From assembly GCA_035445085.1 (NCBI GenBank), contig DAOMQA010000003.1, positions 44,368 to 108,367 of the forward strand: DNA of 64,000 nucleotides, read 5' to 3'. The translations under genes and the position numbers were made by a program. This DNA comes from Candidatus Kapaibacterium sp. GTDB taxonomy: Bacteria > Bacteroidota > Ignavibacteria > Kapaibacteriales > UBA2268. Positions 1-64,000 of the stretch are shown in pieces. The stretch's first letter is position 1; every line of letters starts with the position of its first letter. Below the pieces are notes generated by a model that worked only from the letters and a program-made list of their open reading frames with translations, was not told where the DNA came from and did not search any database.

Positions 1-1
1 G

Positions 2-994
2 ATTGGTTTCTTGGGTATAATCTTATATGTTGTGCCTATGTATTGGGCAGGTGTTACTCAAGGGTTAATGTGGAAACAATTCTCTCCGGATGGATTTTTG
101 TTATACAAAAACTTCTTAGAAACTGTAGCTCCGTTAGTTCCGATGTATATTATACGTTCTATTGGTGGTAGCTTGTTTCTTACTGGCGCCTTATTAATGG
201 TATATAATTTAACAAGAACTGCCTTAGCTGGTAATTTTGTTGCAAACGAACAAGCGCAAGCTGCGGCTTTACCTAAAGAATTTAAAGAAAAAATTGGGCA
301 TAAATGGCTTGAAGGAAAGCCCGTTCAATTTACTATTGCTTCTTTTGTTGCTGTGGCACTTGGCGGCTTTTTAGAAATAGTGCCAATGCAAATTATTAAA
401 TCGAATGTTCCTACTATCCCAAGCGTAAAGCCTTATACTCCATTAGAATTAATAGGAAGAGACATATATGTAAGAGAAGGTTGCTATACTTGCCACTCAC
501 AGCTCATTAGACCATTCCGTTCAGAAACAGAAAGATATGGGGAGTACTCAAAATCGGGTGAATTTGTCTACGATCATCCTTTCCAATGGGGTTCTAAAAG
601 AACAGGACCAGATTTGCATAGAGTAGGGGGTAAATACCCAAACGCTTGGCATTATCAGCATATGTACGACCCTCAATCTATTTCTCCGGGCTCAATTATG
701 CCTCGCTATCCATGGCTTATTAGTGATAATTATGACATAAAAATTATTTCTAACAAAATTAAAGCTATGCAATTCTTAGGAGTGCCATATCCAGTAGGTT
801 ATGCAGATGTTGCGGAACAAGATGTTATTACACAAGCAAAAGATATAGCTTTGGATCTTAAAAATTCTAATATCAAAGTAGAGCATACTAAGGAAATTAT
901 AGCCTTAACTGCATATTTACAACGATTAGGAACAGATATTAAAGCTAAGAACGATGGGCAAGCTAACTTAAATTTACAAGCGGTAACTAAATAA
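2..994 (+). CDS. ccoNO: C-terminal part of fused cbb3-type cytochrome c oxidase subunit I/II (CcoN-CcoO); 5' end lies outside the window
   Basis: Frame open from base 2 (IGFLGIILYVVPMYWAG, CcoN C-terminus), running without a stop into CcoO motifs GRDIYVREGCYTCHSQLIRP and WGSKRTGPDLHRVG; one CxxCH. Confidence 0.95.
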   Translation: MGFLGIILYVVPMYWAGVTQGLMWKQFSPDGFLLYKNFLETVAPLVPMYIIRSIGGSLFLTGALLMVYNLTRTALAGNFVANEQAQAAALPKEFKEKIGHKWLEGKPVQFTIASFVAVALGGFLEIVPMQIIKSNVPTIPSVKPYTPLELIGRDIYVREGCYTCHSQLIRPFRSETERYGEYSKSGEFVYDHPFQWGSKRTGPDLHRVGGKYPNAWHYQHMYDPQSISPGSIMPRYPWLISDNYDIKIISNKIKAMQFLGVPYPVGYADVAEQDVITQAKDIALDLKNSNIKVEHTKEIIALTAYLQRLGTDIKAKNDGQANLNLQAVTK

Positions 995-995
995 T

Positions 996-1184
996 ATGTT
1001 TAAACATTTATATAGCAATTTAGAACATTTTGCAATATTTCCAATATTAGCAATGCTAATATTTATGGCTGTATTTATTGGTGTTGTAATCTTTGCTTAC
1101 AAAATGAAAAAATCAACGGTAGATTATATTAGTAATCTACCGCTTGAAGATGATGAGAGTAAATCAAAAAATGGAGAAAATTAA
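996..1184 (+). CDS. ccoQ: cbb3 oxidase subunit CcoQ
   Basis: 62 aa, one TM helix, ends LPLEDDE; lies between ccoNO and ccoP. Confidence 0.85.
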   Translation: MFKHLYSNLEHFAIFPILAMLIFMAVFIGVVIFAYKMKKSTVDYISNLPLEDDESKSKNGEN

Positions 1185-1187
1185 AAT

Positions 1188-1757
1188 ATGTCAAAAGTTG
1201 AAGACAAACTATTAGATCATAATTATGATGGCATTCACGAATATGACAATCCACTACCAAGTTGGTGGACATCTATGTTCATTATCTTGATTGTATGGAG
1301 TGTTGGGTATATTTTTTATTACCATGTTGCTGGAATAGGCGGCGATCAGATAGATGAATATTTAGCTGAATACCAATCTTCTGGTAATGATGCTAATGCA
1401 AAAGTAGATGCTTTAAAGAAAATATGGGATAATGTACAATATGTAGCTGTTAGCGACCCTAAGGCTATATCTGCTGGCGAGAAAACTTACAAGGCTAACT
1501 GTGCTTCTTGCCATGGACCGGTATGCGAAGGAGGTATTGGTCCAAATTTAACAGATAAAAATTGGTTACATGGGGGAGACATAGAACACGTAATGAAAAC
1601 TATTATTAACGGGGTGCCAGAAAAAGGTATGATTTCGTGGAAACCTTTGCTGTCTCCTGAACAAATTCAAGAAGTTGCTAGTTTTATATTAACTTTACAA
1701 GGTTCAAACCCACCAAACGCAAAAGCTCCGCAAGGAGATGTTTGGGAAGGTAAATAA
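1188..1757 (+). CDS. ccoP: cbb3 oxidase subunit III, short monoheme CcoP
   Basis: DHNYDGIHEYDNPLPSWW N-terminal motif, one CASCH, GGIGPNLTD, GM..W. Confidence 0.93.
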   Translation: MSKVEDKLLDHNYDGIHEYDNPLPSWWTSMFIILIVWSVGYIFYYHVAGIGGDQIDEYLAEYQSSGNDANAKVDALKKIWDNVQYVAVSDPKAISAGEKTYKANCASCHGPVCEGGIGPNLTDKNWLHGGDIEHVMKTIINGVPEKGMISWKPLLSPEQIQEVASFILTLQGSNPPNAKAPQGDVWEGK

Positions 1758-1765
1758 TTGATATT

Positions 1766-3235
1766 ATGGAAAAGCCATTTAAGGAGTTAAATACTCTTAA
1801 TGATTCCAATCCCAATAAAAAGAAAGCGAAATTAATTACCGATACTGGTCTTGATTTTAGGGATAGGGTTAGCCATTATGATAACAAAGGCAAGCGTGTT
1901 TGGGTTTATCCCAAAAAGCCTGCAGGTAAATATCATAGATGGAGGGTGATTGTTGCCGTTATTCTTCTTGCAATAATGTTTGGATTGCCTTTCATTAAGA
2001 TAAATAACAATCCTTTTGTACTACTTGATGTATTACAAAGAAAATTTATAATCTTTGGGGCTGTATTCTGGCCACAAGATTTTCATATTCTTGCTCTTAG
2101 CTTTTTAGCTTTAGTGATTTTTGTGGTGTTGTTTACTACTATTTATGGTAGAATATGGTGTGGGTGGGCATGCCCGCAAACGATATTTATGGAAATGGTA
2201 TTCCGTAAAATTGAATATTGGATTGAAGGAGATTATCATCAGCAAAAGGAATTAAATAATTCTCCCATGAACGGTAATAAATTTATTAAAAAGTTTGCCA
2301 AACATAGTATATTCTTATTTATTTCATTCTTAATCAGTAATTTGGTACTGTCTTATATCATCGGCGTTGATAATGTCTTGCTGATGATGACCGATGGTCC
2401 ACTTGCTCATATAGGAGTGTTTGTAGCGGTTGTAGGGAATACGGGAGTATTTTATTTCGTTTATTCTTGGTTTAGAGAGCAAGCTTGTGTTTATGTTTGC
2501 CCTTACGGAAGGTTACAATCTGTGTTAATTGATAAAAATACATTGGTTGTTGCTTACGATTACAAAAGAGGCGAGCCAAGAGAGAAATTTAAGAAAAATC
2601 AAGAGCAAAATGCTGGAGATTGCGTTGATTGTGCTGCTTGTGTGAAGGTATGCCCAACAGGTATAGATATTCGTAATGGCACACAATTGGAATGCGTAAA
2701 TTGCACTGCATGCATGGATGCTTGTGATGAAGTCATGTTAAAAGTGAATAGACCAACAGGATTGATTAGGTATGCTTCTATTACGAATATAGAGGAAGGT
2801 ACAAAGTATACTTTTGGTGCAAGAACGACTTTATATACTATTGCCCTGGTTATATTATTAGGCGTAATTAGTTATTTGATGACAACTCGCAGCCAAGTAG
2901 AAGCTAATATATTAAAAGCAAAGGGTTCTACTTTTCAATATACCGAAAACAACCATATTGCTAATATTTATACTGTTACTTGTATTAACAAATCATTTGA
3001 CCCGATAAACCTTGAATTCAAGCTGATAGATTTAAAGGGTAAGATAACGGTTATTGGTAACAAAAAATTAGAATTGTCGCCTAATGGTATACTTGATGCT
3101 ACTATTATGATAGAATTAAATAGGAGTGATATTACGGGTACAAGAAATGAAATACATATTGGATTATATAGTAATAATAAATTGATACAAAATATCTCTA
3201 CTGGTTTTACAGGACCAGCACCGGGAATGCAATAA
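1766..3235 (+). CDS. ccoG: cbb3 oxidase accessory 4Fe-4S protein CcoG/FixG
   Basis: GRIWCGWACPQT, CVYVCPYGRLQ, CVDCAACVKVCPTGIDIR, CVNCTACMDAC. Confidence 0.95.
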   Translation: MEKPFKELNTLNDSNPNKKKAKLITDTGLDFRDRVSHYDNKGKRVWVYPKKPAGKYHRWRVIVAVILLAIMFGLPFIKINNNPFVLLDVLQRKFIIFGAVFWPQDFHILALSFLALVIFVVLFTTIYGRIWCGWACPQTIFMEMVFRKIEYWIEGDYHQQKELNNSPMNGNKFIKKFAKHSIFLFISFLISNLVLSYIIGVDNVLLMMTDGPLAHIGVFVAVVGNTGVFYFVYSWFREQACVYVCPYGRLQSVLIDKNTLVVAYDYKRGEPREKFKKNQEQNAGDCVDCAACVKVCPTGIDIRNGTQLECVNCTACMDACDEVMLKVNRPTGLIRYASITNIEEGTKYTFGARTTLYTIALVILLGVISYLMTTRSQVEANILKAKGSTFQYTENNHIANIYTVTCINKSFDPINLEFKLIDLKGKITVIGNKKLELSPNGILDATIMIELNRSDITGTRNEIHIGLYSNNKLIQNISTGFTGPAPGMQ

Positions 3236-3236
3236 T

Positions 3237-3686
3237 ATGAAAATTTATGGTAACTGGGGGCTATTAGTCCCCACTTTCTTCTTTACTTTTGTTGTTTTAT
3301 TTGGCTCGCTTGTTATATGGACAAGCACTCAATCATTTGAATTAGTCGATGATAAATATTACGAAAAAGAAAAAGATTTTAATAAGCAAATTGAAAAAAT
3401 GGAAAGGTCTAATCGTTTGAGCGAGCAATTGGCTTTTTTTTATTCTGATAATCAGTTAAATATAAAATTTCCTAAAATAGCAAACTATAATATGATGAAA
3501 GGCGAAGTGTATTTTTTCCGCCCATCTGAAAAGAATCTTGATTTTAAGGCGAGCTTTAATGTTGATAGTGGCTATACAGCAGCATTTGCAAGCGAAAGAC
3601 TCAAAGAAGGTTTGTGGAAATTAAAAGTTAATTGGTCTGCAGGCGACTCAACTTATTATTCAGAAAGCTCTTTTATAGCGGACTAA
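3237..3686 (+). CDS. ccoH: FixH/CcoH family protein
   Basis: N-terminal TM helix, LVDDKYYEKEKDFNKQI, YFFRPS, GLWKLKVNW; follows ccoG. Confidence 0.85.
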   Translation: MKIYGNWGLLVPTFFFTFVVLFGSLVIWTSTQSFELVDDKYYEKEKDFNKQIEKMERSNRLSEQLAFFYSDNQLNIKFPKIANYNMMKGEVYFFRPSEKNLDFKASFNVDSGYTAAFASERLKEGLWKLKVNWSAGDSTYYSESSFIAD

Positions 3687-3690
3687 TATA

Positions 3691-4404
3691 ATGGATTTTT
3701 TTATTTGGACTGGCTTTACCTTAGGAATCTTTGGTAGTTTGCATTGTTTGGGTATGTGTGGACCATTGGTATTAGCTATACCAATTATAAGTAAAACAAA
3801 GTTTGGAATTGCACTCGATGGCATAATTTATAATTTGGGGCGTACACTTACTTATACATTTATGGGCTTTTTATTAGGAGTGTTGGGTGTTTCAGTAAAA
3901 TTTGCTGGCATACAAGATTATGTTTCTATTACCTTAGGTGTTTTATTATTGCTTTCCTTGGTTGTGCCACGTAAGTATTATAAATCATTGGATAGTAAAA
4001 AAAGTATCAATAAAATTGTCATTAATATTAAAAAGCAATTCAAATCATTAATAGAAACGAGAAGCAGATTTTCTTTGCTTTTTATTGGTGTCTTAAATGG
4101 ATTTTTGCCTTGTGGACTGGTGTACGCTGCCTTAGCTGGCTCATTAGCTATGAATGACCTAGCGAGTAGCTCTTTATATATGTTTGCCTTTGGGTTAGGT
4201 ACTATACCAATGCTTGCTACTGTATATTTTACTAAAAACCTATTTACTCCTAAGTTGCGTGCTAATCTAAATAAGCTTATTCCATATACGATAGCAGTAG
4301 TTGCCGTGATATTAATCCTTAGAGGATTAAACTTAGGTATACCTTATATTAGTCCCACGCCTCAAAGTCTTGAGATAACAAATAGCGGTGCTTGTTGCCA
4401 CTAA
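3691..4404 (+). CDS. DsbD_2 / TauE-SafE-like membrane protein of the cbb3 maturation cluster
   Basis: GSLHCLGMCGPLV, YNLGR, GFLPCGLVY motifs; C-terminal CCH. Confidence 0.88.
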   Translation: MDFFIWTGFTLGIFGSLHCLGMCGPLVLAIPIISKTKFGIALDGIIYNLGRTLTYTFMGFLLGVLGVSVKFAGIQDYVSITLGVLLLLSLVVPRKYYKSLDSKKSINKIVINIKKQFKSLIETRSRFSLLFIGVLNGFLPCGLVYAALAGSLAMNDLASSSLYMFAFGLGTIPMLATVYFTKNLFTPKLRANLNKLIPYTIAVVAVILILRGLNLGIPYISPTPQSLEITNSGACCH

Positions 4405-4532
4405 CGGTTTGCGGCTTTGCGCTCGGACGGGCAATCGAAGCACTAAAGTTGAATTTAGTACAACCGCTGAATATAGCACAAATGTTGAATTTTGTACTTC
4501 TCCCCAGCTCTTGCAAAACCGCTTGTTATGCC
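4397..4532 (-). repeat. attC-like site (136 bp) after the DUF262 cassette
   Basis: Minus strand GGCATAAC...GTTAGTGGC; imperfect hairpin arms gcggctttgcg/tgcaaaaccgc and gaagcac/gtacttc. Confidence 0.8.
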
Positions 4533-4546
4533 TTCGCCCTTCTTTT

Positions 4547-6615
4547 CTAGTCAGTATATTTGATTGATAATTCGTCTTCAAATCCAAAAATTGTCAAGGC
4601 TTGTTTTATTCTGTCAAACTTGCCCATATTGTCAAGATTTGCTTCTATAAAATATGTATCACTTATCGGAACTGCTTGTCTTAGTCCACTTGTTTCAGGT
4701 GTTTTAGTCAAACTTAATCTGTCGCCAATTTCTGATGTAAAAAAAGTTTCTGGTTGTAAGTCGAATAGTTGCTTAAATACTTCAATGTAAAGTTTTGCTA
4801 CTTGTGTAACTTCAAGTTTTTGATTGAAGAAAATCGCATATTCTAATTTTTTGTGTTTGGGGTCTTCTGCATCAAAAATACTTATTTCGTCATTAGTCGC
4901 TTCAAGCTCAATATTTATTTCTGGAATTCCCCAAATTTTTATAAAGCGTTCTGAAATTGTGTTTGCTCTCATTTCAATTTCAGACTTATTCCACTTCGTT
5001 TTTTCTTTTAAATCTCTATTTAGCCAAAGTCTGCTGAAAATGTATCCTTGTTCTTTACCGTCCACGTTCATTACTTTCTTGTCAAGAAATGGCTTGTTAC
5101 TTAATTTGCCGTTGTTGCCTGAAAGAGTAAGATTTCCGATTGTGTTTAGATAGTTTTCTTTTATCAAATTGTATTCGTCTGCACCTAATTCAATTTTCCA
5201 TTTTGGGTCAGGGTTTTGCGGAAAAATATGTTCAATAGTTATATTGGAATTTCCTTCAATTGCTACTGGTTCATTGTTTTGAAAGTTTTCAAGTCGTTCT
5301 AATAAGTAAGTTCGGTTTTTAGGTTTAATGTTGTAAACATCTTTTTCTTTTAGTGCGTTTATCGTTTCTGTGTTTCTTGGGAAACGTTGAACACCAGACC
5401 TTTGAAGTAAAGATTTTTGAATTGAAAACAAATAATTGTTTGGCTCAACTTTATCATATAAGCCCATAAATATTTTATTAAGTGCATTGGTAGGCAAGCC
5501 TAAAATAAAACGTCTGAATATGAATGATTGAACTGTCGATAAAACTGAAATAAAAGTTGCTTTATCAATTATGTTATTTGAAAAATCTTCATAAACTTTC
5601 ATTAAGAATGGAAACGCAACATTTATTTCTAACCTGTTGATGTATTCAAGTTGAGTTCGTATTAGCTTATCAGGTTCATTTTTTGGGTTAGTCAGTTTGT
5701 TGTAATACTTAACTAATGATTGTAATTCTGCTAGGACAAGCTCTAATTCGTTAATAGTTGAAGTCGGATATTTTTCTTTGAATTTTGTATAAACGTCTCC
5801 TTTATTTGGAATTTCTTTGTTTTTAAGTGTCAAATAATCCCGGATAAACTCAGAAACACGAGTTTTATTTAATGTCTCATCCTTAGCATTTTTCTCGATT
5901 ACTTCCCAATAGTTTTTGTAAATTTTGTCTTGATTGATTCTTGAAAGTCCCATCAAAATATAATTTCTAATAAGATCAGCTTGTGATAATTCAAGTCCTG
6001 TCGAATTCAAACTTTCAAAAATTCTTTGTGGATTGTCTCTTTGTCTATCAAGAGCAATATCAACAAAAATTAGCTTTGAAAGTCCACGCTGAACAACTTC
6101 AAAGTTCTCCGCATTAATTGCTGACCTGAAATAAACAAAATTCTCAATAATTTTTGAGTAGCCTCTAAATTCTTCTCCGTCTGTTGAATTTAGAATGTGT
6201 CGAAGTGCTTCTTTATTATTTTCTGTTGGTTTTAACTTTAACTTTTCTTCTCCGGGTGCAAATTCATTTATCAAATAAGTTTTCTGAATTCGGTTGGCCA
6301 CATTTGGTTGTCAAGTTCCTTCGCAAGGCGGTAAAGTGCAATGTAAATTAAGGTAATTGTTGTAAGCCTTTGCTGTCCATCAATGATGGTTAATTCAGTC
6401 AAACCCGAAGCCGTGTAAACGTCATCGTGAACATAAACTATACTTCCAATAAAGTGAGCATTTGTCTTGTCGTTCTTTCCCGTTTCAATTATGTCGTGAA
6501 GTAATTGTTTACATTGAAACAATGTCCAATCGTAATTTCTCTGATAAACAGGAATGGCAAATGTCGTTTCATTTGTTGCTAAAAATTTATCTACTTTGGT
6601 TTCGTTCGCTTTCAT
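4547..6615 (-). pseudogene. GmrSD-like DUF262 + DUF1524 (HNH) putative type IV restriction protein, split by a 1-bp frameshift near 6300
   Basis: ORF 6615-6271 has IPVYQRNYDW and IIDGQQRLTT. ORF 6301-4547 has FESLNSTGLELSQADLIRN, TIEHIFPQ and IGNLTLSGNNGKLSN. Adding one T (ATG TTG GCC) joins them into about 689 aa. Confidence 0.85.
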
Positions 6616-6648
6616 ATTTTATTTCTGCCTGTCAGTTTGTTTACGGTT

Positions 6649-6898
6649 GCCACTAGCTTACAAATATACGAACATTCGTATATAAATACTAATACAACAA
6701 TTAATATTATTTCTAATATACGAAAAAAATTAGTATTTTCCGATAACTAATAATTCCTTTCTAATTTAATTATAAAACAACTTTCTATTTAGGTACGCTT
6801 TCAATGGCTGAAAGTTGCGACTTGCGAGGGTGGGTGGTGGAGTACAAAAGTTTAATTTAGCACTTCAGCCCCCATTTTGCCAAACCCTTGTTAGTGGC
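6649..6898 (-). repeat. Composite att site, copy 1 (250 bp): attC-like arm + AT-rich palindromic module
   Basis: Direct repeat of 7511-7758; minus-strand ends GCCACTAAC ... GCTAGTGGC. Confidence 0.85.
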
Positions 6899-7490
6899 TG
6901 CCTTTCTTTGCATCTGTAAGTTTCAAATATTCGTTTCCTCGTCTCTCTATCAAGTTTTCTAAACTTTCAAAATAGTTCAGTCCTGCAAGTCCTGTCCCGT
7001 ATGGTGCAACTGTTATTTCACTAATCAAATATCCATTGTCTAATAGGAGAAGTCCTTTATCGGTATCGTCTGCATACCAAATAAAGTCAACTATTTTTCT
7101 GTTCTTAATATGTTTTAGTTTGTTTTCCCTGTAGTCAACTTTATATGGTTGATAATCCTTGATTACGATGTCTTGTCCAAATAAAAATTTACGAAGTCTG
7201 TTAAATATATTCTGTCTTTGTCGTTGGTAACTATCGGCAATTTCTCCGACTGTTTTGTTGTTCTTGTTGACGTAATAAATGGGATAGTCCGATAAGTCAG
7301 CGAAAAGGCTTACAGCTTCTTTGTTTAACTCCTTTAACCAAATGTCGTCATTATGACAAAGTGGAATGTCAATAATATATTTGTTGTCAAGTTCTATAAA
7401 ACACTCACAAGTGTCTAAGCCGCCAACCTCCATTTTTAACAATGAATAAATGTTTGTAACAGTTTTACCTATAATTTCTCCTGTCTGCAT
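6891..7490 (-). CDS. Hypothetical cassette protein (199 aa)
   Basis: ATG 29 bp after the GTTAGTGGC core; stop codon lies inside the GCCACTAAC box; no motif recognised. Confidence 0.8.
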   Translation of the reverse strand: MQTGEIIGKTVTNIYSLLKMEVGGLDTCECFIELDNKYIIDIPLCHNDDIWLKELNKEAVSLFADLSDYPIYYVNKNNKTVGEIADSYQRQRQNIFNRLRKFLFGQDIVIKDYQPYKVDYRENKLKHIKNRKIVDFIWYADDTDKGLLLLDNGYLISEITVAPYGTGLAGLNYFESLENLIERRGNEYLKLTDAKKGSH

Positions 7491-7510
7491 CTCGGGTGTT
7501 GGTTAAGGTT

Positions 7511-7758
7511 GCCACTAACTTATAAATATACGAACATTCGTATATAAATACTAATTCAACAATTAATATTATTTCTAATATACGAAAAAAATTAATATTT
7601 TCCGATAACTAATAATCCCTTCCTAATTTAATTATAAAACAACTTTCTATTTAGGTACGCTTTCAATGGCTGAAAGTACTACTTGCAGGTGGGTGGGGGG
7701 AGTACAAAAGTTCAATTTAGCACTTCAGCCCCCATTTTGCCAAACCCTTGTTGTGTGC
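7511..7758 (-). repeat. Composite att site, copy 2 (248 bp)
   Basis: Direct repeat of 6649-6898; minus-strand ends GCACACAAC ... GTTAGTGGC. Confidence 0.85.
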
Positions 7759-7767
7759 AGTGCTTTT

Positions 7768-8622
7768 TTAGCCATATTTTTCTGCTGGTTCAAATAATGT
7801 CAATTGTTGTTGTTCTGGTAATGCTTCAAGATAGTTTGAAATAAAAAGCTCTTTCCCTTTTTGGTCTGCACTTGCTGTTACATTTCGCATTCCATACATC
7901 AATTCCCAAGGTATAATATTTGCAAATGAAAACAACTCTCTAATGTATTCGCTGTCGTCATAAGTAATGAGCCATTTATGCTTGCAGGTCTTCATATTGT
8001 CGGCAAACTTAACGTGGTCAAATGATTTGTGCATATTGCCATTCTTTCCATATAGTGCCGATTTTGTTGCTGAATAATAAGGTGGGTCAAGAAAAATAAA
8101 AACATTTTCTCCGTCCTTTTTCAATAATTCTTCATAATCAAGGTTTGTGATAGTTGAACCATTTATAACTTTTGCAAATTGGTTAAGTCGTTGAATACTA
8201 CTTTCTGTAAAGCGTCCTATAAAAGCACCTTCACTAAAACCACCACTCAAACTTGTTCCTGAAAATGTTATTCGGTTATATATAAAAAATGCTGCACCTC
8301 TTTCTAAATCGTTGAATGAAGCCAAATTTTCATTTAGAAATTTATGTAATTCTTTCCCTACTGGAAATTGGTTACGCCATTCATAAATTTTGTCAATAAG
8401 AGCATCTACATCTTTTTGGGCCATCTCCCAAAACTTGTAGAGTTCAAAATAAAGGTCGTTAATCCAAAAAGTTTTATTTGGAAAGCGTTGTTTTGCATAA
8501 ATGAAAATTGAACCACCGCCTAAAAATGGTTCTCTAAATTCGTCAAATTCAGGAATAATTGTAGATATTAAATCTACCGACCTGCTTTTTCCACCTGGGT
8601 ATCTTAACGGACTTTTTATCAT
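7768..8622 (-). CDS. Dam/D12-class N6-adenine DNA methyltransferase
   Basis: KSPLRYPGGKS, EPFLGGGS (SAM binding), FLDPPY (catalytic). Confidence 0.93.
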   Translation of the reverse strand: MIKSPLRYPGGKSRSVDLISTIIPEFDEFREPFLGGGSIFIYAKQRFPNKTFWINDLYFELYKFWEMAQKDVDALIDKIYEWRNQFPVGKELHKFLNENLASFNDLERGAAFFIYNRITFSGTSLSGGFSEGAFIGRFTESSIQRLNQFAKVINGSTITNLDYEELLKKDGENVFIFLDPPYYSATKSALYGKNGNMHKSFDHVKFADNMKTCKHKWLITYDDSEYIRELFSFANIIPWELMYGMRNVTASADQKGKELFISNYLEALPEQQQLTLFEPAEKYG

Positions 8623-9710
8623 TTTGAATATTGTATTTGAATGATAAAATTATTTTGTTTAGCTTCAGCAAAAATGGTTTCTACTAATTTGATTTGTTGT
8701 GTTGAAAAACTATTTTCGGTAAAAAAGTTTGCAATATCTTTTTTTGTACTTGTAGAAGTTATTGCACCTTTTAATTTTGAAGAGGTTAAGTTTAGCACTG
8801 CTTCACTTTTTATTTTATTTCCATTAGCAGTAACTTCCGAAAGGTTGCAATACAAAATCAATTTCAAAAGCCCGTCTTTTATGTCGCCTTTGCTTGGCAG
8901 TAAAGCATTTTTACTGTGCTTTCCTTCTATTAAATTTACTTTGTTTGGTGTGATTTTTATTTCATCAACTGTCAAAAAATATTGCCCACCTAAATAATTG
9001 GTAATTGTAACTTTTGCTTTTGAAAGTGTAGATAAACTTTCTTTTGGTTGTTGTGTAACAAACTCTCTTGATTGTGCTTTTTGTGCTTTCTCTCTTGAAA
9101 AAGCCATAAAAAATGAAACATCTTTGCCAATTTTTTCTTTGAAGTTGTCTAACCCACTTGGATTGTGTAGTTTAACTTTTGTAGTTAATTCAATGTTGCC
9201 ATAAGAGGTTTTGACTTTATCAATAATCTTATGCAGATTTGTATTTAATTCATTCAAATTCCAATGTAAAGCCGAACTATGATATTGTTCTATTTCCTTT
9301 ATTTTGGATAATATGTATTTATTGTTAAACTCTTGATTGGTTATTTTTTCGTCCGCATTTTCTGCTTTGTCGTAATATGCAAAAATTACAAAAACATCTA
9401 ATAAAGACATTAATGAAACAGTATCCCATTGTATAAAATCTCTATCGCCTTTTGCTCCTTCGTCTTTTACAACTGGAATAACAGTAATTTTCTTTGAAAT
9501 GTGTAGAGTATTATACACTCTTTCAAAAGGATAAGAACGTGTTCTTTTTGGCGAAACCCATTTGGAAATTGCAAATGTATGTTTGTTGCTTGTTAGCAAA
9601 CAAGCCGAAGGCATTTCGTTAATATCAAAGTTTTTGATTTTAACTTCTTTCAAGTCCTCTGTGAAAAGTACTTGATATTTTATGCCTGTTATTTTGCCAA
9701 CTATGTCCAT
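8619..9710 (-). CDS. Putative type II restriction endonuclease, partner of the MTase
   Basis: ATGA overlap with the MTase; PD-(D/E)xK-like TVDEI...LIEGKH; specificity unknown. Confidence 0.65.
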   Translation of the reverse strand: MDIVGKITGIKYQVLFTEDLKEVKIKNFDINEMPSACLLTSNKHTFAISKWVSPKRTRSYPFERVYNTLHISKKITVIPVVKDEGAKGDRDFIQWDTVSLMSLLDVFVIFAYYDKAENADEKITNQEFNNKYILSKIKEIEQYHSSALHWNLNELNTNLHKIIDKVKTSYGNIELTTKVKLHNPSGLDNFKEKIGKDVSFFMAFSREKAQKAQSREFVTQQPKESLSTLSKAKVTITNYLGGQYFLTVDEIKITPNKVNLIEGKHSKNALLPSKGDIKDGLLKLILYCNLSEVTANGNKIKSEAVLNLTSSKLKGAITSTSTKKDIANFFTENSFSTQQIKLVETIFAEAKQNNFIIQIQYSK

Positions 9711-9784
9711 TCGATACGAAATATTAAATTTTGGTCAAAGCTACAAATTTATAGTTTGATTTTTTGCAGGTGTCTTTTAAGCTT

Positions 9785-9882
9785 GCACACAACGAGCCGC
9801 GTATTGCCGAAGGCGGGATTTTTAGCACTGAACTTGATACGAAGTCGTTCAGCCCGCCTATTGCCAATACGATGTTGTGTGC
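9785..9882 (-). repeat. attC-like site (98 bp)
   Basis: Perfect 9-bp terminal inverted repeat gcacacaac/gttgtgtgc; inner arms gtattgccgaaggcggg / cccgcctattgccaatac with mismatched or extrahelical bases. Confidence 0.88.
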
Positions 9883-9898
9883 TGTGCTTTCTATGTTG

Positions 9899-10465
9899 TT
9901 AGTTTGTTTCAATTTGTTTCCGTTCTTCGTCTGTCAGTTCGTAAAGGTCGTAAATTATTTGGTTTATCTTATCTTCTGTAAATGAAATTCTGTTTTCTAA
10001 TTGCTCTTTTTTGTCTGCCAAAGTTACGGTTTGAAGTTCGCCAATTAGTTTTAGAAGTAAGGAAGTTTGCTTTTTAACTTCGTTGTATTGGTCTTGTTGA
10101 TTTTGACCGATTTCGGGTATTGGCAATTTCTCCAAATAACTTCCTTTAATTTTTGGAAAGGTCTGGCGTAAATCCGAGAAATTTTCAGTCCAGTAATTGG
10201 CAATAAATTTTGAGTTTAAGACTGCTAAAAGAAATTTGATGTCAATGCTTGCTTCTGTTTTTGGTACAATCATGAAAACGGTATTCAAACAAGCATAGCC
10301 GTTTTCATTGTCAATATCCCAACCGAGAGCTTTCCAAAACGGGTCGATAAAATCCCGTCTTGTTTGCGTTTCATTATAGTCTGATTTTTTGTAAAATTCT
10401 TTTTGTTCGTCAAACCGCTGAACCAACAATTTTATTTTTTTAAGTGCTTCGTCTTTTGTTTGCAT
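9899..10465 (-). pseudogene. Internally deleted type IIG (Eco57I/TaqI-like) restriction-modification gene; N-terminus fused in frame to the C-terminal specificity region
   Basis: NETQTRRDFIDPFWKALGWDIDNENGYA is followed directly by CLNTVFMI...FLLAVLNSK...FPKIKGSYLEKLPIP...INQIIYDLYELTDEE; no nuclease or MTase catalytic motifs remain. Confidence 0.8.
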
Positions 10466-10587
10466 CCACTTTTCCAATTTAGAGCCGTAAATGTTTTATT
10501 ATCGCTTATTAGTACTTCCATTAATTCGATATAGAAGGCTAAATCTTAAAATAATTATAAGAAAAGTTAATAAACAATAATTACTTA

Positions 10588-10618
10588 TTGTTTTTTTTAG
10601 CAAAATATCATATTTTTG
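10588..10618 (+). promoter_or_regulatory. Putative Bacteroidota-type sigma70 promoter for the act operon
   Basis: TTG at 10588-10590 and TATTTTTG (TAnnTTTG) at 10611-10618, 20-nt spacer. Confidence 0.45.
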
Positions 10619-10742
10619 GAACTCTGTTAATAAGTTTTAATAATAATTGGTATATTTTATTTATATTGCCTTTTATAAATGTAGTATCAATTATTATTAT
10701 TTATATAGAATATTGTAATTTTTAATTAAAAGTAGGTTAAAT

Positions 10743-11315
10743 GTGAAAAAAACAGTACTTGATTATGCTCTGAAGGTAAAACTTCCGCTGACTGTTTTTG
10801 TGATATTAGCAACTTTTGCAGTTACATACTTTGTAGCAAAACCAGAAAGAGATGGTGTAGGCTATCAGCCTAAACAACCAATCGCTTTCTCGCATAAGTT
10901 GCATGCCGGTGATATGGCTATCGATTGCCAATATTGCCATACTAGTGTTACAAAAACAAGGCACGCAAGTATCCCTTCTGCTAATACTTGTATGAACTGC
11001 CATAGCGTAGTCCGTACAGACAAGCCCGAAATCATCAAACTTACAGAATATTACAAAAACAATCAACCAATTCCATGGGTAAGGATTCATAGAGTACCCG
11101 AATATGCTTACTTTAATCATAGTGTGCATGTTAATAATGGCATTGATTGTGAAAATTGTCACGGTAATGTTCGTAAGATGGAAGTCGTGCAACAATCTCA
11201 CTCATTTACTATGGGTGCTTGTCTCGACTGTCACCGCAACCCTCACGAGAGAATGCCTCAAATGAAAGGAGTAATTAACAAAGGTCCAACTCATTGTAAT
11301 GCATGTCACCGTTAG
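10743..11315 (+). CDS. actA: Alternative complex III pentaheme cytochrome c subunit ActA
   Basis: GTG start, N-terminal TM helix, QPIAFSHKLHAG, five CxxCH (CQYCH, CMNCH, CENCH, CLDCH, CNACH). Confidence 0.93.
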   Translation: MKKTVLDYALKVKLPLTVFVILATFAVTYFVAKPERDGVGYQPKQPIAFSHKLHAGDMAIDCQYCHTSVTKTRHASIPSANTCMNCHSVVRTDKPEIIKLTEYYKNNQPIPWVRIHRVPEYAYFNHSVHVNNGIDCENCHGNVRKMEVVQQSHSFTMGACLDCHRNPHERMPQMKGVINKGPTHCNACHR

Positions 11316-11331
11316 TAAAGGAGGAGAAAAA

Positions 11332-11538
11332 GTGAAAAATACAAACAAACAATTAGAAAACAATATGATTGATAAAAGAAGAAAATTCTTTAAACTATCT
11401 GGTATTACTGGCGGTGGTTTATTGCTTTGGAATTTCCTTCCTAAATCTATTTTTGCGAAATCTAAATCTGAAGAAAAAGGTACGAAAATGAAAGTATCCA
11501 TACATCCAAATGCAATTAGCAGAAAGGAGAAGAAATAA
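11332..11538 (+). CDS. Small basic hypothetical protein with a twin-arginine-like leader
   Basis: GTG after AGGAGG; DKRRKFFK followed by a hydrophobic stretch; stop 1 nt before the actB ATG. Confidence 0.7.
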   Translation: MKNTNKQLENNMIDKRRKFFKLSGITGGGLLLWNFLPKSIFAKSKSEEKGTKMKVSIHPNAISRKEKK

Positions 11539-11539
11539 A

Positions 11540-14500
11540 ATGGATAAGAATAAACTTTGGAGAAGTTTGAAGCAATATAACGATGACGCTTCAGCTTCTG
11601 AAAGATCTAAACATGAATTTAAAAAAGGAGTTACTGATGATTTTACTGTAGCAACTATGCCAGATAAATCAAGAAGAAACTTCATCGCTGCTATGGGAGC
11701 AACCACAGCACTACTCTCTACAGCTTGTTCCGATTATTACGACAAAGGGCAAATTATTACTTATAATAAAAAGCCAGATAGCGTAACTTATGGAAAAGCT
11801 AATTATTATGCATCTTCAATGAACAATGGCTCCGCAGTCTTAGTTAAAACTCGTGAAGGTAGACCAATCAAGATTGATGGTAATCCCGAACACCCTGTTT
11901 TCAAAGGCAAAATTGACGCTGCTGCTCAAGCTTCTATTCTTGATTTATACGATCCGGGTCGCGTTCGCTTCTCTGCCAAAAAATCAGATAGTAAGCTAGT
12001 CTTATTCAAAAACGATTTGCCGTATGTTGAATGGGAAAAATTAGATAAAGAGGTACAAGAAAAATTAAATGCTGCTAATGCGGCAGGTAAAGAAATAGCT
12101 TTAATTACGGGCAAAGTAATATCACCCACACAAAAGAAATTGTTTGATGATTTTGCGGTTAAATACCCTACTTTTAAAGTATATTCATTAGAATTACTCA
12201 ATGATATTGCAAAAAGGAAAGCTTTTCAAGCTACTTATGGTATGAATATTTTACCAGCCATTCGTTACGATAAAGCTGATGTTATAATTGCTTTAGAAAA
12301 TGATTTCTTAGGCGCTGACGGTAATACTGCCGAACAAATCAGACAGTTTACAAGTCGCCGTAATGTAGATGATCACAAGAATTTCAGCCGTTTATACGCA
12401 GTTGAAGGTGATTATAGCACAACTGGAGCTAATGCTGATTATAGACTAAAATTAAACCCAGTAAACCAAGTAGATTTTATTTTCTCATTATTAAATATAA
12501 TGGTTAATAAGAATGGGTTTGTATTGCCGACGGGCGTTGCATCTTATGTTAATTTATCAAATTATAATTTAGAGCAATTAGCTACTAAAAATAACTGGAA
12601 AAAAGAAGCAGTTGCTGAACTATTAAATGATATTGCTACCAAAAAGAATAAAGTACTATTTACAGCGGGTAATAATATGCCTTACGAGGTACATTTAGCT
12701 GTTAATTTAATAAATGCTACTTTATCAAATTGGGAGTTGTTCGATTTTGATAATGCCGATGTATTACAAATGAACTATACGTCTGTAGATGAATGGAAAA
12801 ACTTAATAGCTAATATGAATAGTGGCAAAGTAGATGTAGTTATTCATTTTGATGCGAACCCAGTATTCCATTTAGCAGAAGATTTGAAATACAAAGAAGC
12901 AGTACAAAAAATACCTTCTCTTATCTCAATGGTAGAAATGCCGAATGAATCAGTTCTAAACTCTAAATATATTATTGCAATTAACAATCAATACGAATCT
13001 TGGGGTGATTTTAAATTAAGAACTGGACTAATCAGCTTACAACAACCAATCATTGCTCCTTTGCACGATACACGTCAAAAGGAAGCGGTATTATTAAATT
13101 GGTTACAAGCTGATGTTGCTCAATTCTCGCAAGATATTTACCATAAATATTTACAAGAAAATATAAAGACGAATTTATTCCCAACTTTAAATCAAGGTTT
13201 GGATTTTAATTCGTTCTGGTTTGGCGCTTTAGAAGATGGTTTAATTATATATAAAGAACCAATAACACCTGATACTATGTTCAGGGCAGAGTCTTTTAAC
13301 GGTGCAAACTTTAAATACTCAGATGAAGGGGTAACAGTAATTCTCAAACCAGCTTTCTATCTACGTGATGGCAAACAAGCTAATAATGGTTGGCTACAAG
13401 AATTGCCTCACCCTGTTACTAAAGTAACTTGGGATAATTATGTTGCTCTATCTCCAGCAACAGCGAAAAAATATGATTTAAAATTTGCTGAAGATAATGA
13501 AGATAAAGTAACCGATATGGTTGAAGTTAATGTTCAAGGTAGAAAAATTAAATTACCAATCCTAATTCAGCCGGGTATAGTAGATAATGTTATTTCTATC
13601 GAATTAGGCTATGGCAGAACATTGATTGGCGACGTAGGCAATAATGTAGGCGCTAATGCTAATTCATTAATGTCTTCAAATGGCTCGTTTGGTGATAAAA
13701 TTTATACAAATTGCTCAATTACTAAGACAGGTGAGAAGTTTGATTTAATATCAACACAAGAACACCACGCTTTAGATGATGAATTTGTTAAGGATATGCA
13801 CCGTTCACGCCATATTATACAAGAATATACAATTCCATTTTATGCTAATTTTGAAGAAAAATACTATAAAGTAAAAGATGAGCTAAAGGAAAAGTATAAA
13901 GATGATCCTAAAAAGTTCAAAGATGAATTATCTAAAGAAAAATCACATTTATTAGGTCAGCACCATTACGAAATTAAATCTATTTATAAAAAAATAGAAT
14001 ATACTGGCGTAAAATGGGCTATGGCTATAGATATGAACAAATGTACTGGTTGTAGTATTTGCGTTGCTGCTTGTAACGTTGAAAATAATATTCCGGTCGT
14101 CGGTAAAGATCAAGTAGAACGTGGACGTGAAATGCAATGGATGCGTATTGATACATATTTTTCTGGAACTCCAGAAGAGCCTATTACATCATTACAACCT
14201 ATGCTCTGCCAACATTGCGACACTGCACCTTGCGAAAGTGTTTGCCCCGTTGCCGCTACTTCGCATAGTCCAGACGGATTAAATCAAATGACATATAATA
14301 GATGTGTTGGAACGCGTTATTGCTCTAACAACTGTCCTTACAAAGTTCGTAGATACAATTTCTTTGACTTTAGAAATGACTTTGCTGATGGATATTATAG
14401 AAAAGATACTTTAGAATTATTAAATAACCCAGAAGTTACTGTCCGCTCACGTGGTGTAATGGAAAAATGTACTTTCTGCGTTCAAAGAATTCAAGAAGCA

Positions 14501-14752
14501 CGTCAAGATGCAATTAAATTAGGTAGAGATGTACAAGGCACCGACGTGAAAACTGCATGTCAAGAAGCATGTCCTTCTTCTGCAATTTCGTTTGGTGATA
14601 TGAACGACCCTGCTTCTGACATTTCTGCTTATAGAGAACATCCATTAGCTTACTATGTATTAGAAACATTGAATACAAAACCTAACGTAACTTATATTGC
14701 AAAAGTTAAAAATATAAACGCACAAGAGGAGGCGCACTTTGAGCACCACTGA
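11540..14752 (+). CDS. actB: Alternative complex III subunit ActB (molybdopterin-oxidoreductase-like domain + Fe-S domain)
   Basis: Likely ATG at 11540; SRRNF Tat motif, [13 protein letters not shown], Fe-S motifs [51 protein letters not shown]. Confidence 0.95.
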
Positions 14753-16139
14753 TTTGACTTATGAGCCATCTGTAATTCATGGGAAACCATCGTTAGAACA
14801 GATAGATGAATCAATTATACATCCAATGAATGTTGTTCCTAATAAGAAATTCTTCATTGCTATTAGTTTTACTCTTACTTTATTATTGATTGGTGCCACT
14901 TCCTTAGGGTACACTTTTTATCGTGGTATTGGTGTTTGGGGTAATAATAACCCAGCCGGCTGGGCTTATGGTATTGTCGATTTCGTTTTTTGGGTTGGTA
15001 TTGGGCACGCAGGAACATTGATTTCCGCGATTTTATTCTTATTCAGACAAAAATGGAGAACAGGTATTGCGCGTTTTGCGGAAGGTATGACTATATTTGC
15101 CGTTATGACTGCGGGTATTTTCCCCGCTGTGCATACGGGGCGTCCTTGGGTTGATGGTTATTTGTTCCCATACCCTAACCAACACTCACTGTGGGTGAAT
15201 TTTACCTCCCCATTGCTTTGGGACGTGTTTGCCGTTTCAACTTATTTTACTGTCTCGTTAGTGTTCTGGTATATCGGTCTTGTACCTGATTTTGCTACAA
15301 TGCGTGATAGGCTTAAAAATAATACAGGTATTGATAAAGTAAAAAAGAAAATTTATTCTGTATTAAGCTTAGGCTGGAGATTTTCTAATAGACACTGGGC
15401 TCATTATGAAATGACTTATATGGTATTAGCTGGATTAGCGACACCACTCGTACTATCTGTACATACTATCGTTTCTTTTGACTTTGCGGTTTCTATTTTG
15501 CCGGGGTGGCACGCAACAATCTTCCCACCATACTTCGTGGCAGGCGCTGTGTTCTCTGGTTTTGCTATGGTACAAAATGCACTGATCATTATTAGAAAGG
15601 TTTTTGATTTAGAATATATCATTACTCTTGATACTCTTGAAAAAATGAACAAAATTATCTTAGTAACTGGTTCGATGGTAGGATATGCTTATGCTATGGA
15701 ATTCTTTATTGCTTGGTATAGCGGTCACGAAGCAGAATCATTTACTTTCTTAAACAGAGCGTTTGGTCCTTATGCTTGGGCGTATTGGATTATGATTAGC
15801 TGTAATGTTTTATCTCCACAGTTCTTCTGGTTCAAAAAATTAAGAACAAATATTCCATTTATGTTTGTGATTGGTATTTTTGTTAATATTGGTATGTGGT
15901 TTGAAAGATTTGTAATTACTGTTACCTCTCTATCAAGAGACTTTTTGCCTTCAAGTTGGGATTATTTTACTCCAACAATAGTTGATATTGGTTTGTTGCT
16001 TGGTAGCTTTGGGTTATTCTTTACGTTGTTGTTGTTATTCACACGTACTATGCCTGTTGTTTCACTTGCTGAAGTTAAAGCGGTTGTTGATGGCGCACAG
16101 CCAACTCACCACTCTTTAGGCCATAAGGAGGAACATTAA
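14739..16139 (+). CDS. actC: Alternative complex III NrfD-like quinol-binding subunit ActC
   Basis: TTG after GAGGAGG; [50 protein letters not shown]. Confidence 0.95.
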
Positions 16140-17281
16140 TGGAAAATAAAATATTACATTCGGTTTCAGGTTTATTTAATACTCCTGATGAAATTATGAA
16201 AGCAGCACGTGAAGTCAATAAAGCTGGTTATACTAAGTTTGATATTCATACTCCATATCCAGTACATGGATTAGAAAAAGCAATGAAGTTGAAGCGTTCT
16301 CCCTTAGGTTTCTTTGCCTTTGGTTTAGGCGTAACGGGCGCAATTATTGCTTTGCTTATGATGTGGTGGACAATGTCTGTATCTTACCCGATGAATATTA
16401 GCGGTAAGCCCGTGTTTTCTTTACCTGCTTTTATTCCAGTAACATTTGAACTTACTGTTCTTATTGCTGCAGTAGGTACTGTAATAACAATGATTCTTTT
16501 CTTCTTCAAATTTCCTAATAATAGCCATCCACTTCACGACACTCCTTATATGAAAGCCGTGTCTGCTAATAAATATGGAATGGTTATAGAATCTGATGAT
16601 CCAAAATTTAATATCGATAATGTTAAAGCATTCTTCACTTCGATTGGTGCTTATAATGTTGAAGAAATTTATTGGGATAATGAAGAACTTAATACAAAAC
16701 ATACAATTTATGATAAGAAATTCTTATTAGGTTTAGTTACTATTGCTATTGTGGTAGCGGGTGCTACTTACTTTACTTTAAACAAATTGATGTTTATGCA
16801 ACCATTTAATTGGATGATGAATCAACAAAAATTATCAGCTCAAGCACCGACAACATTTTTTAAAGATGGTTTCTCTATGAGAGAACCTATTTTAGGTACG
16901 GTAGCTCGTGGTTTTAAGCCTTATCCTTATCCTAAGGATAGTGCAGACTTGGCAGGTAAATTCTTAGTCAATCCATTAGAAATGAATGAAGAAAATCTAA
17001 ATGCTGGTAAAGCTAAGTATAATACTTTCTGTAGTCCTTGCCATGATTATCATGGTACTGGGCAAGCTAGATTAAATGGTCAATTCCCTAATCCACCAAG
17101 TTTGCACTCTGATAGAGTTCGTGGTTGGAAAGATGGACATATATTTCATATTATAACAATGGGTCAAAATACAATGCCTGCTTATGCTAAAACTGTTGAT
17201 GAAAAAGAACGTTGGCAGATAGTGCTTTACGTAAGGGCATTAGAAAGAGCTATGAATGCTAAACCAGAGGATTTAAAATGA
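16139..17281 (+). CDS. actDE: Fused ActD (DUF3341) - ActE (monoheme cytochrome c)
   Basis: HTPYPVHGL and FIPVTFELTVL (ActD), then TM helix, MREPILGTVARG, CSPCH, TMPAY (ActE). Confidence 0.9.
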   Translation: MENKILHSVSGLFNTPDEIMKAAREVNKAGYTKFDIHTPYPVHGLEKAMKLKRSPLGFFAFGLGVTGAIIALLMMWWTMSVSYPMNISGKPVFSLPAFIPVTFELTVLIAAVGTVITMILFFFKFPNNSHPLHDTPYMKAVSANKYGMVIESDDPKFNIDNVKAFFTSIGAYNVEEIYWDNEELNTKHTIYDKKFLLGLVTIAIVVAGATYFTLNKLMFMQPFNWMMNQQKLSAQAPTTFFKDGFSMREPILGTVARGFKPYPYPKDSADLAGKFLVNPLEMNEENLNAGKAKYNTFCSPCHDYHGTGQARLNGQFPNPPSLHSDRVRGWKDGHIFHIITMGQNTMPAYAKTVDEKERWQIVLYVRALERAMNAKPEDLK

Positions 17282-18471
17282 GTTCAGATATAATTTTATA
17301 CGAAAAGAAAGAATTACCTTCTAAGGTTACAATTATTGGGGCTTTGGTTCTGATTGTTGGTATTGCTCTTAGTGCTGTATCTTTCAGTGTTGATAATTTA
17401 AGAGCATATTATAATTTAATATTAACTCTTACTTGGTTGTATAGTATTGGTCTTGGTGCAATGTTCTTGATGGCATTAGAATATGTGGTTTCTGCTGATT
17501 GGAGTGTACCTTTTAGAAGAGTAACAGAAATAGTTGCTGGATTGATTTTCGTTGTTCCAATTGTGTCGATACCTTTATTGTTAAATTTAGATACAATATT
17601 TGTATGGCTAAACCCAGAGATTTTGGGTGCTGATAAATATATAGCTGGTAAGGCCCCGTACTTAAATCAAAACTTCTTTATTATTAGAACGATTGTAGTT
17701 TTCTTAATAATGTTTTTGTTTTACTTCTTGTTGGCTGGTCGTTCTTTAAAGCAAGATAAAACTAAAAATGCATCTTTAACAAAGTTATCAGGTAGAATAT
17801 CTGCTGCATTTATGCCAATATTTGCTATTTCTATTACAGTAGTTAGTATGGATTGGCTTATGAGTTTGGAACCAAAATGGTTCTCTACAATTTTTGGCGT
17901 TTATTACTTTGCGGGTGCTGTATTGGCGGCTTTGTCTACAATTACTTTTGTTACAATTATTCTTACAGAAAAAGGCTACCTAAGCAAATACGTTACTGAA
18001 GACCATTATTATAATTTTGGTGCTTTGCTTTTCGCTTTTGTAATGTTTTGGGCTTATATTGCTTTCTCACAATTTATGTTGATTTGGTATGCTAATATCC
18101 CAGACGAAACAAGATGGTATATGAATAGAGGCGAAGACTGGTTCTATGTGTCGATTGGATTAATATTTATTAAATTCATTATTCCATATCTAATACTACT
18201 TTTCAGATCTTCTAAGAGTAATCCAAAAATATTAAAGTTTGTTTCTGTATGGATTTTCTTAGCTCATTATTACGACTTATACTGGATGATTATGCCAGAC
18301 TACACTATGAAAACTGCTTCTAATAGTCCTATTTATTCTTGGTTTGAATTGTCATCACCATTAATAGTTATTGGCTTAGTGATAGTTTCATTTATGTTGT
18401 TTGCGAAAAATAAAAATCTAATGCCAATTGGCGACCCTAAATTTAAAAAAGGTTTAGAATTTCATTTATAA
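17278..18471 (+). CDS. actF: Alternative complex III membrane subunit ActF
   Basis: WSVPFRRVTE, DWLMSLEPKWFSTIFG, FSQFMLIWYANIPDET. Confidence 0.93.
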   Translation: MSSDIILYEKKELPSKVTIIGALVLIVGIALSAVSFSVDNLRAYYNLILTLTWLYSIGLGAMFLMALEYVVSADWSVPFRRVTEIVAGLIFVVPIVSIPLLLNLDTIFVWLNPEILGADKYIAGKAPYLNQNFFIIRTIVVFLIMFLFYFLLAGRSLKQDKTKNASLTKLSGRISAAFMPIFAISITVVSMDWLMSLEPKWFSTIFGVYYFAGAVLAALSTITFVTIILTEKGYLSKYVTEDHYYNFGALLFAFVMFWAYIAFSQFMLIWYANIPDETRWYMNRGEDWFYVSIGLIFIKFIIPYLILLFRSSKSNPKILKFVSVWIFLAHYYDLYWMIMPDYTMKTASNSPIYSWFELSSPLIVIGLVIVSFMLFAKNKNLMPIGDPKFKKGLEFHL

Positions 18472-18481
18472 TTGAGGAATT

Positions 18482-19426
18482 ATGGATAACTTTAAAAGAC
18501 CCGAAGACGAAATTAATTTTTCTAATTTACTTAAAAATCCAATGAGATTAATTGGATTAATATTTCCTATTACATTAATTTTGATTATTGCTGTCGGTAT
18601 GTATTGGGTTTATAATATGGATTCTGCTTTCCTCAATAGAATTCCAGATGTAAAACTAAAACGCGATACCGTAGCAACTGAATTAGTGCAAAAGAAAGGT
18701 GCTGCCGTTGTTGGTGTAAATATTGTCGAAGCTGCTCTATCCACCAAAGAGCAAGTAGCTAAAGGCAAAGAATTATACGCTGCAAATTGTACTTCTTGTC
18801 ATGGCACAGATGGTAAAGGGGACGGCGTTGCTGCCGCTGCCCTTAACCCAAAGCCACGTAATTTTACTTCTAAAGACGGCTGGGTTGTAGGCCGTAAGTT
18901 TTCTGAAATGTATAAGACTTTAGAAGAAGGAATTGCTGGTACAGGAATGGTTTCATACAACTTCCTTCCTATTCCTGATAGAGTGGCTATTATCCACTAT
19001 CTACACTCTATTATGGGAGATTATCCAAAAAATACTCCTGCTGAATTGGAAGAGTTAGCTACTACATATAAATTAAATGAAGGTAAAGCTGAGCCAAATC
19101 AGATTCCTGTTGCTAAAGCTATGAAGCTTTTAGTTACAGAGAATTCCACCAATTTTGATTTGGATAAAAAATTAGCTACATCTATTGTTGATGTTAATAA
19201 TCCTGATTTTAGCTTAATTAAACAAACTGTGGATAATCCGTTGAGAGTTGCTACATTCTTAAGAAAAGATAAAGAATGGACAGCTTCTATGGATTTATTT
19301 TATACTAAAATTTCTTATAACTTGAATTATAGTGGATTTAATTCATCATTTTTAAGACTTAACAAGGAAGATATAAATAAATTATATAATTACTTCCAAA
19401 ATTTAATGAATATTAAACAAGTTTAA
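18482..19426 (+). CDS. Membrane-anchored monoheme cytochrome c
   Basis: N-terminal TM helix, NCTSCHGTDGKGDG, PKPRNF, TGM distal ligand candidate. Confidence 0.85.
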   Translation: MDNFKRPEDEINFSNLLKNPMRLIGLIFPITLILIIAVGMYWVYNMDSAFLNRIPDVKLKRDTVATELVQKKGAAVVGVNIVEAALSTKEQVAKGKELYAANCTSCHGTDGKGDGVAAAALNPKPRNFTSKDGWVVGRKFSEMYKTLEEGIAGTGMVSYNFLPIPDRVAIIHYLHSIMGDYPKNTPAELEELATTYKLNEGKAEPNQIPVAKAMKLLVTENSTNFDLDKKLATSIVDVNNPDFSLIKQTVDNPLRVATFLRKDKEWTASMDLFYTKISYNLNYSGFNSSFLRLNKEDINKLYNYFQNLMNIKQV

Positions 19427-19438
19427 TGAAGAGATGAA

Positions 19439-20233
19439 ATGAAAAAACTCACTCTATCAATTTGCCTGATACTTTGTTTAGGAGCAACTAAGTTTTTAGC
19501 AGAGGATAGACTTGAAGTAGGAATTGAGTACGACAAAAAATTAGGTCAATTCGTTGACCTAAATTTGTCGTTTACAGACTCAGATGGCTCAATAAAAAAA
19601 TTGAAAGATATTATTAAAAAGCCAACTGTTTTATCCTTAGTATATTATCATTGCCCGGGTATTTGTAGTCCCTTACTTACTAACTTAGGTAAAGTAATCG
19701 ACCAAGCTCAAGTAGAGCCGGGCAAAGATTATCAAGTATTAACCATCAGCTTTGACCCTAAAGAAGATGCCCCGCTTGCGGCTAAGTGGAAAAATAATTA
19801 CCTTAAATCATTAAAAAGACCTGTAAAATCAGAAGATTGGTCTTTTATGGTTGGAGATAGCTTAAATATAGCTAAAATTACCGACCAAGTTGGATTTAGA
19901 TACAAATCCGACGGTAAAGATGATTATATTCACTCAGGAGCCCTCATTGTATTGGGAACAGATGGAAAAATCGATAGGTATCTATTAGGTACTGATTATT
20001 TACCTTTCGACTTTAAAATGGCGGTATATGAAACTGCAAAAGGTATTGCTGCACCGCCAATTTCCAGAATGTTAGCATATTGCTATAGCTATGATCCTAA
20101 TGGCAGAACTTATGTATTTAATTTTACAAAAGTTGCCGGCACCATAATATTTGTTGGTGCGGGTGTTCTGCTGCTTACTTTGATATTAAAAGGTCGTTCT
20201 AAAAATTCCAATAATGGAGGTCTTAATGTCTGA
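19439..20233 (+). CDS. sco: SCO family copper chaperone
   Basis: YYHCPGICSPLL (CxxxC), YIHSGAL, C-terminal TM helix. Confidence 0.9.
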   Translation: MKKLTLSICLILCLGATKFLAEDRLEVGIEYDKKLGQFVDLNLSFTDSDGSIKKLKDIIKKPTVLSLVYYHCPGICSPLLTNLGKVIDQAQVEPGKDYQVLTISFDPKEDAPLAAKWKNNYLKSLKRPVKSEDWSFMVGDSLNIAKITDQVGFRYKSDGKDDYIHSGALIVLGTDGKIDRYLLGTDYLPFDFKMAVYETAKGIAAPPISRMLAYCYSYDPNGRTYVFNFTKVAGTIIFVGAGVLLLTLILKGRSKNSNNGGLNV

Positions 20234-21869
20234 TTCTACAGTTGCGTCAAGCAATTACGTGAATTATTTCGACTACAAAGGAAAGTATAGTGGTATTGGT
20301 GCGTGGTTGCTTACTGTTGACCACAAACGCATAGGCTTGCTTTACTTGTTCTCGATTATTACATTCTTTCTTGTAGGTATGACTCTCGGATTCTTTATGA
20401 GATTAGAGATGTTAACTACTGGTGAGACAATAATGAAACCGCAAACTTACAATGCTTTGTTTACATTGCATGGTATAGTGATGGTTTTCTTGGTAATCAT
20501 TCCTGGTATTCCTGCCGGTTTCGGGAATTTCTTTCTACCAATTTTGATTGGGGCAGAAGATGTTGCTTTTCCTAAATGGAATCTAACATCATGGTATTTA
20601 TATACAATCGGTGGTTTATTTGTTATCGTATCACTTTTTCTTAGTGGCGGTCCTATTGATACTGGTTGGACTTTTTATGCTCCCTATAGTCTTCGTACTG
20701 GGACGCAAGTTATTCTGCCTCTTTTAGGCGCTTTTATTCTTGGTTTTTCTTCAGTTTTGACAGGGCTTAATTTCATAGTTACTGTTCATCGCTTAAGAGC
20801 ACCCGGAATGAGTTTCTTTAAAATGCCTTTATTTGTATGGTCTTTATATTCTACTGCATGGATACAAATAATAGGTACTCCAATAATAGGTATTACTATT
20901 TTATTAGTAATTGTTGAGCGTTTATTTGGCGTTGGTGTATTCGACCCAGCTATGGGGGGAGATCCAATTCTGTTTCAACACTTATTTTGGATATATTCGC
21001 ACCCTGCTGTATATATTATGATATTGCCAGCAATGGGTGTAGTCTCTGAAATAATTCCAACATTTTCTAGGAGAACCATTTTTGGTTATACTGCCGTTGC
21101 AATGTCTAGCTTAGCTATTGCATTTGTTGGAACATTAGTTTGGGGACATCATATGTTCACTTCAGGAATGAGTGATGAATCTCGCTGGATATATTCATTC
21201 CTTACATTCATTGTGGCTTTACCTTCGGGTGTAAAAGTATTTAACTGGGTAGCTACAATGTACAAGGCTTCGATAAAACCTGAAACGCCGTTCTTATTTG
21301 TAATGGCTTTTATTTTCTTGTTCTCTATTGGAGGTTTAACAGGGCTGACTGTTGGCGCTTTGGCTACAGATATCCACCTTCATGATACTTATTTCGTAGT
21401 TGGGCACTTCCACTATGTAATGTTTGGTGGTACAATGTTTATATTTTTTGCTGGCTTGCATTATTGGTTCCCAAAAATGTTTGGCAGAATGTATAACGCA
21501 AAAGTCGCAAATACTGCTTTAGTGTTTATGGTTGTTGGTTTCAATATGCTATATTTTACTTTCTTTATACTTGGTTACTTAGGTATGCCACGTAGGTATT
21601 ATGATTATTTACCAGAATTTCATAATTTGCATGTAGTTGCAACCGTTGGATCGTGGGTTATGATTACAGGCATATTAATAATGTTCGGAAATTTATTTAT
21701 AGCTATGAAAAAAGGTAAAAAGGCAGTTGCAAACCCTTGGGGAGGTATGACATTAGAATGGTCTATACCATCGCCACCACCTATGACCAACTTCGTAAAA
21801 ATGCCAACGGTGAAATATGGTCCTTATGATTATGAACATTATGAAGAGGTAATGAAGAATGAGCACTAA
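20226..21869 (+). CDS. ctaD: Heme-copper oxidase subunit I, type A2
   Basis: TVDHKRIG, TLHG, FWIYSHPAVY (YSHPxV = A2), WGHH, HFHYV; likely ATG at 20226 after GGAGG. Confidence 0.96.
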   Translation: MSDSTVASSNYVNYFDYKGKYSGIGAWLLTVDHKRIGLLYLFSIITFFLVGMTLGFFMRLEMLTTGETIMKPQTYNALFTLHGIVMVFLVIIPGIPAGFGNFFLPILIGAEDVAFPKWNLTSWYLYTIGGLFVIVSLFLSGGPIDTGWTFYAPYSLRTGTQVILPLLGAFILGFSSVLTGLNFIVTVHRLRAPGMSFFKMPLFVWSLYSTAWIQIIGTPIIGITILLVIVERLFGVGVFDPAMGGDPILFQHLFWIYSHPAVYIMILPAMGVVSEIIPTFSRRTIFGYTAVAMSSLAIAFVGTLVWGHHMFTSGMSDESRWIYSFLTFIVALPSGVKVFNWVATMYKASIKPETPFLFVMAFIFLFSIGGLTGLTVGALATDIHLHDTYFVVGHFHYVMFGGTMFIFFAGLHYWFPKMFGRMYNAKVANTALVFMVVGFNMLYFTFFILGYLGMPRRYYDYLPEFHNLHVVATVGSWVMITGILIMFGNLFIAMKKGKKAVANPWGGMTLEWSIPSPPPMTNFVKMPTVKYGPYDYEHYEEVMKNEH

Positions 21870-22518
21870 TATTAATGCTGAAGCTATAACTAATTTATCG
21901 CACCAAGAAGCCCATACCGAAGGGCATGTTCATCGCGATGACTACGGTTCTAAATTAGGAATGTGGTTGTTTCTTTTTACCGAATTGCTTTTGTTCGGAG
22001 GTCTATTTGTTTTATATATGGCATATAGGCACGATTATTTCCCGATGTTTCAATTAGGAGCAAAGGAACTTAAAATTTATATGGGTGGACTTAATACCTT
22101 AGTTTTGCTTACAAGTAGTTTAACAATGGTATTATCTATTACCGCATTACAAAGAAAAAGCATCAAAGGCTCGATATTTTGGCTTTTAACAACTATATTT
22201 TTTGCCTTTGGTTTTTTAATTATAAAATTTTTAGAGTGGTCCGAAAAATATCACCATGGCTTATTTCCAAAGGCTGAAAACCTACTAAATCAACCTGAAG
22301 GCGTGAAAGTATTTTTCGGCTTATATTATACTATGACTGGTTTACATGGTATTCACGTTATTATTGGTATTCTTATATTATCATATATGGTGATTAGAAT
22401 ACTGAATGGTAAAGTAACACCAGATAAATTCGTCCCACTTGAGAACGCTGGTTTATACTGGCACTTAGTAGATCTTATATGGATATTTTTATTCCCATTA
22501 TTTTATTTATTACATTGA
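21859..22518 (+). CDS. ctaE: Cytochrome c oxidase subunit III
   Basis: LGMWLFLFTELLLFGGLF, TGLHGIHV, GLYWHLVDLIWIFLFP. Confidence 0.93.
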   Translation: MSTNINAEAITNLSHQEAHTEGHVHRDDYGSKLGMWLFLFTELLLFGGLFVLYMAYRHDYFPMFQLGAKELKIYMGGLNTLVLLTSSLTMVLSITALQRKSIKGSIFWLLTTIFFAFGFLIIKFLEWSEKYHHGLFPKAENLLNQPEGVKVFFGLYYTMTGLHGIHVIIGILILSYMVIRILNGKVTPDKFVPLENAGLYWHLVDLIWIFLFPLFYLLH

Positions 22519-22526
22519 GGTAACTT

Positions 22527-22835
22527 ATGATAGATAGTCAAAAAGATGATGGGAGAATTGCCCACGCTCACTCGCCGACTTATGGCGTTAATATAATGGT
22601 GTGGCTTACACTGGTGTCGCTGACTGTGATTACTATTGCTATAGCTGGACTTAATTTAGGCACTTTTACTTTGGCAGTGGCACTTTTAATTGCCGCTATC
22701 AAATCGTATTATGTTGTTTCTTACTTTATGCATATCAAATTTGAAGACAAGTTATTTAAAATTTGCTTGATATTTGTTTTATGTATTGTTCTCGTTGTTA
22801 TGGTTTTAACTGCTTTTGACGTATTTTATAGGTAG
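22527..22835 (+). CDS. ctaF: Cytochrome c oxidase subunit IV
   Basis: Three TM helices, IKSYYVVSYFMHIKFE. Confidence 0.88.
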   Translation: MIDSQKDDGRIAHAHSPTYGVNIMVWLTLVSLTVITIAIAGLNLGTFTLAVALLIAAIKSYYVVSYFMHIKFEDKLFKICLIFVLCIVLVVMVLTAFDVFYR

Positions 22836-22845
22836 GGAGGAAAAA

Positions 22846-23481
22846 ATGTTTAATAATGCTTCTAATTATGCTAATTCTGTTGATTCAGTAATGATGCTAA
22901 TTACTGTAATCTCTGCCATATTGTTGTTCGGAGTAACTTTTGTAATGATTTACTTCGTATTTAGGTATAGTAGAAAGAGAAACCCGGTTGCTACCCAAAT
23001 TCATGAAAACTTAGGCTTAGAAATAGCCTTTGTTGTTATTCCTACTATTTTAGTTATGATAATGTTTTGGTATGGCTTCGATGGTTTTAGAAAGCTACGT
23101 GCAGAAACTGACGGGGCTTATGAAGTAAAGGCTTATGCCTTTATGTGGGGTTGGAATTTTCAATATGAAAATGGAAAACAATCAGATACTTTATATATAC
23201 CGCTGAGTAAGATTACAAAAGTTCGTTTAACATCGCGAGATGTTGTTCATAGTTTTTTTATACCTGCTTTTAGATTAAAAGAAGACGTTGTTGCTGGGAA
23301 AGAGCATTATGTTGTGCTTACTCCTAAAGAAGTAGGGTCTTATGATATAGCTTGTGCAGAATATTGTGGCTTAAATCACTCTAAAATGTACACACGCTTA
23401 AAGGTATTAAAAGATGATGAATTTAATCAATGGTTGCAGGGCGGTATTGCCAATAATAATAGTACAAATAAGCAACAATAA
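22846..23481 (+). CDS. ctaC: Cytochrome c oxidase subunit II (CuA), no fused cytochrome c
   Basis: DVVHSFFIP, CAEYCGLNHSKM; likely ATG at 22846 after GGAGG. Confidence 0.94.
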   Translation: MFNNASNYANSVDSVMMLITVISAILLFGVTFVMIYFVFRYSRKRNPVATQIHENLGLEIAFVVIPTILVMIMFWYGFDGFRKLRAETDGAYEVKAYAFMWGWNFQYENGKQSDTLYIPLSKITKVRLTSRDVVHSFFIPAFRLKEDVVAGKEHYVVLTPKEVGSYDIACAEYCGLNHSKMYTRLKVLKDDEFNQWLQGGIANNNSTNKQQ

Positions 23482-23537
23482 TGTTGCATATTTAGTAACT
23501 AAATGAAAAAGAATAATTTATTCATACATATAATATA

Positions 23538-24410
23538 ATGACTAATAATTTACATAAACTATATAGAAATTTGTTTGAATTAGGCAAAGTAAGAGTTACT
23601 TCTTTTGTTGCCATATCTGGCTCTGTTGGCTATGTTCTAGCAAAGGGGAGTATTGATTTTGACTTATTATTAGCAACGCTCGGAATATTGATTTTATCAA
23701 TCGGAGGAGCTGCTTTTAATAATATTCAGGAAATTAATACTGACGCCCTTATGAATAGAACTAAATCCCGTCCATTGCCCACAAATAGAATGTCTAAAAA
23801 GCAAGCTATTCTTTGGGCTTCTATATTTTTGTATGGTGGTATGTTGTTATTGTATTTTATCTTTGGCCTGCAGACGTTAATTTTAGGCTTTGCGACTTTT
23901 GTAGCGTATAATTTAATATATACTCCTTTAAAGAAACATACTCTTTTAGCTGTAATACCCGGCGCTATATCCGGTGTATTACCGCCTATTATTGGCTGGT
24001 CAGCAGGGAATGGTTCTTTACAAGACCCTAAAATTTTGGCTCTGAGCATATTCTTTTTTATTTGGCAAATTCCTCATACTTGGTTTGTAATGCTTATCTA
24101 TGATAATGATTATAGGCAAGCGGGGTTCCCTACTCCATCTAAATATTTAACAGAAGAACAACTAAAAAAGATTACTTATATTGGAGTAGCCACGTTAGCA
24201 TCGTCTTGTATGCTAATACCATATTTGGGCGGCACTAATAGTATTGTTACAAATATATTATTGCTTTTGGCAGGATTTGTAATAGTATGGCGAACTCGTT
24301 CTTTAGTAATCAAATACGACAAAAGTTTTAATTTAAAACATGCCTTTTTAGATATTAATCTATATGTATTATCAGTCGTAATTTTATTAATGATTGATAA
24401 ATTTGTATAA
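23538..24410 (+). CDS. ctaB: Protoheme IX farnesyltransferase (heme o synthase)
   Basis: DALMNRTKSRPLP, YTPLKK, GVLPPIIGW, WQIPH. Confidence 0.92.
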   Translation: MTNNLHKLYRNLFELGKVRVTSFVAISGSVGYVLAKGSIDFDLLLATLGILILSIGGAAFNNIQEINTDALMNRTKSRPLPTNRMSKKQAILWASIFLYGGMLLLYFIFGLQTLILGFATFVAYNLIYTPLKKHTLLAVIPGAISGVLPPIIGWSAGNGSLQDPKILALSIFFFIWQIPHTWFVMLIYDNDYRQAGFPTPSKYLTEEQLKKITYIGVATLASSCMLIPYLGGTNSIVTNILLLLAGFVIVWRTRSLVIKYDKSFNLKHAFLDINLYVLSVVILLMIDKFV

Positions 24411-24433
24411 CAATAGTACAACGAGGACAATTT

Positions 24434-25759
24434 ATGAATTTCTTAGACAAATTAGTAATTCCACAGCCAGACTATAACCTAAATATGCTTAATGCTCTTT
24501 TGGTATTAGCCTTAGCTGTTTATATTATATATAATGCAACAATGTTCGGTTCGATACTCTTATCTGTATTTTTTAAAAGAAAAAGTAAGTCTAACGAGGA
24601 TAATTCTGCGAAGACTGCTCTTTCATATGCTGCGTTGGTTACAGATAAGTTTATGTATGCGTTTGGGCTTAGCATTGTTCCATTTCTTTCGATTATATTT
24701 ATTTATACTCAACTTTTACATAAGGCAAACCCCGAAATTGCAGCTTATTTGATGTATGCATTCGTTCTTTATGTAATTGGCTTAGCTCTTGCTTTTTTAT
24801 ATAACAAAGTACTTGCTACTGGCAGTAAATCGGCTAATGATGACAAATCATTTAATTTGCAAGGTATCAACCTTGCATCATATTCAAGATTTAACCCATA
24901 TGGATTTATATCATTAGTGTTTCAATTGCTATCTTATTGGATATTAATTGCATCTATAAATTTAGCAAGCCATCAAAGCCATTGGGCTAATGATGGTTTT
25001 GTTAAAATGCTATTCTCAATAGATTCAATAGTTGATTTTACACAATTTATTATTATTTCCTTATCATTAGCAGCTATTACATTCCTTTTCAGAAATTACT
25101 CTTGGGATAAGAAAAATATTAATGGCGATGAAGTTAATTCATCTATATTCAAATCTAATCTATGGATAGCTTTAATCTCATCTATCTTGGTATCGACTTT
25201 CTTTGCCATTGGTATCTGGACACTTGCTAAACAATCATTTAGCACTTCAATTTTCTTTGCCTCAATAGCTGGTGTTATATTAGTTGTTTTATCTCTTCAA
25301 TGGCTTTATGTGTCGTATAGAGATAAAAAATTTAACTTAATAAACTATGCTTATTTGGCTATGATTATTGTTGTCTTTATATTTGCATTCAGAGATAAGA
25401 CAGCTTTTGCTGTTTCGAATAAGGCAAACGTAGTTACTTTGAATGAAGATTATAATGTGCATCATGATGAGTTTGTTGCTTCTCTGGGTTTAGGTAAAAA
25501 AGAAATTAATGGCGGTGAAATTTATTCGGGTAGATGTGTTGCTTGTCATAGAGACGAGGATTCACCTACAGCCCCAGCTCATAAAAATGTAATTAAAAAG
25601 TATTTATCTCAAGCGGACCCAAAAGCTGCATTAGTTAAGTTTATTATGAGCCCTGTAAAAGTAAATCCAGCTTACCCGCCTATGCCAAATCCAGGATTAA
25701 CGCCTGCTGAAGCAAATGCGGTAGCAGAGTTTATGGTTAGTAAATATAGTACAAAATAA
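24434..25759 (+). CDS. Polytopic membrane protein with C-terminal cytochrome c domain
   Basis: About 9-10 hydrophobic segments, then GGEIYSGRCVACH and YPPMP. Confidence 0.8.
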   Translation: MNFLDKLVIPQPDYNLNMLNALLVLALAVYIIYNATMFGSILLSVFFKRKSKSNEDNSAKTALSYAALVTDKFMYAFGLSIVPFLSIIFIYTQLLHKANPEIAAYLMYAFVLYVIGLALAFLYNKVLATGSKSANDDKSFNLQGINLASYSRFNPYGFISLVFQLLSYWILIASINLASHQSHWANDGFVKMLFSIDSIVDFTQFIIISLSLAAITFLFRNYSWDKKNINGDEVNSSIFKSNLWIALISSILVSTFFAIGIWTLAKQSFSTSIFFASIAGVILVVLSLQWLYVSYRDKKFNLINYAYLAMIIVVFIFAFRDKTAFAVSNKANVVTLNEDYNVHHDEFVASLGLGKKEINGGEIYSGRCVACHRDEDSPTAPAHKNVIKKYLSQADPKAALVKFIMSPVKVNPAYPPMPNPGLTPAEANAVAEFMVSKYSTK

Positions 25760-25782
25760 TTTGACACAAAACACAAAATAAT

Positions 25783-26673
25783 ATGATTAAAAATATAATT
25801 GCCGGATCTAAAAATCCGGCTTTCTTGCCTATAAAAATGTTTTATTACTACTTGTTTAACAAGTATTATGAAATAAATAATTTGATAGATAAAATTCAAA
25901 TTAATGATGATAAATCATTATATATCGTTCTAAAAAATAGCATCAAGTTGCTATATAAGCCATATACTTTAGATGCAGATATTAATTTTACAGAAAGATA
26001 TAAATATGGGCAAAAATCGAAGATGGACAAGATACTTAATGTAGAAAAGTACTACTTTATCTATGATTTGATGCACGAAATTTATGTAAAGAATGATTAT
26101 TTTAAGTTCTTTAATATCAAAACTGATGATGTCGTGTTAGATGCGGGTGCAAATATTGGCTTATTTACTGTCTTAGCGGGTAAAAAGCTAAATAATACTG
26201 GCATGGTGATAGCCGTTGAACCTGACGATAATAATTTTGAAATGCTCCAAGCTAATATCGAGTTGAATAATTTAAAAAATATAAGCCCATATAAAAAAGG
26301 TTTATGGTCTAAAAATACGAATTTAGAATTTTTAATTGGCAATCGCCCAGGCGAGCATTCGCTAATAGATAATGAACAATCATCTGGAAAGAAAGTTGTT
26401 ATCGAATGTGTGTCATTAGACTCCTTATTAGATACTTTTGCTATACCGAACTTCGATTTTATAAAAATGGATATTGAAGGTGCAGAAATTGAAGTCGTTC
26501 TAAATTCCATCAAAGTATTAGAAAATACTAAAACTAAATGGGTGATTGAAGCCTTGCATTCAGTAGATGGCGTACCAGCTTTCAAGAAGATAATACCATT
26601 TTTACAGAAAAATAATTTTAAAATTTTGAGTGAAGCCGATAGCTATCGGGGTACAATTTACGCTGTAAAGTAA
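25783..26673 (+). CDS. FkbM family SAM-dependent methyltransferase
   Basis: VLDAGANIGLFT, AVEPD, FIKMDIEGAE; start may be 25837. Confidence 0.88.
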   Translation: MIKNIIAGSKNPAFLPIKMFYYYLFNKYYEINNLIDKIQINDDKSLYIVLKNSIKLLYKPYTLDADINFTERYKYGQKSKMDKILNVEKYYFIYDLMHEIYVKNDYFKFFNIKTDDVVLDAGANIGLFTVLAGKKLNNTGMVIAVEPDDNNFEMLQANIELNNLKNISPYKKGLWSKNTNLEFLIGNRPGEHSLIDNEQSSGKKVVIECVSLDSLLDTFAIPNFDFIKMDIEGAEIEVVLNSIKVLENTKTKWVIEALHSVDGVPAFKKIIPFLQKNNFKILSEADSYRGTIYAVK

Positions 26674-26735
26674 ATTTAAAATTATTTTTTTAAGATTTAT
26701 AAACTTACTTTTGTATTTGTAATTTCAGAGGTAAG

Positions 26736-27752
26736 TTGATGTTAAGGGTAGCAATTATTGGTTGTGGGTATTGGGGAGCGCACTTAATTCGGAATTTTAA
26801 TAATTCTGACTTATGGCAAGTGTCCTATTTGTGTGATATAGATATAGCTCATCTACAAAATATATCAAAGCAATATCCAGGTATCCCTACAACTACTCAT
26901 TATCAAGATATTTTGAATGATAGTACAATAGATGCAGTGGTGATTGCAAGCTCATCGGCTACACATTTCCAAATTGCAAAAGATGCTTTATTGTCTGGTA
27001 AAAATATATGGGTAGAAAAGCCATTTACACAAGACTCTAAGGAAGCCCAAGAATTAATATCCTTAGCTAAAGAGCTAAACCTTATAATTAATGTGGATCA
27101 TACTTATTTATATACTTCTGCAATTGAAAAAATTAAAGAAATAATTGATAGTGGCGAACTGGGTAGTATTATATATATTGATACCATTCGCATAAATTTA
27201 GGGCTATTTAGACACGACGAAAATGTTCTTTGGGACCTTGCTCCACACGACATATCTATTATAAACTATATACACCCTATACAAGCTATCTCCGTTAGTG
27301 CTACTGGAAACTCCTATTACCCTTATAGCAATAAAAAATTAGAAGAAGTGGCATACATTACAATTAAATTTGCAGATAAATCAGTTGCTCATATAAATGT
27401 AAATTGGCTCTCCCCTATTAAAATTAGGCAGATGATAATTGGGGGTACTAAAAAAATGTTAGTTTTTGATGATATGCTTAATACAGAAAAAATCAAAGTA
27501 TATAATAGTGGCGTAACACTTCAAAATAGAGAAGATATTTATGATGTACTTGTCCAATATAGGACTGGTGATATGTACTCACCAGCATTAAAAAGCAATG
27601 AAGCTTTGGCTACTGAATGCAAGCATTTCTATGATAGAATTGTAAGTAAAGTTAAAACTAATACTGATGGTGAAGCAGGCTTACTAAATGTTAAAATTCT
27701 TGAAGCTGCACAACAATCATTAGATAGTGGTGGGAAAGAAATATTATTATAA
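26736..27752 (+). CDS. Gfo/Idh/MocA family oxidoreductase
   Basis: VAIIGCGYWG, WVEKP, WDLAPHDIS. Confidence 0.9.
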   Translation: MMLRVAIIGCGYWGAHLIRNFNNSDLWQVSYLCDIDIAHLQNISKQYPGIPTTTHYQDILNDSTIDAVVIASSSATHFQIAKDALLSGKNIWVEKPFTQDSKEAQELISLAKELNLIINVDHTYLYTSAIEKIKEIIDSGELGSIIYIDTIRINLGLFRHDENVLWDLAPHDISIINYIHPIQAISVSATGNSYYPYSNKKLEEVAYITIKFADKSVAHINVNWLSPIKIRQMIIGGTKKMLVFDDMLNTEKIKVYNSGVTLQNREDIYDVLVQYRTGDMYSPALKSNEALATECKHFYDRIVSKVKTNTDGEAGLLNVKILEAAQQSLDSGGKEILL

Positions 27753-27769
27753 ATTAAAGAAAAATAGTT

Positions 27770-28759
27770 ATGAGTATAAGTTATAAAGAATCTGGTGTTG
27801 ATATTCAAGCAGGAGAAGAAACTGTTGATAGGATTAAGCCGTTAGTAAAAAGTACACATAATAAAAATGTGTTGTCTAATATTGGCTTGTTTGGTGGGTT
27901 TTATGAATTAGATTTCAAGGAATACGAAGCTCCAGTATTGGTTGCTTCTACAGATGGTGTCGGCACTAAATTAAAAATTGCTTTTGCTACGGGCAAACAC
28001 GATACTATTGGGCAATGCTTAGTTAATCATTGTGTAAATGATATACTTGCTTGCGGTGCAAAGCCTTTATTTTTTCTTGATTACTTTGCTACGGGTAAAC
28101 TAAATCCAGATGTTGCCGAGCAAGTCATAAAAGGTTTTACTATTGCTTGCAAGGAAAATGGAGTTGCTTTAATAGGTGGCGAAACGGCGGAAATGCCTTC
28201 ATTATATTCAGATGGAGAATATGATGTTAGTGGTACTATAGTTGGAGTGGTTGATAAAAGAAAAATAGTAAACGGTAGCAAAATACAAAAAGGTGATATT
28301 ATGATAGCCTTGCCTTCGAGTGGACTGCATACTAATGGCTATTCGTTAGCAAGAGCTGCTCTGTTCCCAAAATATAATGCTAATACTTATTTTGAGTCAT
28401 TAGGTACTACTTTAGGAGATGCTCTTTTGGCAGTGCATAAGCCATACTATAATTCTATATACCCTTTAATTGATAAAGAAATGATAAATGGCATATCTCA
28501 TATTACGGGTGGCGGAATAGAAGGTAATACTAAAAGGATAATGAGAGATGGTATTGAGATGGAAATTAATTGGAATAGTTGGGAACGCCCCGAAATATTT
28601 AAATTAATACAAAATGAAGCTAATATTGCTGAAGAAGAGATGAGAGCGGCATTCAATCTTGGAGTAGGCTTGATTATGGTTGTTAACCCGAATAAAGTAG
28701 ATGATATTATGACTTTTTGTGAAAATGACAAACCATTTATTATTGGTAAAATAAAATAA
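27770..28759 (+). CDS. purM: Phosphoribosylformylglycinamidine cyclo-ligase
   Basis: YKESGVDI, STDGVGTK, GGETAEMP, GLHTNGYSL, HITGGG. Confidence 0.97.
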   Translation: MSISYKESGVDIQAGEETVDRIKPLVKSTHNKNVLSNIGLFGGFYELDFKEYEAPVLVASTDGVGTKLKIAFATGKHDTIGQCLVNHCVNDILACGAKPLFFLDYFATGKLNPDVAEQVIKGFTIACKENGVALIGGETAEMPSLYSDGEYDVSGTIVGVVDKRKIVNGSKIQKGDIMIALPSSGLHTNGYSLARAALFPKYNANTYFESLGTTLGDALLAVHKPYYNSIYPLIDKEMINGISHITGGGIEGNTKRIMRDGIEMEINWNSWERPEIFKLIQNEANIAEEEMRAAFNLGVGLIMVVNPNKVDDIMTFCENDKPFIIGKIK

Positions 28760-28906
28760 TTGATTCTACTAATTATATAATAAGAAATTACTTATGTAAT
28801 TGTTTTTTTGTATAGATTAAAGAAAAATTTTGATTATTTGCTTAAAATTCCCTAATTTATATTTTAGAATATGCTTTTATTAAAAAATAATTATTAGGGA
28901 TTTTTT

Positions 28907-30878
28907 ATGAGTAGAAATTTTACTTTATTGCTAATTGCTGCATTATTTATTGGACTTGTAACGGTTAGTTTTTCTGCTGAATTAGCTAGCAGAGACCCGC
29001 AACCAAGAAACGTGGTCTTAGAAGAATACACTGGAATATATTGTACATATTGCCCTGACGGTCATAAAAGAGCAAGAGCTTTAAAAGAGGCAAACCCAGG
29101 TAGAGTAGTCTTAATCAATGTTCACGCTGGTGGTTATGCCGTACCTAAGGCTGGTGCTCCTGATTTTAGAACACCTTTTGGAGAGCAACTTGTAGGGCTT
29201 GCACAAGTAGCAGGTTTTCCTGCTGGCAGTATTAATAGGATGGTCTTCCCGGGTGCAGCTAATCAATCACCATATACACCACAGACTCAAGGCGGCACTG
29301 CTCTAAGTAGAGGAGGCTGGGCAATAGCTGCAGCTGACAGTGTACTTAATGGCTCTATATCACCTATGAATATTGGTGCTGTTACAAAGTGGTCTAACTC
29401 TACAAGAGAATTAAATGTTGATTTAGAATTATTTTTTACATCTGGGATTGAAGGAGCTGTAAAATTAAATGTCGCTTTGATTGAATCTCATATTTGGGGT
29501 CCACAAACGGGTGGCGAAGATCCTGTAAATTATGAGCATAATTTTATGTTACGCCATATGCTAACAGGACAATGGGGCGAACAAATAACTACTACTGACA
29601 AAAAAGATTAAAATTGAAAATTGCGATGTAGTTATATTCGTAACTACTGCGTCTAACCAATACATATATACGGGTATTAGTCTGCCTGCCATTACTCCCG
29701 AAATTGATATTGCAACAATAGGAAACAATATAGACGCATTAAAGTCAGGTGAAAAATTTCAAAATACTTTTAAAGTAAAAAATATATCTTCAAAAGATAT
29801 AAAGTTTAATGTAAGTGTTGTTAAATCTGATAGAACACCAGAAGATTGGGTTGCAAAGTACGAAGGTAGTGAAAATGTGTATACTGTTGCTCCAGAAGAA
29901 ACTGCTGATATAAATGTTAGTTTGCAAGTAGGAGATACTAAGGGGATTGGGGACGCAATTTTAACTATAAGCCAAGTTGATAATCCAGGTGCTATACCTG
30001 TTACTAAAATGCTTACTGCTGTATCTTCTGATGCAAAATATCTTGAAGTAAATGCTGGTGCTACGATGGAGACTACAATTAAAGAAGGCGGCAGAACAAG
30101 CCTTATTTCATTATCGAATGGTGACTATAATATAGTAGCGAACAAATTGGATCCAAGTGTAGTTGTTTGGAATTTTGGTCCTAAAGGTGGTATAAATGTA
30201 GCTCAAGCAAATATAATTGTAGACATGATAGGTAAAGGAATAGGGGTTTTAATGAATGGGGGTGTTGCTCTGCCATTTTTAACTTTTGAATCAACTAACC
30301 ATCCACTGCTTTCTACATTAGGATTAAATTGGGCGTCTGGATATGATATTCAATTATCTCAATTTACTCTAGAAGGTGTAGCTGGCGATCCCGTAGCCGA
30401 TGGCTTTAAAGTGACAGGCTCTGCTGGAAATAACGGGAACTATTACCTTCAGCCAATGATTATAACTAATTCAAGTATAGCAACCGAAATGGTTAAAAAT
30501 ACCGATCAAGGAAAGACTATCTCCGCAAGAATAGTAACTCCAACTGCTAAAGCTATTTATATGGGCTTTAATTTAGATGTTATAACTAATATTACCGATA
30601 GAACTAACTTTATTAAGAAAGCAATAGATTGGATTGAAGGAACTACTGATGTAAATGATAATCTTGTGAATGCTAATATATCTCTCTATCCAAATCCAAG
30701 TTCTGACTTTATTAATGTTAATGGTTTAAATGGTCAAGCTAATGTTACTGACTTGTTCGGGAGAATAGTTTGGTCTGGATTTATTACAAATAATAGCCAA
30801 ATAGACATAACTACTTTATCAAGCGGTGTTTATATGCTAAATATAAATAATAACATATATAAAATAATTAAAAAATAA
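28907..30878 (+). pseudogene. Omp28-related, T9SS-secreted protein broken by a frameshift or deletion near 29600
   Basis: RNVVLEEYTGIYCTYCPDGH and YEHNFMLRHMLTGQWG end in TAA at 29609-29611. The +1 frame resumes KIKIENCDVVIFV and runs open into the 29877 ORF, which ends in a T9SS CTD (LYPNPSSDFIN...SSGVYMLNI). Confidence 0.8.
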
Positions 30879-30932
30879 TTGTTGCTTATAGTAATCTAAA
30901 TAAAGGGGCTGTATCTTAAATTTCCCCTAATC

Positions 30933-30968
30933 AATAGCCTTATGTAATTAGACGTAGGGCTATTTTTT
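30933..30968 (+). terminator. Intrinsic terminator
   Basis: aatagcctta / tagggctatt stem (one G-U pair) followed by a T run. Confidence 0.6.
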
Positions 30969-31225
30969 ATACTTGATTCAGAATAAAACATTAAAAAATA
31001 TTCATTTTAAATATAAGCAGCATGATGCTATGGCGATGGTAATTTATTAGTTTTTCTGCAATTTGCCAATCTATTATTAAAAAAAAATAATATATAATTT
31101 ACTTTTAGTATCAAAAAATAAATTTGTATATATCGGAAGAAATAGTTAATTTTATGTGTCCTTATATTACGAAAAATTGATAGTATGATAAATAGAGAAC
31201 AAAATGTTACTATAAATCTTATAAA

Positions 31226-31252
31226 GTACTCTGGTACTCTGGTACTCTGGTA
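31226..31252. repeat. 8-bp tandem repeat (gtactctg) x3.4
   Basis: gtactctg gtactctg gtactctg gta. Confidence 0.9.
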
Positions 31253-31486
31253 GACAGCTATTATGCCTACAATATTGTAATCAAGGTAAGTATACAAATA
31301 AGTATCAGCGGCTGGCACGTTGCCCTACAATAATGATTATACAAATAAATAAAGTATTTAGTGTTTGTTTATGTATTATTTATAAAAATTATTAAAATAT
31401 GGAGTATTTATGAAGTATAGAATATCAGTTTTTTTGTTGCAAGGTTGTGGTGATATAATTATCAGTGATTCAAAAGGGAGGCAGTA

Positions 31487-32728
31487 ATGAAAATATTAAG
31501 TATATTGTTTGTAACTCTTCTTGCTATGACTGCCTTTGCACAAAGGCAAAATGCCATATTTTCTATTCAAGATATGGATATTAAGTACAATCATTATTTT
31601 GTTGTAGCAAATATTTTTGATAGTGCAATGGTATATTATGAAATAGGCAATATCTCCTATATTAATAATATGCAAGAGAAAACGAGAATTTATCTTTCTG
31701 ATAGTATCACCAAAATAGCCGGCAAGTATTTGCAAGCGTCTAATATACAAGGTGAAAACCCTGAATTTCATAGTATACTTAGGACAGAGTCCTTTTTTCT
31801 TCCTGAACAAGCAACACAATTAGAATTTTATAGGCGATCATTAATAAATAAAGACCCTTGCTCTTCGGTAAAGCCCAATAATGGCGCTAATAAGTGGGGA
31901 TATGACGATATGAGTAAATTTCGAATTGATATAGTAGATGCAGGAACTTATACTGTTTTAGCTTCGATAGATTCCGTAATATCCAATCCCGTTGCAAATA
32001 GGATTGATGGGGTGCTAATTGGTAGCGAACCATATACGACTATTCATTTACGCGATTTACCATCTAATTGCAAAAATAAAAATGTATACCTAAGAGTAAC
32101 AACATTTAGAGTGGGACAAAGTCCTTTTGGAATGGTAGCCAAATCTATGAACACTTGGGTAAACCGTTCAGCTTTATATGATTATAATGGATTGTATGTT
32201 GATAATGAAAATTTCTTTGACTCATTGAATACTATTTTTAGAAGTAAATTAATTCAAAACTTAGATTCCATTCAATCAACTTCTGGAAATGTTAGCATAC
32301 CCGAATTCTATCCCCCAAATTTTGGTAACCTCTTTATGGATAGGTATTTATTCAAAGGTAGGTATAATGTTTATATAGAAGCAAATGGAGATACTATAAA
32401 AATTGCTAGGAATGAGCTATTAAAAGAATCTATCGAAAGCGAAGAAAGCTCTGATAAATTAAAATTTATTACTGTTGCACCATCAATACTAAATGGGCAA
32501 AACGAAGTATATCTAAAATTTTATAACAGTATGCAACAGTCGCTCAATATATTTGTTACCGATTTGAACGGTGCAAAAATTGCCAATATATGTAATAATA
32601 ATTTTGAACAAGGTATACATACTATTAATTTTATCACAAAAAATTTATTAAATGGCTTATATTTTATAAATATTGTCGATAACAATGCAGAGCAGTGGGT
32701 AACTCAAAAAATATATATAATTAATTAA
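31487..32728 (+). CDS. Secreted hypothetical protein with T9SS C-terminal sorting domain
   Basis: Signal peptide ending AFA-Q; C-terminal VAPS...DLNG...LLNGLYFINI...TQKIYIIN. Confidence 0.8.
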   Translation: MKILSILFVTLLAMTAFAQRQNAIFSIQDMDIKYNHYFVVANIFDSAMVYYEIGNISYINNMQEKTRIYLSDSITKIAGKYLQASNIQGENPEFHSILRTESFFLPEQATQLEFYRRSLINKDPCSSVKPNNGANKWGYDDMSKFRIDIVDAGTYTVLASIDSVISNPVANRIDGVLIGSEPYTTIHLRDLPSNCKNKNVYLRVTTFRVGQSPFGMVAKSMNTWVNRSALYDYNGLYVDNENFFDSLNTIFRSKLIQNLDSIQSTSGNVSIPEFYPPNFGNLFMDRYLFKGRYNVYIEANGDTIKIARNELLKESIESEESSDKLKFITVAPSILNGQNEVYLKFYNSMQQSLNIFVTDLNGAKIANICNNNFEQGIHTINFITKNLLNGLYFINIVDNNAEQWVTQKIYIIN

Positions 32729-32822
32729 GATTTGTTTAGAGAGTTATCTATATAGCAATAAAATAAGGTTTGAAAAAGTTGGAATATAGTTCCTTAAAAT
32801 CCTTTGTTTGCTAATTAATTAT

Positions 32823-32850
32823 AGGTCGTATCTTCGCCGAGATACGACCT
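32823..32850. terminator. Hairpin between convergent genes, probably a bidirectional terminator
   Basis: Perfect 11-bp stem aggtcgtatct / agatacgacct with a 6-nt loop. Confidence 0.7.
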
Positions 32851-32872
32851 TATTGTTTTCTATACTACATCT

Positions 32873-35188
32873 TTACATTTTTACTGATAAACTTGCTCTA
32901 AAGGTTCTGGGTTTTAGCGGACCATAAATAAAATCAGAATCTCTATTTGGTCCCCTATCAAAATCGTCCTGATATTGATTACTTATGTTATTAACGCCAA
33001 GTGCTAATTTTAGCTCTGGTCTATCTAAAAAGATGTAAGATACAGAAGCATTTAATTCTAAAAAGTTAGGTGAGAGAAATACAATGTTCTCGGTAATGAC
33101 ATTCCCGGTTGGCGATGTTCCCCCCGCAAAGTGTGGTATATCCATTGAACCCGTATATATTGCAGATAATATAAATTCTAAGTGTTCGCTTGGATTAATA
33201 TATAGGCTTACATACCCGTATAAATCTGGTGTTCTTAATATTTTATTAGTTTTTTGTTCTAATATATTTTTTAAAGGGTCTGCTGCTAACCATACAAATG
33301 GCGAATCATAAGAACCTTTTTGGTATGTGATACTTGCTTGCAATAAAAAATATTCAAAATATGATGTCCTTATTTCGGCATTTAGTCCATATATAGTTGC
33401 TCCATCACCATTTTTTTTGGTAAGTACAATGTTTCCCTTATCATCAATACCACTTGCTTCATTAACAAACACATTGTTGAGTTTGTTGTAAAATACTTCA
33501 AAGGAAAGAGCAATTGGCAGGTTCTCAAAATTTAAATATTTATCTATGCCCCAATTTAATGAAAGAGATTTTTCTGCTTGCAAATGCTGAGATAACTCTA
33601 CAATTACACGCTTACCCGATCTCAATTCAGTATGCAAATCTTCATTGTAGGCTTGTGGCGATCTGTAACCTGTACTAAGTGATGCTCTTAAATTAAAGTC
33701 GTCTACTTGTTTGTACATAAAAGTAAACCTTGGACTAAGAATAAGGTCTTTTATCATGTTATGTTTGTCTGCTCTTAACCCACTAATTAAATTAAAATGC
33801 TCGTTAAGCCTCCAATCATATTGGGCATATAAGCCAAAAAGATTTACTTCTTGCTTTAATGTTGTCCTATATTCGCTTGCTTCGTTTAATACGTTTTCGT
33901 TCTGGTATTCAAATCCAGAAGTAAAAATTCCATCTCCTATTAAAAAGTTCTTTAATATATGATTAAATTGTAAACCGCCTAAATATACTTTCGATGATGT
34001 TAGCCCATAGCCATTAGGGTCTTTGTTTGCACCTATATAATCTTTAACTTCAGTGTTGTTAAATGAGGCGTATATAGAATATTTACTTAAATCATTATTA
34101 AAATATGATTCATAACTTAAGCTACCAGCTGTCAAATTTTGACTCAAATCTTCAGCTATTAATGTTTCGTGAGGTGGTAATTTTATACTGTCGCCTCCGC
34201 GTCTGTTTTCATGGATAGTCTGAAAATCAAAGGTTAGTTTTGATTTGGAGTCTGGATTAAGGAATGCTCTTGCTCCAAATGACGTGCCGGATAAAGTCGG
34301 TATTTCAGAGAACCCATCATTATCAGCATCGTAGATATCTCGCTTATTATGATTAGCAAATAAGTATACTCCAAAATCTTGCTCATCGCTAATAGTTGAA
34401 GCATTTAATTGGTATGAGTAATCTATGCTATTGTTGTCTATCATACCATAATTATATCTACCTTCAAAGCTATTTTCAACAGGCGGTTTTGTTATAATAT
34501 TTACTACTCCAGCTATTGCATTCCCTCCATATAGTGCAGAGCCTCCTCCACGTACAATTTCAACCCTATCTATCATATTTGAAGGTATTTGGTCTAAAGC
34601 GTACATTGAATTTAATGATGTGATAATTGGCTTTCCATCAATTAAAATTTGTGAATACCTACCTTCCATACCATTTAAACGGATTTGCGAATAGCCACAA
34701 TTCTGGCAATTTGCTTCGACTCTTAAACCTGGTGCAAACCGTATACCTTCTTGAATTGATGCGGATTGAGTAGCTTCAAAAATCTTATTATCGATGACAG
34801 AAACTTTAATCGGAACATCCTCATATAGTTTGTCTGTACGGGTGGCAGACACTACTACTCCACTACTATTAACTATACTTTCTGATAAAATAACCTTCAT
34901 TTCATGTATAAAATCCTCCTTATGAGTTAGATCAACCTCTAATGTATAAGAATGATACCCCACAGCGCTGATAAGTACATTATAAATACCAGGGGGGACG
35001 CGTTTTATTGAAAAATCACCGTGTTTGTCTGCTACAGCTCCTAATGTAGTATGCTCTAATTTTATAGTAGCACCAGCAATAGCTCTTTTTGTAGAATCTA
35101 ATACACTACCCTTTATGATGTTATGCGAATATAAATTATTGATAGAAAGGAATACAAACAAAACAATAAACACAATTTTGTATAACAC
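32873..35188 (-). CDS. TonB-dependent receptor with N-terminal carboxypeptidase-regulatory-like domain
   Basis: VVVSATRT, plug GLRVEANCQNCGYSQIRLNG, RVEIVRGGGSALYGGNAIAGVVNIITK, C-terminal YGPLKPRTF. Confidence 0.93.
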   Translation of the reverse strand: MLYKIVFIVLFVFLSINNLYSHNIIKGSVLDSTKRAIAGATIKLEHTTLGAVADKHGDFSIKRVPPGIYNVLISAVGYHSYTLEVDLTHKEDFIHEMKVILSESIVNSSGVVVSATRTDKLYEDVPIKVSVIDNKIFEATQSASIQEGIRFAPGLRVEANCQNCGYSQIRLNGMEGRYSQILIDGKPIITSLNSMYALDQIPSNMIDRVEIVRGGGSALYGGNAIAGVVNIITKPPVENSFEGRYNYGMIDNNSIDYSYQLNASTISDEQDFGVYLFANHNKRDIYDADNDGFSEIPTLSGTSFGARAFLNPDSKSKLTFDFQTIHENRRGGDSIKLPPHETLIAEDLSQNLTAGSLSYESYFNNDLSKYSIYASFNNTEVKDYIGANKDPNGYGLTSSKVYLGGLQFNHILKNFLIGDGIFTSGFEYQNENVLNEASEYRTTLKQEVNLFGLYAQYDWRLNEHFNLISGLRADKHNMIKDLILSPRFTFMYKQVDDFNLRASLSTGYRSPQAYNEDLHTELRSGKRVIVELSQHLQAEKSLSLNWGIDKYLNFENLPIALSFEVFYNKLNNVFVNEASGIDDKGNIVLTKKNGDGATIYGLNAEIRTSYFEYFLLQASITYQKGSYDSPFVWLAADPLKNILEQKTNKILRTPDLYGYVSLYINPSEHLEFILSAIYTGSMDIPHFAGGTSPTGNVITENIVFLSPNFLELNASVSYIFLDRPELKLALGVNNISNQYQDDFDRGPNRDSDFIYGPLKPRTFRASLSVKM

Positions 35189-35287
35189 TATTATAAGCTC
35201 CTAAAGAATTATTTAAATATGACAAATATTTTCAGGTTTAGTCGTTAATGACTATATTACATTGTTTAACTTATAAAATTATAAAAA

Positions 35288-35728
35288 ATGAAAGTAAAAA
35301 TTGTAAGAATAGATCCAAACTTAGATTTGCCATTACCAAGTTATGCTACAATTGGATCAGCGGGTATGGACATATGTGCTTCAAACAGAGAACCAATAAT
35401 TATTGTCCCTCGCGAAACGCTACTTGTGCCAACGGGCTTATCGATAGAGCTTAGCCCTGGCTACGAATGCCAAGTGAGGAGTAGAAGCGGATTAGCTGCT
35501 AAATATGGTATATTCTGCTTAAATGCACCTGGAACTATTGATAGTGATTATAGAGGTGAGATAAAAATAATCTTATCGAATTTTGGCAATGAACACTATA
35601 CAATTAATTATGGCGATAGAATTGCACAGCTTGTTATAGCAAAATATGAAAGAGTAGAATGGGAATTAAGCGAGTCGTTAAGTAATAGCGAGCGTGGTAG
35701 TGGTGGATTTGGTAGTACAGGAAAATAG
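35288..35728 (+). CDS. dut: dUTP diphosphatase
   Basis: RSGLA, GTIDSDYRGEI, RGSGGFGSTG. Confidence 0.97.
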   Translation: MKVKIVRIDPNLDLPLPSYATIGSAGMDICASNREPIIIVPRETLLVPTGLSIELSPGYECQVRSRSGLAAKYGIFCLNAPGTIDSDYRGEIKIILSNFGNEHYTINYGDRIAQLVIAKYERVEWELSESLSNSERGSGGFGSTGK

Positions 35729-35769
35729 ACTCAATCAAGTGTATTTGTTAGTAAATAATAAAATTCAAG

Positions 35770-36294
35770 ATGAATGATAACTTAGCTCAGACTATATTAA
35801 ATCGCGGTAAAGAGCAAATTGTTTTATATTTTGATAGTAATCCAAATATGATAGATGATTTAATTCTGCTTGTATTTGCCAAAGATGCTAAAATAGCATG
35901 GCGCTCCACATGGGCTTTAGACCATTGTAATTATAATAAAAATGAAAAATTATCCCCATATTTAGATAGCTTCATTGAATTGCTGCCTAAAGCAGATGAG
36001 ACTATGCAACGTGTTATGCTTAGGCTTATTACGCCCCTTAACTTGCAAGAAGAGTCGTTCGGCAAGTTACTGAATGTGTGTCTTGCCATCTGGGAAGATA
36101 TTCGAATAAAATCGGCTGTTCGTCTATATGCTTTTAAGATAATATTAAAAGCAATTGAAATGTACCCAGAATTAAGGAATGAATTTCAATATTTGTTTGA
36201 CAATCACTATATGGAAAACATATCGCCAGGTATAAAGCATTCAATAAATAAATTAATGAATACCGCTAAAAATAGTAGAAGAATTGATAGATAG
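35770..36294 (+). CDS. Hypothetical helical (HEAT/ARM-like) protein
   Basis: 174 aa, AWRSTWALDH, repeated amphipathic helices. Confidence 0.65.
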   Translation: MNDNLAQTILNRGKEQIVLYFDSNPNMIDDLILLVFAKDAKIAWRSTWALDHCNYNKNEKLSPYLDSFIELLPKADETMQRVMLRLITPLNLQEESFGKLLNVCLAIWEDIRIKSAVRLYAFKIILKAIEMYPELRNEFQYLFDNHYMENISPGIKHSINKLMNTAKNSRRIDR

Positions 36295-36514
36295 TCAATA
36301 TATTAAAAGAAAAAGAATACATTAGGGGATAGCTTTTGAAAATCAAAAAGAGAGAATCGTAATTAACCCTAAAAGAGAATCTATTACTAAATTAAAAGAT
36401 AATAATAAATTAATTGTTTTTTTGAGGAATTTTAAATATTTTTTCGTAATTTATATTAATTAAATGTAACAAATGAATTAATTTTAATTTATCTTTTAAA
36501 ATTGGAGTTGCTTT

Positions 36515-39500
36515 ATGAAATATAAATACCTAATAATTATGGTTGGGCTCTTGATTCAAACATTGAGCTCATTATATGCTCAAAAAGAATACTCTAATTG
36601 GTACTTTGGTAAATACGCTGGCATCACTTTTAATACGCAAAGTGGCGAACCAGAGTTTTTAGAACATAATAAGATTAATCAATATGAAGGTAATGCTTCA
36701 TTATCAGACAAAGACGGAAATTTAATTCTATATTCTAATGGGGTAGATGTTTATAACGGGCAAGGTGATAAAATAAATAAAGATAATGAAACTTTGATGG
36801 GGCATCAATCCTCCACTCAATCTGCTATTATTACTAAAATGCCCAGCTCTTCTAATTTGTATTATATTTTTACTTCTGATGCTGGGGACTACGCCGACCC
36901 TCCCAATCAAGGTATCCACTATTCAATTATTGATATGAATGGCTTAGGAGGACGAGGCGAAATAATTTCCCTCAATGTACCATTACTTGGTGTTGCTTCA
37001 GAAAAATTAACTTCTACCAATCATGGCAATGGTAAGGATGTATGGATACTATCTAAAGGATATGGTAATAATAATTTATATGCTTGGCTCTTAACAGACA
37101 AGGGCCTTGTTGATACGGTCATTACTTCCTTAGGGTATACTCCAAAATCACAAAATGAATCTATTGGTTATATGAAGGTTAGTTCAAAAGGCAATAAAGT
37201 TGCTTTAGTTTATACTGAAAAGCCATTTATTGAGCTTGTGAACTTTGATAATAAGACTGGAGTATTTAGTAATTTGCTTACAATTCCTGTCGATGGATAT
37301 TATTCTTTATATGGCTTGGAATTTTCACCTAATAGAAATTACTTATACGTGTCAAATAGTGGCTCTCTATTAGATTTTTATACTATTTTTCAGTTTGATA
37401 TACGCTCACAAGATGTTAATAAAATTGCTAATTCGCGAGTAGTTGTTGATAAAAATAATGGTACTATAGGTGCGATACAGATAGCACCAGATAATCTTAT
37501 ATACATTGCGGCTTCCAATAAGAATTATTTAATGGGTATAATGAACCCTGATAGACGCTGCCCGCAATGTCGTTTCAATAATAATGTTATATCATTAGAA
37601 GATTCTTTATCATATATGGGGCTACCGCAATCCATACCTATATATAATACTTCAAAAAATATATTAGCTTGCGAAACACTTACAGCACAATTAGATCCTG
37701 ATGATATTTTAGAGGATACGTCAAGGTATGCTTTCAGCTATGAATGGAGCGGTCCTAATGGTTATTTATCTAATTCTCCGCGTCCAGAGTTTAACAATGT
37801 TTCTATGTCTGATACAGGAGCTTACACTCTAATTGTAAAATATGTAATAGGCAAAGATACTGTAAGTATGTCGTTTGTGAATTACCTATTAGTGAATCCA
37901 AAGAATAGTTTTTCTATTATTGGGGGTACTACATTATGCGAAGGCGATACTCTAAGCCTACAAGCGGATACAATGAATTTGAACTTTAGTTATTTATGGT
38001 CGACTGGTTCGCGCCGAAGTACGTTAAAGGTAACTAAACCTGGAGAGTATAAATTATATATCACATCAAGGTACGGTTGTGTAGATAGTGCAGAAATAAA
38101 TATAAATATGATACCTAAGCCTATCGCGAAAATTGATGGTCCTAAGTTATTGTGTAACAATAGCTCAATTACACTTACTTCTAAATATCAGTCCGATACA
38201 CTAAAATATTTATGGTCAACTGGAGAAACTACTCCTTCAATAAATGTAAAGCAGGTAGGTACCTACACTCTTAAAGTAAGTAATGATTATGGTTGCTCAA
38301 ATATAGATGAAATTAATGTTGTAAGGCATGACGAACTAAAGATTGATATTGCTGGTGATAGCGTGATTTGTAATCCTAACCCTGCTAAGCTTTTTGCTGT
38401 TATATTGCCTTATGATTCGACACTAAAATATGAGTATCATTGGAGTGACGGGCAGGCTGATTCGTCAGTGCTGATTAATAAGCCGGGTATTGTTAAGCTA
38501 ACCGTTACCATTGAGGGAAATTGCGAGTATACATCTGAAATTACTGTTGAAAAAACAGATCCCCCAAAAGTAGAACTAAATTTAAAAGATACTGTTGAAT
38601 TTTGTAACGGGGATTATATTGAGCTAAAAGTAATAGAGCCAGATAGCAAACTTCAATATACTTGGAGTAATGGAGAAAAGGGCGATAAAATTGTTCCCAA
38701 AAAAAGTGGGCAATACACGGTTTATGCAAGCAATTATTTAGGCTGTACTAGTGAAAAGTCTGTATATATAATTATAAGTGAGCCAATAATTGCATATATC
38801 GAATCAGATTATTTTACTAATAATTGTACCACAGATTCTGTTGCTTTATCCGTATATCCCAAAGATGAATCATTCACTTACCAATGGTCTAATGGACTAG
38901 TTGGGGATAGTATCATTGTTCTAAAATCGGGCAATTATTTTGTTACAATTAAAGATAAGTTTGCTTGCATGACAAATGTGAGTATCGAGGTTGTTATTGG
39001 TAGCGGAATCAAAGCTAATATAATAGGAGATACAAGGGCGTGCTTAGGAGATACCATTACCTTGAGAGCTACTCTCAATGATAATACTATCAAATCGTAT
39101 AAATGGTCGAATGGAGAGACAAGTGAATACATCAGAGTAAACACCTCTGATACTTATTCAGTAGAAATTACGGACGAGACCGGTTGTAAAGCAGCAGCAA
39201 GTATAAATATATTATTCATTGAACGTCTGGACGCAGAACTAAACATCAAAGATACCGTGCAATTATGCGATGGAGATAGCATAGTTATATCACCAATAAA
39301 GTATGATGATTCCTATCAATACTCTTGGGAAGATGGGCAGGAAGGTGCTAGCCGGACTATTAAGCAAAGCGGTCTATACCGACTTTACGTTACAAATAAT
39401 AACCTTTGCACAGATAGTAGTCAAGTTTATATAATATTTCATAAATTAGAGTATTTAGCTATCAAATCAGATAGAGAGCCTATTATTTGCAATGGGGGCG

Positions 39501-40873
39501 AATTGGAATTATATGTTGATTCTTTGCCCAACATCACCTACCATTGGTTTAATGGTTCTTCACGTTCGAGGGTACTTGTAAATCAAGCAGGTAATTATTA
39601 TTTGATTTATGAAAATGAATTTGCTTGCAAAGATAGTATTAATTTTGTAGTAAAAAGTGGAACTGTAGGAGAGTTTAGTATTATTGCTGATAAACAAGAA
39701 TTTTGTAAAGGCGATTCTGTTATACTCTCTACCAATAAGCCTTATTCGCGGTATCAATGGTCTAATGGTGCATCAAGTAGCACTATAGTTGTTAAACGTG
39801 GGGCGTGGTATTCCTTGATTGTAAGCGATGAGAATGGTTGTTCGTCAAAAGATAGTATTTTTATTAAAGAACATGGCAATCTTTTAAATATAGATATAAT
39901 AAGCGATAGTTCTTTTGTATCATGCGAATATATCTACGTAGATTCGGTGCAAGTTCTTAATAGCGATACTTTGGAGTATCAAATTAATGATATTTTAAGT
40001 TCAAAGAACTTAGAAATTCTTAATAAGGAAGAATTGATTACTAAATTTGCTAGTGGGGAGCAAGCCTATATTAAATTTCAAATAAAAGAGCCAAAATTAG
40101 GAATAAATAAATACAATTTTTCTATAGTATCAAATAATCCTTGCCCTATTAGCAAGCAATTTAGTGTTACTTATTCTCTCAAAGCAGAAACATTGATTTA
40201 TTTAGATACATTAAGATTGGAATCTGGTAGCGTAGCATGTTTGCCTGTACATTACAAAAAGCTATGCCCAAATGATTATATCATTAATTCGGGGTTTATA
40301 TTTACAATTGATATTCCTGCCGAATATTTTAATCCCGAATCGCTAACTATTGGCACTATTATATCTAAGAAATTAATAGGTGAGAATTGGAGACTTATAA
40401 TTAGAGTAGACAATTTTAAGGAGAGTGCAGATGAAACACTTTTACTTAAAATATGTGGCACTAATTTAATTGGGAGCGATATTAAGGCTACAATTCAAAT
40501 CAAAGATTTTAAATGGGACTCCGATGATATAATTGTTGAAAAAAAAGACGGGGTGATTAGCTCTATAGCTTGTGCTATAAATATTAGAGCGATAAAATAC
40601 TTTAAGCCAACTAATTTAACTATTACACCTAATCCAGCTACTGAAAATATAAATGTTACTATTACTACTTCATCAATTGGTAGGCATTATTTAAAAGTAT
40701 ATAACTCTAAATCAGAGCTTATTAGCGAAACGACATTTGAGTATAGAGAAAATTCACCGTATATTAAAAAATTAGTATTAAATTCGCATAATTTAGAAAA
40801 CGGCATTTATTTTGTTGTTCTACAATCTCCTTGGGGAGTAATAAATACTGAGAAAATTATTGTAATAAAATGA
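36515..40873 (+). CDS. Large T9SS-secreted protein: beta-propeller + about 10 Cys-containing Ig-like repeats + CTD
   Basis: Signal peptide, NWYFGKYAGITF, repeated YxWS(T/N/D)G...G.Y...GC units, ITPNPATE...LENGIYFV. Confidence 0.85.
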   Translation: MKYKYLIIMVGLLIQTLSSLYAQKEYSNWYFGKYAGITFNTQSGEPEFLEHNKINQYEGNASLSDKDGNLILYSNGVDVYNGQGDKINKDNETLMGHQSSTQSAIITKMPSSSNLYYIFTSDAGDYADPPNQGIHYSIIDMNGLGGRGEIISLNVPLLGVASEKLTSTNHGNGKDVWILSKGYGNNNLYAWLLTDKGLVDTVITSLGYTPKSQNESIGYMKVSSKGNKVALVYTEKPFIELVNFDNKTGVFSNLLTIPVDGYYSLYGLEFSPNRNYLYVSNSGSLLDFYTIFQFDIRSQDVNKIANSRVVVDKNNGTIGAIQIAPDNLIYIAASNKNYLMGIMNPDRRCPQCRFNNNVISLEDSLSYMGLPQSIPIYNTSKNILACETLTAQLDPDDILEDTSRYAFSYEWSGPNGYLSNSPRPEFNNVSMSDTGAYTLIVKYVIGKDTVSMSFVNYLLVNPKNSFSIIGGTTLCEGDTLSLQADTMNLNFSYLWSTGSRRSTLKVTKPGEYKLYITSRYGCVDSAEININMIPKPIAKIDGPKLLCNNSSITLTSKYQSDTLKYLWSTGETTPSINVKQVGTYTLKVSNDYGCSNIDEINVVRHDELKIDIAGDSVICNPNPAKLFAVILPYDSTLKYEYHWSDGQADSSVLINKPGIVKLTVTIEGNCEYTSEITVEKTDPPKVELNLKDTVEFCNGDYIELKVIEPDSKLQYTWSNGEKGDKIVPKKSGQYTVYASNYLGCTSEKSVYIIISEPIIAYIESDYFTNNCTTDSVALSVYPKDESFTYQWSNGLVGDSIIVLKSGNYFVTIKDKFACMTNVSIEVVIGSGIKANIIGDTRACLGDTITLRATLNDNTIKSYKWSNGETSEYIRVNTSDTYSVEITDETGCKAAASINILFIERLDAELNIKDTVQLCDGDSIVISPIKYDDSYQYSWEDGQEGASRTIKQSGLYRLYVTNNNLCTDSSQVYIIFHKLEYLAIKSDREPIICNGGELELYVDSLPNITYHWFNGSSRSRVLVNQAGNYYLIYENEFACKDSINFVVKSGTVGEFSIIADKQEFCKGDSVILSTNKPYSRYQWSNGASSSTIVVKRGAWYSLIVSDENGCSSKDSIFIKEHGNLLNIDIISDSSFVSCEYIYVDSVQVLNSDTLEYQINDILSSKNLEILNKEELITKFASGEQAYIKFQIKEPKLGINKYNFSIVSNNPCPISKQFSVTYSLKAETLIYLDTLRLESGSVACLPVHYKKLCPNDYIINSGFIFTIDIPAEYFNPESLTIGTIISKKLIGENWRLIIRVDNFKESADETLLLKICGTNLIGSDIKATIQIKDFKWDSDDIIVEKKDGVISSIACAINIRAIKYFKPTNLTITPNPATENINVTITTSSIGRHYLKVYNSKSELISETTFEYRENSPYIKKLVLNSHNLENGIYFVVLQSPWGVINTEKIIVIK

Positions 40874-43458
40874 GATATAACATAGTACTGATAATGATTT
40901 TGTTGATGATTGTGTATTGCGAAGCTCTATCAGTTAATGAAAATAATACTTGGATTTTTGGATATAATGCTGGGCTTAGTTTCTCTACTCCTAATGGTGT
41001 TCCCAAACCAGTAGACAGTTCCGCTTTATATAATTTTGAAGGCTCCGCTTCTATTTCGGATAGTAGCGGTAATTTGCTTTTTTATACGGACGGCATAAAT
41101 ATATTTAATCGCAACAATCAAAAAGTTAATAGTGAAGATTCCTTAATGTATTCGCATTTGTCAGCAACCCAAAGTGCTTTAATTGTCCCAATTCCGAATA
41201 GTAAGTATTACTATATATTTACTACCGATGCTGGCGAATATTATATAGATGAAGATGGTAATAATTATGTAAATAAGGGGCTTAATTATACTAAAATAAG
41301 AGCTGATAATAACAATATAAGAATTGATTCATTGAATGTAAGGCTATTAGAAAAATCGACTGAAAAAATTAGCGCTACAAAACATAAAGATTATATAAAT
41401 TATTGGGTGGTCTCGCGCGCTTGGGGCAATGATAAATTTTATATTTACTTAGTAAATAGCAATGGGATTGCACTTGTAAACAGTCAAAGTATTGGACAGA
41501 CGACGCAAGGTAATTGGAGAGAAAGTATTGGCTATATGAAGTTTTCTGCTGATAGCAAGTACTTGGCATTTGTTAATGAAGGCAGAGATTACTTTGAACT
41601 ATTTAAATTTGATAATAATTTAGGTGTATTTTCTGAAGCATTAGTTGTGCCTACTCCGGGAAGGTTCTATAATTACGGTATTGAGTTTTCGGCTCATAGT
41701 AATTTTCTTTATATAACTGAAAGTAAAAATGGTAAAATTTATAGGTATGACATTTCTAAGTATAATGTAGATGATATTGTGAACTCTGAAAGCATTGTGT
41801 ATACAGAGAAAGCTAATACATTCCTTGGCGCGTTGCAAATTGCACCAAATGAAAAAATTTACTTTTCTCGTTTTAAAAGTAAATTCCTTGGAGTAATAGA
41901 GTCGCCAGATTCAGTAAATAGCAAAGTAATTGCCGATGCCGCATATTTAGGGAATTATACGGATGGAACTGCTTCTTACGGTTTGCCTAACATGATACAA
42001 TCTAATAATAAATTTAATGTAGTTTTGGAAGATACTAATATTTGCCAATCAAGTAGCCTAAAAATTACTCCAAAAATTAATTATTTAATAGATAATATGA
42101 AATTTAAATGGGACGGACCCAACAATTTTCAATCATCTAAATTTATATTAGATATTGACAATATCAGTTTTAAACAGCAAGGTAAATACTACCTTACGTC
42201 AATCTATGCTGATAAAATTCTTTATGATAGTATAAATATTATTGTTTTAGAAAGTCCACTCGCAAAAATAGAAGGACCTAATTATATTTGTGGGACTGTG
42301 CCAGTTACGCTCGCATCTAAATTTCAAGATAAAAGCTATCGGTATAAATGGAATACGGGCAGTACCAACGAAAGCATAGAAATAAGTAAGGCGGGACAAT
42401 ATATTCTTACTATAAGCAATGCAAATAACTGTATTAGCTCTGATACAATGATTGTGAAAGGTTCTATTGTTAATGTTTCATTAAACAAGGACAATATTGA
42501 AGCAGGCAAACTATGCCCTAAACAAAATTATACAGACAAAATTAGTATTAAAAATAACGAGCTAAGTAATATAGAGATTGCAGAGATTTACTCAAAAAGG
42601 AAAGCTATCGTTGTTGAAAATCTTAAAAATATAATATTAAAGCCTGAACAAATTATAGAATTTGATGTTAATATCAGTTCTCCTTTTCCTATTATTATAA
42701 ATGATTCGCTGCTAATTAAAATTAAAAGCTCTGATTGTATTATGGAAAAGGTGATTTATGTACATTCTCGAATTGAATTAGAAACTAAATTGCAGATTGA
42801 TAATTTTGAAAAAGCACCAGGTGATAGTATTGATATTAACATTAATTTAACGAACCAATGTAATAATAAGCCAACTTTTAAATCTACATATACAGCACTT
42901 ATTTCCTATAATTCTGAATATATTTATTTAGATACTGTTTTTAATGCTCGTATTCTTGACAGGAAAGTTATAGATACAACTTGCTATCTCCTTATCCAAA
43001 GTGATGAAATTGATTTCTCAGCAACTTGGAAAAATGTTGTTTTAAAAGGAATAGTAATGACAGGCGGAAATATAAATTCTTCTATCAATATTGAAAAAAT
43101 TACTTGGAGCGATAGTTTAATTAATACAGAAATTGCTGCAGGCTCGCTAAAAATCAAATCTTGTGCTATCAATATTAGACCTATTAAAATATACCAACCG
43201 AGTAGCTTGGTCAGTTATCAAAATAGAAACGGCGATTGGATAATTAAGTACAAAAGTGAAGCACCTGGGGAACATAATATATTTATCTATGATATTAAAG
43301 GTAGTATAATAACAAAATTTAATTTATTAAAAGATGTTACAAAAGAAATCGACACGGAATTCGTTATAAACAAGAGGGATTTTGTTACGGGTATTTATAT
43401 TATTTGCTTAAAAAATGTTTTTTATTCTACACATATTAAACAAATAATTTTGAAATAA
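40870..43458 (+). CDS. Shorter paralogue of the upstream T9SS protein
   Basis: TWIFGYNAGLSF, EGSASISD..GNLLFYTDG, TQSALIVP, two Ig-like W-G units, shared CAINIR, degenerate CTD. Confidence 0.82.
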   Translation: MRYNIVLIMILLMIVYCEALSVNENNTWIFGYNAGLSFSTPNGVPKPVDSSALYNFEGSASISDSSGNLLFYTDGINIFNRNNQKVNSEDSLMYSHLSATQSALIVPIPNSKYYYIFTTDAGEYYIDEDGNNYVNKGLNYTKIRADNNNIRIDSLNVRLLEKSTEKISATKHKDYINYWVVSRAWGNDKFYIYLVNSNGIALVNSQSIGQTTQGNWRESIGYMKFSADSKYLAFVNEGRDYFELFKFDNNLGVFSEALVVPTPGRFYNYGIEFSAHSNFLYITESKNGKIYRYDISKYNVDDIVNSESIVYTEKANTFLGALQIAPNEKIYFSRFKSKFLGVIESPDSVNSKVIADAAYLGNYTDGTASYGLPNMIQSNNKFNVVLEDTNICQSSSLKITPKINYLIDNMKFKWDGPNNFQSSKFILDIDNISFKQQGKYYLTSIYADKILYDSINIIVLESPLAKIEGPNYICGTVPVTLASKFQDKSYRYKWNTGSTNESIEISKAGQYILTISNANNCISSDTMIVKGSIVNVSLNKDNIEAGKLCPKQNYTDKISIKNNELSNIEIAEIYSKRKAIVVENLKNIILKPEQIIEFDVNISSPFPIIINDSLLIKIKSSDCIMEKVIYVHSRIELETKLQIDNFEKAPGDSIDININLTNQCNNKPTFKSTYTALISYNSEYIYLDTVFNARILDRKVIDTTCYLLIQSDEIDFSATWKNVVLKGIVMTGGNINSSINIEKITWSDSLINTEIAAGSLKIKSCAINIRPIKIYQPSSLVSYQNRNGDWIIKYKSEAPGEHNIFIYDIKGSIITKFNLLKDVTKEIDTEFVINKRDFVTGIYIICLKNVFYSTHIKQIILK

Positions 43459-43569
43459 ACTTAAAAAAAGTTAATTTAGTAGATTGTATTGATGCATAAA
43501 GTTTACCAAATTAATTTAAATTAATTTGAAACAGATTGATGAGATAAATTAAACGCCGGAGATAAATGT

Positions 43570-44844
43570 ATGTCACTGCTCTTAAAAAAGTTAGAAGAGG
43601 TTTTGCCACCTCAAATTGAAAATATTAAAAATTTCATTAATGAAAATAGCGACAAAGTAGTAAGCGAAGTTACAATCAAACAGGTATATGGAGGTATGAG
43701 AGGTGTTAAGTCCTTAGTTTGCGACACTTCCGAAGTTCCGCCAGATAAAGGGCTTATTATTCGTGGTATTGAGCTAAAACACTTAACAGACAAAACACCA
43801 GAAGAGATATTATGGTTATTATTAACTGGTTCTTTGCCCAATGCTGAAGAACTTGCTAATTTGCAAAGCGAATTAAATGACCGTGGTGTGGTGCCAGACT
43901 ATGTATGGAATGTTATTGATGCTATGCCAAATGATTCCCATCCAATGGCAATGTTTAGTGCAGCCGTTTTAGTTATGCAAAAGGAATCTGTTTTTGCCCA
44001 AAAATACGACGAAGGTATGGCAAAACCAGATTATTGGAAAGCTACTTTAGAAGATTTATTAAATATAGTAGCTAAATTACCAGCTATTGGCGCTTATGTC
44101 TATAGAAAGCGTTATAATAAAGGTGATAGAATTGCTCCAGATTTTAATAAAGATTGGTCAGGTAACTATGTTCATATGCTTGGACTTGGCGATAGAGATG
44201 GAGAATTTAGCAAATTGATGAGATTATATTTAAACATACACTCAGACCACGAAGGTGGCAATGTATCGGCTATGACGGGGTCCGTGGTTAGTTCTGCATT
44301 ATCTGACCTATACTATGCTTTGTCCGCTGGTTTGAATGGATTAGCTGGACCGTTACACGGCTTAGCAAATCAAGAATGTTTAAAATGGATACTCGAAACT
44401 AAAGAAAAATTTGGTGGCATACCAACGGTAGAAGAATTGGAAAAATTCGCTTGGGATACTTTGAATTCTGGTAGAGTGATTCCAGGCTACGGGCATGCCG
44501 TATTACGTATTACAGACCCTCGATTTGATGCCTTCCTTGCTTTTGGCAAGAAATATATGGCTGACGATCCTGTTTTTGCTACTGTATCACGTGTATTTGA
44601 TGTAGTACCGGGCATATTGTCTAAAGTATCAAAAATCGCTGATCCTTGGCCTAATGTTGATGCTGGTTCAGGTGCCTTATTATATCACTATGGCTTAAAG
44701 GAATTTAGTTATTATACTGTATTATTCTCTATTTCACGTGCATTAGGTATAGGTTCGCAAGCAGTATTAGCGAGAGCTTATGGTTTGCCTATTACAAGAC
44801 CTAAGTCTATGCCAACAGAAAAGTATATGAAAATGGTCAAGTAA
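43570..44844 (+). CDS. gltA: Citrate (Si)-synthase, eukaryote-like type
   Basis: YGGMRG, HSDHEGGNVSA, GLAGPLHGLANQE, IPGYGHAVLRITDPR, PWPNVDA. Confidence 0.95.
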   Translation: MSLLLKKLEEVLPPQIENIKNFINENSDKVVSEVTIKQVYGGMRGVKSLVCDTSEVPPDKGLIIRGIELKHLTDKTPEEILWLLLTGSLPNAEELANLQSELNDRGVVPDYVWNVIDAMPNDSHPMAMFSAAVLVMQKESVFAQKYDEGMAKPDYWKATLEDLLNIVAKLPAIGAYVYRKRYNKGDRIAPDFNKDWSGNYVHMLGLGDRDGEFSKLMRLYLNIHSDHEGGNVSAMTGSVVSSALSDLYYALSAGLNGLAGPLHGLANQECLKWILETKEKFGGIPTVEELEKFAWDTLNSGRVIPGYGHAVLRITDPRFDAFLAFGKKYMADDPVFATVSRVFDVVPGILSKVSKIADPWPNVDAGSGALLYHYGLKEFSYYTVLFSISRALGIGSQAVLARAYGLPITRPKSMPTEKYMKMVK

Positions 44845-44867
44845 AAACTAATACCATTGTAAGATAA

Positions 44868-44905
44868 AAAAATCCTTCTTTTACAATAATGAAAGAAGGA
44901 TTTTT
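44868..44905. terminator. Bidirectional intrinsic terminator
   Basis: aaaaatccttcttt / aaagaaggattttt 14-bp inverted repeat between convergent genes. Confidence 0.8.
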
Positions 44906-44983
44906 CTTGTGTTATCTATGAGAATTTAAAATACTAAAGCTCTGCAAATTATTACTTCCGGTTAATAAAGCGGTATCAAGTAC

Positions 44984-45703
44984 CTAAAATGAAAAGATTA
45001 TTTTGAATATATTAGCCCAGTTTGTTAGCATTACTAAGCGTAAACCAATCCAACTACCAAAGCCAATAAAAGTGAGTCCTGCAACTTGCCTTATTTTATG
45101 TATGGATGTATTTGATAAACGATGCTTATTTTTATGAACAATAAGTCCTAAAGTATACAGCCATAAAAAATTGCCTATACCAAAGCCTAATGAGAAAATT
45201 ATAAAATGGAAAGCAGTAGCATCGAACAAGTTCATTTTTTGTACCCAAGTGCTCATCACGGCAAGAGAAGGTAAAAAAGTAGGGTTCGCTATATTGGTTA
45301 GAGCTAAGGCTATACCAAGTAAAAAAGGACCTTTGGATTTTAGGTTATTTAAATATTCTGGAGTATTTAAGCTTTGCTCGTCTGTGAGTTGATTTTTTTC
45401 TCGCTCTCTAAATTGTTGAATACCATAAACAATTAGCCCAGAAACTACAGAAATTTGAAAAACGGTCGATATTAAGGGGTAACTTGCAAAAAAGTCGTTT
45501 AAAGTAGATTGGACTGCCGAAGCGGCAAAAATTGCAATTAAACAATAAATGGTATCTAATATAGCTGTACCTACAGACAATTGGAAAGTTGCTCGACGCC
45601 CACTTTCTAACCCTAGTCTTATGCTTGCTACTCCAATAGGACCCGGAGGCATTGCTAAGACAAAACCGATTATTGCACCTATAAATAAAGCTGTAAACAT
45701 CAA
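44984..45703 (-). CDS. LysE family translocator
   Basis: LAMPPGPIG, ANPTFL, six hydrophobic segments. Confidence 0.8.
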   Translation of the reverse strand: MMFTALFIGAIIGFVLAMPPGPIGVASIRLGLESGRRATFQLSVGTAILDTIYCLIAIFAASAVQSTLNDFFASYPLISTVFQISVVSGLIVYGIQQFREREKNQLTDEQSLNTPEYLNNLKSKGPFLLGIALALTNIANPTFLPSLAVMSTWVQKMNLFDATAFHFIIFSLGFGIGNFLWLYTLGLIVHKNKHRLSNTSIHKIRQVAGLTFIGFGSWIGLRLVMLTNWANIFKIIFSF

Positions 45704-45963
45704 CCTTCTATAATTATTACCTTATAAAGACGAATAAAAAACAAAAACTGTAAGGAAATATTGACACAATGTAAGCTATTTTTTTTATATAAAAAAACAA
45801 AAATTTAAGAATGTATAAAAATTAATTATATTGATATTGATGTTATTGTAGTATAATTGGCTATAAATCAATAAGATTGCTACAAAAAAATATATTTAGT
45901 TGATATGTTTTAAAAAAAATATTACTTTTATACTTTGTGTCATTTTATTAATCAAAGGTATAT

Positions 45964-46686
45964 ATGGATTTGTTTTTGCTACCCGAAACATGGATAGCTA
46001 TTGTTACGCTAACATTTTTAGAAATAGTCTTAGGTGTAGACAATATAATTTTTATTTCTATTATCTCTAATAAATTGCCCAAAGAGGAACAGCAAAAAGC
46101 TAGGACAGTCGGGCTTACGCTTGCTATTGTAATTAGAGTGCTTATGCTATTAGGTATAAGCTGGCTGGTGCATTTTACTGAACCATTGTTTACTGTTTTG
46201 GAATATGGTTTTAGTGGACGAGACTTGATATTATTCTTTGGAGGCTTATTTCTATTGGCAAAGAGTACCTCTGAAATTCATCATAAAGTAACACATGACA
46301 AAGAGGAACAATCAAAAAATGGGGCCTTATCTGTAGGAAATGCTATATTTCAGATTGTATTGTTAGATATAGTCTTTTCCTTTGACTCTATACTGACTGC
46401 TGTGGGACTGACCGATCACGTTATACTAATGATTATTGCCGTTATCGTTTCGATGATTATAATGATCATATTTGCCGGTAGCATTTCTGACTTTATTGCT
46501 AAATATCCTACATTACAAATGTTAGCCTTATCATTTCTAATTTTAATTGGATTTATGCTTGTGTTAGAAGGTTTTCATACTCACGTTCCAAAAGGATATA
46601 TTTATTTTGCAGTATTTTTCTCACTAATGGTTGAGTATTTAAATATCAAAATAAGAAGCAAAAAAGTACAAAAAGTAGTAGAGTAA
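45964..46686 (+). CDS. TerC family membrane protein
   Basis: LEIVLGVDNIIFISI, DIVFSFDSILTAVG, KGYIYFAVFFS. Confidence 0.92.
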   Translation: MDLFLLPETWIAIVTLTFLEIVLGVDNIIFISIISNKLPKEEQQKARTVGLTLAIVIRVLMLLGISWLVHFTEPLFTVLEYGFSGRDLILFFGGLFLLAKSTSEIHHKVTHDKEEQSKNGALSVGNAIFQIVLLDIVFSFDSILTAVGLTDHVILMIIAVIVSMIIMIIFAGSISDFIAKYPTLQMLALSFLILIGFMLVLEGFHTHVPKGYIYFAVFFSLMVEYLNIKIRSKKVQKVVE

Positions 46687-46715
46687 ATTATTATGTTTAA
46701 AGTAGAAATAGAATT

Positions 46716-47402
46716 GTGAGAACTTTTGTAATAGGAGATATACACGGCTGCTTTTATTCTTTACAGCATCTACTATTTGATATATGTAAAGTTACAAAAA
46801 GAGATAAGTTGATATTTTTAGGTGATTATATTGATAGAGGAATTTTTATAAAAGAAACTATTGATTTAATTCTTGAGCTTATTGACAAAGGCTTTAATAT
46901 TGTTGCTTTGCGTGGAAATCATGAACAATATTTGTTAGAATCTTTAAACGACCCTAAGAGATTAGTGAATTGGTTGAGGAATGGGGGTGATACTACCTTA
47001 AATAGTTTTATGGTAATGAATCCCCTTTTCTTAGAAGAAAAGTATATCCAATTCTTTATGAATACTGTATTCTATCATTGTGAACAAAATTATATTTGTG
47101 TTCATGCGGGTCTGAATTTTAAAATAGATAAGCCTCTAAGCGATACTAAATCAATGTTAAATTCTCGCATTAATACCGTTGATTCCTCAAAGATTGATAA
47201 CAAAACCCTAATTGTAGGGCATACTCCACAAAGTTTACAAAATATTAAGGCGTCATTGCTAACGAATTTAATTAGGCTTGACGGAGGCTGTATATATTAC
47301 AAAAAAGTTGGGTCGCTTGGCAACTTAATAGCTTTAGAACTGAACTCGATGGAATTATATTATACACAAAACCGAGAAGGCATACCCATAATATCGGATT
47401 AG
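46716..47402 (+). CDS. PPP-family (Ser/Thr phosphatase-like) metallophosphoesterase
   Basis: GDIHG, GDYIDRG, GNHE, VHAG, GHTP; GTG start. Confidence 0.9.
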   Translation: MRTFVIGDIHGCFYSLQHLLFDICKVTKRDKLIFLGDYIDRGIFIKETIDLILELIDKGFNIVALRGNHEQYLLESLNDPKRLVNWLRNGGDTTLNSFMVMNPLFLEEKYIQFFMNTVFYHCEQNYICVHAGLNFKIDKPLSDTKSMLNSRINTVDSSKIDNKTLIVGHTPQSLQNIKASLLTNLIRLDGGCIYYKKVGSLGNLIALELNSMELYYTQNREGIPIISD

Positions 47403-47615
47403 ATTATACGCTGTTTTCATAAATCTATAAATTTATTTGCCAAAATATTTTTTGAATTATTTTTACTTATAACAAGTACTCTAAGCTCTTATTCTTATAA
47501 TGTATTCCGTCAAGTAGTGCTGAGAATAACTTGTTCGCTTTTTTTGTCAAAAAAAATTTGGTGGATTCATAAATTATTTTTAGTTTAGTGTATAAGAAAA
47601 TTTATAGAGGTTAAT

Positions 47616-50600
47616 ATGATTTTTTCGTTTTGCAAAGATTTCAATAAGTATATCTGGACATTGCTTATATTTATTGGAACTTGTTATAGCCTGCAATCTC
47701 AGTCGTGGGTATCTGAGGTCTCCCAAGCAGGGTTCATACTAAAAAAGGTAGTTAGTGATACCACAGTTCCAAGTGGCCAGAGCTTTAGTTATACTATCTA
47801 CTATACAATACCTGCCGGCGCTACGAATGTTAATATAATGGACAATATACCGCCGTCATTAATATTTCAGGGGTATTCTGTAAATGCTGCTTGCGGCACA
47901 CCTACTGTAAGTGCACCAGCTGTTAATGCTATGGGTGGTCTGTTGTCTGTATCGTGGGCCAGCGTTCCCTCTGGTTGCTCAGGTTCATTTACAATAACTG
48001 TGGCGTTTCCTAATGGAGTTACTTGCCCTGGTGCCATGGCTCGTAATAATGCTTGTATTCTTGCTACTTTAAATCAAAAGAATTACGAGTTTTGTACGAA
48101 TTACCTTGTTACTACTGCTACTGCCTCAAATCCGTGGCATATCAATAAATACCCTTACGGATTAGCTTATATTGGTGGTAATTGTCAATGGGCAACAGGC
48201 AACGATACAATAACTTACCAAGTTTGTGTGTATAAAAATGTAGGTACAACAGGGCAGTTAAACTTAGTTAATGCTGTAGTAACCGATACGCTACCAACAG
48301 GCGCAGTTTTAGTAAGTTCGACTTGTGGAGCTACTCAATCTGGAAATGTAATAACTTGGAATGTTGGGAATATGAGCGCTTTGCCAGCATATAATTCAGC
48401 ATGTTGTAATTTCCAAATATACTATCCGTTAGCACAGTTTCCAAATGGAACAAATATTACAAATAAGGCTACACTTACAGGGTATTTAGGACCAGCTAAT
48501 TATTGCGATAGCGTCTCAACTAATGCGAGTACTTGCGTAACTAAACTAACTTACCAAAGTGCTACTCTAAGTAAATGGGCGTATACAAATGGGCAGCCCG
48601 GTTGTGCGGGTCAATACCTAATTTATATCTGTAATAATGGTACAACAAATCTTCCAGTAGTAGCTCTTGACTCCGTTCCAAGTAGCTTAACTTCTATTAG
48701 TCTGGGTAATGTATGGCCAAATACAATTACAGCTTCGTTGTCTGGTAATATTGTGAGTATTAATGGCAGTTTGGCGACTGGTCAATGTGGCTATGTATAT
48801 GTAAACTTTACTATACCAAGTAATGCTACGATTGGTTCAACTATCACAAATTGCGTTCATCTGACTTCTATTCAGCCTAGTGTTAGTGCTTGTAATACCT
48901 TTACAGTTGCTACACCAGCCCCTCAGGCTTGTTTGTGGAAAGAAGTTTGCCAAGCTCAAACATCGTACACCCCGGGCTCTATATTTAGATATAGGCTTAG
49001 AGTACAAAATATTGGCGGTCAAGCTTTAAATGGCGTTACACTTACTGATGTATTAAATTCTAATTTAGAGTATGTAGGCAATCCATCATATTATATTGCT
49101 AATACTTGGAGTATTACAAATTGCAAGCCTAACCCTACTCCTAGTGAACAATGGGCAGGTGTTAATTTATCTTATAATAGTGGTACAAATACAGTCAGTG
49201 CAGTGCTTCCATCTATAGCTGCTGTTTGCCAAAATATATTCTATAGTAATTGTGGAATGTATGGCACAGGTGGAGTACCGTATTATTATATTGAATTTGA
49301 TGTTAAAGTAAGGGATACTGCAGCTTTAGGTAATGTGCCAAATCAATTCTCATTGTCAGGTGGTACCCTTAATACTGCGGTTGAAACTTCAAATACTGCG
49401 ATGGTACTTGTAACTGGCGTTGTTGGGTTTAATTTACAAAAAGATGTTAAAAAGCCTAATGATGTTGCCTATACTAATACCGTTACTACTACTGCTGGCT
49501 CACTAATTAATTATAGATTAAAGTTAAATTCAAGCGGAACAGCTGCTTTGACGCATGTAACTTTTGCAGACTTGCTTCCTCGCAATGTGAGTCCAAGTGA
49601 TCAATTAATTTTAGCTCCTTGTGGTAATAGAAGTAGTCAGTTTGATGTATCTTATGCTTCTGTATTAGGAACGCCAACACCTAACCCAGTATTTCCATAT
49701 AATAATAATACTGTATTGTTGGCAAATGTAAATAACTTATCGCCATCTGGAATACCGGGCAATAGTTTTACAGTGGGATGTGGAACTAATGGAACGTGGG
49801 CGTCTGGTTTAGGTGCAGGTGATAAAAATATGAGTATTTACTTTGGTCCTACCGCAGTCGGATTAACGGGTGCTGAATATAAATTTGCTGCTCAAATAAG
49901 CAATACGGCGCAGGTAAATGAACTTGCCTGCAATACTTTTGCAGCAAGCGCTTGGACTAAGCATTTAATCCAAAGTAGTATTTTAAATTATCAACGTGCG
50001 GGTGAGTTAGAGTCGCCTAAAACTTGTATTACTATTAAAAAGGCGGACGAACCTACAAGTTGCTTAAAAGATGCGAAGTATGACATAATATGCAAAGGTG
50101 TGGACCCTTCTACAGGGGCTGTTTATTATTCATTTAGTATGAACGCAAGTAGCTGTACGCCTTCTGTATTAGTGCTTAGCTCGCCTGATGTTAGTTTTGT
50201 AACATCATCATATTCTTTAACATCGTCTCCTTGGACAATTAACGGAGCGTTCTCGCATACATCTACAAATAATCCTATTACAATTTATTATACATTGCAA
50301 TGTAATGGGGTTGTCTGCCGTGATAGTGTTAAATTAGACCTTCCACAATGTGGGGATCCAAATGATCCAACTGATCCAAAAGACTGCTGTAAAGAGTTTA
50401 AAAAGCAGTTTATGGAACCTAAACTTACTTGGAATAGTGGTACTGGTTTTGTAGGACTGACATCATTTATGGCAGTTGGACCAAATCCAATTAAAGAATT
50501 TAATGCAACTATAGTTTCTGCACAACTAAGACGAGTTTGCAAAAATACGGCATCTGCTTGGACAAGAATATTCGGCGATATAGTTAGTGGCAGCGTCGTC

Positions 50601-51947
50601 GTGGCTCCCGGAAATGGACCTCAATTGATAACTCCGTTCTCTCGCGAAGCTAATTGGGGACCAGACTCTTGTGTTAATTGGCAAAAGGCAGCACAATTAA
50701 AACTTAATATGCTGTTCCCACCATTTAGTGGTAGCTTTTTATGCCGAGATACTCTAAGATTTTCTATTAAATATACATTTACTGATTGTAATTGCATTAC
50801 TTGCGATACAACTATAAACTATACTATTGTTCGACGCGGTAAATGGTTACCTTGGGATATTGCTGCCGAAACTCATATTAGATTTAATCCAAGTGTAAAT
50901 AATAAATTACATCAAAAAGCACCTAACAAGACTTCATTAGAAATGAGCAATTTTAATAACGGAAAATTCTGGGTAATAAGTCCAGATGATCCAAGTAATG
51001 ATGTTGTTATTCGTGGCTTAGAATTTACTAGTAAGGAAGTCAAAATTACTGACTTGTCTAGTAATGATGCTAATGGAATAGTTGAAGGCGATGTTGCTTT
51101 TATTAGTACAGAGATTAAAGCGGGAGATACGAAGGATATTAATTTGAAATTTGATAACAAAGATGATAATCATAAATTTGTTGTTAATGTAAGATACCTC
51201 TACACTATGGAAGGTGTAGACGAAGCTATGTTCTCCGAACCAGTGTCATACTTAGCTTATGTACAAGGCGAGGGTGGTGATATTGTTGGTATAAACAATG
51301 AAGTTGATATGAAGATAAGAACGTATTCAATATATTTACACAATCAAAATGAATATAAAGAAAATATAAGTTCACTTGCGCTCAAAACAGTTGAAAGTCA
51401 GAAAATTATTGCTGTAGGTCCTCCAATGGATGACAATGAGGGCGTTAGATTGTTCCCATTAAAGCAAGAAGACGGTTCGTTTATAATTGCTTTAGATGGA
51501 AAGGGTGAGCCAGTTCTATATAACGATAAAGTTGTACCAATTTACTTAACAATCTCCGGAATAAACGATAAAGATCCGTCATTAGACTTTACAACTTTTG
51601 ATGATATGAACAATATCATTAGTAGCGGTACTGTGCAACTAAGCAATCCTATTGCAAAAGTACAAGACTCTGAAGATAGCCCTACAAGTACTATTTCTGT
51701 ATTTCCAAATCCTGCTAATAATTTGATTACTTTATCAATCAATGTGTTAGACGATATTAGAAATGCAACGATTACTATACGCGACCTTCGTGGAAAAGTT
51801 GTACAAGAAATTGCAAACAACAATGACCTGAACATAGGAACACATATTTATAATGTAAACATAAATAAAATACCTAATGGTATATATTTTATAGAACTGA
51901 ATAACGGTAATTTAACTATTAATGAAAAATTAATCATACAGAAGTAG
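47616..51947 (+). CDS. Large Cys-rich T9SS-secreted protein with about five DUF11-like repeats
   Basis: Repeated K...G....Y.(L/I).(V/Y).N.G...L....D.LP units; C-terminal VFPNPANN...IPNGIYFIEL. Confidence 0.85.
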   Translation: MIFSFCKDFNKYIWTLLIFIGTCYSLQSQSWVSEVSQAGFILKKVVSDTTVPSGQSFSYTIYYTIPAGATNVNIMDNIPPSLIFQGYSVNAACGTPTVSAPAVNAMGGLLSVSWASVPSGCSGSFTITVAFPNGVTCPGAMARNNACILATLNQKNYEFCTNYLVTTATASNPWHINKYPYGLAYIGGNCQWATGNDTITYQVCVYKNVGTTGQLNLVNAVVTDTLPTGAVLVSSTCGATQSGNVITWNVGNMSALPAYNSACCNFQIYYPLAQFPNGTNITNKATLTGYLGPANYCDSVSTNASTCVTKLTYQSATLSKWAYTNGQPGCAGQYLIYICNNGTTNLPVVALDSVPSSLTSISLGNVWPNTITASLSGNIVSINGSLATGQCGYVYVNFTIPSNATIGSTITNCVHLTSIQPSVSACNTFTVATPAPQACLWKEVCQAQTSYTPGSIFRYRLRVQNIGGQALNGVTLTDVLNSNLEYVGNPSYYIANTWSITNCKPNPTPSEQWAGVNLSYNSGTNTVSAVLPSIAAVCQNIFYSNCGMYGTGGVPYYYIEFDVKVRDTAALGNVPNQFSLSGGTLNTAVETSNTAMVLVTGVVGFNLQKDVKKPNDVAYTNTVTTTAGSLINYRLKLNSSGTAALTHVTFADLLPRNVSPSDQLILAPCGNRSSQFDVSYASVLGTPTPNPVFPYNNNTVLLANVNNLSPSGIPGNSFTVGCGTNGTWASGLGAGDKNMSIYFGPTAVGLTGAEYKFAAQISNTAQVNELACNTFAASAWTKHLIQSSILNYQRAGELESPKTCITIKKADEPTSCLKDAKYDIICKGVDPSTGAVYYSFSMNASSCTPSVLVLSSPDVSFVTSSYSLTSSPWTINGAFSHTSTNNPITIYYTLQCNGVVCRDSVKLDLPQCGDPNDPTDPKDCCKEFKKQFMEPKLTWNSGTGFVGLTSFMAVGPNPIKEFNATIVSAQLRRVCKNTASAWTRIFGDIVSGSVVVAPGNGPQLITPFSREANWGPDSCVNWQKAAQLKLNMLFPPFSGSFLCRDTLRFSIKYTFTDCNCITCDTTINYTIVRRGKWLPWDIAAETHIRFNPSVNNKLHQKAPNKTSLEMSNFNNGKFWVISPDDPSNDVVIRGLEFTSKEVKITDLSSNDANGIVEGDVAFISTEIKAGDTKDINLKFDNKDDNHKFVVNVRYLYTMEGVDEAMFSEPVSYLAYVQGEGGDIVGINNEVDMKIRTYSIYLHNQNEYKENISSLALKTVESQKIIAVGPPMDDNEGVRLFPLKQEDGSFIIALDGKGEPVLYNDKVVPIYLTISGINDKDPSLDFTTFDDMNNIISSGTVQLSNPIAKVQDSEDSPTSTISVFPNPANNLITLSINVLDDIRNATITIRDLRGKVVQEIANNNDLNIGTHIYNVNINKIPNGIYFIELNNGNLTINEKLIIQK

Positions 51948-51987
51948 GGCTTTAAATCCCCAAATTGTATTGCTTAGTTTGTATGGC

Positions 51988-52023
51988 AACCTCATTAGCT
52001 ATGTTTAGCTAATGAGGTTTTTT
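51988..52023 (+). terminator. Intrinsic terminator
   Basis: Perfect 14-bp stem aacctcattagcta / tagctaatgaggtt, 4-nt loop, T tail. Confidence 0.88.
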
Positions 52024-52099
52024 ATAATAAAGTAAAAAGTATTTTGTAGTCTCATCAAAAAGAAGTAAATTTGAAATTGTGTAATTTAAAATTAAATAT

Positions 52100-54292
52100 A
52101 TGCTAACTAAATATATAATTATAATATTAGTAGCTTTGAGTTGTTTGGTAACAACAGGGTTGATGGCGAATGATAGCATTAATGCTAAAAACTTAGAACA
52201 AACTATAGACAAGCAAATTGATAAAAAGGAATTTGATAAGAAATTTGTTAATAACGTTTTTGATCTGACAGGCTATTATAGAAATACAGATCCATTATAT
52301 GGGATAGAATATTTAGGCAAAATTTTAGCTTTACCCGGAGTGCAAAAAGTAGACTCAATTTTACCAACTTTATATATTAGATTAGCACAAATACATACTG
52401 AATTAGACCAATATTCCTTGGCTACTAAATATATGGCAAAAGCAACAGTTGTTTTGGAGCAGAACAAGAATGATGGCGCCTATTATTGGTCATTAGTAGG
52501 GCTTGCAAATATCTTGTTTAGTAATCATAGCTACATAAGGGCTATAGAATACTACCATAAAGCTGAAGTTGGTTTTCAACAAATTCATAATATTTTACAA
52601 AAGGATAGACTGCATGCAATAGGTGTGGTTAATGAAAATATAGCTCTTTCTTACTCCAATATGTTCCAAAATGATTCTGCTACTAAGTATTATCTTAGAG
52701 CAATGCAATACAAAGAAAAATCAGGAATTAGAATTGGTTTAAAAATAATGTATTATAATTATGGGACATATTTTTTACAAGCTAATCAACTTGACAGTGC
52801 ATTTAAATATTTAAGTAAAAGTTTTCATATTATACCATTTTATAATGATGAACTTGGTAGCAGTCTGGAATATGAAAGATTTCATGTGAAATGTATGGCT
52901 ACTTTATCTGCTTATTTTGCGAAGGTAAACGCAAAGGATTCTTCTGATTTCTATTTAAAAAGTACGTTAGAGTTATTAAGCCAAAAAATTCCCATATCTA
53001 CCCAAATTGCCTTATTAGATCAAATAGCAGAGTTGCAACTGCAACAAGGAAATAAGAATGCTGCGCTAAAGCTCGCTCAAAAAGCAGCTGTGATGATTAA
53101 AGATAATTCAAATTTTTCTAATATACAAGAAAATACAAAATTACTATCAGATATTTATTTTAGCTTGGGCGACAATGTAAATTCCTTAAAATATAGATTT
53201 ATATACGATAACATTGCCGACTCTTTACAAAAATTGTCCGTTAACCGAAGTTTAGATTTAGAAATTGTATCGCAAAGACTTGAAAGAAAGATTAGTGAAG
53301 TAAGAAAAATAAATGAGAATAAATCCGAAAAGCTAAATTTCCTCCTAATGTTTGTAATTATATTAGTATGTATTGTGATAATTGTTGCATTTTTTGTATA
53401 TTTTTTCCATAAACTCAATGTAGCAAATACACAGTTGAACGATGAGCTAAAAGCTAACAATGAGGAAATTAGTAAAGTAAACCGTGCAATGGCAGAATCA
53501 CAGGCAGAAATTCAGCAATATAATTATGAATTGCTATTAATAAACGAAGAGTTAATTACTACTAATAAGGAATTGGAAGAAACAAATAACACGAAGAATA
53601 AATTATTTTCAATTTTGGCTCATGACTTAAAAAATGCTGTTGGTGGAGTTCTAAATTTATCTAAAGATTTGAATGATAACTATCATATTTTTAATGATGA
53701 AGATAAAATTGAGGCAATTAATGCAATTAATCAATCGTTTCAGGACATATTTAATTTGCTAAGTAATTTACTTACTTGGAGCTCCGCTGTAAGGAATAAT
53801 ATTAATCTTAATTTAGAAACTAATAATTTGTACCAGGTAGCACAAAATAATGTAAATCTTTATTATAGTATTGCAAAAAACAAACAAATAAGTTTTATTA
53901 ATGATATTGATAAAAATGAAATCTTTAATTTTGATGCAACATTGATGGATACCGTTATCAGGAATATTCTTAATAATTCTATTAAATTTTCTTCAGCTGG
54001 GAAAAGAATTTATTTAAAGTCTCAGAGAGATAGCGATTTTATACTAATAACTATTAGAGACGAAGGTGTTGGGATGAGTAAAGAAAAAGCAAATGGTATT
54101 TTTACTTCTAAATATAATAAATCAACATTAGGCACTAACAAAGAAAAAGGTACTGGCTTAGGATTAATGATTTGTTATGAGTTTGTAAGATTACATTCTG
54201 GGCATATTTGGTTTGAAAGTGAAATAAACCAAGGTACATACTGCTTTATACAGCTTCCTCTAACCAAAACATCGATTACAGAAGAAAACTAA
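52100..54292 (+). CDS. Sensor histidine kinase with TPR-like extracytoplasmic domain
   Basis: Signal peptide, helical repeats, TM helix, coiled coil, SILAHDLKN, RNILNNSIKFS, DEGVG, GTGLGL. Confidence 0.9.
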   Translation: MLTKYIIIILVALSCLVTTGLMANDSINAKNLEQTIDKQIDKKEFDKKFVNNVFDLTGYYRNTDPLYGIEYLGKILALPGVQKVDSILPTLYIRLAQIHTELDQYSLATKYMAKATVVLEQNKNDGAYYWSLVGLANILFSNHSYIRAIEYYHKAEVGFQQIHNILQKDRLHAIGVVNENIALSYSNMFQNDSATKYYLRAMQYKEKSGIRIGLKIMYYNYGTYFLQANQLDSAFKYLSKSFHIIPFYNDELGSSLEYERFHVKCMATLSAYFAKVNAKDSSDFYLKSTLELLSQKIPISTQIALLDQIAELQLQQGNKNAALKLAQKAAVMIKDNSNFSNIQENTKLLSDIYFSLGDNVNSLKYRFIYDNIADSLQKLSVNRSLDLEIVSQRLERKISEVRKINENKSEKLNFLLMFVIILVCIVIIVAFFVYFFHKLNVANTQLNDELKANNEEISKVNRAMAESQAEIQQYNYELLLINEELITTNKELEETNNTKNKLFSILAHDLKNAVGGVLNLSKDLNDNYHIFNDEDKIEAINAINQSFQDIFNLLSNLLTWSSAVRNNINLNLETNNLYQVAQNNVNLYYSIAKNKQISFINDIDKNEIFNFDATLMDTVIRNILNNSIKFSSAGKRIYLKSQRDSDFILITIRDEGVGMSKEKANGIFTSKYNKSTLGTNKEKGTGLGLMICYEFVRLHSGHIWFESEINQGTYCFIQLPLTKTSITEEN

Positions 54293-54381
54293 GCTGCTAC
54301 ATAATAAGTCAATCAAAATGCCGCATATATAAGAGTTCTTTCATACGAAATTTGGGGTGTTTAAGGTAAAAAAAAGTTAGC

Positions 54382-55110
54382 TTATTCTGTTAGCTTCTTA
54401 ATACCTTCAATTACTAAGTGAGGTCTATATATTATTGGAGAATTCTTACTAAGATGCGGAGAAAATATATCTGCTAACCCGCCCGTTGTAAAAATTGCTT
54501 TATTAAGCTCTCCGTCATATAAGGTTGAACTTATTTCTAACGCTTTCTCTATAGCGCCAATTGTAGATAAATATATTCCACTATTGACTGCTGCATAAGT
54601 ATCATTACCAAAAGAGCTACCTTGAATTGATAATTTATCAAACTTTAGCTTTGTTGAAATATTACCCAAAGATATTAACTGATTTTCTGCCCCTAACATT
54701 ATTGAGCCACCGATAAACTTACTATTTAGCACATAATTAATTGTAGTTGCAGAACCAAAATCAATAGTTATGAATGAGTTAATATTTTTGTTCCAAGCAC
54801 CAATCAAACCAAGTACTCTGTCTGTACCTGCACCACTTACAAAGTCTAAATTTATCATTTTTTGTTTACTTAGATATATATCAACCTTATTAAACGGAAT
54901 TTCTAATTTGCTAAGTAGTTTTAAAAGAATTAGTTCAGACTTATAATTAACTGATGAGTACACAATCCTTTTGTTTAATGCAAAACTTTGAATATAATGT
55001 TCAACTCGCTTTTCAAAACCCTCGCTATATTCTATAGCGAAATAAGTCTCATTGTCGCAGAATTTAATACGGCTATTGCCTATATCGGCAATTAATAGGT
55101 CATAATTCAT
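54382..55110 (-). CDS. coaX: Type III pantothenate kinase
   Basis: IADIGNSRIK, GAGTDR, IDFGSATT, TGG; likely ATG at 55110. Confidence 0.9.
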   Translation of the reverse strand: MNYDLLIADIGNSRIKFCDNETYFAIEYSEGFEKRVEHYIQSFALNKRIVYSSVNYKSELILLKLLSKLEIPFNKVDIYLSKQKMINLDFVSGAGTDRVLGLIGAWNKNINSFITIDFGSATTINYVLNSKFIGGSIMLGAENQLISLGNISTKLKFDKLSIQGSSFGNDTYAAVNSGIYLSTIGAIEKALEISSTLYDGELNKAIFTTGGLADIFSPHLSKNSPIIYRPHLVIEGIKKLTE

Positions 55111-55825
55111 AAATAATTGACTCCCCATCATCTATAATTAACTCTTCACTTTCGTTTTGTACAACTAATCTACCGTCGTCTAAATGCTTGATTACTTTCA
55201 TTTGTTTCTTTTGAGAGGTGAGTAGTACCGATTTATTAACGATATTAATTTCTTTTTGCCAATCTTGTATCAATAAGGCTTCGTTTAAGCTATACATTCT
55301 TTCAAAAGACAGACCCAAGCCATCAATAAAATCGCTCACAGAAATTTTAAGACCCAATTTACTTAGAGAGCTTGCCTTAGCTTGCAATTCTAATGGGAAG
55401 TTAGATTGATTAATGTTAGCTCCAATTCCTATAATAGTGTATTTGGGTAATGTGGCGGCAAACGTATGTTCTATTAATATACCAGAAACCTTTTTGTAAA
55501 TACCATTATCTAAGCAATAAATATCATTAGGGTACTTTAGTTTAAAAGTAATATCTGCCGCAAATTTTCTAAAGTTATATAATGTGAATAGAGATGAAGC
55601 AGCCAAATAAGATATATTATTGGCAAATGTCTTTAGTTTAGTGTGATTTACAGCATAAGAGAAATACATATTTTTGCCTTTTTCGCCAAGCCAACTTCTT
55701 TCACGCCTACCTCTACCCGAAATTTGTTCTTCTGCTGTTACAATAATTTCATCTTCATTTTCAATTAATGAACGAGCCGTATCATTTGTTGAGTGTAATT
55801 GTTCAAAGTAAAATGTTTTAATCAT
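55100..55825 (-). CDS. birA: Biotin-[acetyl-CoA carboxylase] ligase (monofunctional, no HTH)
   Basis: STND, QISGRGR, KYPNDI, KVSGILIE, GIGAN. Confidence 0.92.
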   Translation of the reverse strand: MIKTFYFEQLHSTNDTARSLIENEDEIIVTAEEQISGRGRRERSWLGEKGKNMYFSYAVNHTKLKTFANNISYLAASSLFTLYNFRKFAADITFKLKYPNDIYCLDNGIYKKVSGILIEHTFAATLPKYTIIGIGANINQSNFPLELQAKASSLSKLGLKISVSDFIDGLGLSFERMYSLNEALLIQDWQKEINIVNKSVLLTSQKKQMKVIKHLDDGRLVVQNESEELIIDDGESIIYEL

Positions 55826-56463
55826 TTCTTACCTGCTGTGTTTATAATCGTATTTGATATATCAACTATCATATCATCAACTATCTTGCTCAGTACTAAG
55901 CTAGTATTCTCTGCTACGTTTTCTACTTTATTGTTTTTTCTTATAGCTCTATTTTGATAAGTTTTATTGAATAGAAATATATTATCCTTGCCCTCAAAGT
56001 TTCTTTTAATTAAGCTGATAGTAATTTGGAGGGTTACTGAGTTTATTTCATCGCTATTGCTCTTGCTGTCAATATCTAAGTCATCAATTGAAATATCAAG
56101 TATATAATCGGGTAAAATAGAGCCAATTACCTTCGTTACTCCTTGTTTAAATAGCCCACTTTCCTGAATCCTTTGAGTTATAAAGTCATTTGCAATAAGA
56201 TCAAAGTCTTCAGCCCATCTATGATAAAAATATTTTTGTATACTTGCATCGTCCCAATTTATAATTAACTGACTGCCATAAATGATTGAATTAGTACTAA
56301 TATTTCTTACATAAAGTGATGCGTCTACTTTATAAATATCTAAGCTTTTATCTTTGATTTGTGATAAACTATAATACTTAATATCGGGGTATTCATTTTT
56401 TAAATTTATACATGAGTTTAAGGAAAAAATACTAATTATAAAAAAAATAAGCGTTAATTTCAT
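55822..56463 (-). CDS. ABC-type transport auxiliary (PqiC-like) lipoprotein
   Basis: Lipobox FSLNSC, KYYSL, YFYHRWAED. Confidence 0.7.
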   Translation of the reverse strand: MKLTLIFFIISIFSLNSCINLKNEYPDIKYYSLSQIKDKSLDIYKVDASLYVRNISTNSIIYGSQLIINWDDASIQKYFYHRWAEDFDLIANDFITQRIQESGLFKQGVTKVIGSILPDYILDISIDDLDIDSKSNSDEINSVTLQITISLIKRNFEGKDNIFLFNKTYQNRAIRKNNKVENVAENTSLVLSKIVDDMIVDISNTIINTAGKK

Positions 56464-56532
56464 AGTAAATATTATATTTCGTTTTTAAACTATGTAAAAT
56501 ATTAAACTTTTAATAAATAAAAAAACGAATAA

Positions 56533-57258
56533 ATGATATACTTTATTTCTGATGTTCATTTAGGCTTCTACGAAAAGGAACTAGATTTGCCACGAGAACT
56601 AATTTTTTTAAGATTTTTAGATACTATTAAAAAAGATGCTGAACGAATATTCTTAGTTGGAGATATTTTCGATTATTGGTTCGATTACAAAACTGTAATA
56701 CCGAAGCAATTTTTTAGAGTACTAAATAAATTATGGGAGCTTAGGCAAAGCGGTATTAAAATTGACTATATTATTGGTAACCATGATTTTGGGCATTTGA
56801 GTTTCTTTGAAGAAGAGTTAGATATACCCTTATATAAGGGGGATATTAGTTGTGAGATTAAAGATAAAAAGTTCTATATTTCTCATGGTGATGGCAAAAA
56901 TCTTAAGGACAAAGGCTACCTGTTATTAAAGAAAATTACTAGAAATCCTTTAATATTAAAGCTATATCTAATGCTACACCCTAATTTTGGTATTTGGCTT
57001 GCTTCTGGCTCTTCAAAAAAAAGTAGAAGCTATACGGATAATCGGGAGCACTTAGAGGATGAGCCTATGAAAGAGTTCGCTTACAGAATGATTGATGACG
57101 GTTATGATTTTGTTATAATGGGGCATCGGCATAAAAGCGAATTTACAAAATATAAAGACTCATACTATATAAACTTAGGTGAGTGGTTCAAAGAGCCAAT
57201 GTTTGCACAATTTGATGGAATTAATATGAGTTTAAGGAAAGTTTCGGAATTAGTATGA
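56533..57258 (+). CDS. lpxH: UDP-2,3-diacylglucosamine diphosphatase
   Basis: ISDVHLG, GDIFDYW, GNHDF, HGDG, GHRH, NLGEW. Confidence 0.85.
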   Translation: MIYFISDVHLGFYEKELDLPRELIFLRFLDTIKKDAERIFLVGDIFDYWFDYKTVIPKQFFRVLNKLWELRQSGIKIDYIIGNHDFGHLSFFEEELDIPLYKGDISCEIKDKKFYISHGDGKNLKDKGYLLLKKITRNPLILKLYLMLHPNFGIWLASGSSKKSRSYTDNREHLEDEPMKEFAYRMIDDGYDFVIMGHRHKSEFTKYKDSYYINLGEWFKEPMFAQFDGINMSLRKVSELV

Positions 57259-59300
57259 TTGTAGAAGGTAACTATCATTTTGGGCAAGACGAAATTATTA
57301 ATCGTGTAGATGAATTAATAAGAAATCTCAAAAAGGGAAAGGGTGGATTATTATTTGTAGAAGGAGATACTGGCTCTGGAAAAACTAATTTTTTAAGTGC
57401 TATTAAACATTATATGGAGCGTATGCACCGCGATATTAAGGTTGTGAGAGCCGAAGCTCAAGTGCCAGTTGCTAACTTTAAGGTGGCCAGTGTGCAACCG
57501 TGCCAGCCATTTATCAATATTGTTGAAGAATTAGAAAAATCAAATAGTAGTGCTAAAACTAAATTAGCTCAAAATATTGGGCTAACTGTGCTTGCCTCTT
57601 TACCAATTGTGGATACGTTTGCTTACGCATATAAAGAAATAAACCGTGATATTAAACAATTTCATCAAGAAGAAAGGAATCATAAGTCTACAAATTCAAA
57701 CTCAATTTTCGACTTCTTCTTAGCTAAGATTAATAACTTACGCAAGGATAAAAAAATATTAATTTTATTAGATAATATGCATTGGAGCGACGCACAGAGT
57801 GTAGATTTTTTGAATGGGTTTATTAATCAAAATTTCAATGCTCCTTTTGTAATAATATGTGCTTATCGTGAATTTATCTTAGATACTCAAGGACTACCAT
57901 TAGTAACTATCATTAATAATGAGTTGCTAAAAGATAAAGTTGAGATTCAACACCTGCGTTTATTAAACCTTGATAATATTAGAGAATTATCTAAAATATA
58001 CTTTACTAACTATAAAAACAATCAAGAGTTTGAAGAATGGATTTATGAGAAAAGCGATGGCAATCCGGGTATGGTATGCGAATATCTACGTTATTTTAGT
58101 AAATATTCCCCGTTTAATGATAATGGCGAACTTGCAATGAATTTCAAAGACAACGAATTCTTGCCAAGTACTTGGAGTGCAGTATTTTCTCAACAAATAG
58201 AGATATTAAGCGAAGAAGAAAAACATATTCTTACGATTTGTGCCGCTGAAGGAGTAGAATTTACGGCTAATATAGTAGCACAATTATTATCTTGCGATGT
58301 CTTAGAAACTATAAAGAAGCTAAGAGCAATTCAGAATAAAACGGGTTTTATTAAAAGCATTGGTCCACAGCTTAGATATGGGATAAAAACTACAACGTAT
58401 AAATTTTCGCAAGTATTTTATCATACATTTTTTGAAAACCTCTTAGAATACGAAGAAACAATTGAATTACATAGTAGAATAAGCGAAATACTCAAATTAC
58501 AATTCATTAATGCTGAAGACGAAAGCATTAAGAACCAAATAGCACCATATTTGGCGGCACACTCTATCGAAAGTGGCGACCCTGATACAGCAAGCGAAGT
58601 GTTGTATTTTACTGCACAAAATAATAGAGAAATTGGAGGCGACGGTTTAATAGATAATTTGCAAGATGTTGCTAATATGATTGCACCAAATAATTTAGAG
58701 CTATCACAATCATTCGATAATTTAAAATCCTTAATTCACAAACATCATTCTTCCGATGATACAGAGCCTAGCAGTAATTATGCAAATGAGATAAACTTAG
58801 ACTTTAATTCAATTAAAAAAATGTTAATTAACGATCTGCTGAATGACAATGCAACAACGGTAGCTAATAAAATAAATATGTATATAAATGAATACGGCGA
58901 TTATTTTAGTGACGATGAGAAAGTTCAGTTTTATTTAGTATTAGCAAAATCAAATATTGATAGCGGGCAATATTTGTCTTCAAAAGAAGCTATAGATAAG
59001 GCTACCCTATTAATAAATAATAATATTATTACTAAAGATACGACAGCTCTTTATAATAATACCTTGGCTATCTACTTTTATAGTGTAAATGATATAGAAA
59101 ATGCTATGAGATGTTTAGAAAAAAATGCCTTAATATCACAAGATCTTGCTACAGACGCAAAGATTATGACAAGTGTCTTAATATCTCGAATTTATAAAGA
59201 GTCTTCTAATGATAATTATAAAAAATATAAAGATGTTGCCATTGAATTAAGTAAAGAATTAAATTATGAACAATTAAAAGATGAATTGTTAAAGTTATAA
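57255..59300 (+). CDS. STAND/AAA_16-like ATPase with helical C-terminus
   Basis: Walker A GDTGSGKT, Walker B LLDNMHWSD, GNP motif; ATGA overlap with lpxH. Confidence 0.8.
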   Translation: MIVEGNYHFGQDEIINRVDELIRNLKKGKGGLLFVEGDTGSGKTNFLSAIKHYMERMHRDIKVVRAEAQVPVANFKVASVQPCQPFINIVEELEKSNSSAKTKLAQNIGLTVLASLPIVDTFAYAYKEINRDIKQFHQEERNHKSTNSNSIFDFFLAKINNLRKDKKILILLDNMHWSDAQSVDFLNGFINQNFNAPFVIICAYREFILDTQGLPLVTIINNELLKDKVEIQHLRLLNLDNIRELSKIYFTNYKNNQEFEEWIYEKSDGNPGMVCEYLRYFSKYSPFNDNGELAMNFKDNEFLPSTWSAVFSQQIEILSEEEKHILTICAAEGVEFTANIVAQLLSCDVLETIKKLRAIQNKTGFIKSIGPQLRYGIKTTTYKFSQVFYHTFFENLLEYEETIELHSRISEILKLQFINAEDESIKNQIAPYLAAHSIESGDPDTASEVLYFTAQNNREIGGDGLIDNLQDVANMIAPNNLELSQSFDNLKSLIHKHHSSDDTEPSSNYANEINLDFNSIKKMLINDLLNDNATTVANKINMYINEYGDYFSDDEKVQFYLVLAKSNIDSGQYLSSKEAIDKATLLINNNIITKDTTALYNNTLAIYFYSVNDIENAMRCLEKNALISQDLATDAKIMTSVLISRIYKESSNDNYKKYKDVAIELSKELNYEQLKDELLKL

Positions 59301-59380
59301 AAAAAAAGTACTTGCTATTCTTATTCTTTTTTCTTACATTTAATTGTTCTTAAAGTGAATTTTAATGAGATTATTGTTTA

Positions 59381-61843
59381 GTGGAAAATTTACCAATTAT
59401 ATTAGATGAAAATTTAGACGTACTTAATAAAATAATGTATGATGGTATTGTTATACACCGTGACGGTAAATTTGTATATTTAAATGAACATGCTCTCAAA
59501 GAACTTGAAGCAGACTCAAAAGAAGATTTAATTGGGAAGAGTGTTCTATCTATTATTAAGCCACAGTATTTAGAATTAGTGATAGAGAGGCTCAAAAAAT
59601 TAGAAAAATTGCGTTCGTTGCCACCAGAGCTGATAGAACTTACTACAATCAAGGGCAATTCATTGTTTGTAGAGATATCTACTAGTGCTGTAATTTACGA
59701 AAATCAACTTTCATTTTTAATTTATAGCAAAAATCTAAATGAGATTGTAAAAAAGAATAATGAACTTGCTAATTACCAAAGTCAATTGAATGCAGTTATC
59801 AAATCTATACCAGACATCTTGTTTATAATTGATAAAGATTTGATAGTTAAAGGTATGTTTGCTAATGACCCTTCTAAGCTGTTTTTATCTCAAGACAAGG
59901 TCGTTAATAAAAATATAATAAATGTGTTGCCTCCTCACGTTTATTTAGCCTGCAAAAGATGTATAGAAGATGTCTTTGATACTAAAGAGGACAAGATAAT
60001 ACATTACGAAGCTGAATTTAACAATCGTATAAGCTACTTTGAATTTAGGGCTACTCTGAAAAATAGCGATGAAGTTCTAGCTATTGTACGTGATGTAAGC
60101 AAGGAGACTCAATTAGTAAATGAACAACGCTATACAGATGGCTTTCAACAACTGCTTACAGGCTTAGCGTTTGAATTTCTAAATACGAACATTAGTAATT
60201 TTGAAGTCATAATAAATTCTTCCTTAGAGAAATTAGCTAAATTCTTGGAATTAGATGATATTACATTTGTTGAATATGAACTTAATAAGAGTTTGGTTAA
60301 GCCAATTTATAAATGGGGTATAAGCGATAAAGCTAATTTCGATAAAATTTATACAGAAGTACCTACTGAATTGTTTTCAAATTGGATTACTTCTCACTTT
60401 AGAGGTTCACATTACTTCTTAAATGATATAGAAAACTCTAAGGTTAATAAAAATATTATCTATTTCTTTAGTAAATTGGTTGTTAGTTCGCATTTGTCTA
60501 TTCCTATCTTCAAACACTTAGAATGTATCGGTTTTATAAGCTTAGAAAAGCGATATGACAAGAAGCAATATAGCGAGGCTGAGATAAAATTAATTAATAT
60601 CTTTGCCAAATTACTTGGTAATTTATTTAGTCGTTTGCATAATCTTGCTTTGCTTGAAGATAAAAATATTGAATTAGAAAAAGCTAAGATTAAGAACAAT
60701 CGTTTAATAAAAGAATTGCGGGATGAAATTCTTGAGAGAAAACAGATTGAAGAAGAACTTTCGGTAAGTAAAAGACAGTTAGAGGCTACTATTCAGAATT
60801 CTCCAGTAATTGCTATTCAGTGGTATAATAACAAAGGAGAAATAATTTTTTGGAATAAAGCATCAGAGCAAATATTTGGTTATTCCGAAAAAGATGTATT
60901 AGGCAAAACTTTGCAAGATTTATATATGACTTACGAGGAGCATAAAGAGTACTTAAAATCTCTTCAACAAATTGAGATTACAAACAAACCTATTGGTCCT
61001 TACGAAAGTCAAATAATTAAGAAAGACGGCACCATTGGTTGGCTGTTATCAACTACTTTTATAATACCTGGGAAAAATCAGGAAAATATATATGTTTGTA
61101 TGGATGCCGATATTAGCAAGCAGAAGGAACTTTTTTTACAATTAAGTAATGTAGTTAGCGAAAAAGATAAATTCCTTTCTATTATAGCCCACGACCTAAA
61201 ATCGCCATTTACTGGCTTTCTTGGTATGACACAGATGCTGTCGAATGATTTCCATAAATTGAATTTAAATGAAATTCAAGAAATATCAGGTAATTTATAC
61301 GAATCGGCTGAAAATTTATATAAACTATTGGAAAATCTTTTAGAATGGTCCCGCTTGCAAAGAGGACTAACTGCCACAAATAAAGAAGAGTTAGATATAT
61401 ATAATTTGGTCAATAATAATATTAATTTACAAAAAATCAAAATTGAGCAAAAGGAAATCTCTATTCGCAACAAGGTAAATCAGGATTTGCGATTTTTTGC
61501 AGATATGAATATGGTTAATGCTATTCTAAGAAACTTCATTTCAAATGCTGTTAAGTTTACAAATCGTGGAGGCTCTATTTCTATTTATTATGAGGAGGAT
61601 GTGTCTTTCAATATTATTGTGGTTGAAGACAATGGTATAGGCATCCCAGATGATATACGTAATTCATTGTTTACTTTAACAAAGAAAGTATCAAGATTAG
61701 GTACCGAAGGCGAGCTTAGTACTGGGCTTGGACTTATTCTTTGCAAAGAATATGTTGAAAAACATAATGGTAAAATATGGGTGCAAAGCACTCCCGACCA
61801 TGGAAGTAAATTTTACTTTTCTATACCCAAAACTAAGTTCTAA
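59381..61843 (+). CDS. Cytoplasmic PAS-PAS-GAF-PAS histidine kinase
   Basis: PAS-like segments (DLIGKSVLSII; WNKASEQIFGYSEKDVLGK), SIIAHDLKSPF, RNFISNAVKFT, DNGIGI, GLGL. Confidence 0.9.
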   Translation: MENLPIILDENLDVLNKIMYDGIVIHRDGKFVYLNEHALKELEADSKEDLIGKSVLSIIKPQYLELVIERLKKLEKLRSLPPELIELTTIKGNSLFVEISTSAVIYENQLSFLIYSKNLNEIVKKNNELANYQSQLNAVIKSIPDILFIIDKDLIVKGMFANDPSKLFLSQDKVVNKNIINVLPPHVYLACKRCIEDVFDTKEDKIIHYEAEFNNRISYFEFRATLKNSDEVLAIVRDVSKETQLVNEQRYTDGFQQLLTGLAFEFLNTNISNFEVIINSSLEKLAKFLELDDITFVEYELNKSLVKPIYKWGISDKANFDKIYTEVPTELFSNWITSHFRGSHYFLNDIENSKVNKNIIYFFSKLVVSSHLSIPIFKHLECIGFISLEKRYDKKQYSEAEIKLINIFAKLLGNLFSRLHNLALLEDKNIELEKAKIKNNRLIKELRDEILERKQIEEELSVSKRQLEATIQNSPVIAIQWYNNKGEIIFWNKASEQIFGYSEKDVLGKTLQDLYMTYEEHKEYLKSLQQIEITNKPIGPYESQIIKKDGTIGWLLSTTFIIPGKNQENIYVCMDADISKQKELFLQLSNVVSEKDKFLSIIAHDLKSPFTGFLGMTQMLSNDFHKLNLNEIQEISGNLYESAENLYKLLENLLEWSRLQRGLTATNKEELDIYNLVNNNINLQKIKIEQKEISIRNKVNQDLRFFADMNMVNAILRNFISNAVKFTNRGGSISIYYEEDVSFNIIVVEDNGIGIPDDIRNSLFTLTKKVSRLGTEGELSTGLGLILCKEYVEKHNGKIWVQSTPDHGSKFYFSIPKTKF

Positions 61844-62880
61844 AAAGGATATAGTAAATAAAATCTTGTTCCATCATTGCTAAATTCTACTGCTGGTGCT
61901 GGTAACTTAAAATGATTTAACGTTTGCCTTAACCAATTCCAAAATGGAACACCGTCTGGCAGTATCTTAACTAAATCATAATCTAAGCCTATAATATAGC
62001 GTGGACTACCTAATACTCCATTTGAATAAATCTGTCCCCGTGATAAATCACAATTTAAACTTGGATCATTTGTGTCGCATAAATTTCTAACTGCTACACC
62101 AAACGTTAATTGCAACCAAGAGGGCCAATAACTTTTTAATTCGCTTGGTAACATATTGTGTACATTCAAAGACCAATAGAAGGTATGAGAAGAATAATCA
62201 TCTACAAAAAATGAGTGTGGTTTTCTAGGTAATTCACCGTGCCAATTGGCAGGGATGTACATAAATTTAGGTGTAATATTCTGAAGAAATGGGATATAAT
62301 GTTGCAACATAAAAAATAGTGAGCCAGCCACATTAGAATAAAAATCTGACGGACTAAACCCCCAACCAGCAGCAAAGCCGTCCATTACTTCTACATAAGC
62401 CGTATATAATATGCCAAGTGAAGGTCCTAATACGAAAGATAAGTCATAATCAAAACCTGACCATAGGAACATCTCTGTAAAGAAGTAGGAACTTAAGTAT
62501 GCTCCATAAGTATGGCCTACTTTGTCAATATACAGAGCGTAATTCCCATCTTCTATGAATCTAAACTTCCCTGTTTCGCTCCAAATACTATTTTTTTGAA
62601 CTATATGTTGCACTGTCATATAGGATAAGGTTGCGCCAGCAAAGATTGCAAAATTTGTCGGTCTAATATGTGTTTCTCTATTCGGCAGTATGCCCGTGAA
62701 AGTTGTCCTATAATTATCGCCATACATAAATTCCGATTTAAGGATAGTAAATGTCGTGTCAATATTTGTATCTATAGATTGTGCTTCTTGTTGGGTGCTA
62801 TCAGCAATTTGTATCAATTCTTCCGAAAATGTAATATTTATAGAATAAATTAAACTAATTAAAATTATTATATACTTCAT
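61840..62880 (-). CDS. DUF2279 (YfiM-like) protein
   Basis: DKVGHTYGAY, EVMDGF..WGFSPSDFYSNVAG, DDYSSHTFYWS; likely ATG at 62880. Confidence 0.72.
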   Translation of the reverse strand: MKYIIILISLIYSINITFSEELIQIADSTQQEAQSIDTNIDTTFTILKSEFMYGDNYRTTFTGILPNRETHIRPTNFAIFAGATLSYMTVQHIVQKNSIWSETGKFRFIEDGNYALYIDKVGHTYGAYLSSYFFTEMFLWSGFDYDLSFVLGPSLGILYTAYVEVMDGFAAGWGFSPSDFYSNVAGSLFFMLQHYIPFLQNITPKFMYIPANWHGELPRKPHSFFVDDYSSHTFYWSLNVHNMLPSELKSYWPSWLQLTFGVAVRNLCDTNDPSLNCDLSRGQIYSNGVLGSPRYIIGLDYDLVKILPDGVPFWNWLRQTLNHFKLPAPAVEFSNDGTRFYLLYPF

Positions 62881-62980
62881 ATAATATTTGGTATAATATT
62901 TGTTAAAATACAAATATAAATAATGTTTATTAATTACATATAAAATATAGCTTTAAATGTCAAAATAGTTAGTCAATATG

Positions 62981-63011
62981 TTTGAAAAATTAAATTAAAT
63001 AGTTAATTTTG
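62981..63011 (+). promoter_or_regulatory. Bacteroidota-type sigma70 promoter for rodZ
   Basis: TTTG (62981-62984), 19-nt spacer, TAATTTTG (63004-63011); matches TTTG-N19-21-TAnnTTTG. Confidence 0.65.
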
Positions 63012-63030
63012 TAAATGGCTCTGGTATACA

Positions 63031-64000
63031 ATGAATGAATTAGGTAGCAAATTAAGAGATGCACGCTTATCAAGAAATCTTGGTTTAAAGCAAGTAAGCG
63101 ACGATACTAAAATTAGACTCCATATCTTAAAAGATATAGAGAATGGTGATTTTAGTAGCGTTCCAGAGGTTTATATGAAATCTTTTATTAAAACTTTAAC
63201 CCAATATTATAAGATTTCATTAGATAGCCCAGATATTAATATTAAAAGCTCTGATAAGCCTATTTCAAGTGCTATTCAAAATGAAACGCAAGAGGTAATC
63301 AAACCAAAAGACGCTAAGGCGTTAATTCAATTTAATGATAATAGCACAGATGAAGTTATTCCTACTCCCAAAAGAGTAGTTGATCCAGCCGTAGCAGAAT
63401 GGGCCGCAAAATATAAAAAGACTTATATAGAAAAACCGCAAAAGCAGGCAAAAATTAAAAAAGTAAATAAGGTCTCACTTTCTAACTATATTCTTTATGG
63501 GATGTTATTTGTTGCTATCGCCACAGCTATTGCGATTACCATATTTTCATTATTAGATAATCCAGACAAGCAAAACGAATTAACGCAAACTAATAATTCA
63601 AGTAATGATACGGTAAAAATTGAAGCCAAGAAAGATAATTTGCTATCGTATTTCAAAAATAATGATTCTTTGTCTCTAAAAGCTGTTGCTAAAGATACCG
63701 CGTGGGTTAGATTGATTATAGACGATAGTAAATATATTGAAGAGATAATGAGACCAGGTGATAATAAGGAATGGTTCGCGTCGGAACAATTCAAGATAGA
63801 CGTGGGCAATGCAGGGGCTATTTCTTTCTATCGTAATGGTGAACAATTGCCTATGTTTGGAAGACCTGGTACAGTAGCAAAAAATATCAAAATTACTAAG
63901 GATAATATAATATCTATTGCTTCAATACAGCCCAAAGATACTTCAAATATAGTAAAAAAGCCTAAGCAAAAGAAAAAAGTTGAGCAAGACACAAAAGAAC
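63031..64000 (+). CDS. rodZ: RodZ-like protein (HTH_25 + TM + DUF4115), 3' end outside the window; not in the ORF track
   Basis: My translation: MNELGSKLRDARLSRNLGLKQVSDDTKIRLHILKDIENGDF...YMKSFIK, TM helix, then AWVRLIIDD...DVGNAGAISFYRNG; no stop before 64000. Confidence 0.88.
   Translation, partial: MNELGSKLRDARLSRNLGLKQVSDDTKIRLHILKDIENGDFSSVPEVYMKSFIKTLTQYYKISLDSPDINIKSSDKPISSAIQNETQEVIKPKDAKALIQFNDNSTDEVIPTPKRVVDPAVAEWAAKYKKTYIEKPQKQAKIKKVNKVSLSNYILYGMLFVAIATAIAITIFSLLDNPDKQNELTQTNNSSNDTVKIEAKKDNLLSYFKNNDSLSLKAVAKDTAWVRLIIDDSKYIEEIMRPGDNKEWFASEQFKIDVGNAGAISFYRNGEQLPMFGRPGTVAKNIKITKDNIISIASIQPKDTSNIVKKPKQKKKVEQDTKE

What the first reader, a model, noticed from the sequence alone, without database searches (positions are those of the whole stretch)
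6657..6724. Perfect palindrome and 52-bp-spaced direct repeat next to the crossover core
Seen: ATATACGAA-CA-TTCGTATAT (6664-6683; again 7526-7545) starts 7 bp from the core. AATATACGAA recurs at 6663-6672 and 6715-6724, about five helical turns apart. On the minus strand the palindrome overlaps TATATTTG, a TAnnTTTG -7 element; copy 2 reads TATATTTA. Copy 1 thus has the intact -7 box and a mutated core, and copy 2 has the reverse. Known: attI1 has accessory direct-repeat integrase sites, and tyrosine recombinases bind inverted repeats. Inference: a recombinase or repressor site coupling recombination with cassette transcription. No correctly spaced -33 box was found, so promoter function is uncertain.
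Basis: partly seen in the sequence, partly recalled or inferred. Interest (0 to 1): 0.66.

Follow-up and report, generated by a model that had tools for sequence, protein, structure and literature searches.

The report
Integrase docking site beside cassette junction
The palindrome and its extra half-copy are real. They match the conserved entry site (attI) of a little-described integron-like gene-capture system in Bacteroidota-group bacteria, and here that site occurs twice inside an array of phage-defence gene cassettes that has no integrase nearby.

Summary
ATATACGAA-CA-TTCGTATAT lies at 6664-6683 and 7526-7545, with a third half-site 52 nt away. Both copies sit in a ~250-nt unit repeated between minus-strand cassettes: type IV, type II R-M and type IIG defence genes and an unknown 199-aa gene.

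Read in the cassette direction, the same 20-mer recurs in 31 other non-identical sites from Ignavibacteriota, Chlorobiota and Bacteroidota. Each is followed 5-7 nt later by GTT and then a different gene.

In complete elements (L112, L058, L163) it lies between a divergent ~280-aa XerA/IntI-like recombinase gene and the first cassette. Strains with the same recombinase diverge exactly after GTT.

Ten recombinase lineages sampled without using the motif keep the architecture: direct repeat, near-palindrome, 6-7 nt, G|TT. The repeat sequence changes together in all copies.

Best reading: an attI-type recombination module. The right arm is the L arm of the core. The left arm and extra half-site are accessory recombinase sites, like DR1/DR2 of attI1.

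In the window the module is fused behind an attC lacking its own crossover G, so it serves as the cassette's 3' site.

The -7 promoter idea and a LexA box are not supported. The binding protein is inferred, not shown.

The parts
6664..6683 (-). Palindrome copy 1. On the minus strand it reads ATATACGAA-TG-TTCGTATAT. The right arm is the proposed L arm of the core site and the left arm an accessory site.
   Evidence: The same 20-mer lies next to GTT in 31 further non-identical sites.
7526..7545 (-). Palindrome copy 2.
6716..6724 (-). Third half-site of copy 1. It reads TTCGTATAT on the minus strand and lies 32 nt upstream of the palindrome.
   Evidence: Among the 42 asymmetric-spacer sites a third half-site lies upstream in 23 and downstream in 4.
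7578..7586 (-). Third half-site of copy 2.
6649..6663 (-). Copy 1: 6-nt spacer TTGTAA (6663-6658) and core GCTAGTGGC (6657-6649). The proposed crossover lies after the first G.
7511..7525 (-). Copy 2: 6-nt spacer TTATAA (7525-7520) and core GTTAGTGGC (7519-7511). This is the 5' boundary of the 199-aa cassette and the perfect complement of that cassette's R'' at 6898-6890.
6814..6898 (-). attC-like part of long site 1: R'' GCCACTAAC, L'' AAGGGTTTGGCAAAATGGGGG, L' CCCACCCTCGCAAGTCGCAAC. It is followed by TTT where canonical sites have GTT, so the crossover G is missing.
   Evidence: by comparison with canonical attCs of L171-L173. The blastn match of its 5' part to these attCs is.
7676..7758 (-). 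attC-like part of long site 2. R'' is GCACACAAC (7758-7750), the perfect complement of the 5' core of the R-M cassette (9793-9785).
6684..6813 (-). AT-rich segment between the attC part and the palindrome in copy 1 (7546-7675 in copy 2). It holds the third half-site and the inverted repeat AAATACTAAT/ATTAGTATTT. No ORF. Its function is unknown; it may carry a promoter.
   Evidence: It is not significantly similar to recombinase-attI spacers outside the motif.
6891..7490 (-). Cassette gene of 199 aa. No family hit.
4547..6615 (-). GmrSD-like type IV restriction gene, split by a frameshift. It lies downstream of palindrome copy 1.
7768..9710 (-). One cassette with a type II restriction enzyme (8619-9710) and a Dam-like methyltransferase (7768-8622).
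   Evidence: The cassette is absent from a contig of run X2, joint 7759->9884.
9785..9882 (-). Canonical attC, 98 nt. R'' GCACACAAC and R' GTTGTGTGC. No palindrome motif.
4397..4532 (-). Terminal canonical attC, 136 nt. Its R' GTTAGTGGC overlaps the stop codon of dsbD_2 (+ strand, ends 4404).

Best explanation
The palindrome, its third half-site and the adjacent G(T/C)T core form an attI-type, double-stranded recombination module. The module belongs to an integron-like system of the Bacteroidota/Ignavibacteria/Kapaibacteria group. That system is run by a short (~280 aa) XerA/IntI-like tyrosine recombinase.

Proposed mechanism:
- The right arm TTCGTATAT is the L arm of the core site.
- A 6-7 nt central region separates it from the crossover G|TT.
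- The R arm (TTAGTGGCAAC...) belongs to the downstream cassette.
- The left arm and the extra half-site are accessory binding sites for the same recombinase. They would help assemble the synapse, as DR1/DR2 do in attI1.

In the window two such modules lie inside a recombinase-less array of defence-gene cassettes. Each is fused behind an attC whose own crossover G is missing. The composite ~250-nt unit therefore acts as the 3' recombination site of the upstream cassette and the 5' boundary of the next.

Shown: conservation, position, directionality, breakpoints at GTT in relatives, linkage to the recombinase, and concerted change of the repeats.

Inferred: that the recombinase is the binding protein, and that the window copies are active in trans.
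For: 1. The exact 20-mer with an asymmetric spacer occurs in 42 non-identical sites. Of these, 31 have GTT 5-7 nt downstream (about 5% expected). Among the 42, a third half-site lies upstream in 23 and downstream in 4.
2. The downstream genes are unrelated to each other.
3. In L058, L012 and L112 the motif lies about 100 nt upstream of a divergent recombinase gene. L112 is a complete small element with two cassettes and canonical attCs. The R'' of each attC complements the 5' core of its own cassette.
4. Pairs or triplets with the same recombinase but different first cassettes are identical up to GTT and diverge after it: L112/L058, L164/L165, L168/L169 and L171/L172/L173.
5. Ten recombinase lineages (50-98% identity) were fetched through the protein, not the motif. 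Nine have a direct repeat plus an inverted copy 6-7 nt from G|TT; in L166/L167 the inverted arm has decayed. The repeat sequence changes together in all copies: ATATACGAA, ATAAACGAC, ATTAACGCA, ATAACCGCA, TTTACGAAC.
6. In the window the 5' core and R'' co-vary per cassette. GTTAGTGGC pairs with GCCACTAAC for the 199-aa cassette. GTTGTGTGC pairs with GCACACAAC for the R-M cassette.
7. Cassettes ending in attI-derived sites are known and functional in class 1 and 2 integrons (PMC12901181).
Against: - No recombinase of this family is encoded in the 64-kb window.
- Binding has not been measured.
- The arm sequence does not resemble the R core, unlike DR1/DR2 of attI1.
- Two inverted arms only 2 nt apart cannot both be occupied in the usual core geometry.
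- The third half-site of the window is inverted and further away than in the recombinase-linked sites.
- Outside the motif the AT-rich segment is not significantly similar to recombinase-attI spacers.
- Change of the motif with recombinase lineage is confounded with host lineage.
- The genome and metagenome hits were collected with the exact arms, so only the ten protein-derived lineages measure conservation without bias.
Confidence: 0.6

Rival explanations
1. The palindrome is the operator of a dimeric transcription factor, either a host protein or one encoded by the element. This factor would repress or activate a cassette-directed promoter in the AT-rich module, and in complete elements the recombinase promoter too. 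The TATATTTG overlap would then be part of the promoter.
For: - A perfect 9-2-9 dyad is typical of operators.
- In L112 a good sigma-70-like promoter (TTATCA-16-TATAAT, 3991-4018) lies just upstream. That places the direct repeat near +1 and the palindrome at about +25 to +45.
- The spacer begins TTG in 7 of 10 recombinase-linked lineages, giving TAnnTTTG.
- attI1 is known to carry regulator sites (PMC8876359).
- The same dyad acts as an apparent operator between -35 and -10 in Alphaproteobacteria.
Against: - The known Bacteroidetes LexA-like motifs differ.
- TAnnTTTG is absent from most sites with the exact palindrome, and no -33 box is present.
- The motif is hardly enriched upstream of the host's genes.
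- The distance to G|TT is fixed while the distance to start codons varies from 8 to 77 nt.
- The motif is identical in Ignavibacteriota and some Bacteroidales but differs among other Bacteroidota. It follows the element rather than the host phylum.
- The RNA contig reads through copy 2.
Confidence: 0.2
2. The palindrome matters as a hairpin in single-stranded DNA. It would be a minimal L''/L' stem of a folded, attC-like bottom strand stacked on the R''/R' stem, and would not be a sequence-specific double-strand site. Alternatively it could act as an RNA hairpin in the 5' UTR.
For: - L048 5111-5157 is a 46-bp perfect palindrome with R''-spacer-L'' mirrored by L'-spacer-R'.
- The predicted DNA fold of the window unit pairs R'' with R' and forms the palindrome hairpin next to it.
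- Both arms change together in other lineages (ACGAA/TTCGT to ACGCA/TGCGT).
- R''/R' complementarity is 9 of 9 for two window cassettes.
Against: - The unpaired direct repeat changes in concert with the arms, which a hairpin does not explain.
- In recombinase-linked attI sites there is no R'' partner upstream.
- The whole-unit fold is not better than shuffles (z = -1.37).
- In L176 the arms are 12 nt apart, and in L166 the right arm has decayed while two direct copies persist.
Confidence: 0.12
3. The feature has no function of its own. It would be a passenger sequence duplicated with the 250-nt unit, and the half-site repeat would be a chance match in AT-rich DNA.
For: - The two window copies are one duplication.
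- By my own estimate, about 0.2 direct 10-mer repeats are expected by chance within one 275-nt AT-rich element.
Against: - The 20-mer is conserved across three phyla while its flanks diverge.
- It keeps a fixed orientation and distance to GTT.
- It recurs in lineages sampled through the protein.
Confidence: 0.03

Closest known systems
attI1 of class 1 integrons (L and R boxes plus direct repeats DR1 and DR2, all bound by IntI1)
   Same: - It lies between a divergent integrase gene and the first cassette.
- It ends in GTTRRRY with crossover after the G.
- It has two direct repeats upstream of an inverted L box and the R box.
- It is a double-stranded partner for folded attC sites (PMC12901181; PMC8876359; relatives).
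   Different: - Here the second direct repeat abuts the L arm, which makes a 20-bp near-perfect palindrome.
- The repeat sequence is unlike the R core.
- The recombinase lacks the IntI-specific insertion.
- The module occurs several times inside arrays and without a neighbouring integrase.
- Binding is untested.
[quoted passage not shown]
   Same: An attI-derived site lies downstream of a cassette ORF inside the array and serves as its 3' recombination site. Such cassettes are excised and inserted by IntI1 (PMC12901181).
   Different: In the window the attC is retained apart from its crossover G, and the attI-type part keeps the full palindrome and half-site. A similar composite occurs in L151, where the internal R' reads GAT. 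The system and the host phylum are different.
Canonical integron integrases (IntI, TIGR02249) and their attC sites
   Same: - Same domain order (SAM-like domain plus catalytic domain).
- Best structural-sequence relatives include VchIntIA.
- Cassettes with RYYYAAC...GTTRRRY sites.
- Strain-variable arrays.
- A group II intron-type reverse transcriptase in one array.
   Different: - The recombinase aligns to VchIntIA residues 3-181 and 238-318 only.
- About 40 aa of the IntI-specific insertion are therefore absent.
- It scores 209 bits against a cut-off of 265.
rAID-1 recombinase-associated immunity-gene arrays of Bacteroidales
   Same: A XerD-like tyrosine recombinase next to long arrays of small accessory genes, with repetitive intergenic sequences likened to integrons (bioRxiv 10.1101/471110).
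   Different: [quoted passage not shown] Here the recombinase is divergent. The rAID motif is shown only in a figure, so identity of the motifs could not be checked.
loxP/Cre and Xer/dif core sites
   Same: An arm, a 6-8 bp central region and a second arm. The half-site TTCGTATA is identical to the inner 8 bp of the loxP arm.
   Different: The two arms of the palindrome face outwards and are 2 nt apart, so the palindrome itself cannot be a Cre-type core. The resemblance to loxP is probably coincidental.

Membership tests
Integron attI site | Lies between the integrase gene and the first cassette | tested here: not met
   There is no recombinase of this family in the 64-kb window (tblastn), and both copies lie inside the array. 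The feature is met in relatives L058, L012, L112, L163-L176.
Integron attI site | Ends in a GTTRRRY-type core where cassette sequence begins (crossover after the G) | tested here: met
   Copy 2 reads GTTAGTG and copy 1 GCTAGTG. The 5' core and R'' co-vary for two window cassettes. In four lineages, strains with the same recombinase diverge right after GTT.
Integron attI site | Integrase-binding L box and accessory direct repeats upstream of the core | tested here: inconclusive
   The three-site architecture is present and conserved. Which protein binds it cannot be determined by sequence analysis.
Integron attI site | Recombines as double-stranded DNA with folded attC sites | not testable with these tools
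   This needs recombination assays.
Integron attC site | R'' (RYYYAAC) complementary to the R' core of the same cassette | tested here: met
   9 of 9 for the 199-aa cassette (6898-6890 against 7519-7511) and 9 of 9 for the R-M cassette (7758-7750 against 9793-9785). Not met for the GmrSD cassette.
Integron attC site | Compact imperfect palindrome (about 57-141 nt) with L''/L' next to R''/R' | tested here: not met
   The unit is about 250 nt. L' is followed by TTT rather than GTT. About 130 nt of AT-rich DNA and the palindrome lie between L' and the working core. The fold is not better than shuffles.
Canonical integron integrase (IntI) system | Integrase with the IntI-specific additional domain, passing TIGR02249 | tested here: not met
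   The linked recombinase scores 209 bits against a cut-off of 265. It lacks the region matching VchIntIA residues 182-237.
Bacteroidetes-type promoter (-33 TTTG / -7 TAnnTTTG) | TAnnTTTG with a -33 element at the proper spacing, conserved among homologous sites and used by the host | tested here: not met
   Only copy 1 has the -7 motif and there is no -33 box. The motif is present in 8 of about 34 exact-palindrome sites. About 6 of 26 upstream regions carry it against about 3 expected.
LexA / SOS box | Match to the LexA motif of the clade | tested here: not met
   The Bacteroidetes LexA-like motifs are GGA-N5-TCC and CTAA-N5-TTAG (PMC8565304). The motif of Kapaibacteria/Ignavibacteria is unknown.
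Delta-attI-type unusual gene cassette | Cassette whose 3' site is derived from an attI instead of an attC | tested here: inconclusive
   An attI-type motif lies at the 3' end of the 199-aa and R-M cassettes, but the attC part is retained. Homology of the rest of the segment to attI regions is not significant.

The most novel reading that the evidence does not exclude
Bacteroidota-group bacteria carry a widespread second kind of integron. It is run by a short recombinase without the IntI-specific domain. Its attI has a three-site architecture: a direct repeat, then a palindrome formed by the second repeat and the L arm. These attI modules are themselves mobile and recur inside cassette arrays. 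There they would provide internal high-efficiency insertion points, and perhaps promoters, for defence-gene cassettes, even at loci that have no integrase.
Probability: 0.4. Interest if true: 0.75.

Novelty: new variant of a known kind. Interest (0 to 1): 0.62.

Why it matters
Standard integron finders require the IntI-specific domain. Arrays of this family would therefore be reported at best as orphan attC clusters, and their entry sites would go unnoticed.

A short conserved signature (near-palindrome, 6-7 nt, GTT) gives a simple handle to find these platforms and their defence-gene cargo in Bacteroidota, Ignavibacteria and relatives.

The architecture also offers a testable case of how a tyrosine recombinase without the IntI insertion handles both a double-stranded attI and folded attC sites. 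It further raises the question of whether attI modules inside arrays change where cassettes are inserted and expressed.

Tried and rejected
- **Rfam, whole window:** no family matched.
- **LexA/SOS box:** the known Bacteroidetes motifs differ.
- **Bacteroidetes -7/-33 promoter:** not conserved, and not evidently used by the host. The sigma-70 scans give only consensus matches at background frequency.
- **Crossover site of a serine recombinase at the central TG:** rejected, because strains sharing a recombinase stay identical through the palindrome and spacer and diverge only after GTT.
- **loxP-like core:** the arms face the wrong way.
- **The whole ~250-nt unit as one long folded attC:** the fold is no better than shuffles, and L' is not next to the working core.
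- **Homology of the whole AT-rich segment to recombinase-attI spacers:** the blastn hits did not survive a shuffle control.
- **Recombinase in the window:** none found.
- **Co-occurrence of the L112-type recombinase in the runs that hold the window:** not seen among the listed runs.
- **RNA evidence:** only low-depth metatranscriptome contigs, unsuitable for mapping a transcript start.
- **Literature:** full-text searches found no description of this attI or recombinase family.

Full report
**1. Observation**

- The sequence is as described. ATATACGAACATTCGTATAT lies at 6664-6683 and 7526-7545 and nowhere else in the window. With up to 3 mismatches, 0.02 matches are expected by chance.
- AATATACGAA recurs 52 nt away in each copy. 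That gives 4 matches against 0.44 expected.
- All six exact TTCGTATAT 9-mers of the window lie in these two places.
- The two occurrences are not independent. They belong to one unit of about 250 nt present twice, 6649-6898 and 7511-7758. Its two long ungapped blocks are 96% and 91% identical (gapped alignment).

**2. Local context**

All genes from 4547 to 10477 are on the minus strand. The region lies between dsbD_2 of a cbb3-oxidase cluster and a cytochrome c7 gene. In the direction of transcription the order is:

| Coordinates | Feature |
|---|---|
| 9899-10477 | Type IIG restriction-methylase fragment |
| 9785-9882 | 98-nt attC-like site |
| 8619-9710 and 7768-8622 | Type II restriction enzyme and Dam-like methyltransferase |
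| 7511-7758 | Long repeat copy 2 |
| 6891-7490 | 199-aa gene of unknown family |
| 6649-6898 | Long repeat copy 1 |
| 4547-6615 | Frameshifted GmrSD-like type IV restriction gene |
| 4397-4532 | 136-nt attC-like site whose end overlaps the dsbD_2 stop codon |

The sites begin with RYYYAAC-like boxes and end with GTTRRRY-like boxes. The boxes co-vary per cassette:

- The 199-aa cassette starts with GTTAGTGGC (7519-7511) and ends with its exact complement GCCACTAAC (6898-6890).
- The R-M cassette starts with GTTGTGTGC (9793-9785) and ends with GCACACAAC (7758-7750).

The array varies between samples:

- A contig of run X2 joins 7759 to 9884 and so lacks the R-M cassette.
- In other samples the same dsbD_2 is followed by a different cassette (L006).

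This is an integron-type cassette array of defence genes. No tyrosine recombinase of the relevant family is encoded in the 64 kb. The host is a relative of Kapaibacteria and Ignavibacteria: its citrate synthase is 78% and 73-75% identical to named relatives.

**3. The palindrome elsewhere**

The pattern ATATACGAA-NN-TTCGTATAT was scanned in one genome per species and in metagenomes. The scans gave several unrelated classes of hit and one coherent class.

- The coherent class has the non-palindromic spacer TG and comes from Ignavibacteriota, Chlorobiota and Bacteroidota assemblies.
- There are 42 non-identical sites with an asymmetric spacer. Of these, 31 have GTT 5-7 nt after the right arm, where about 5% would be expected.
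- Among the 42 sites, a third half-site lies within 70 nt upstream in 23 and downstream in 4.
- A gene starts 8-77 nt further on. These genes are unrelated to each other.

The element is therefore directional, tied to a GTT core and independent of the gene that follows.

**4. What it is in complete elements**

In L058, L012 and L112 the motif lies about 100 nt upstream of a divergently transcribed 279-aa tyrosine recombinase. L112 is a complete small element, in this order:

1. Recombinase gene, 3100-3939, minus strand.
2. Direct repeat ATATACGAAGGT.
3. Palindrome, 4047-4066.
4. Spacer TTGGATA.
5. G|TTGTAAAAC.
6. Cassette 1, then an attC that begins GTTTTACAAC (the complement of cassette 1's 5' core) and ends GTTGTGCGTC.
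7. Cassette 2, then an attC that ends GTTAGAAAT.
8. A housekeeping gene.

The canonical attCs of this element do not contain the palindrome. The palindrome is therefore an attI feature.

The recombinase has these properties:

- It passes NCBIfam NF040815, 'site-specific tyrosine recombinase/integron integrase' (225 bits, cut-off 220).
- It fails the integron-integrase model TIGR02249 (209 bits, cut-off 265).
- It aligns to VchIntIA residues 3-181 and 238-318 only, so it lacks most of the IntI-specific insertion.
- Its closest solved relative is archaeal XerA.

**5. Sampling without the motif**

Homologues of the recombinase are numerous in Bacteroidota. Contigs were fetched for ten lineages, 50-98% identical to the reference, and the DNA upstream of the gene was read. 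It was then aligned on the GTT.

- Nine lineages have a direct repeat, then a second copy abutting an inverted copy, then 6-7 nt (mostly TTGGGT, TTGGATA or TTGGAA), then GTT. In L176 the second copy and the inverted copy are 12 nt apart.
- In the tenth (L166/L167) the inverted arm has decayed and two direct copies remain.
- The repeat sequence differs between lineages but changes together in all copies within a lineage.

| Locus | Repeat sequence |
|---|---|
| L112, L163 | ATATACGAA |
| L174 | ATAAACGAA |
| L164 | ATA(T/A)ACGAC |
| L168 | ATTAACGCA |
| L170, L175 | ATAACCGC(C/A) |
| L171 | ATTGACGCA |
| L176 | TTTACGAAC |

- The inverted right arm, consensus CGTATAT, is the most constant part.
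- Strains that share a recombinase but differ in the first cassette are identical up to GTT and diverge immediately after it. This holds for L112/L058, L164/L165, L168/L169 and L171/L172/L173.
- This places the crossover at the G|TT known for integrons (PMC8876359).

**6. Mechanism proposed**

- The right arm, a 6-7 nt central region and the GTT-initiated arm have the geometry of a tyrosine-recombinase core site, with the right arm as the L arm.
- The left arm and the upstream repeat are in the position of accessory sites.
- Concerted change of an unpaired direct repeat together with both arms argues for recognition by a protein rather than for a hairpin alone.
- Linkage to the recombinase gene makes that protein the first candidate.
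- This step is inference. It is weakened because host lineage and recombinase lineage are confounded, and because the arms do not resemble the R core.

**7. Why the module sits inside the window's array**

The first 85 nt of each long unit match canonical attCs of the family. An example is the Chryseobacterium arrays: R''-AAGGGTTTGGCAATAG...GCCCCACCATCGCAAAGCCCCAAAAC|GTTACC.

In the window the matching L' (CCCACCCTCGCAAGTCGCAAC) is followed by TTT, so the crossover G is missing. Next come about 130 nt of AT-rich DNA, the palindrome, the spacer and a working core.

For IntI1, mutations of the G reduce recombination about 300-fold, whereas the second position tolerates change (PMC2811028). Two consequences follow:

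- The internal junction is probably dead and the composite behaves as one site.
- The GCT core of copy 1 need not be inactive.

A parallel composite occurs in L151, L046 and L059. There an attC whose R' reads GAT is followed by a shorter AT-rich stretch and the palindrome.

Cassettes that end in attI-derived sites are documented and active in class 1 and 2 integrons.

Outside the motif the window's AT-rich segment is not significantly similar to recombinase-attI spacers. Only the motif architecture supports the attI assignment, not homology of the whole segment.

**8. Rival readings**

*An operator or promoter role remains possible.*
- L112 has a good sigma-70-like promoter just upstream of the repeats.
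- The spacer starts TTG in 7 of 10 lineages.
- Against it: the TAnnTTTG box is missing from most sites with the exact palindrome, and no -33 box exists.
- The host shows little use of the motif.
- The known LexA-like motifs of Bacteroidetes differ.
- A low-depth metatranscriptome contig runs through copy 2 (7380-7554).

*A single-strand hairpin role has some support but leaves a gap.*
- It is suggested by the 46-bp perfect palindrome in L048 and by the fold.
- It does not explain the direct repeat.

*A neutral passenger is excluded by the conservation.*

**9. Novelty**

Integrons were already known in Chlorobi, Ignavibacteriae and Bacteroidetes at census level (PMC9024848). Recombinase-associated arrays are described in Bacteroidales.

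Full-text searches found no description of this attI architecture, of its link to a short recombinase lacking the IntI insertion, or of repeated attI-type modules inside such arrays.

I rate the finding as a new variant of a known kind. The recombinase-site reading is well supported by comparison, and the identity of the binding protein is open.

Noticed in passing
window 4547-6615: The GmrSD-like type IV restriction gene is split into two overlapping ORFs (6271-6615 and 4547-6301). It is probably a frameshifted pseudogene. The same split is called in a Logan contig from another data set (L002).
   Followed up: partly
window 7759-9884; L006 885-2873: The array differs between samples. A contig of run X2 lacks the R-M cassette (joint 7759->9884 inside the repeated GTGTGC box). 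In other samples dsbD_2 is followed by a different methylase cassette.
   Followed up: partly
L048 5111-5157: A 46-bp perfect palindrome, GCTAAC-TATATTG-ATATACGAA-TG-TTCGTATAT-CAATATA-GTTAGC, lies between two co-oriented genes. It consists of two back-to-back L-spacer-R half sites. It could fold into a minimal attC-like hairpin or act as a two-sided attI.
   Followed up: no
L151 (reverse strand) 1085-4125; L046; L059: Arrays in Chlorobiota-labelled assemblies also carry several palindrome modules, one of them decayed. At least one module follows an attC whose R' reads GAT instead of GTT, as in the window's composite.
   Followed up: partly
L112 3930-3950 and the start codons of the recombinase genes in L163-L176: A motif-like string (TTACGAATG, CGAATGTT-ATG or TATACG-ATG) overlaps or abuts the recombinase start codon in about 8 of 10 lineages. 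It could be a fourth site, which would allow autoregulation.
   Followed up: no
L009, L026, L055, L069, L136; L008, L013, L016, L024, L047, L052: The same dyad with other spacers occurs in unrelated settings. In Alphaproteobacteria it lies between -35-like and -10-like boxes, which looks like an operator. In Patescibacteria it lies inside long symmetric arrays of TACGAA repeats.
   Followed up: no
L163 1506-3077: A group II intron-type reverse transcriptase (RVT_1) lies on the cassette side of the recombinase gene. Such introns are known to be associated with attC sites in canonical integrons.
   Followed up: no
window 6854-6883 and 7714-7743 (minus strand): A sigma-70-like TTGGCA-18-TAAATT match, with TG before the -10 hexamer, lies inside the attC part of both long units. 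It is only a consensus match.
   Followed up: no
window 4394-4405: The last codons and stop of dsbD_2 (GTTGCCACTAAC) are the complement of the extended cassette core GTTAGTGGCAAC. In samples with a different neighbouring cassette (L003, L006) this stretch reads GTTGCCATTAAT.
   Followed up: partly
window 6684-6745: A 10-nt inverted repeat, AAATACTAAT/ATTAGTATTT, brackets the third half-site and abuts the palindrome. Its significance is unknown.
   Followed up: no
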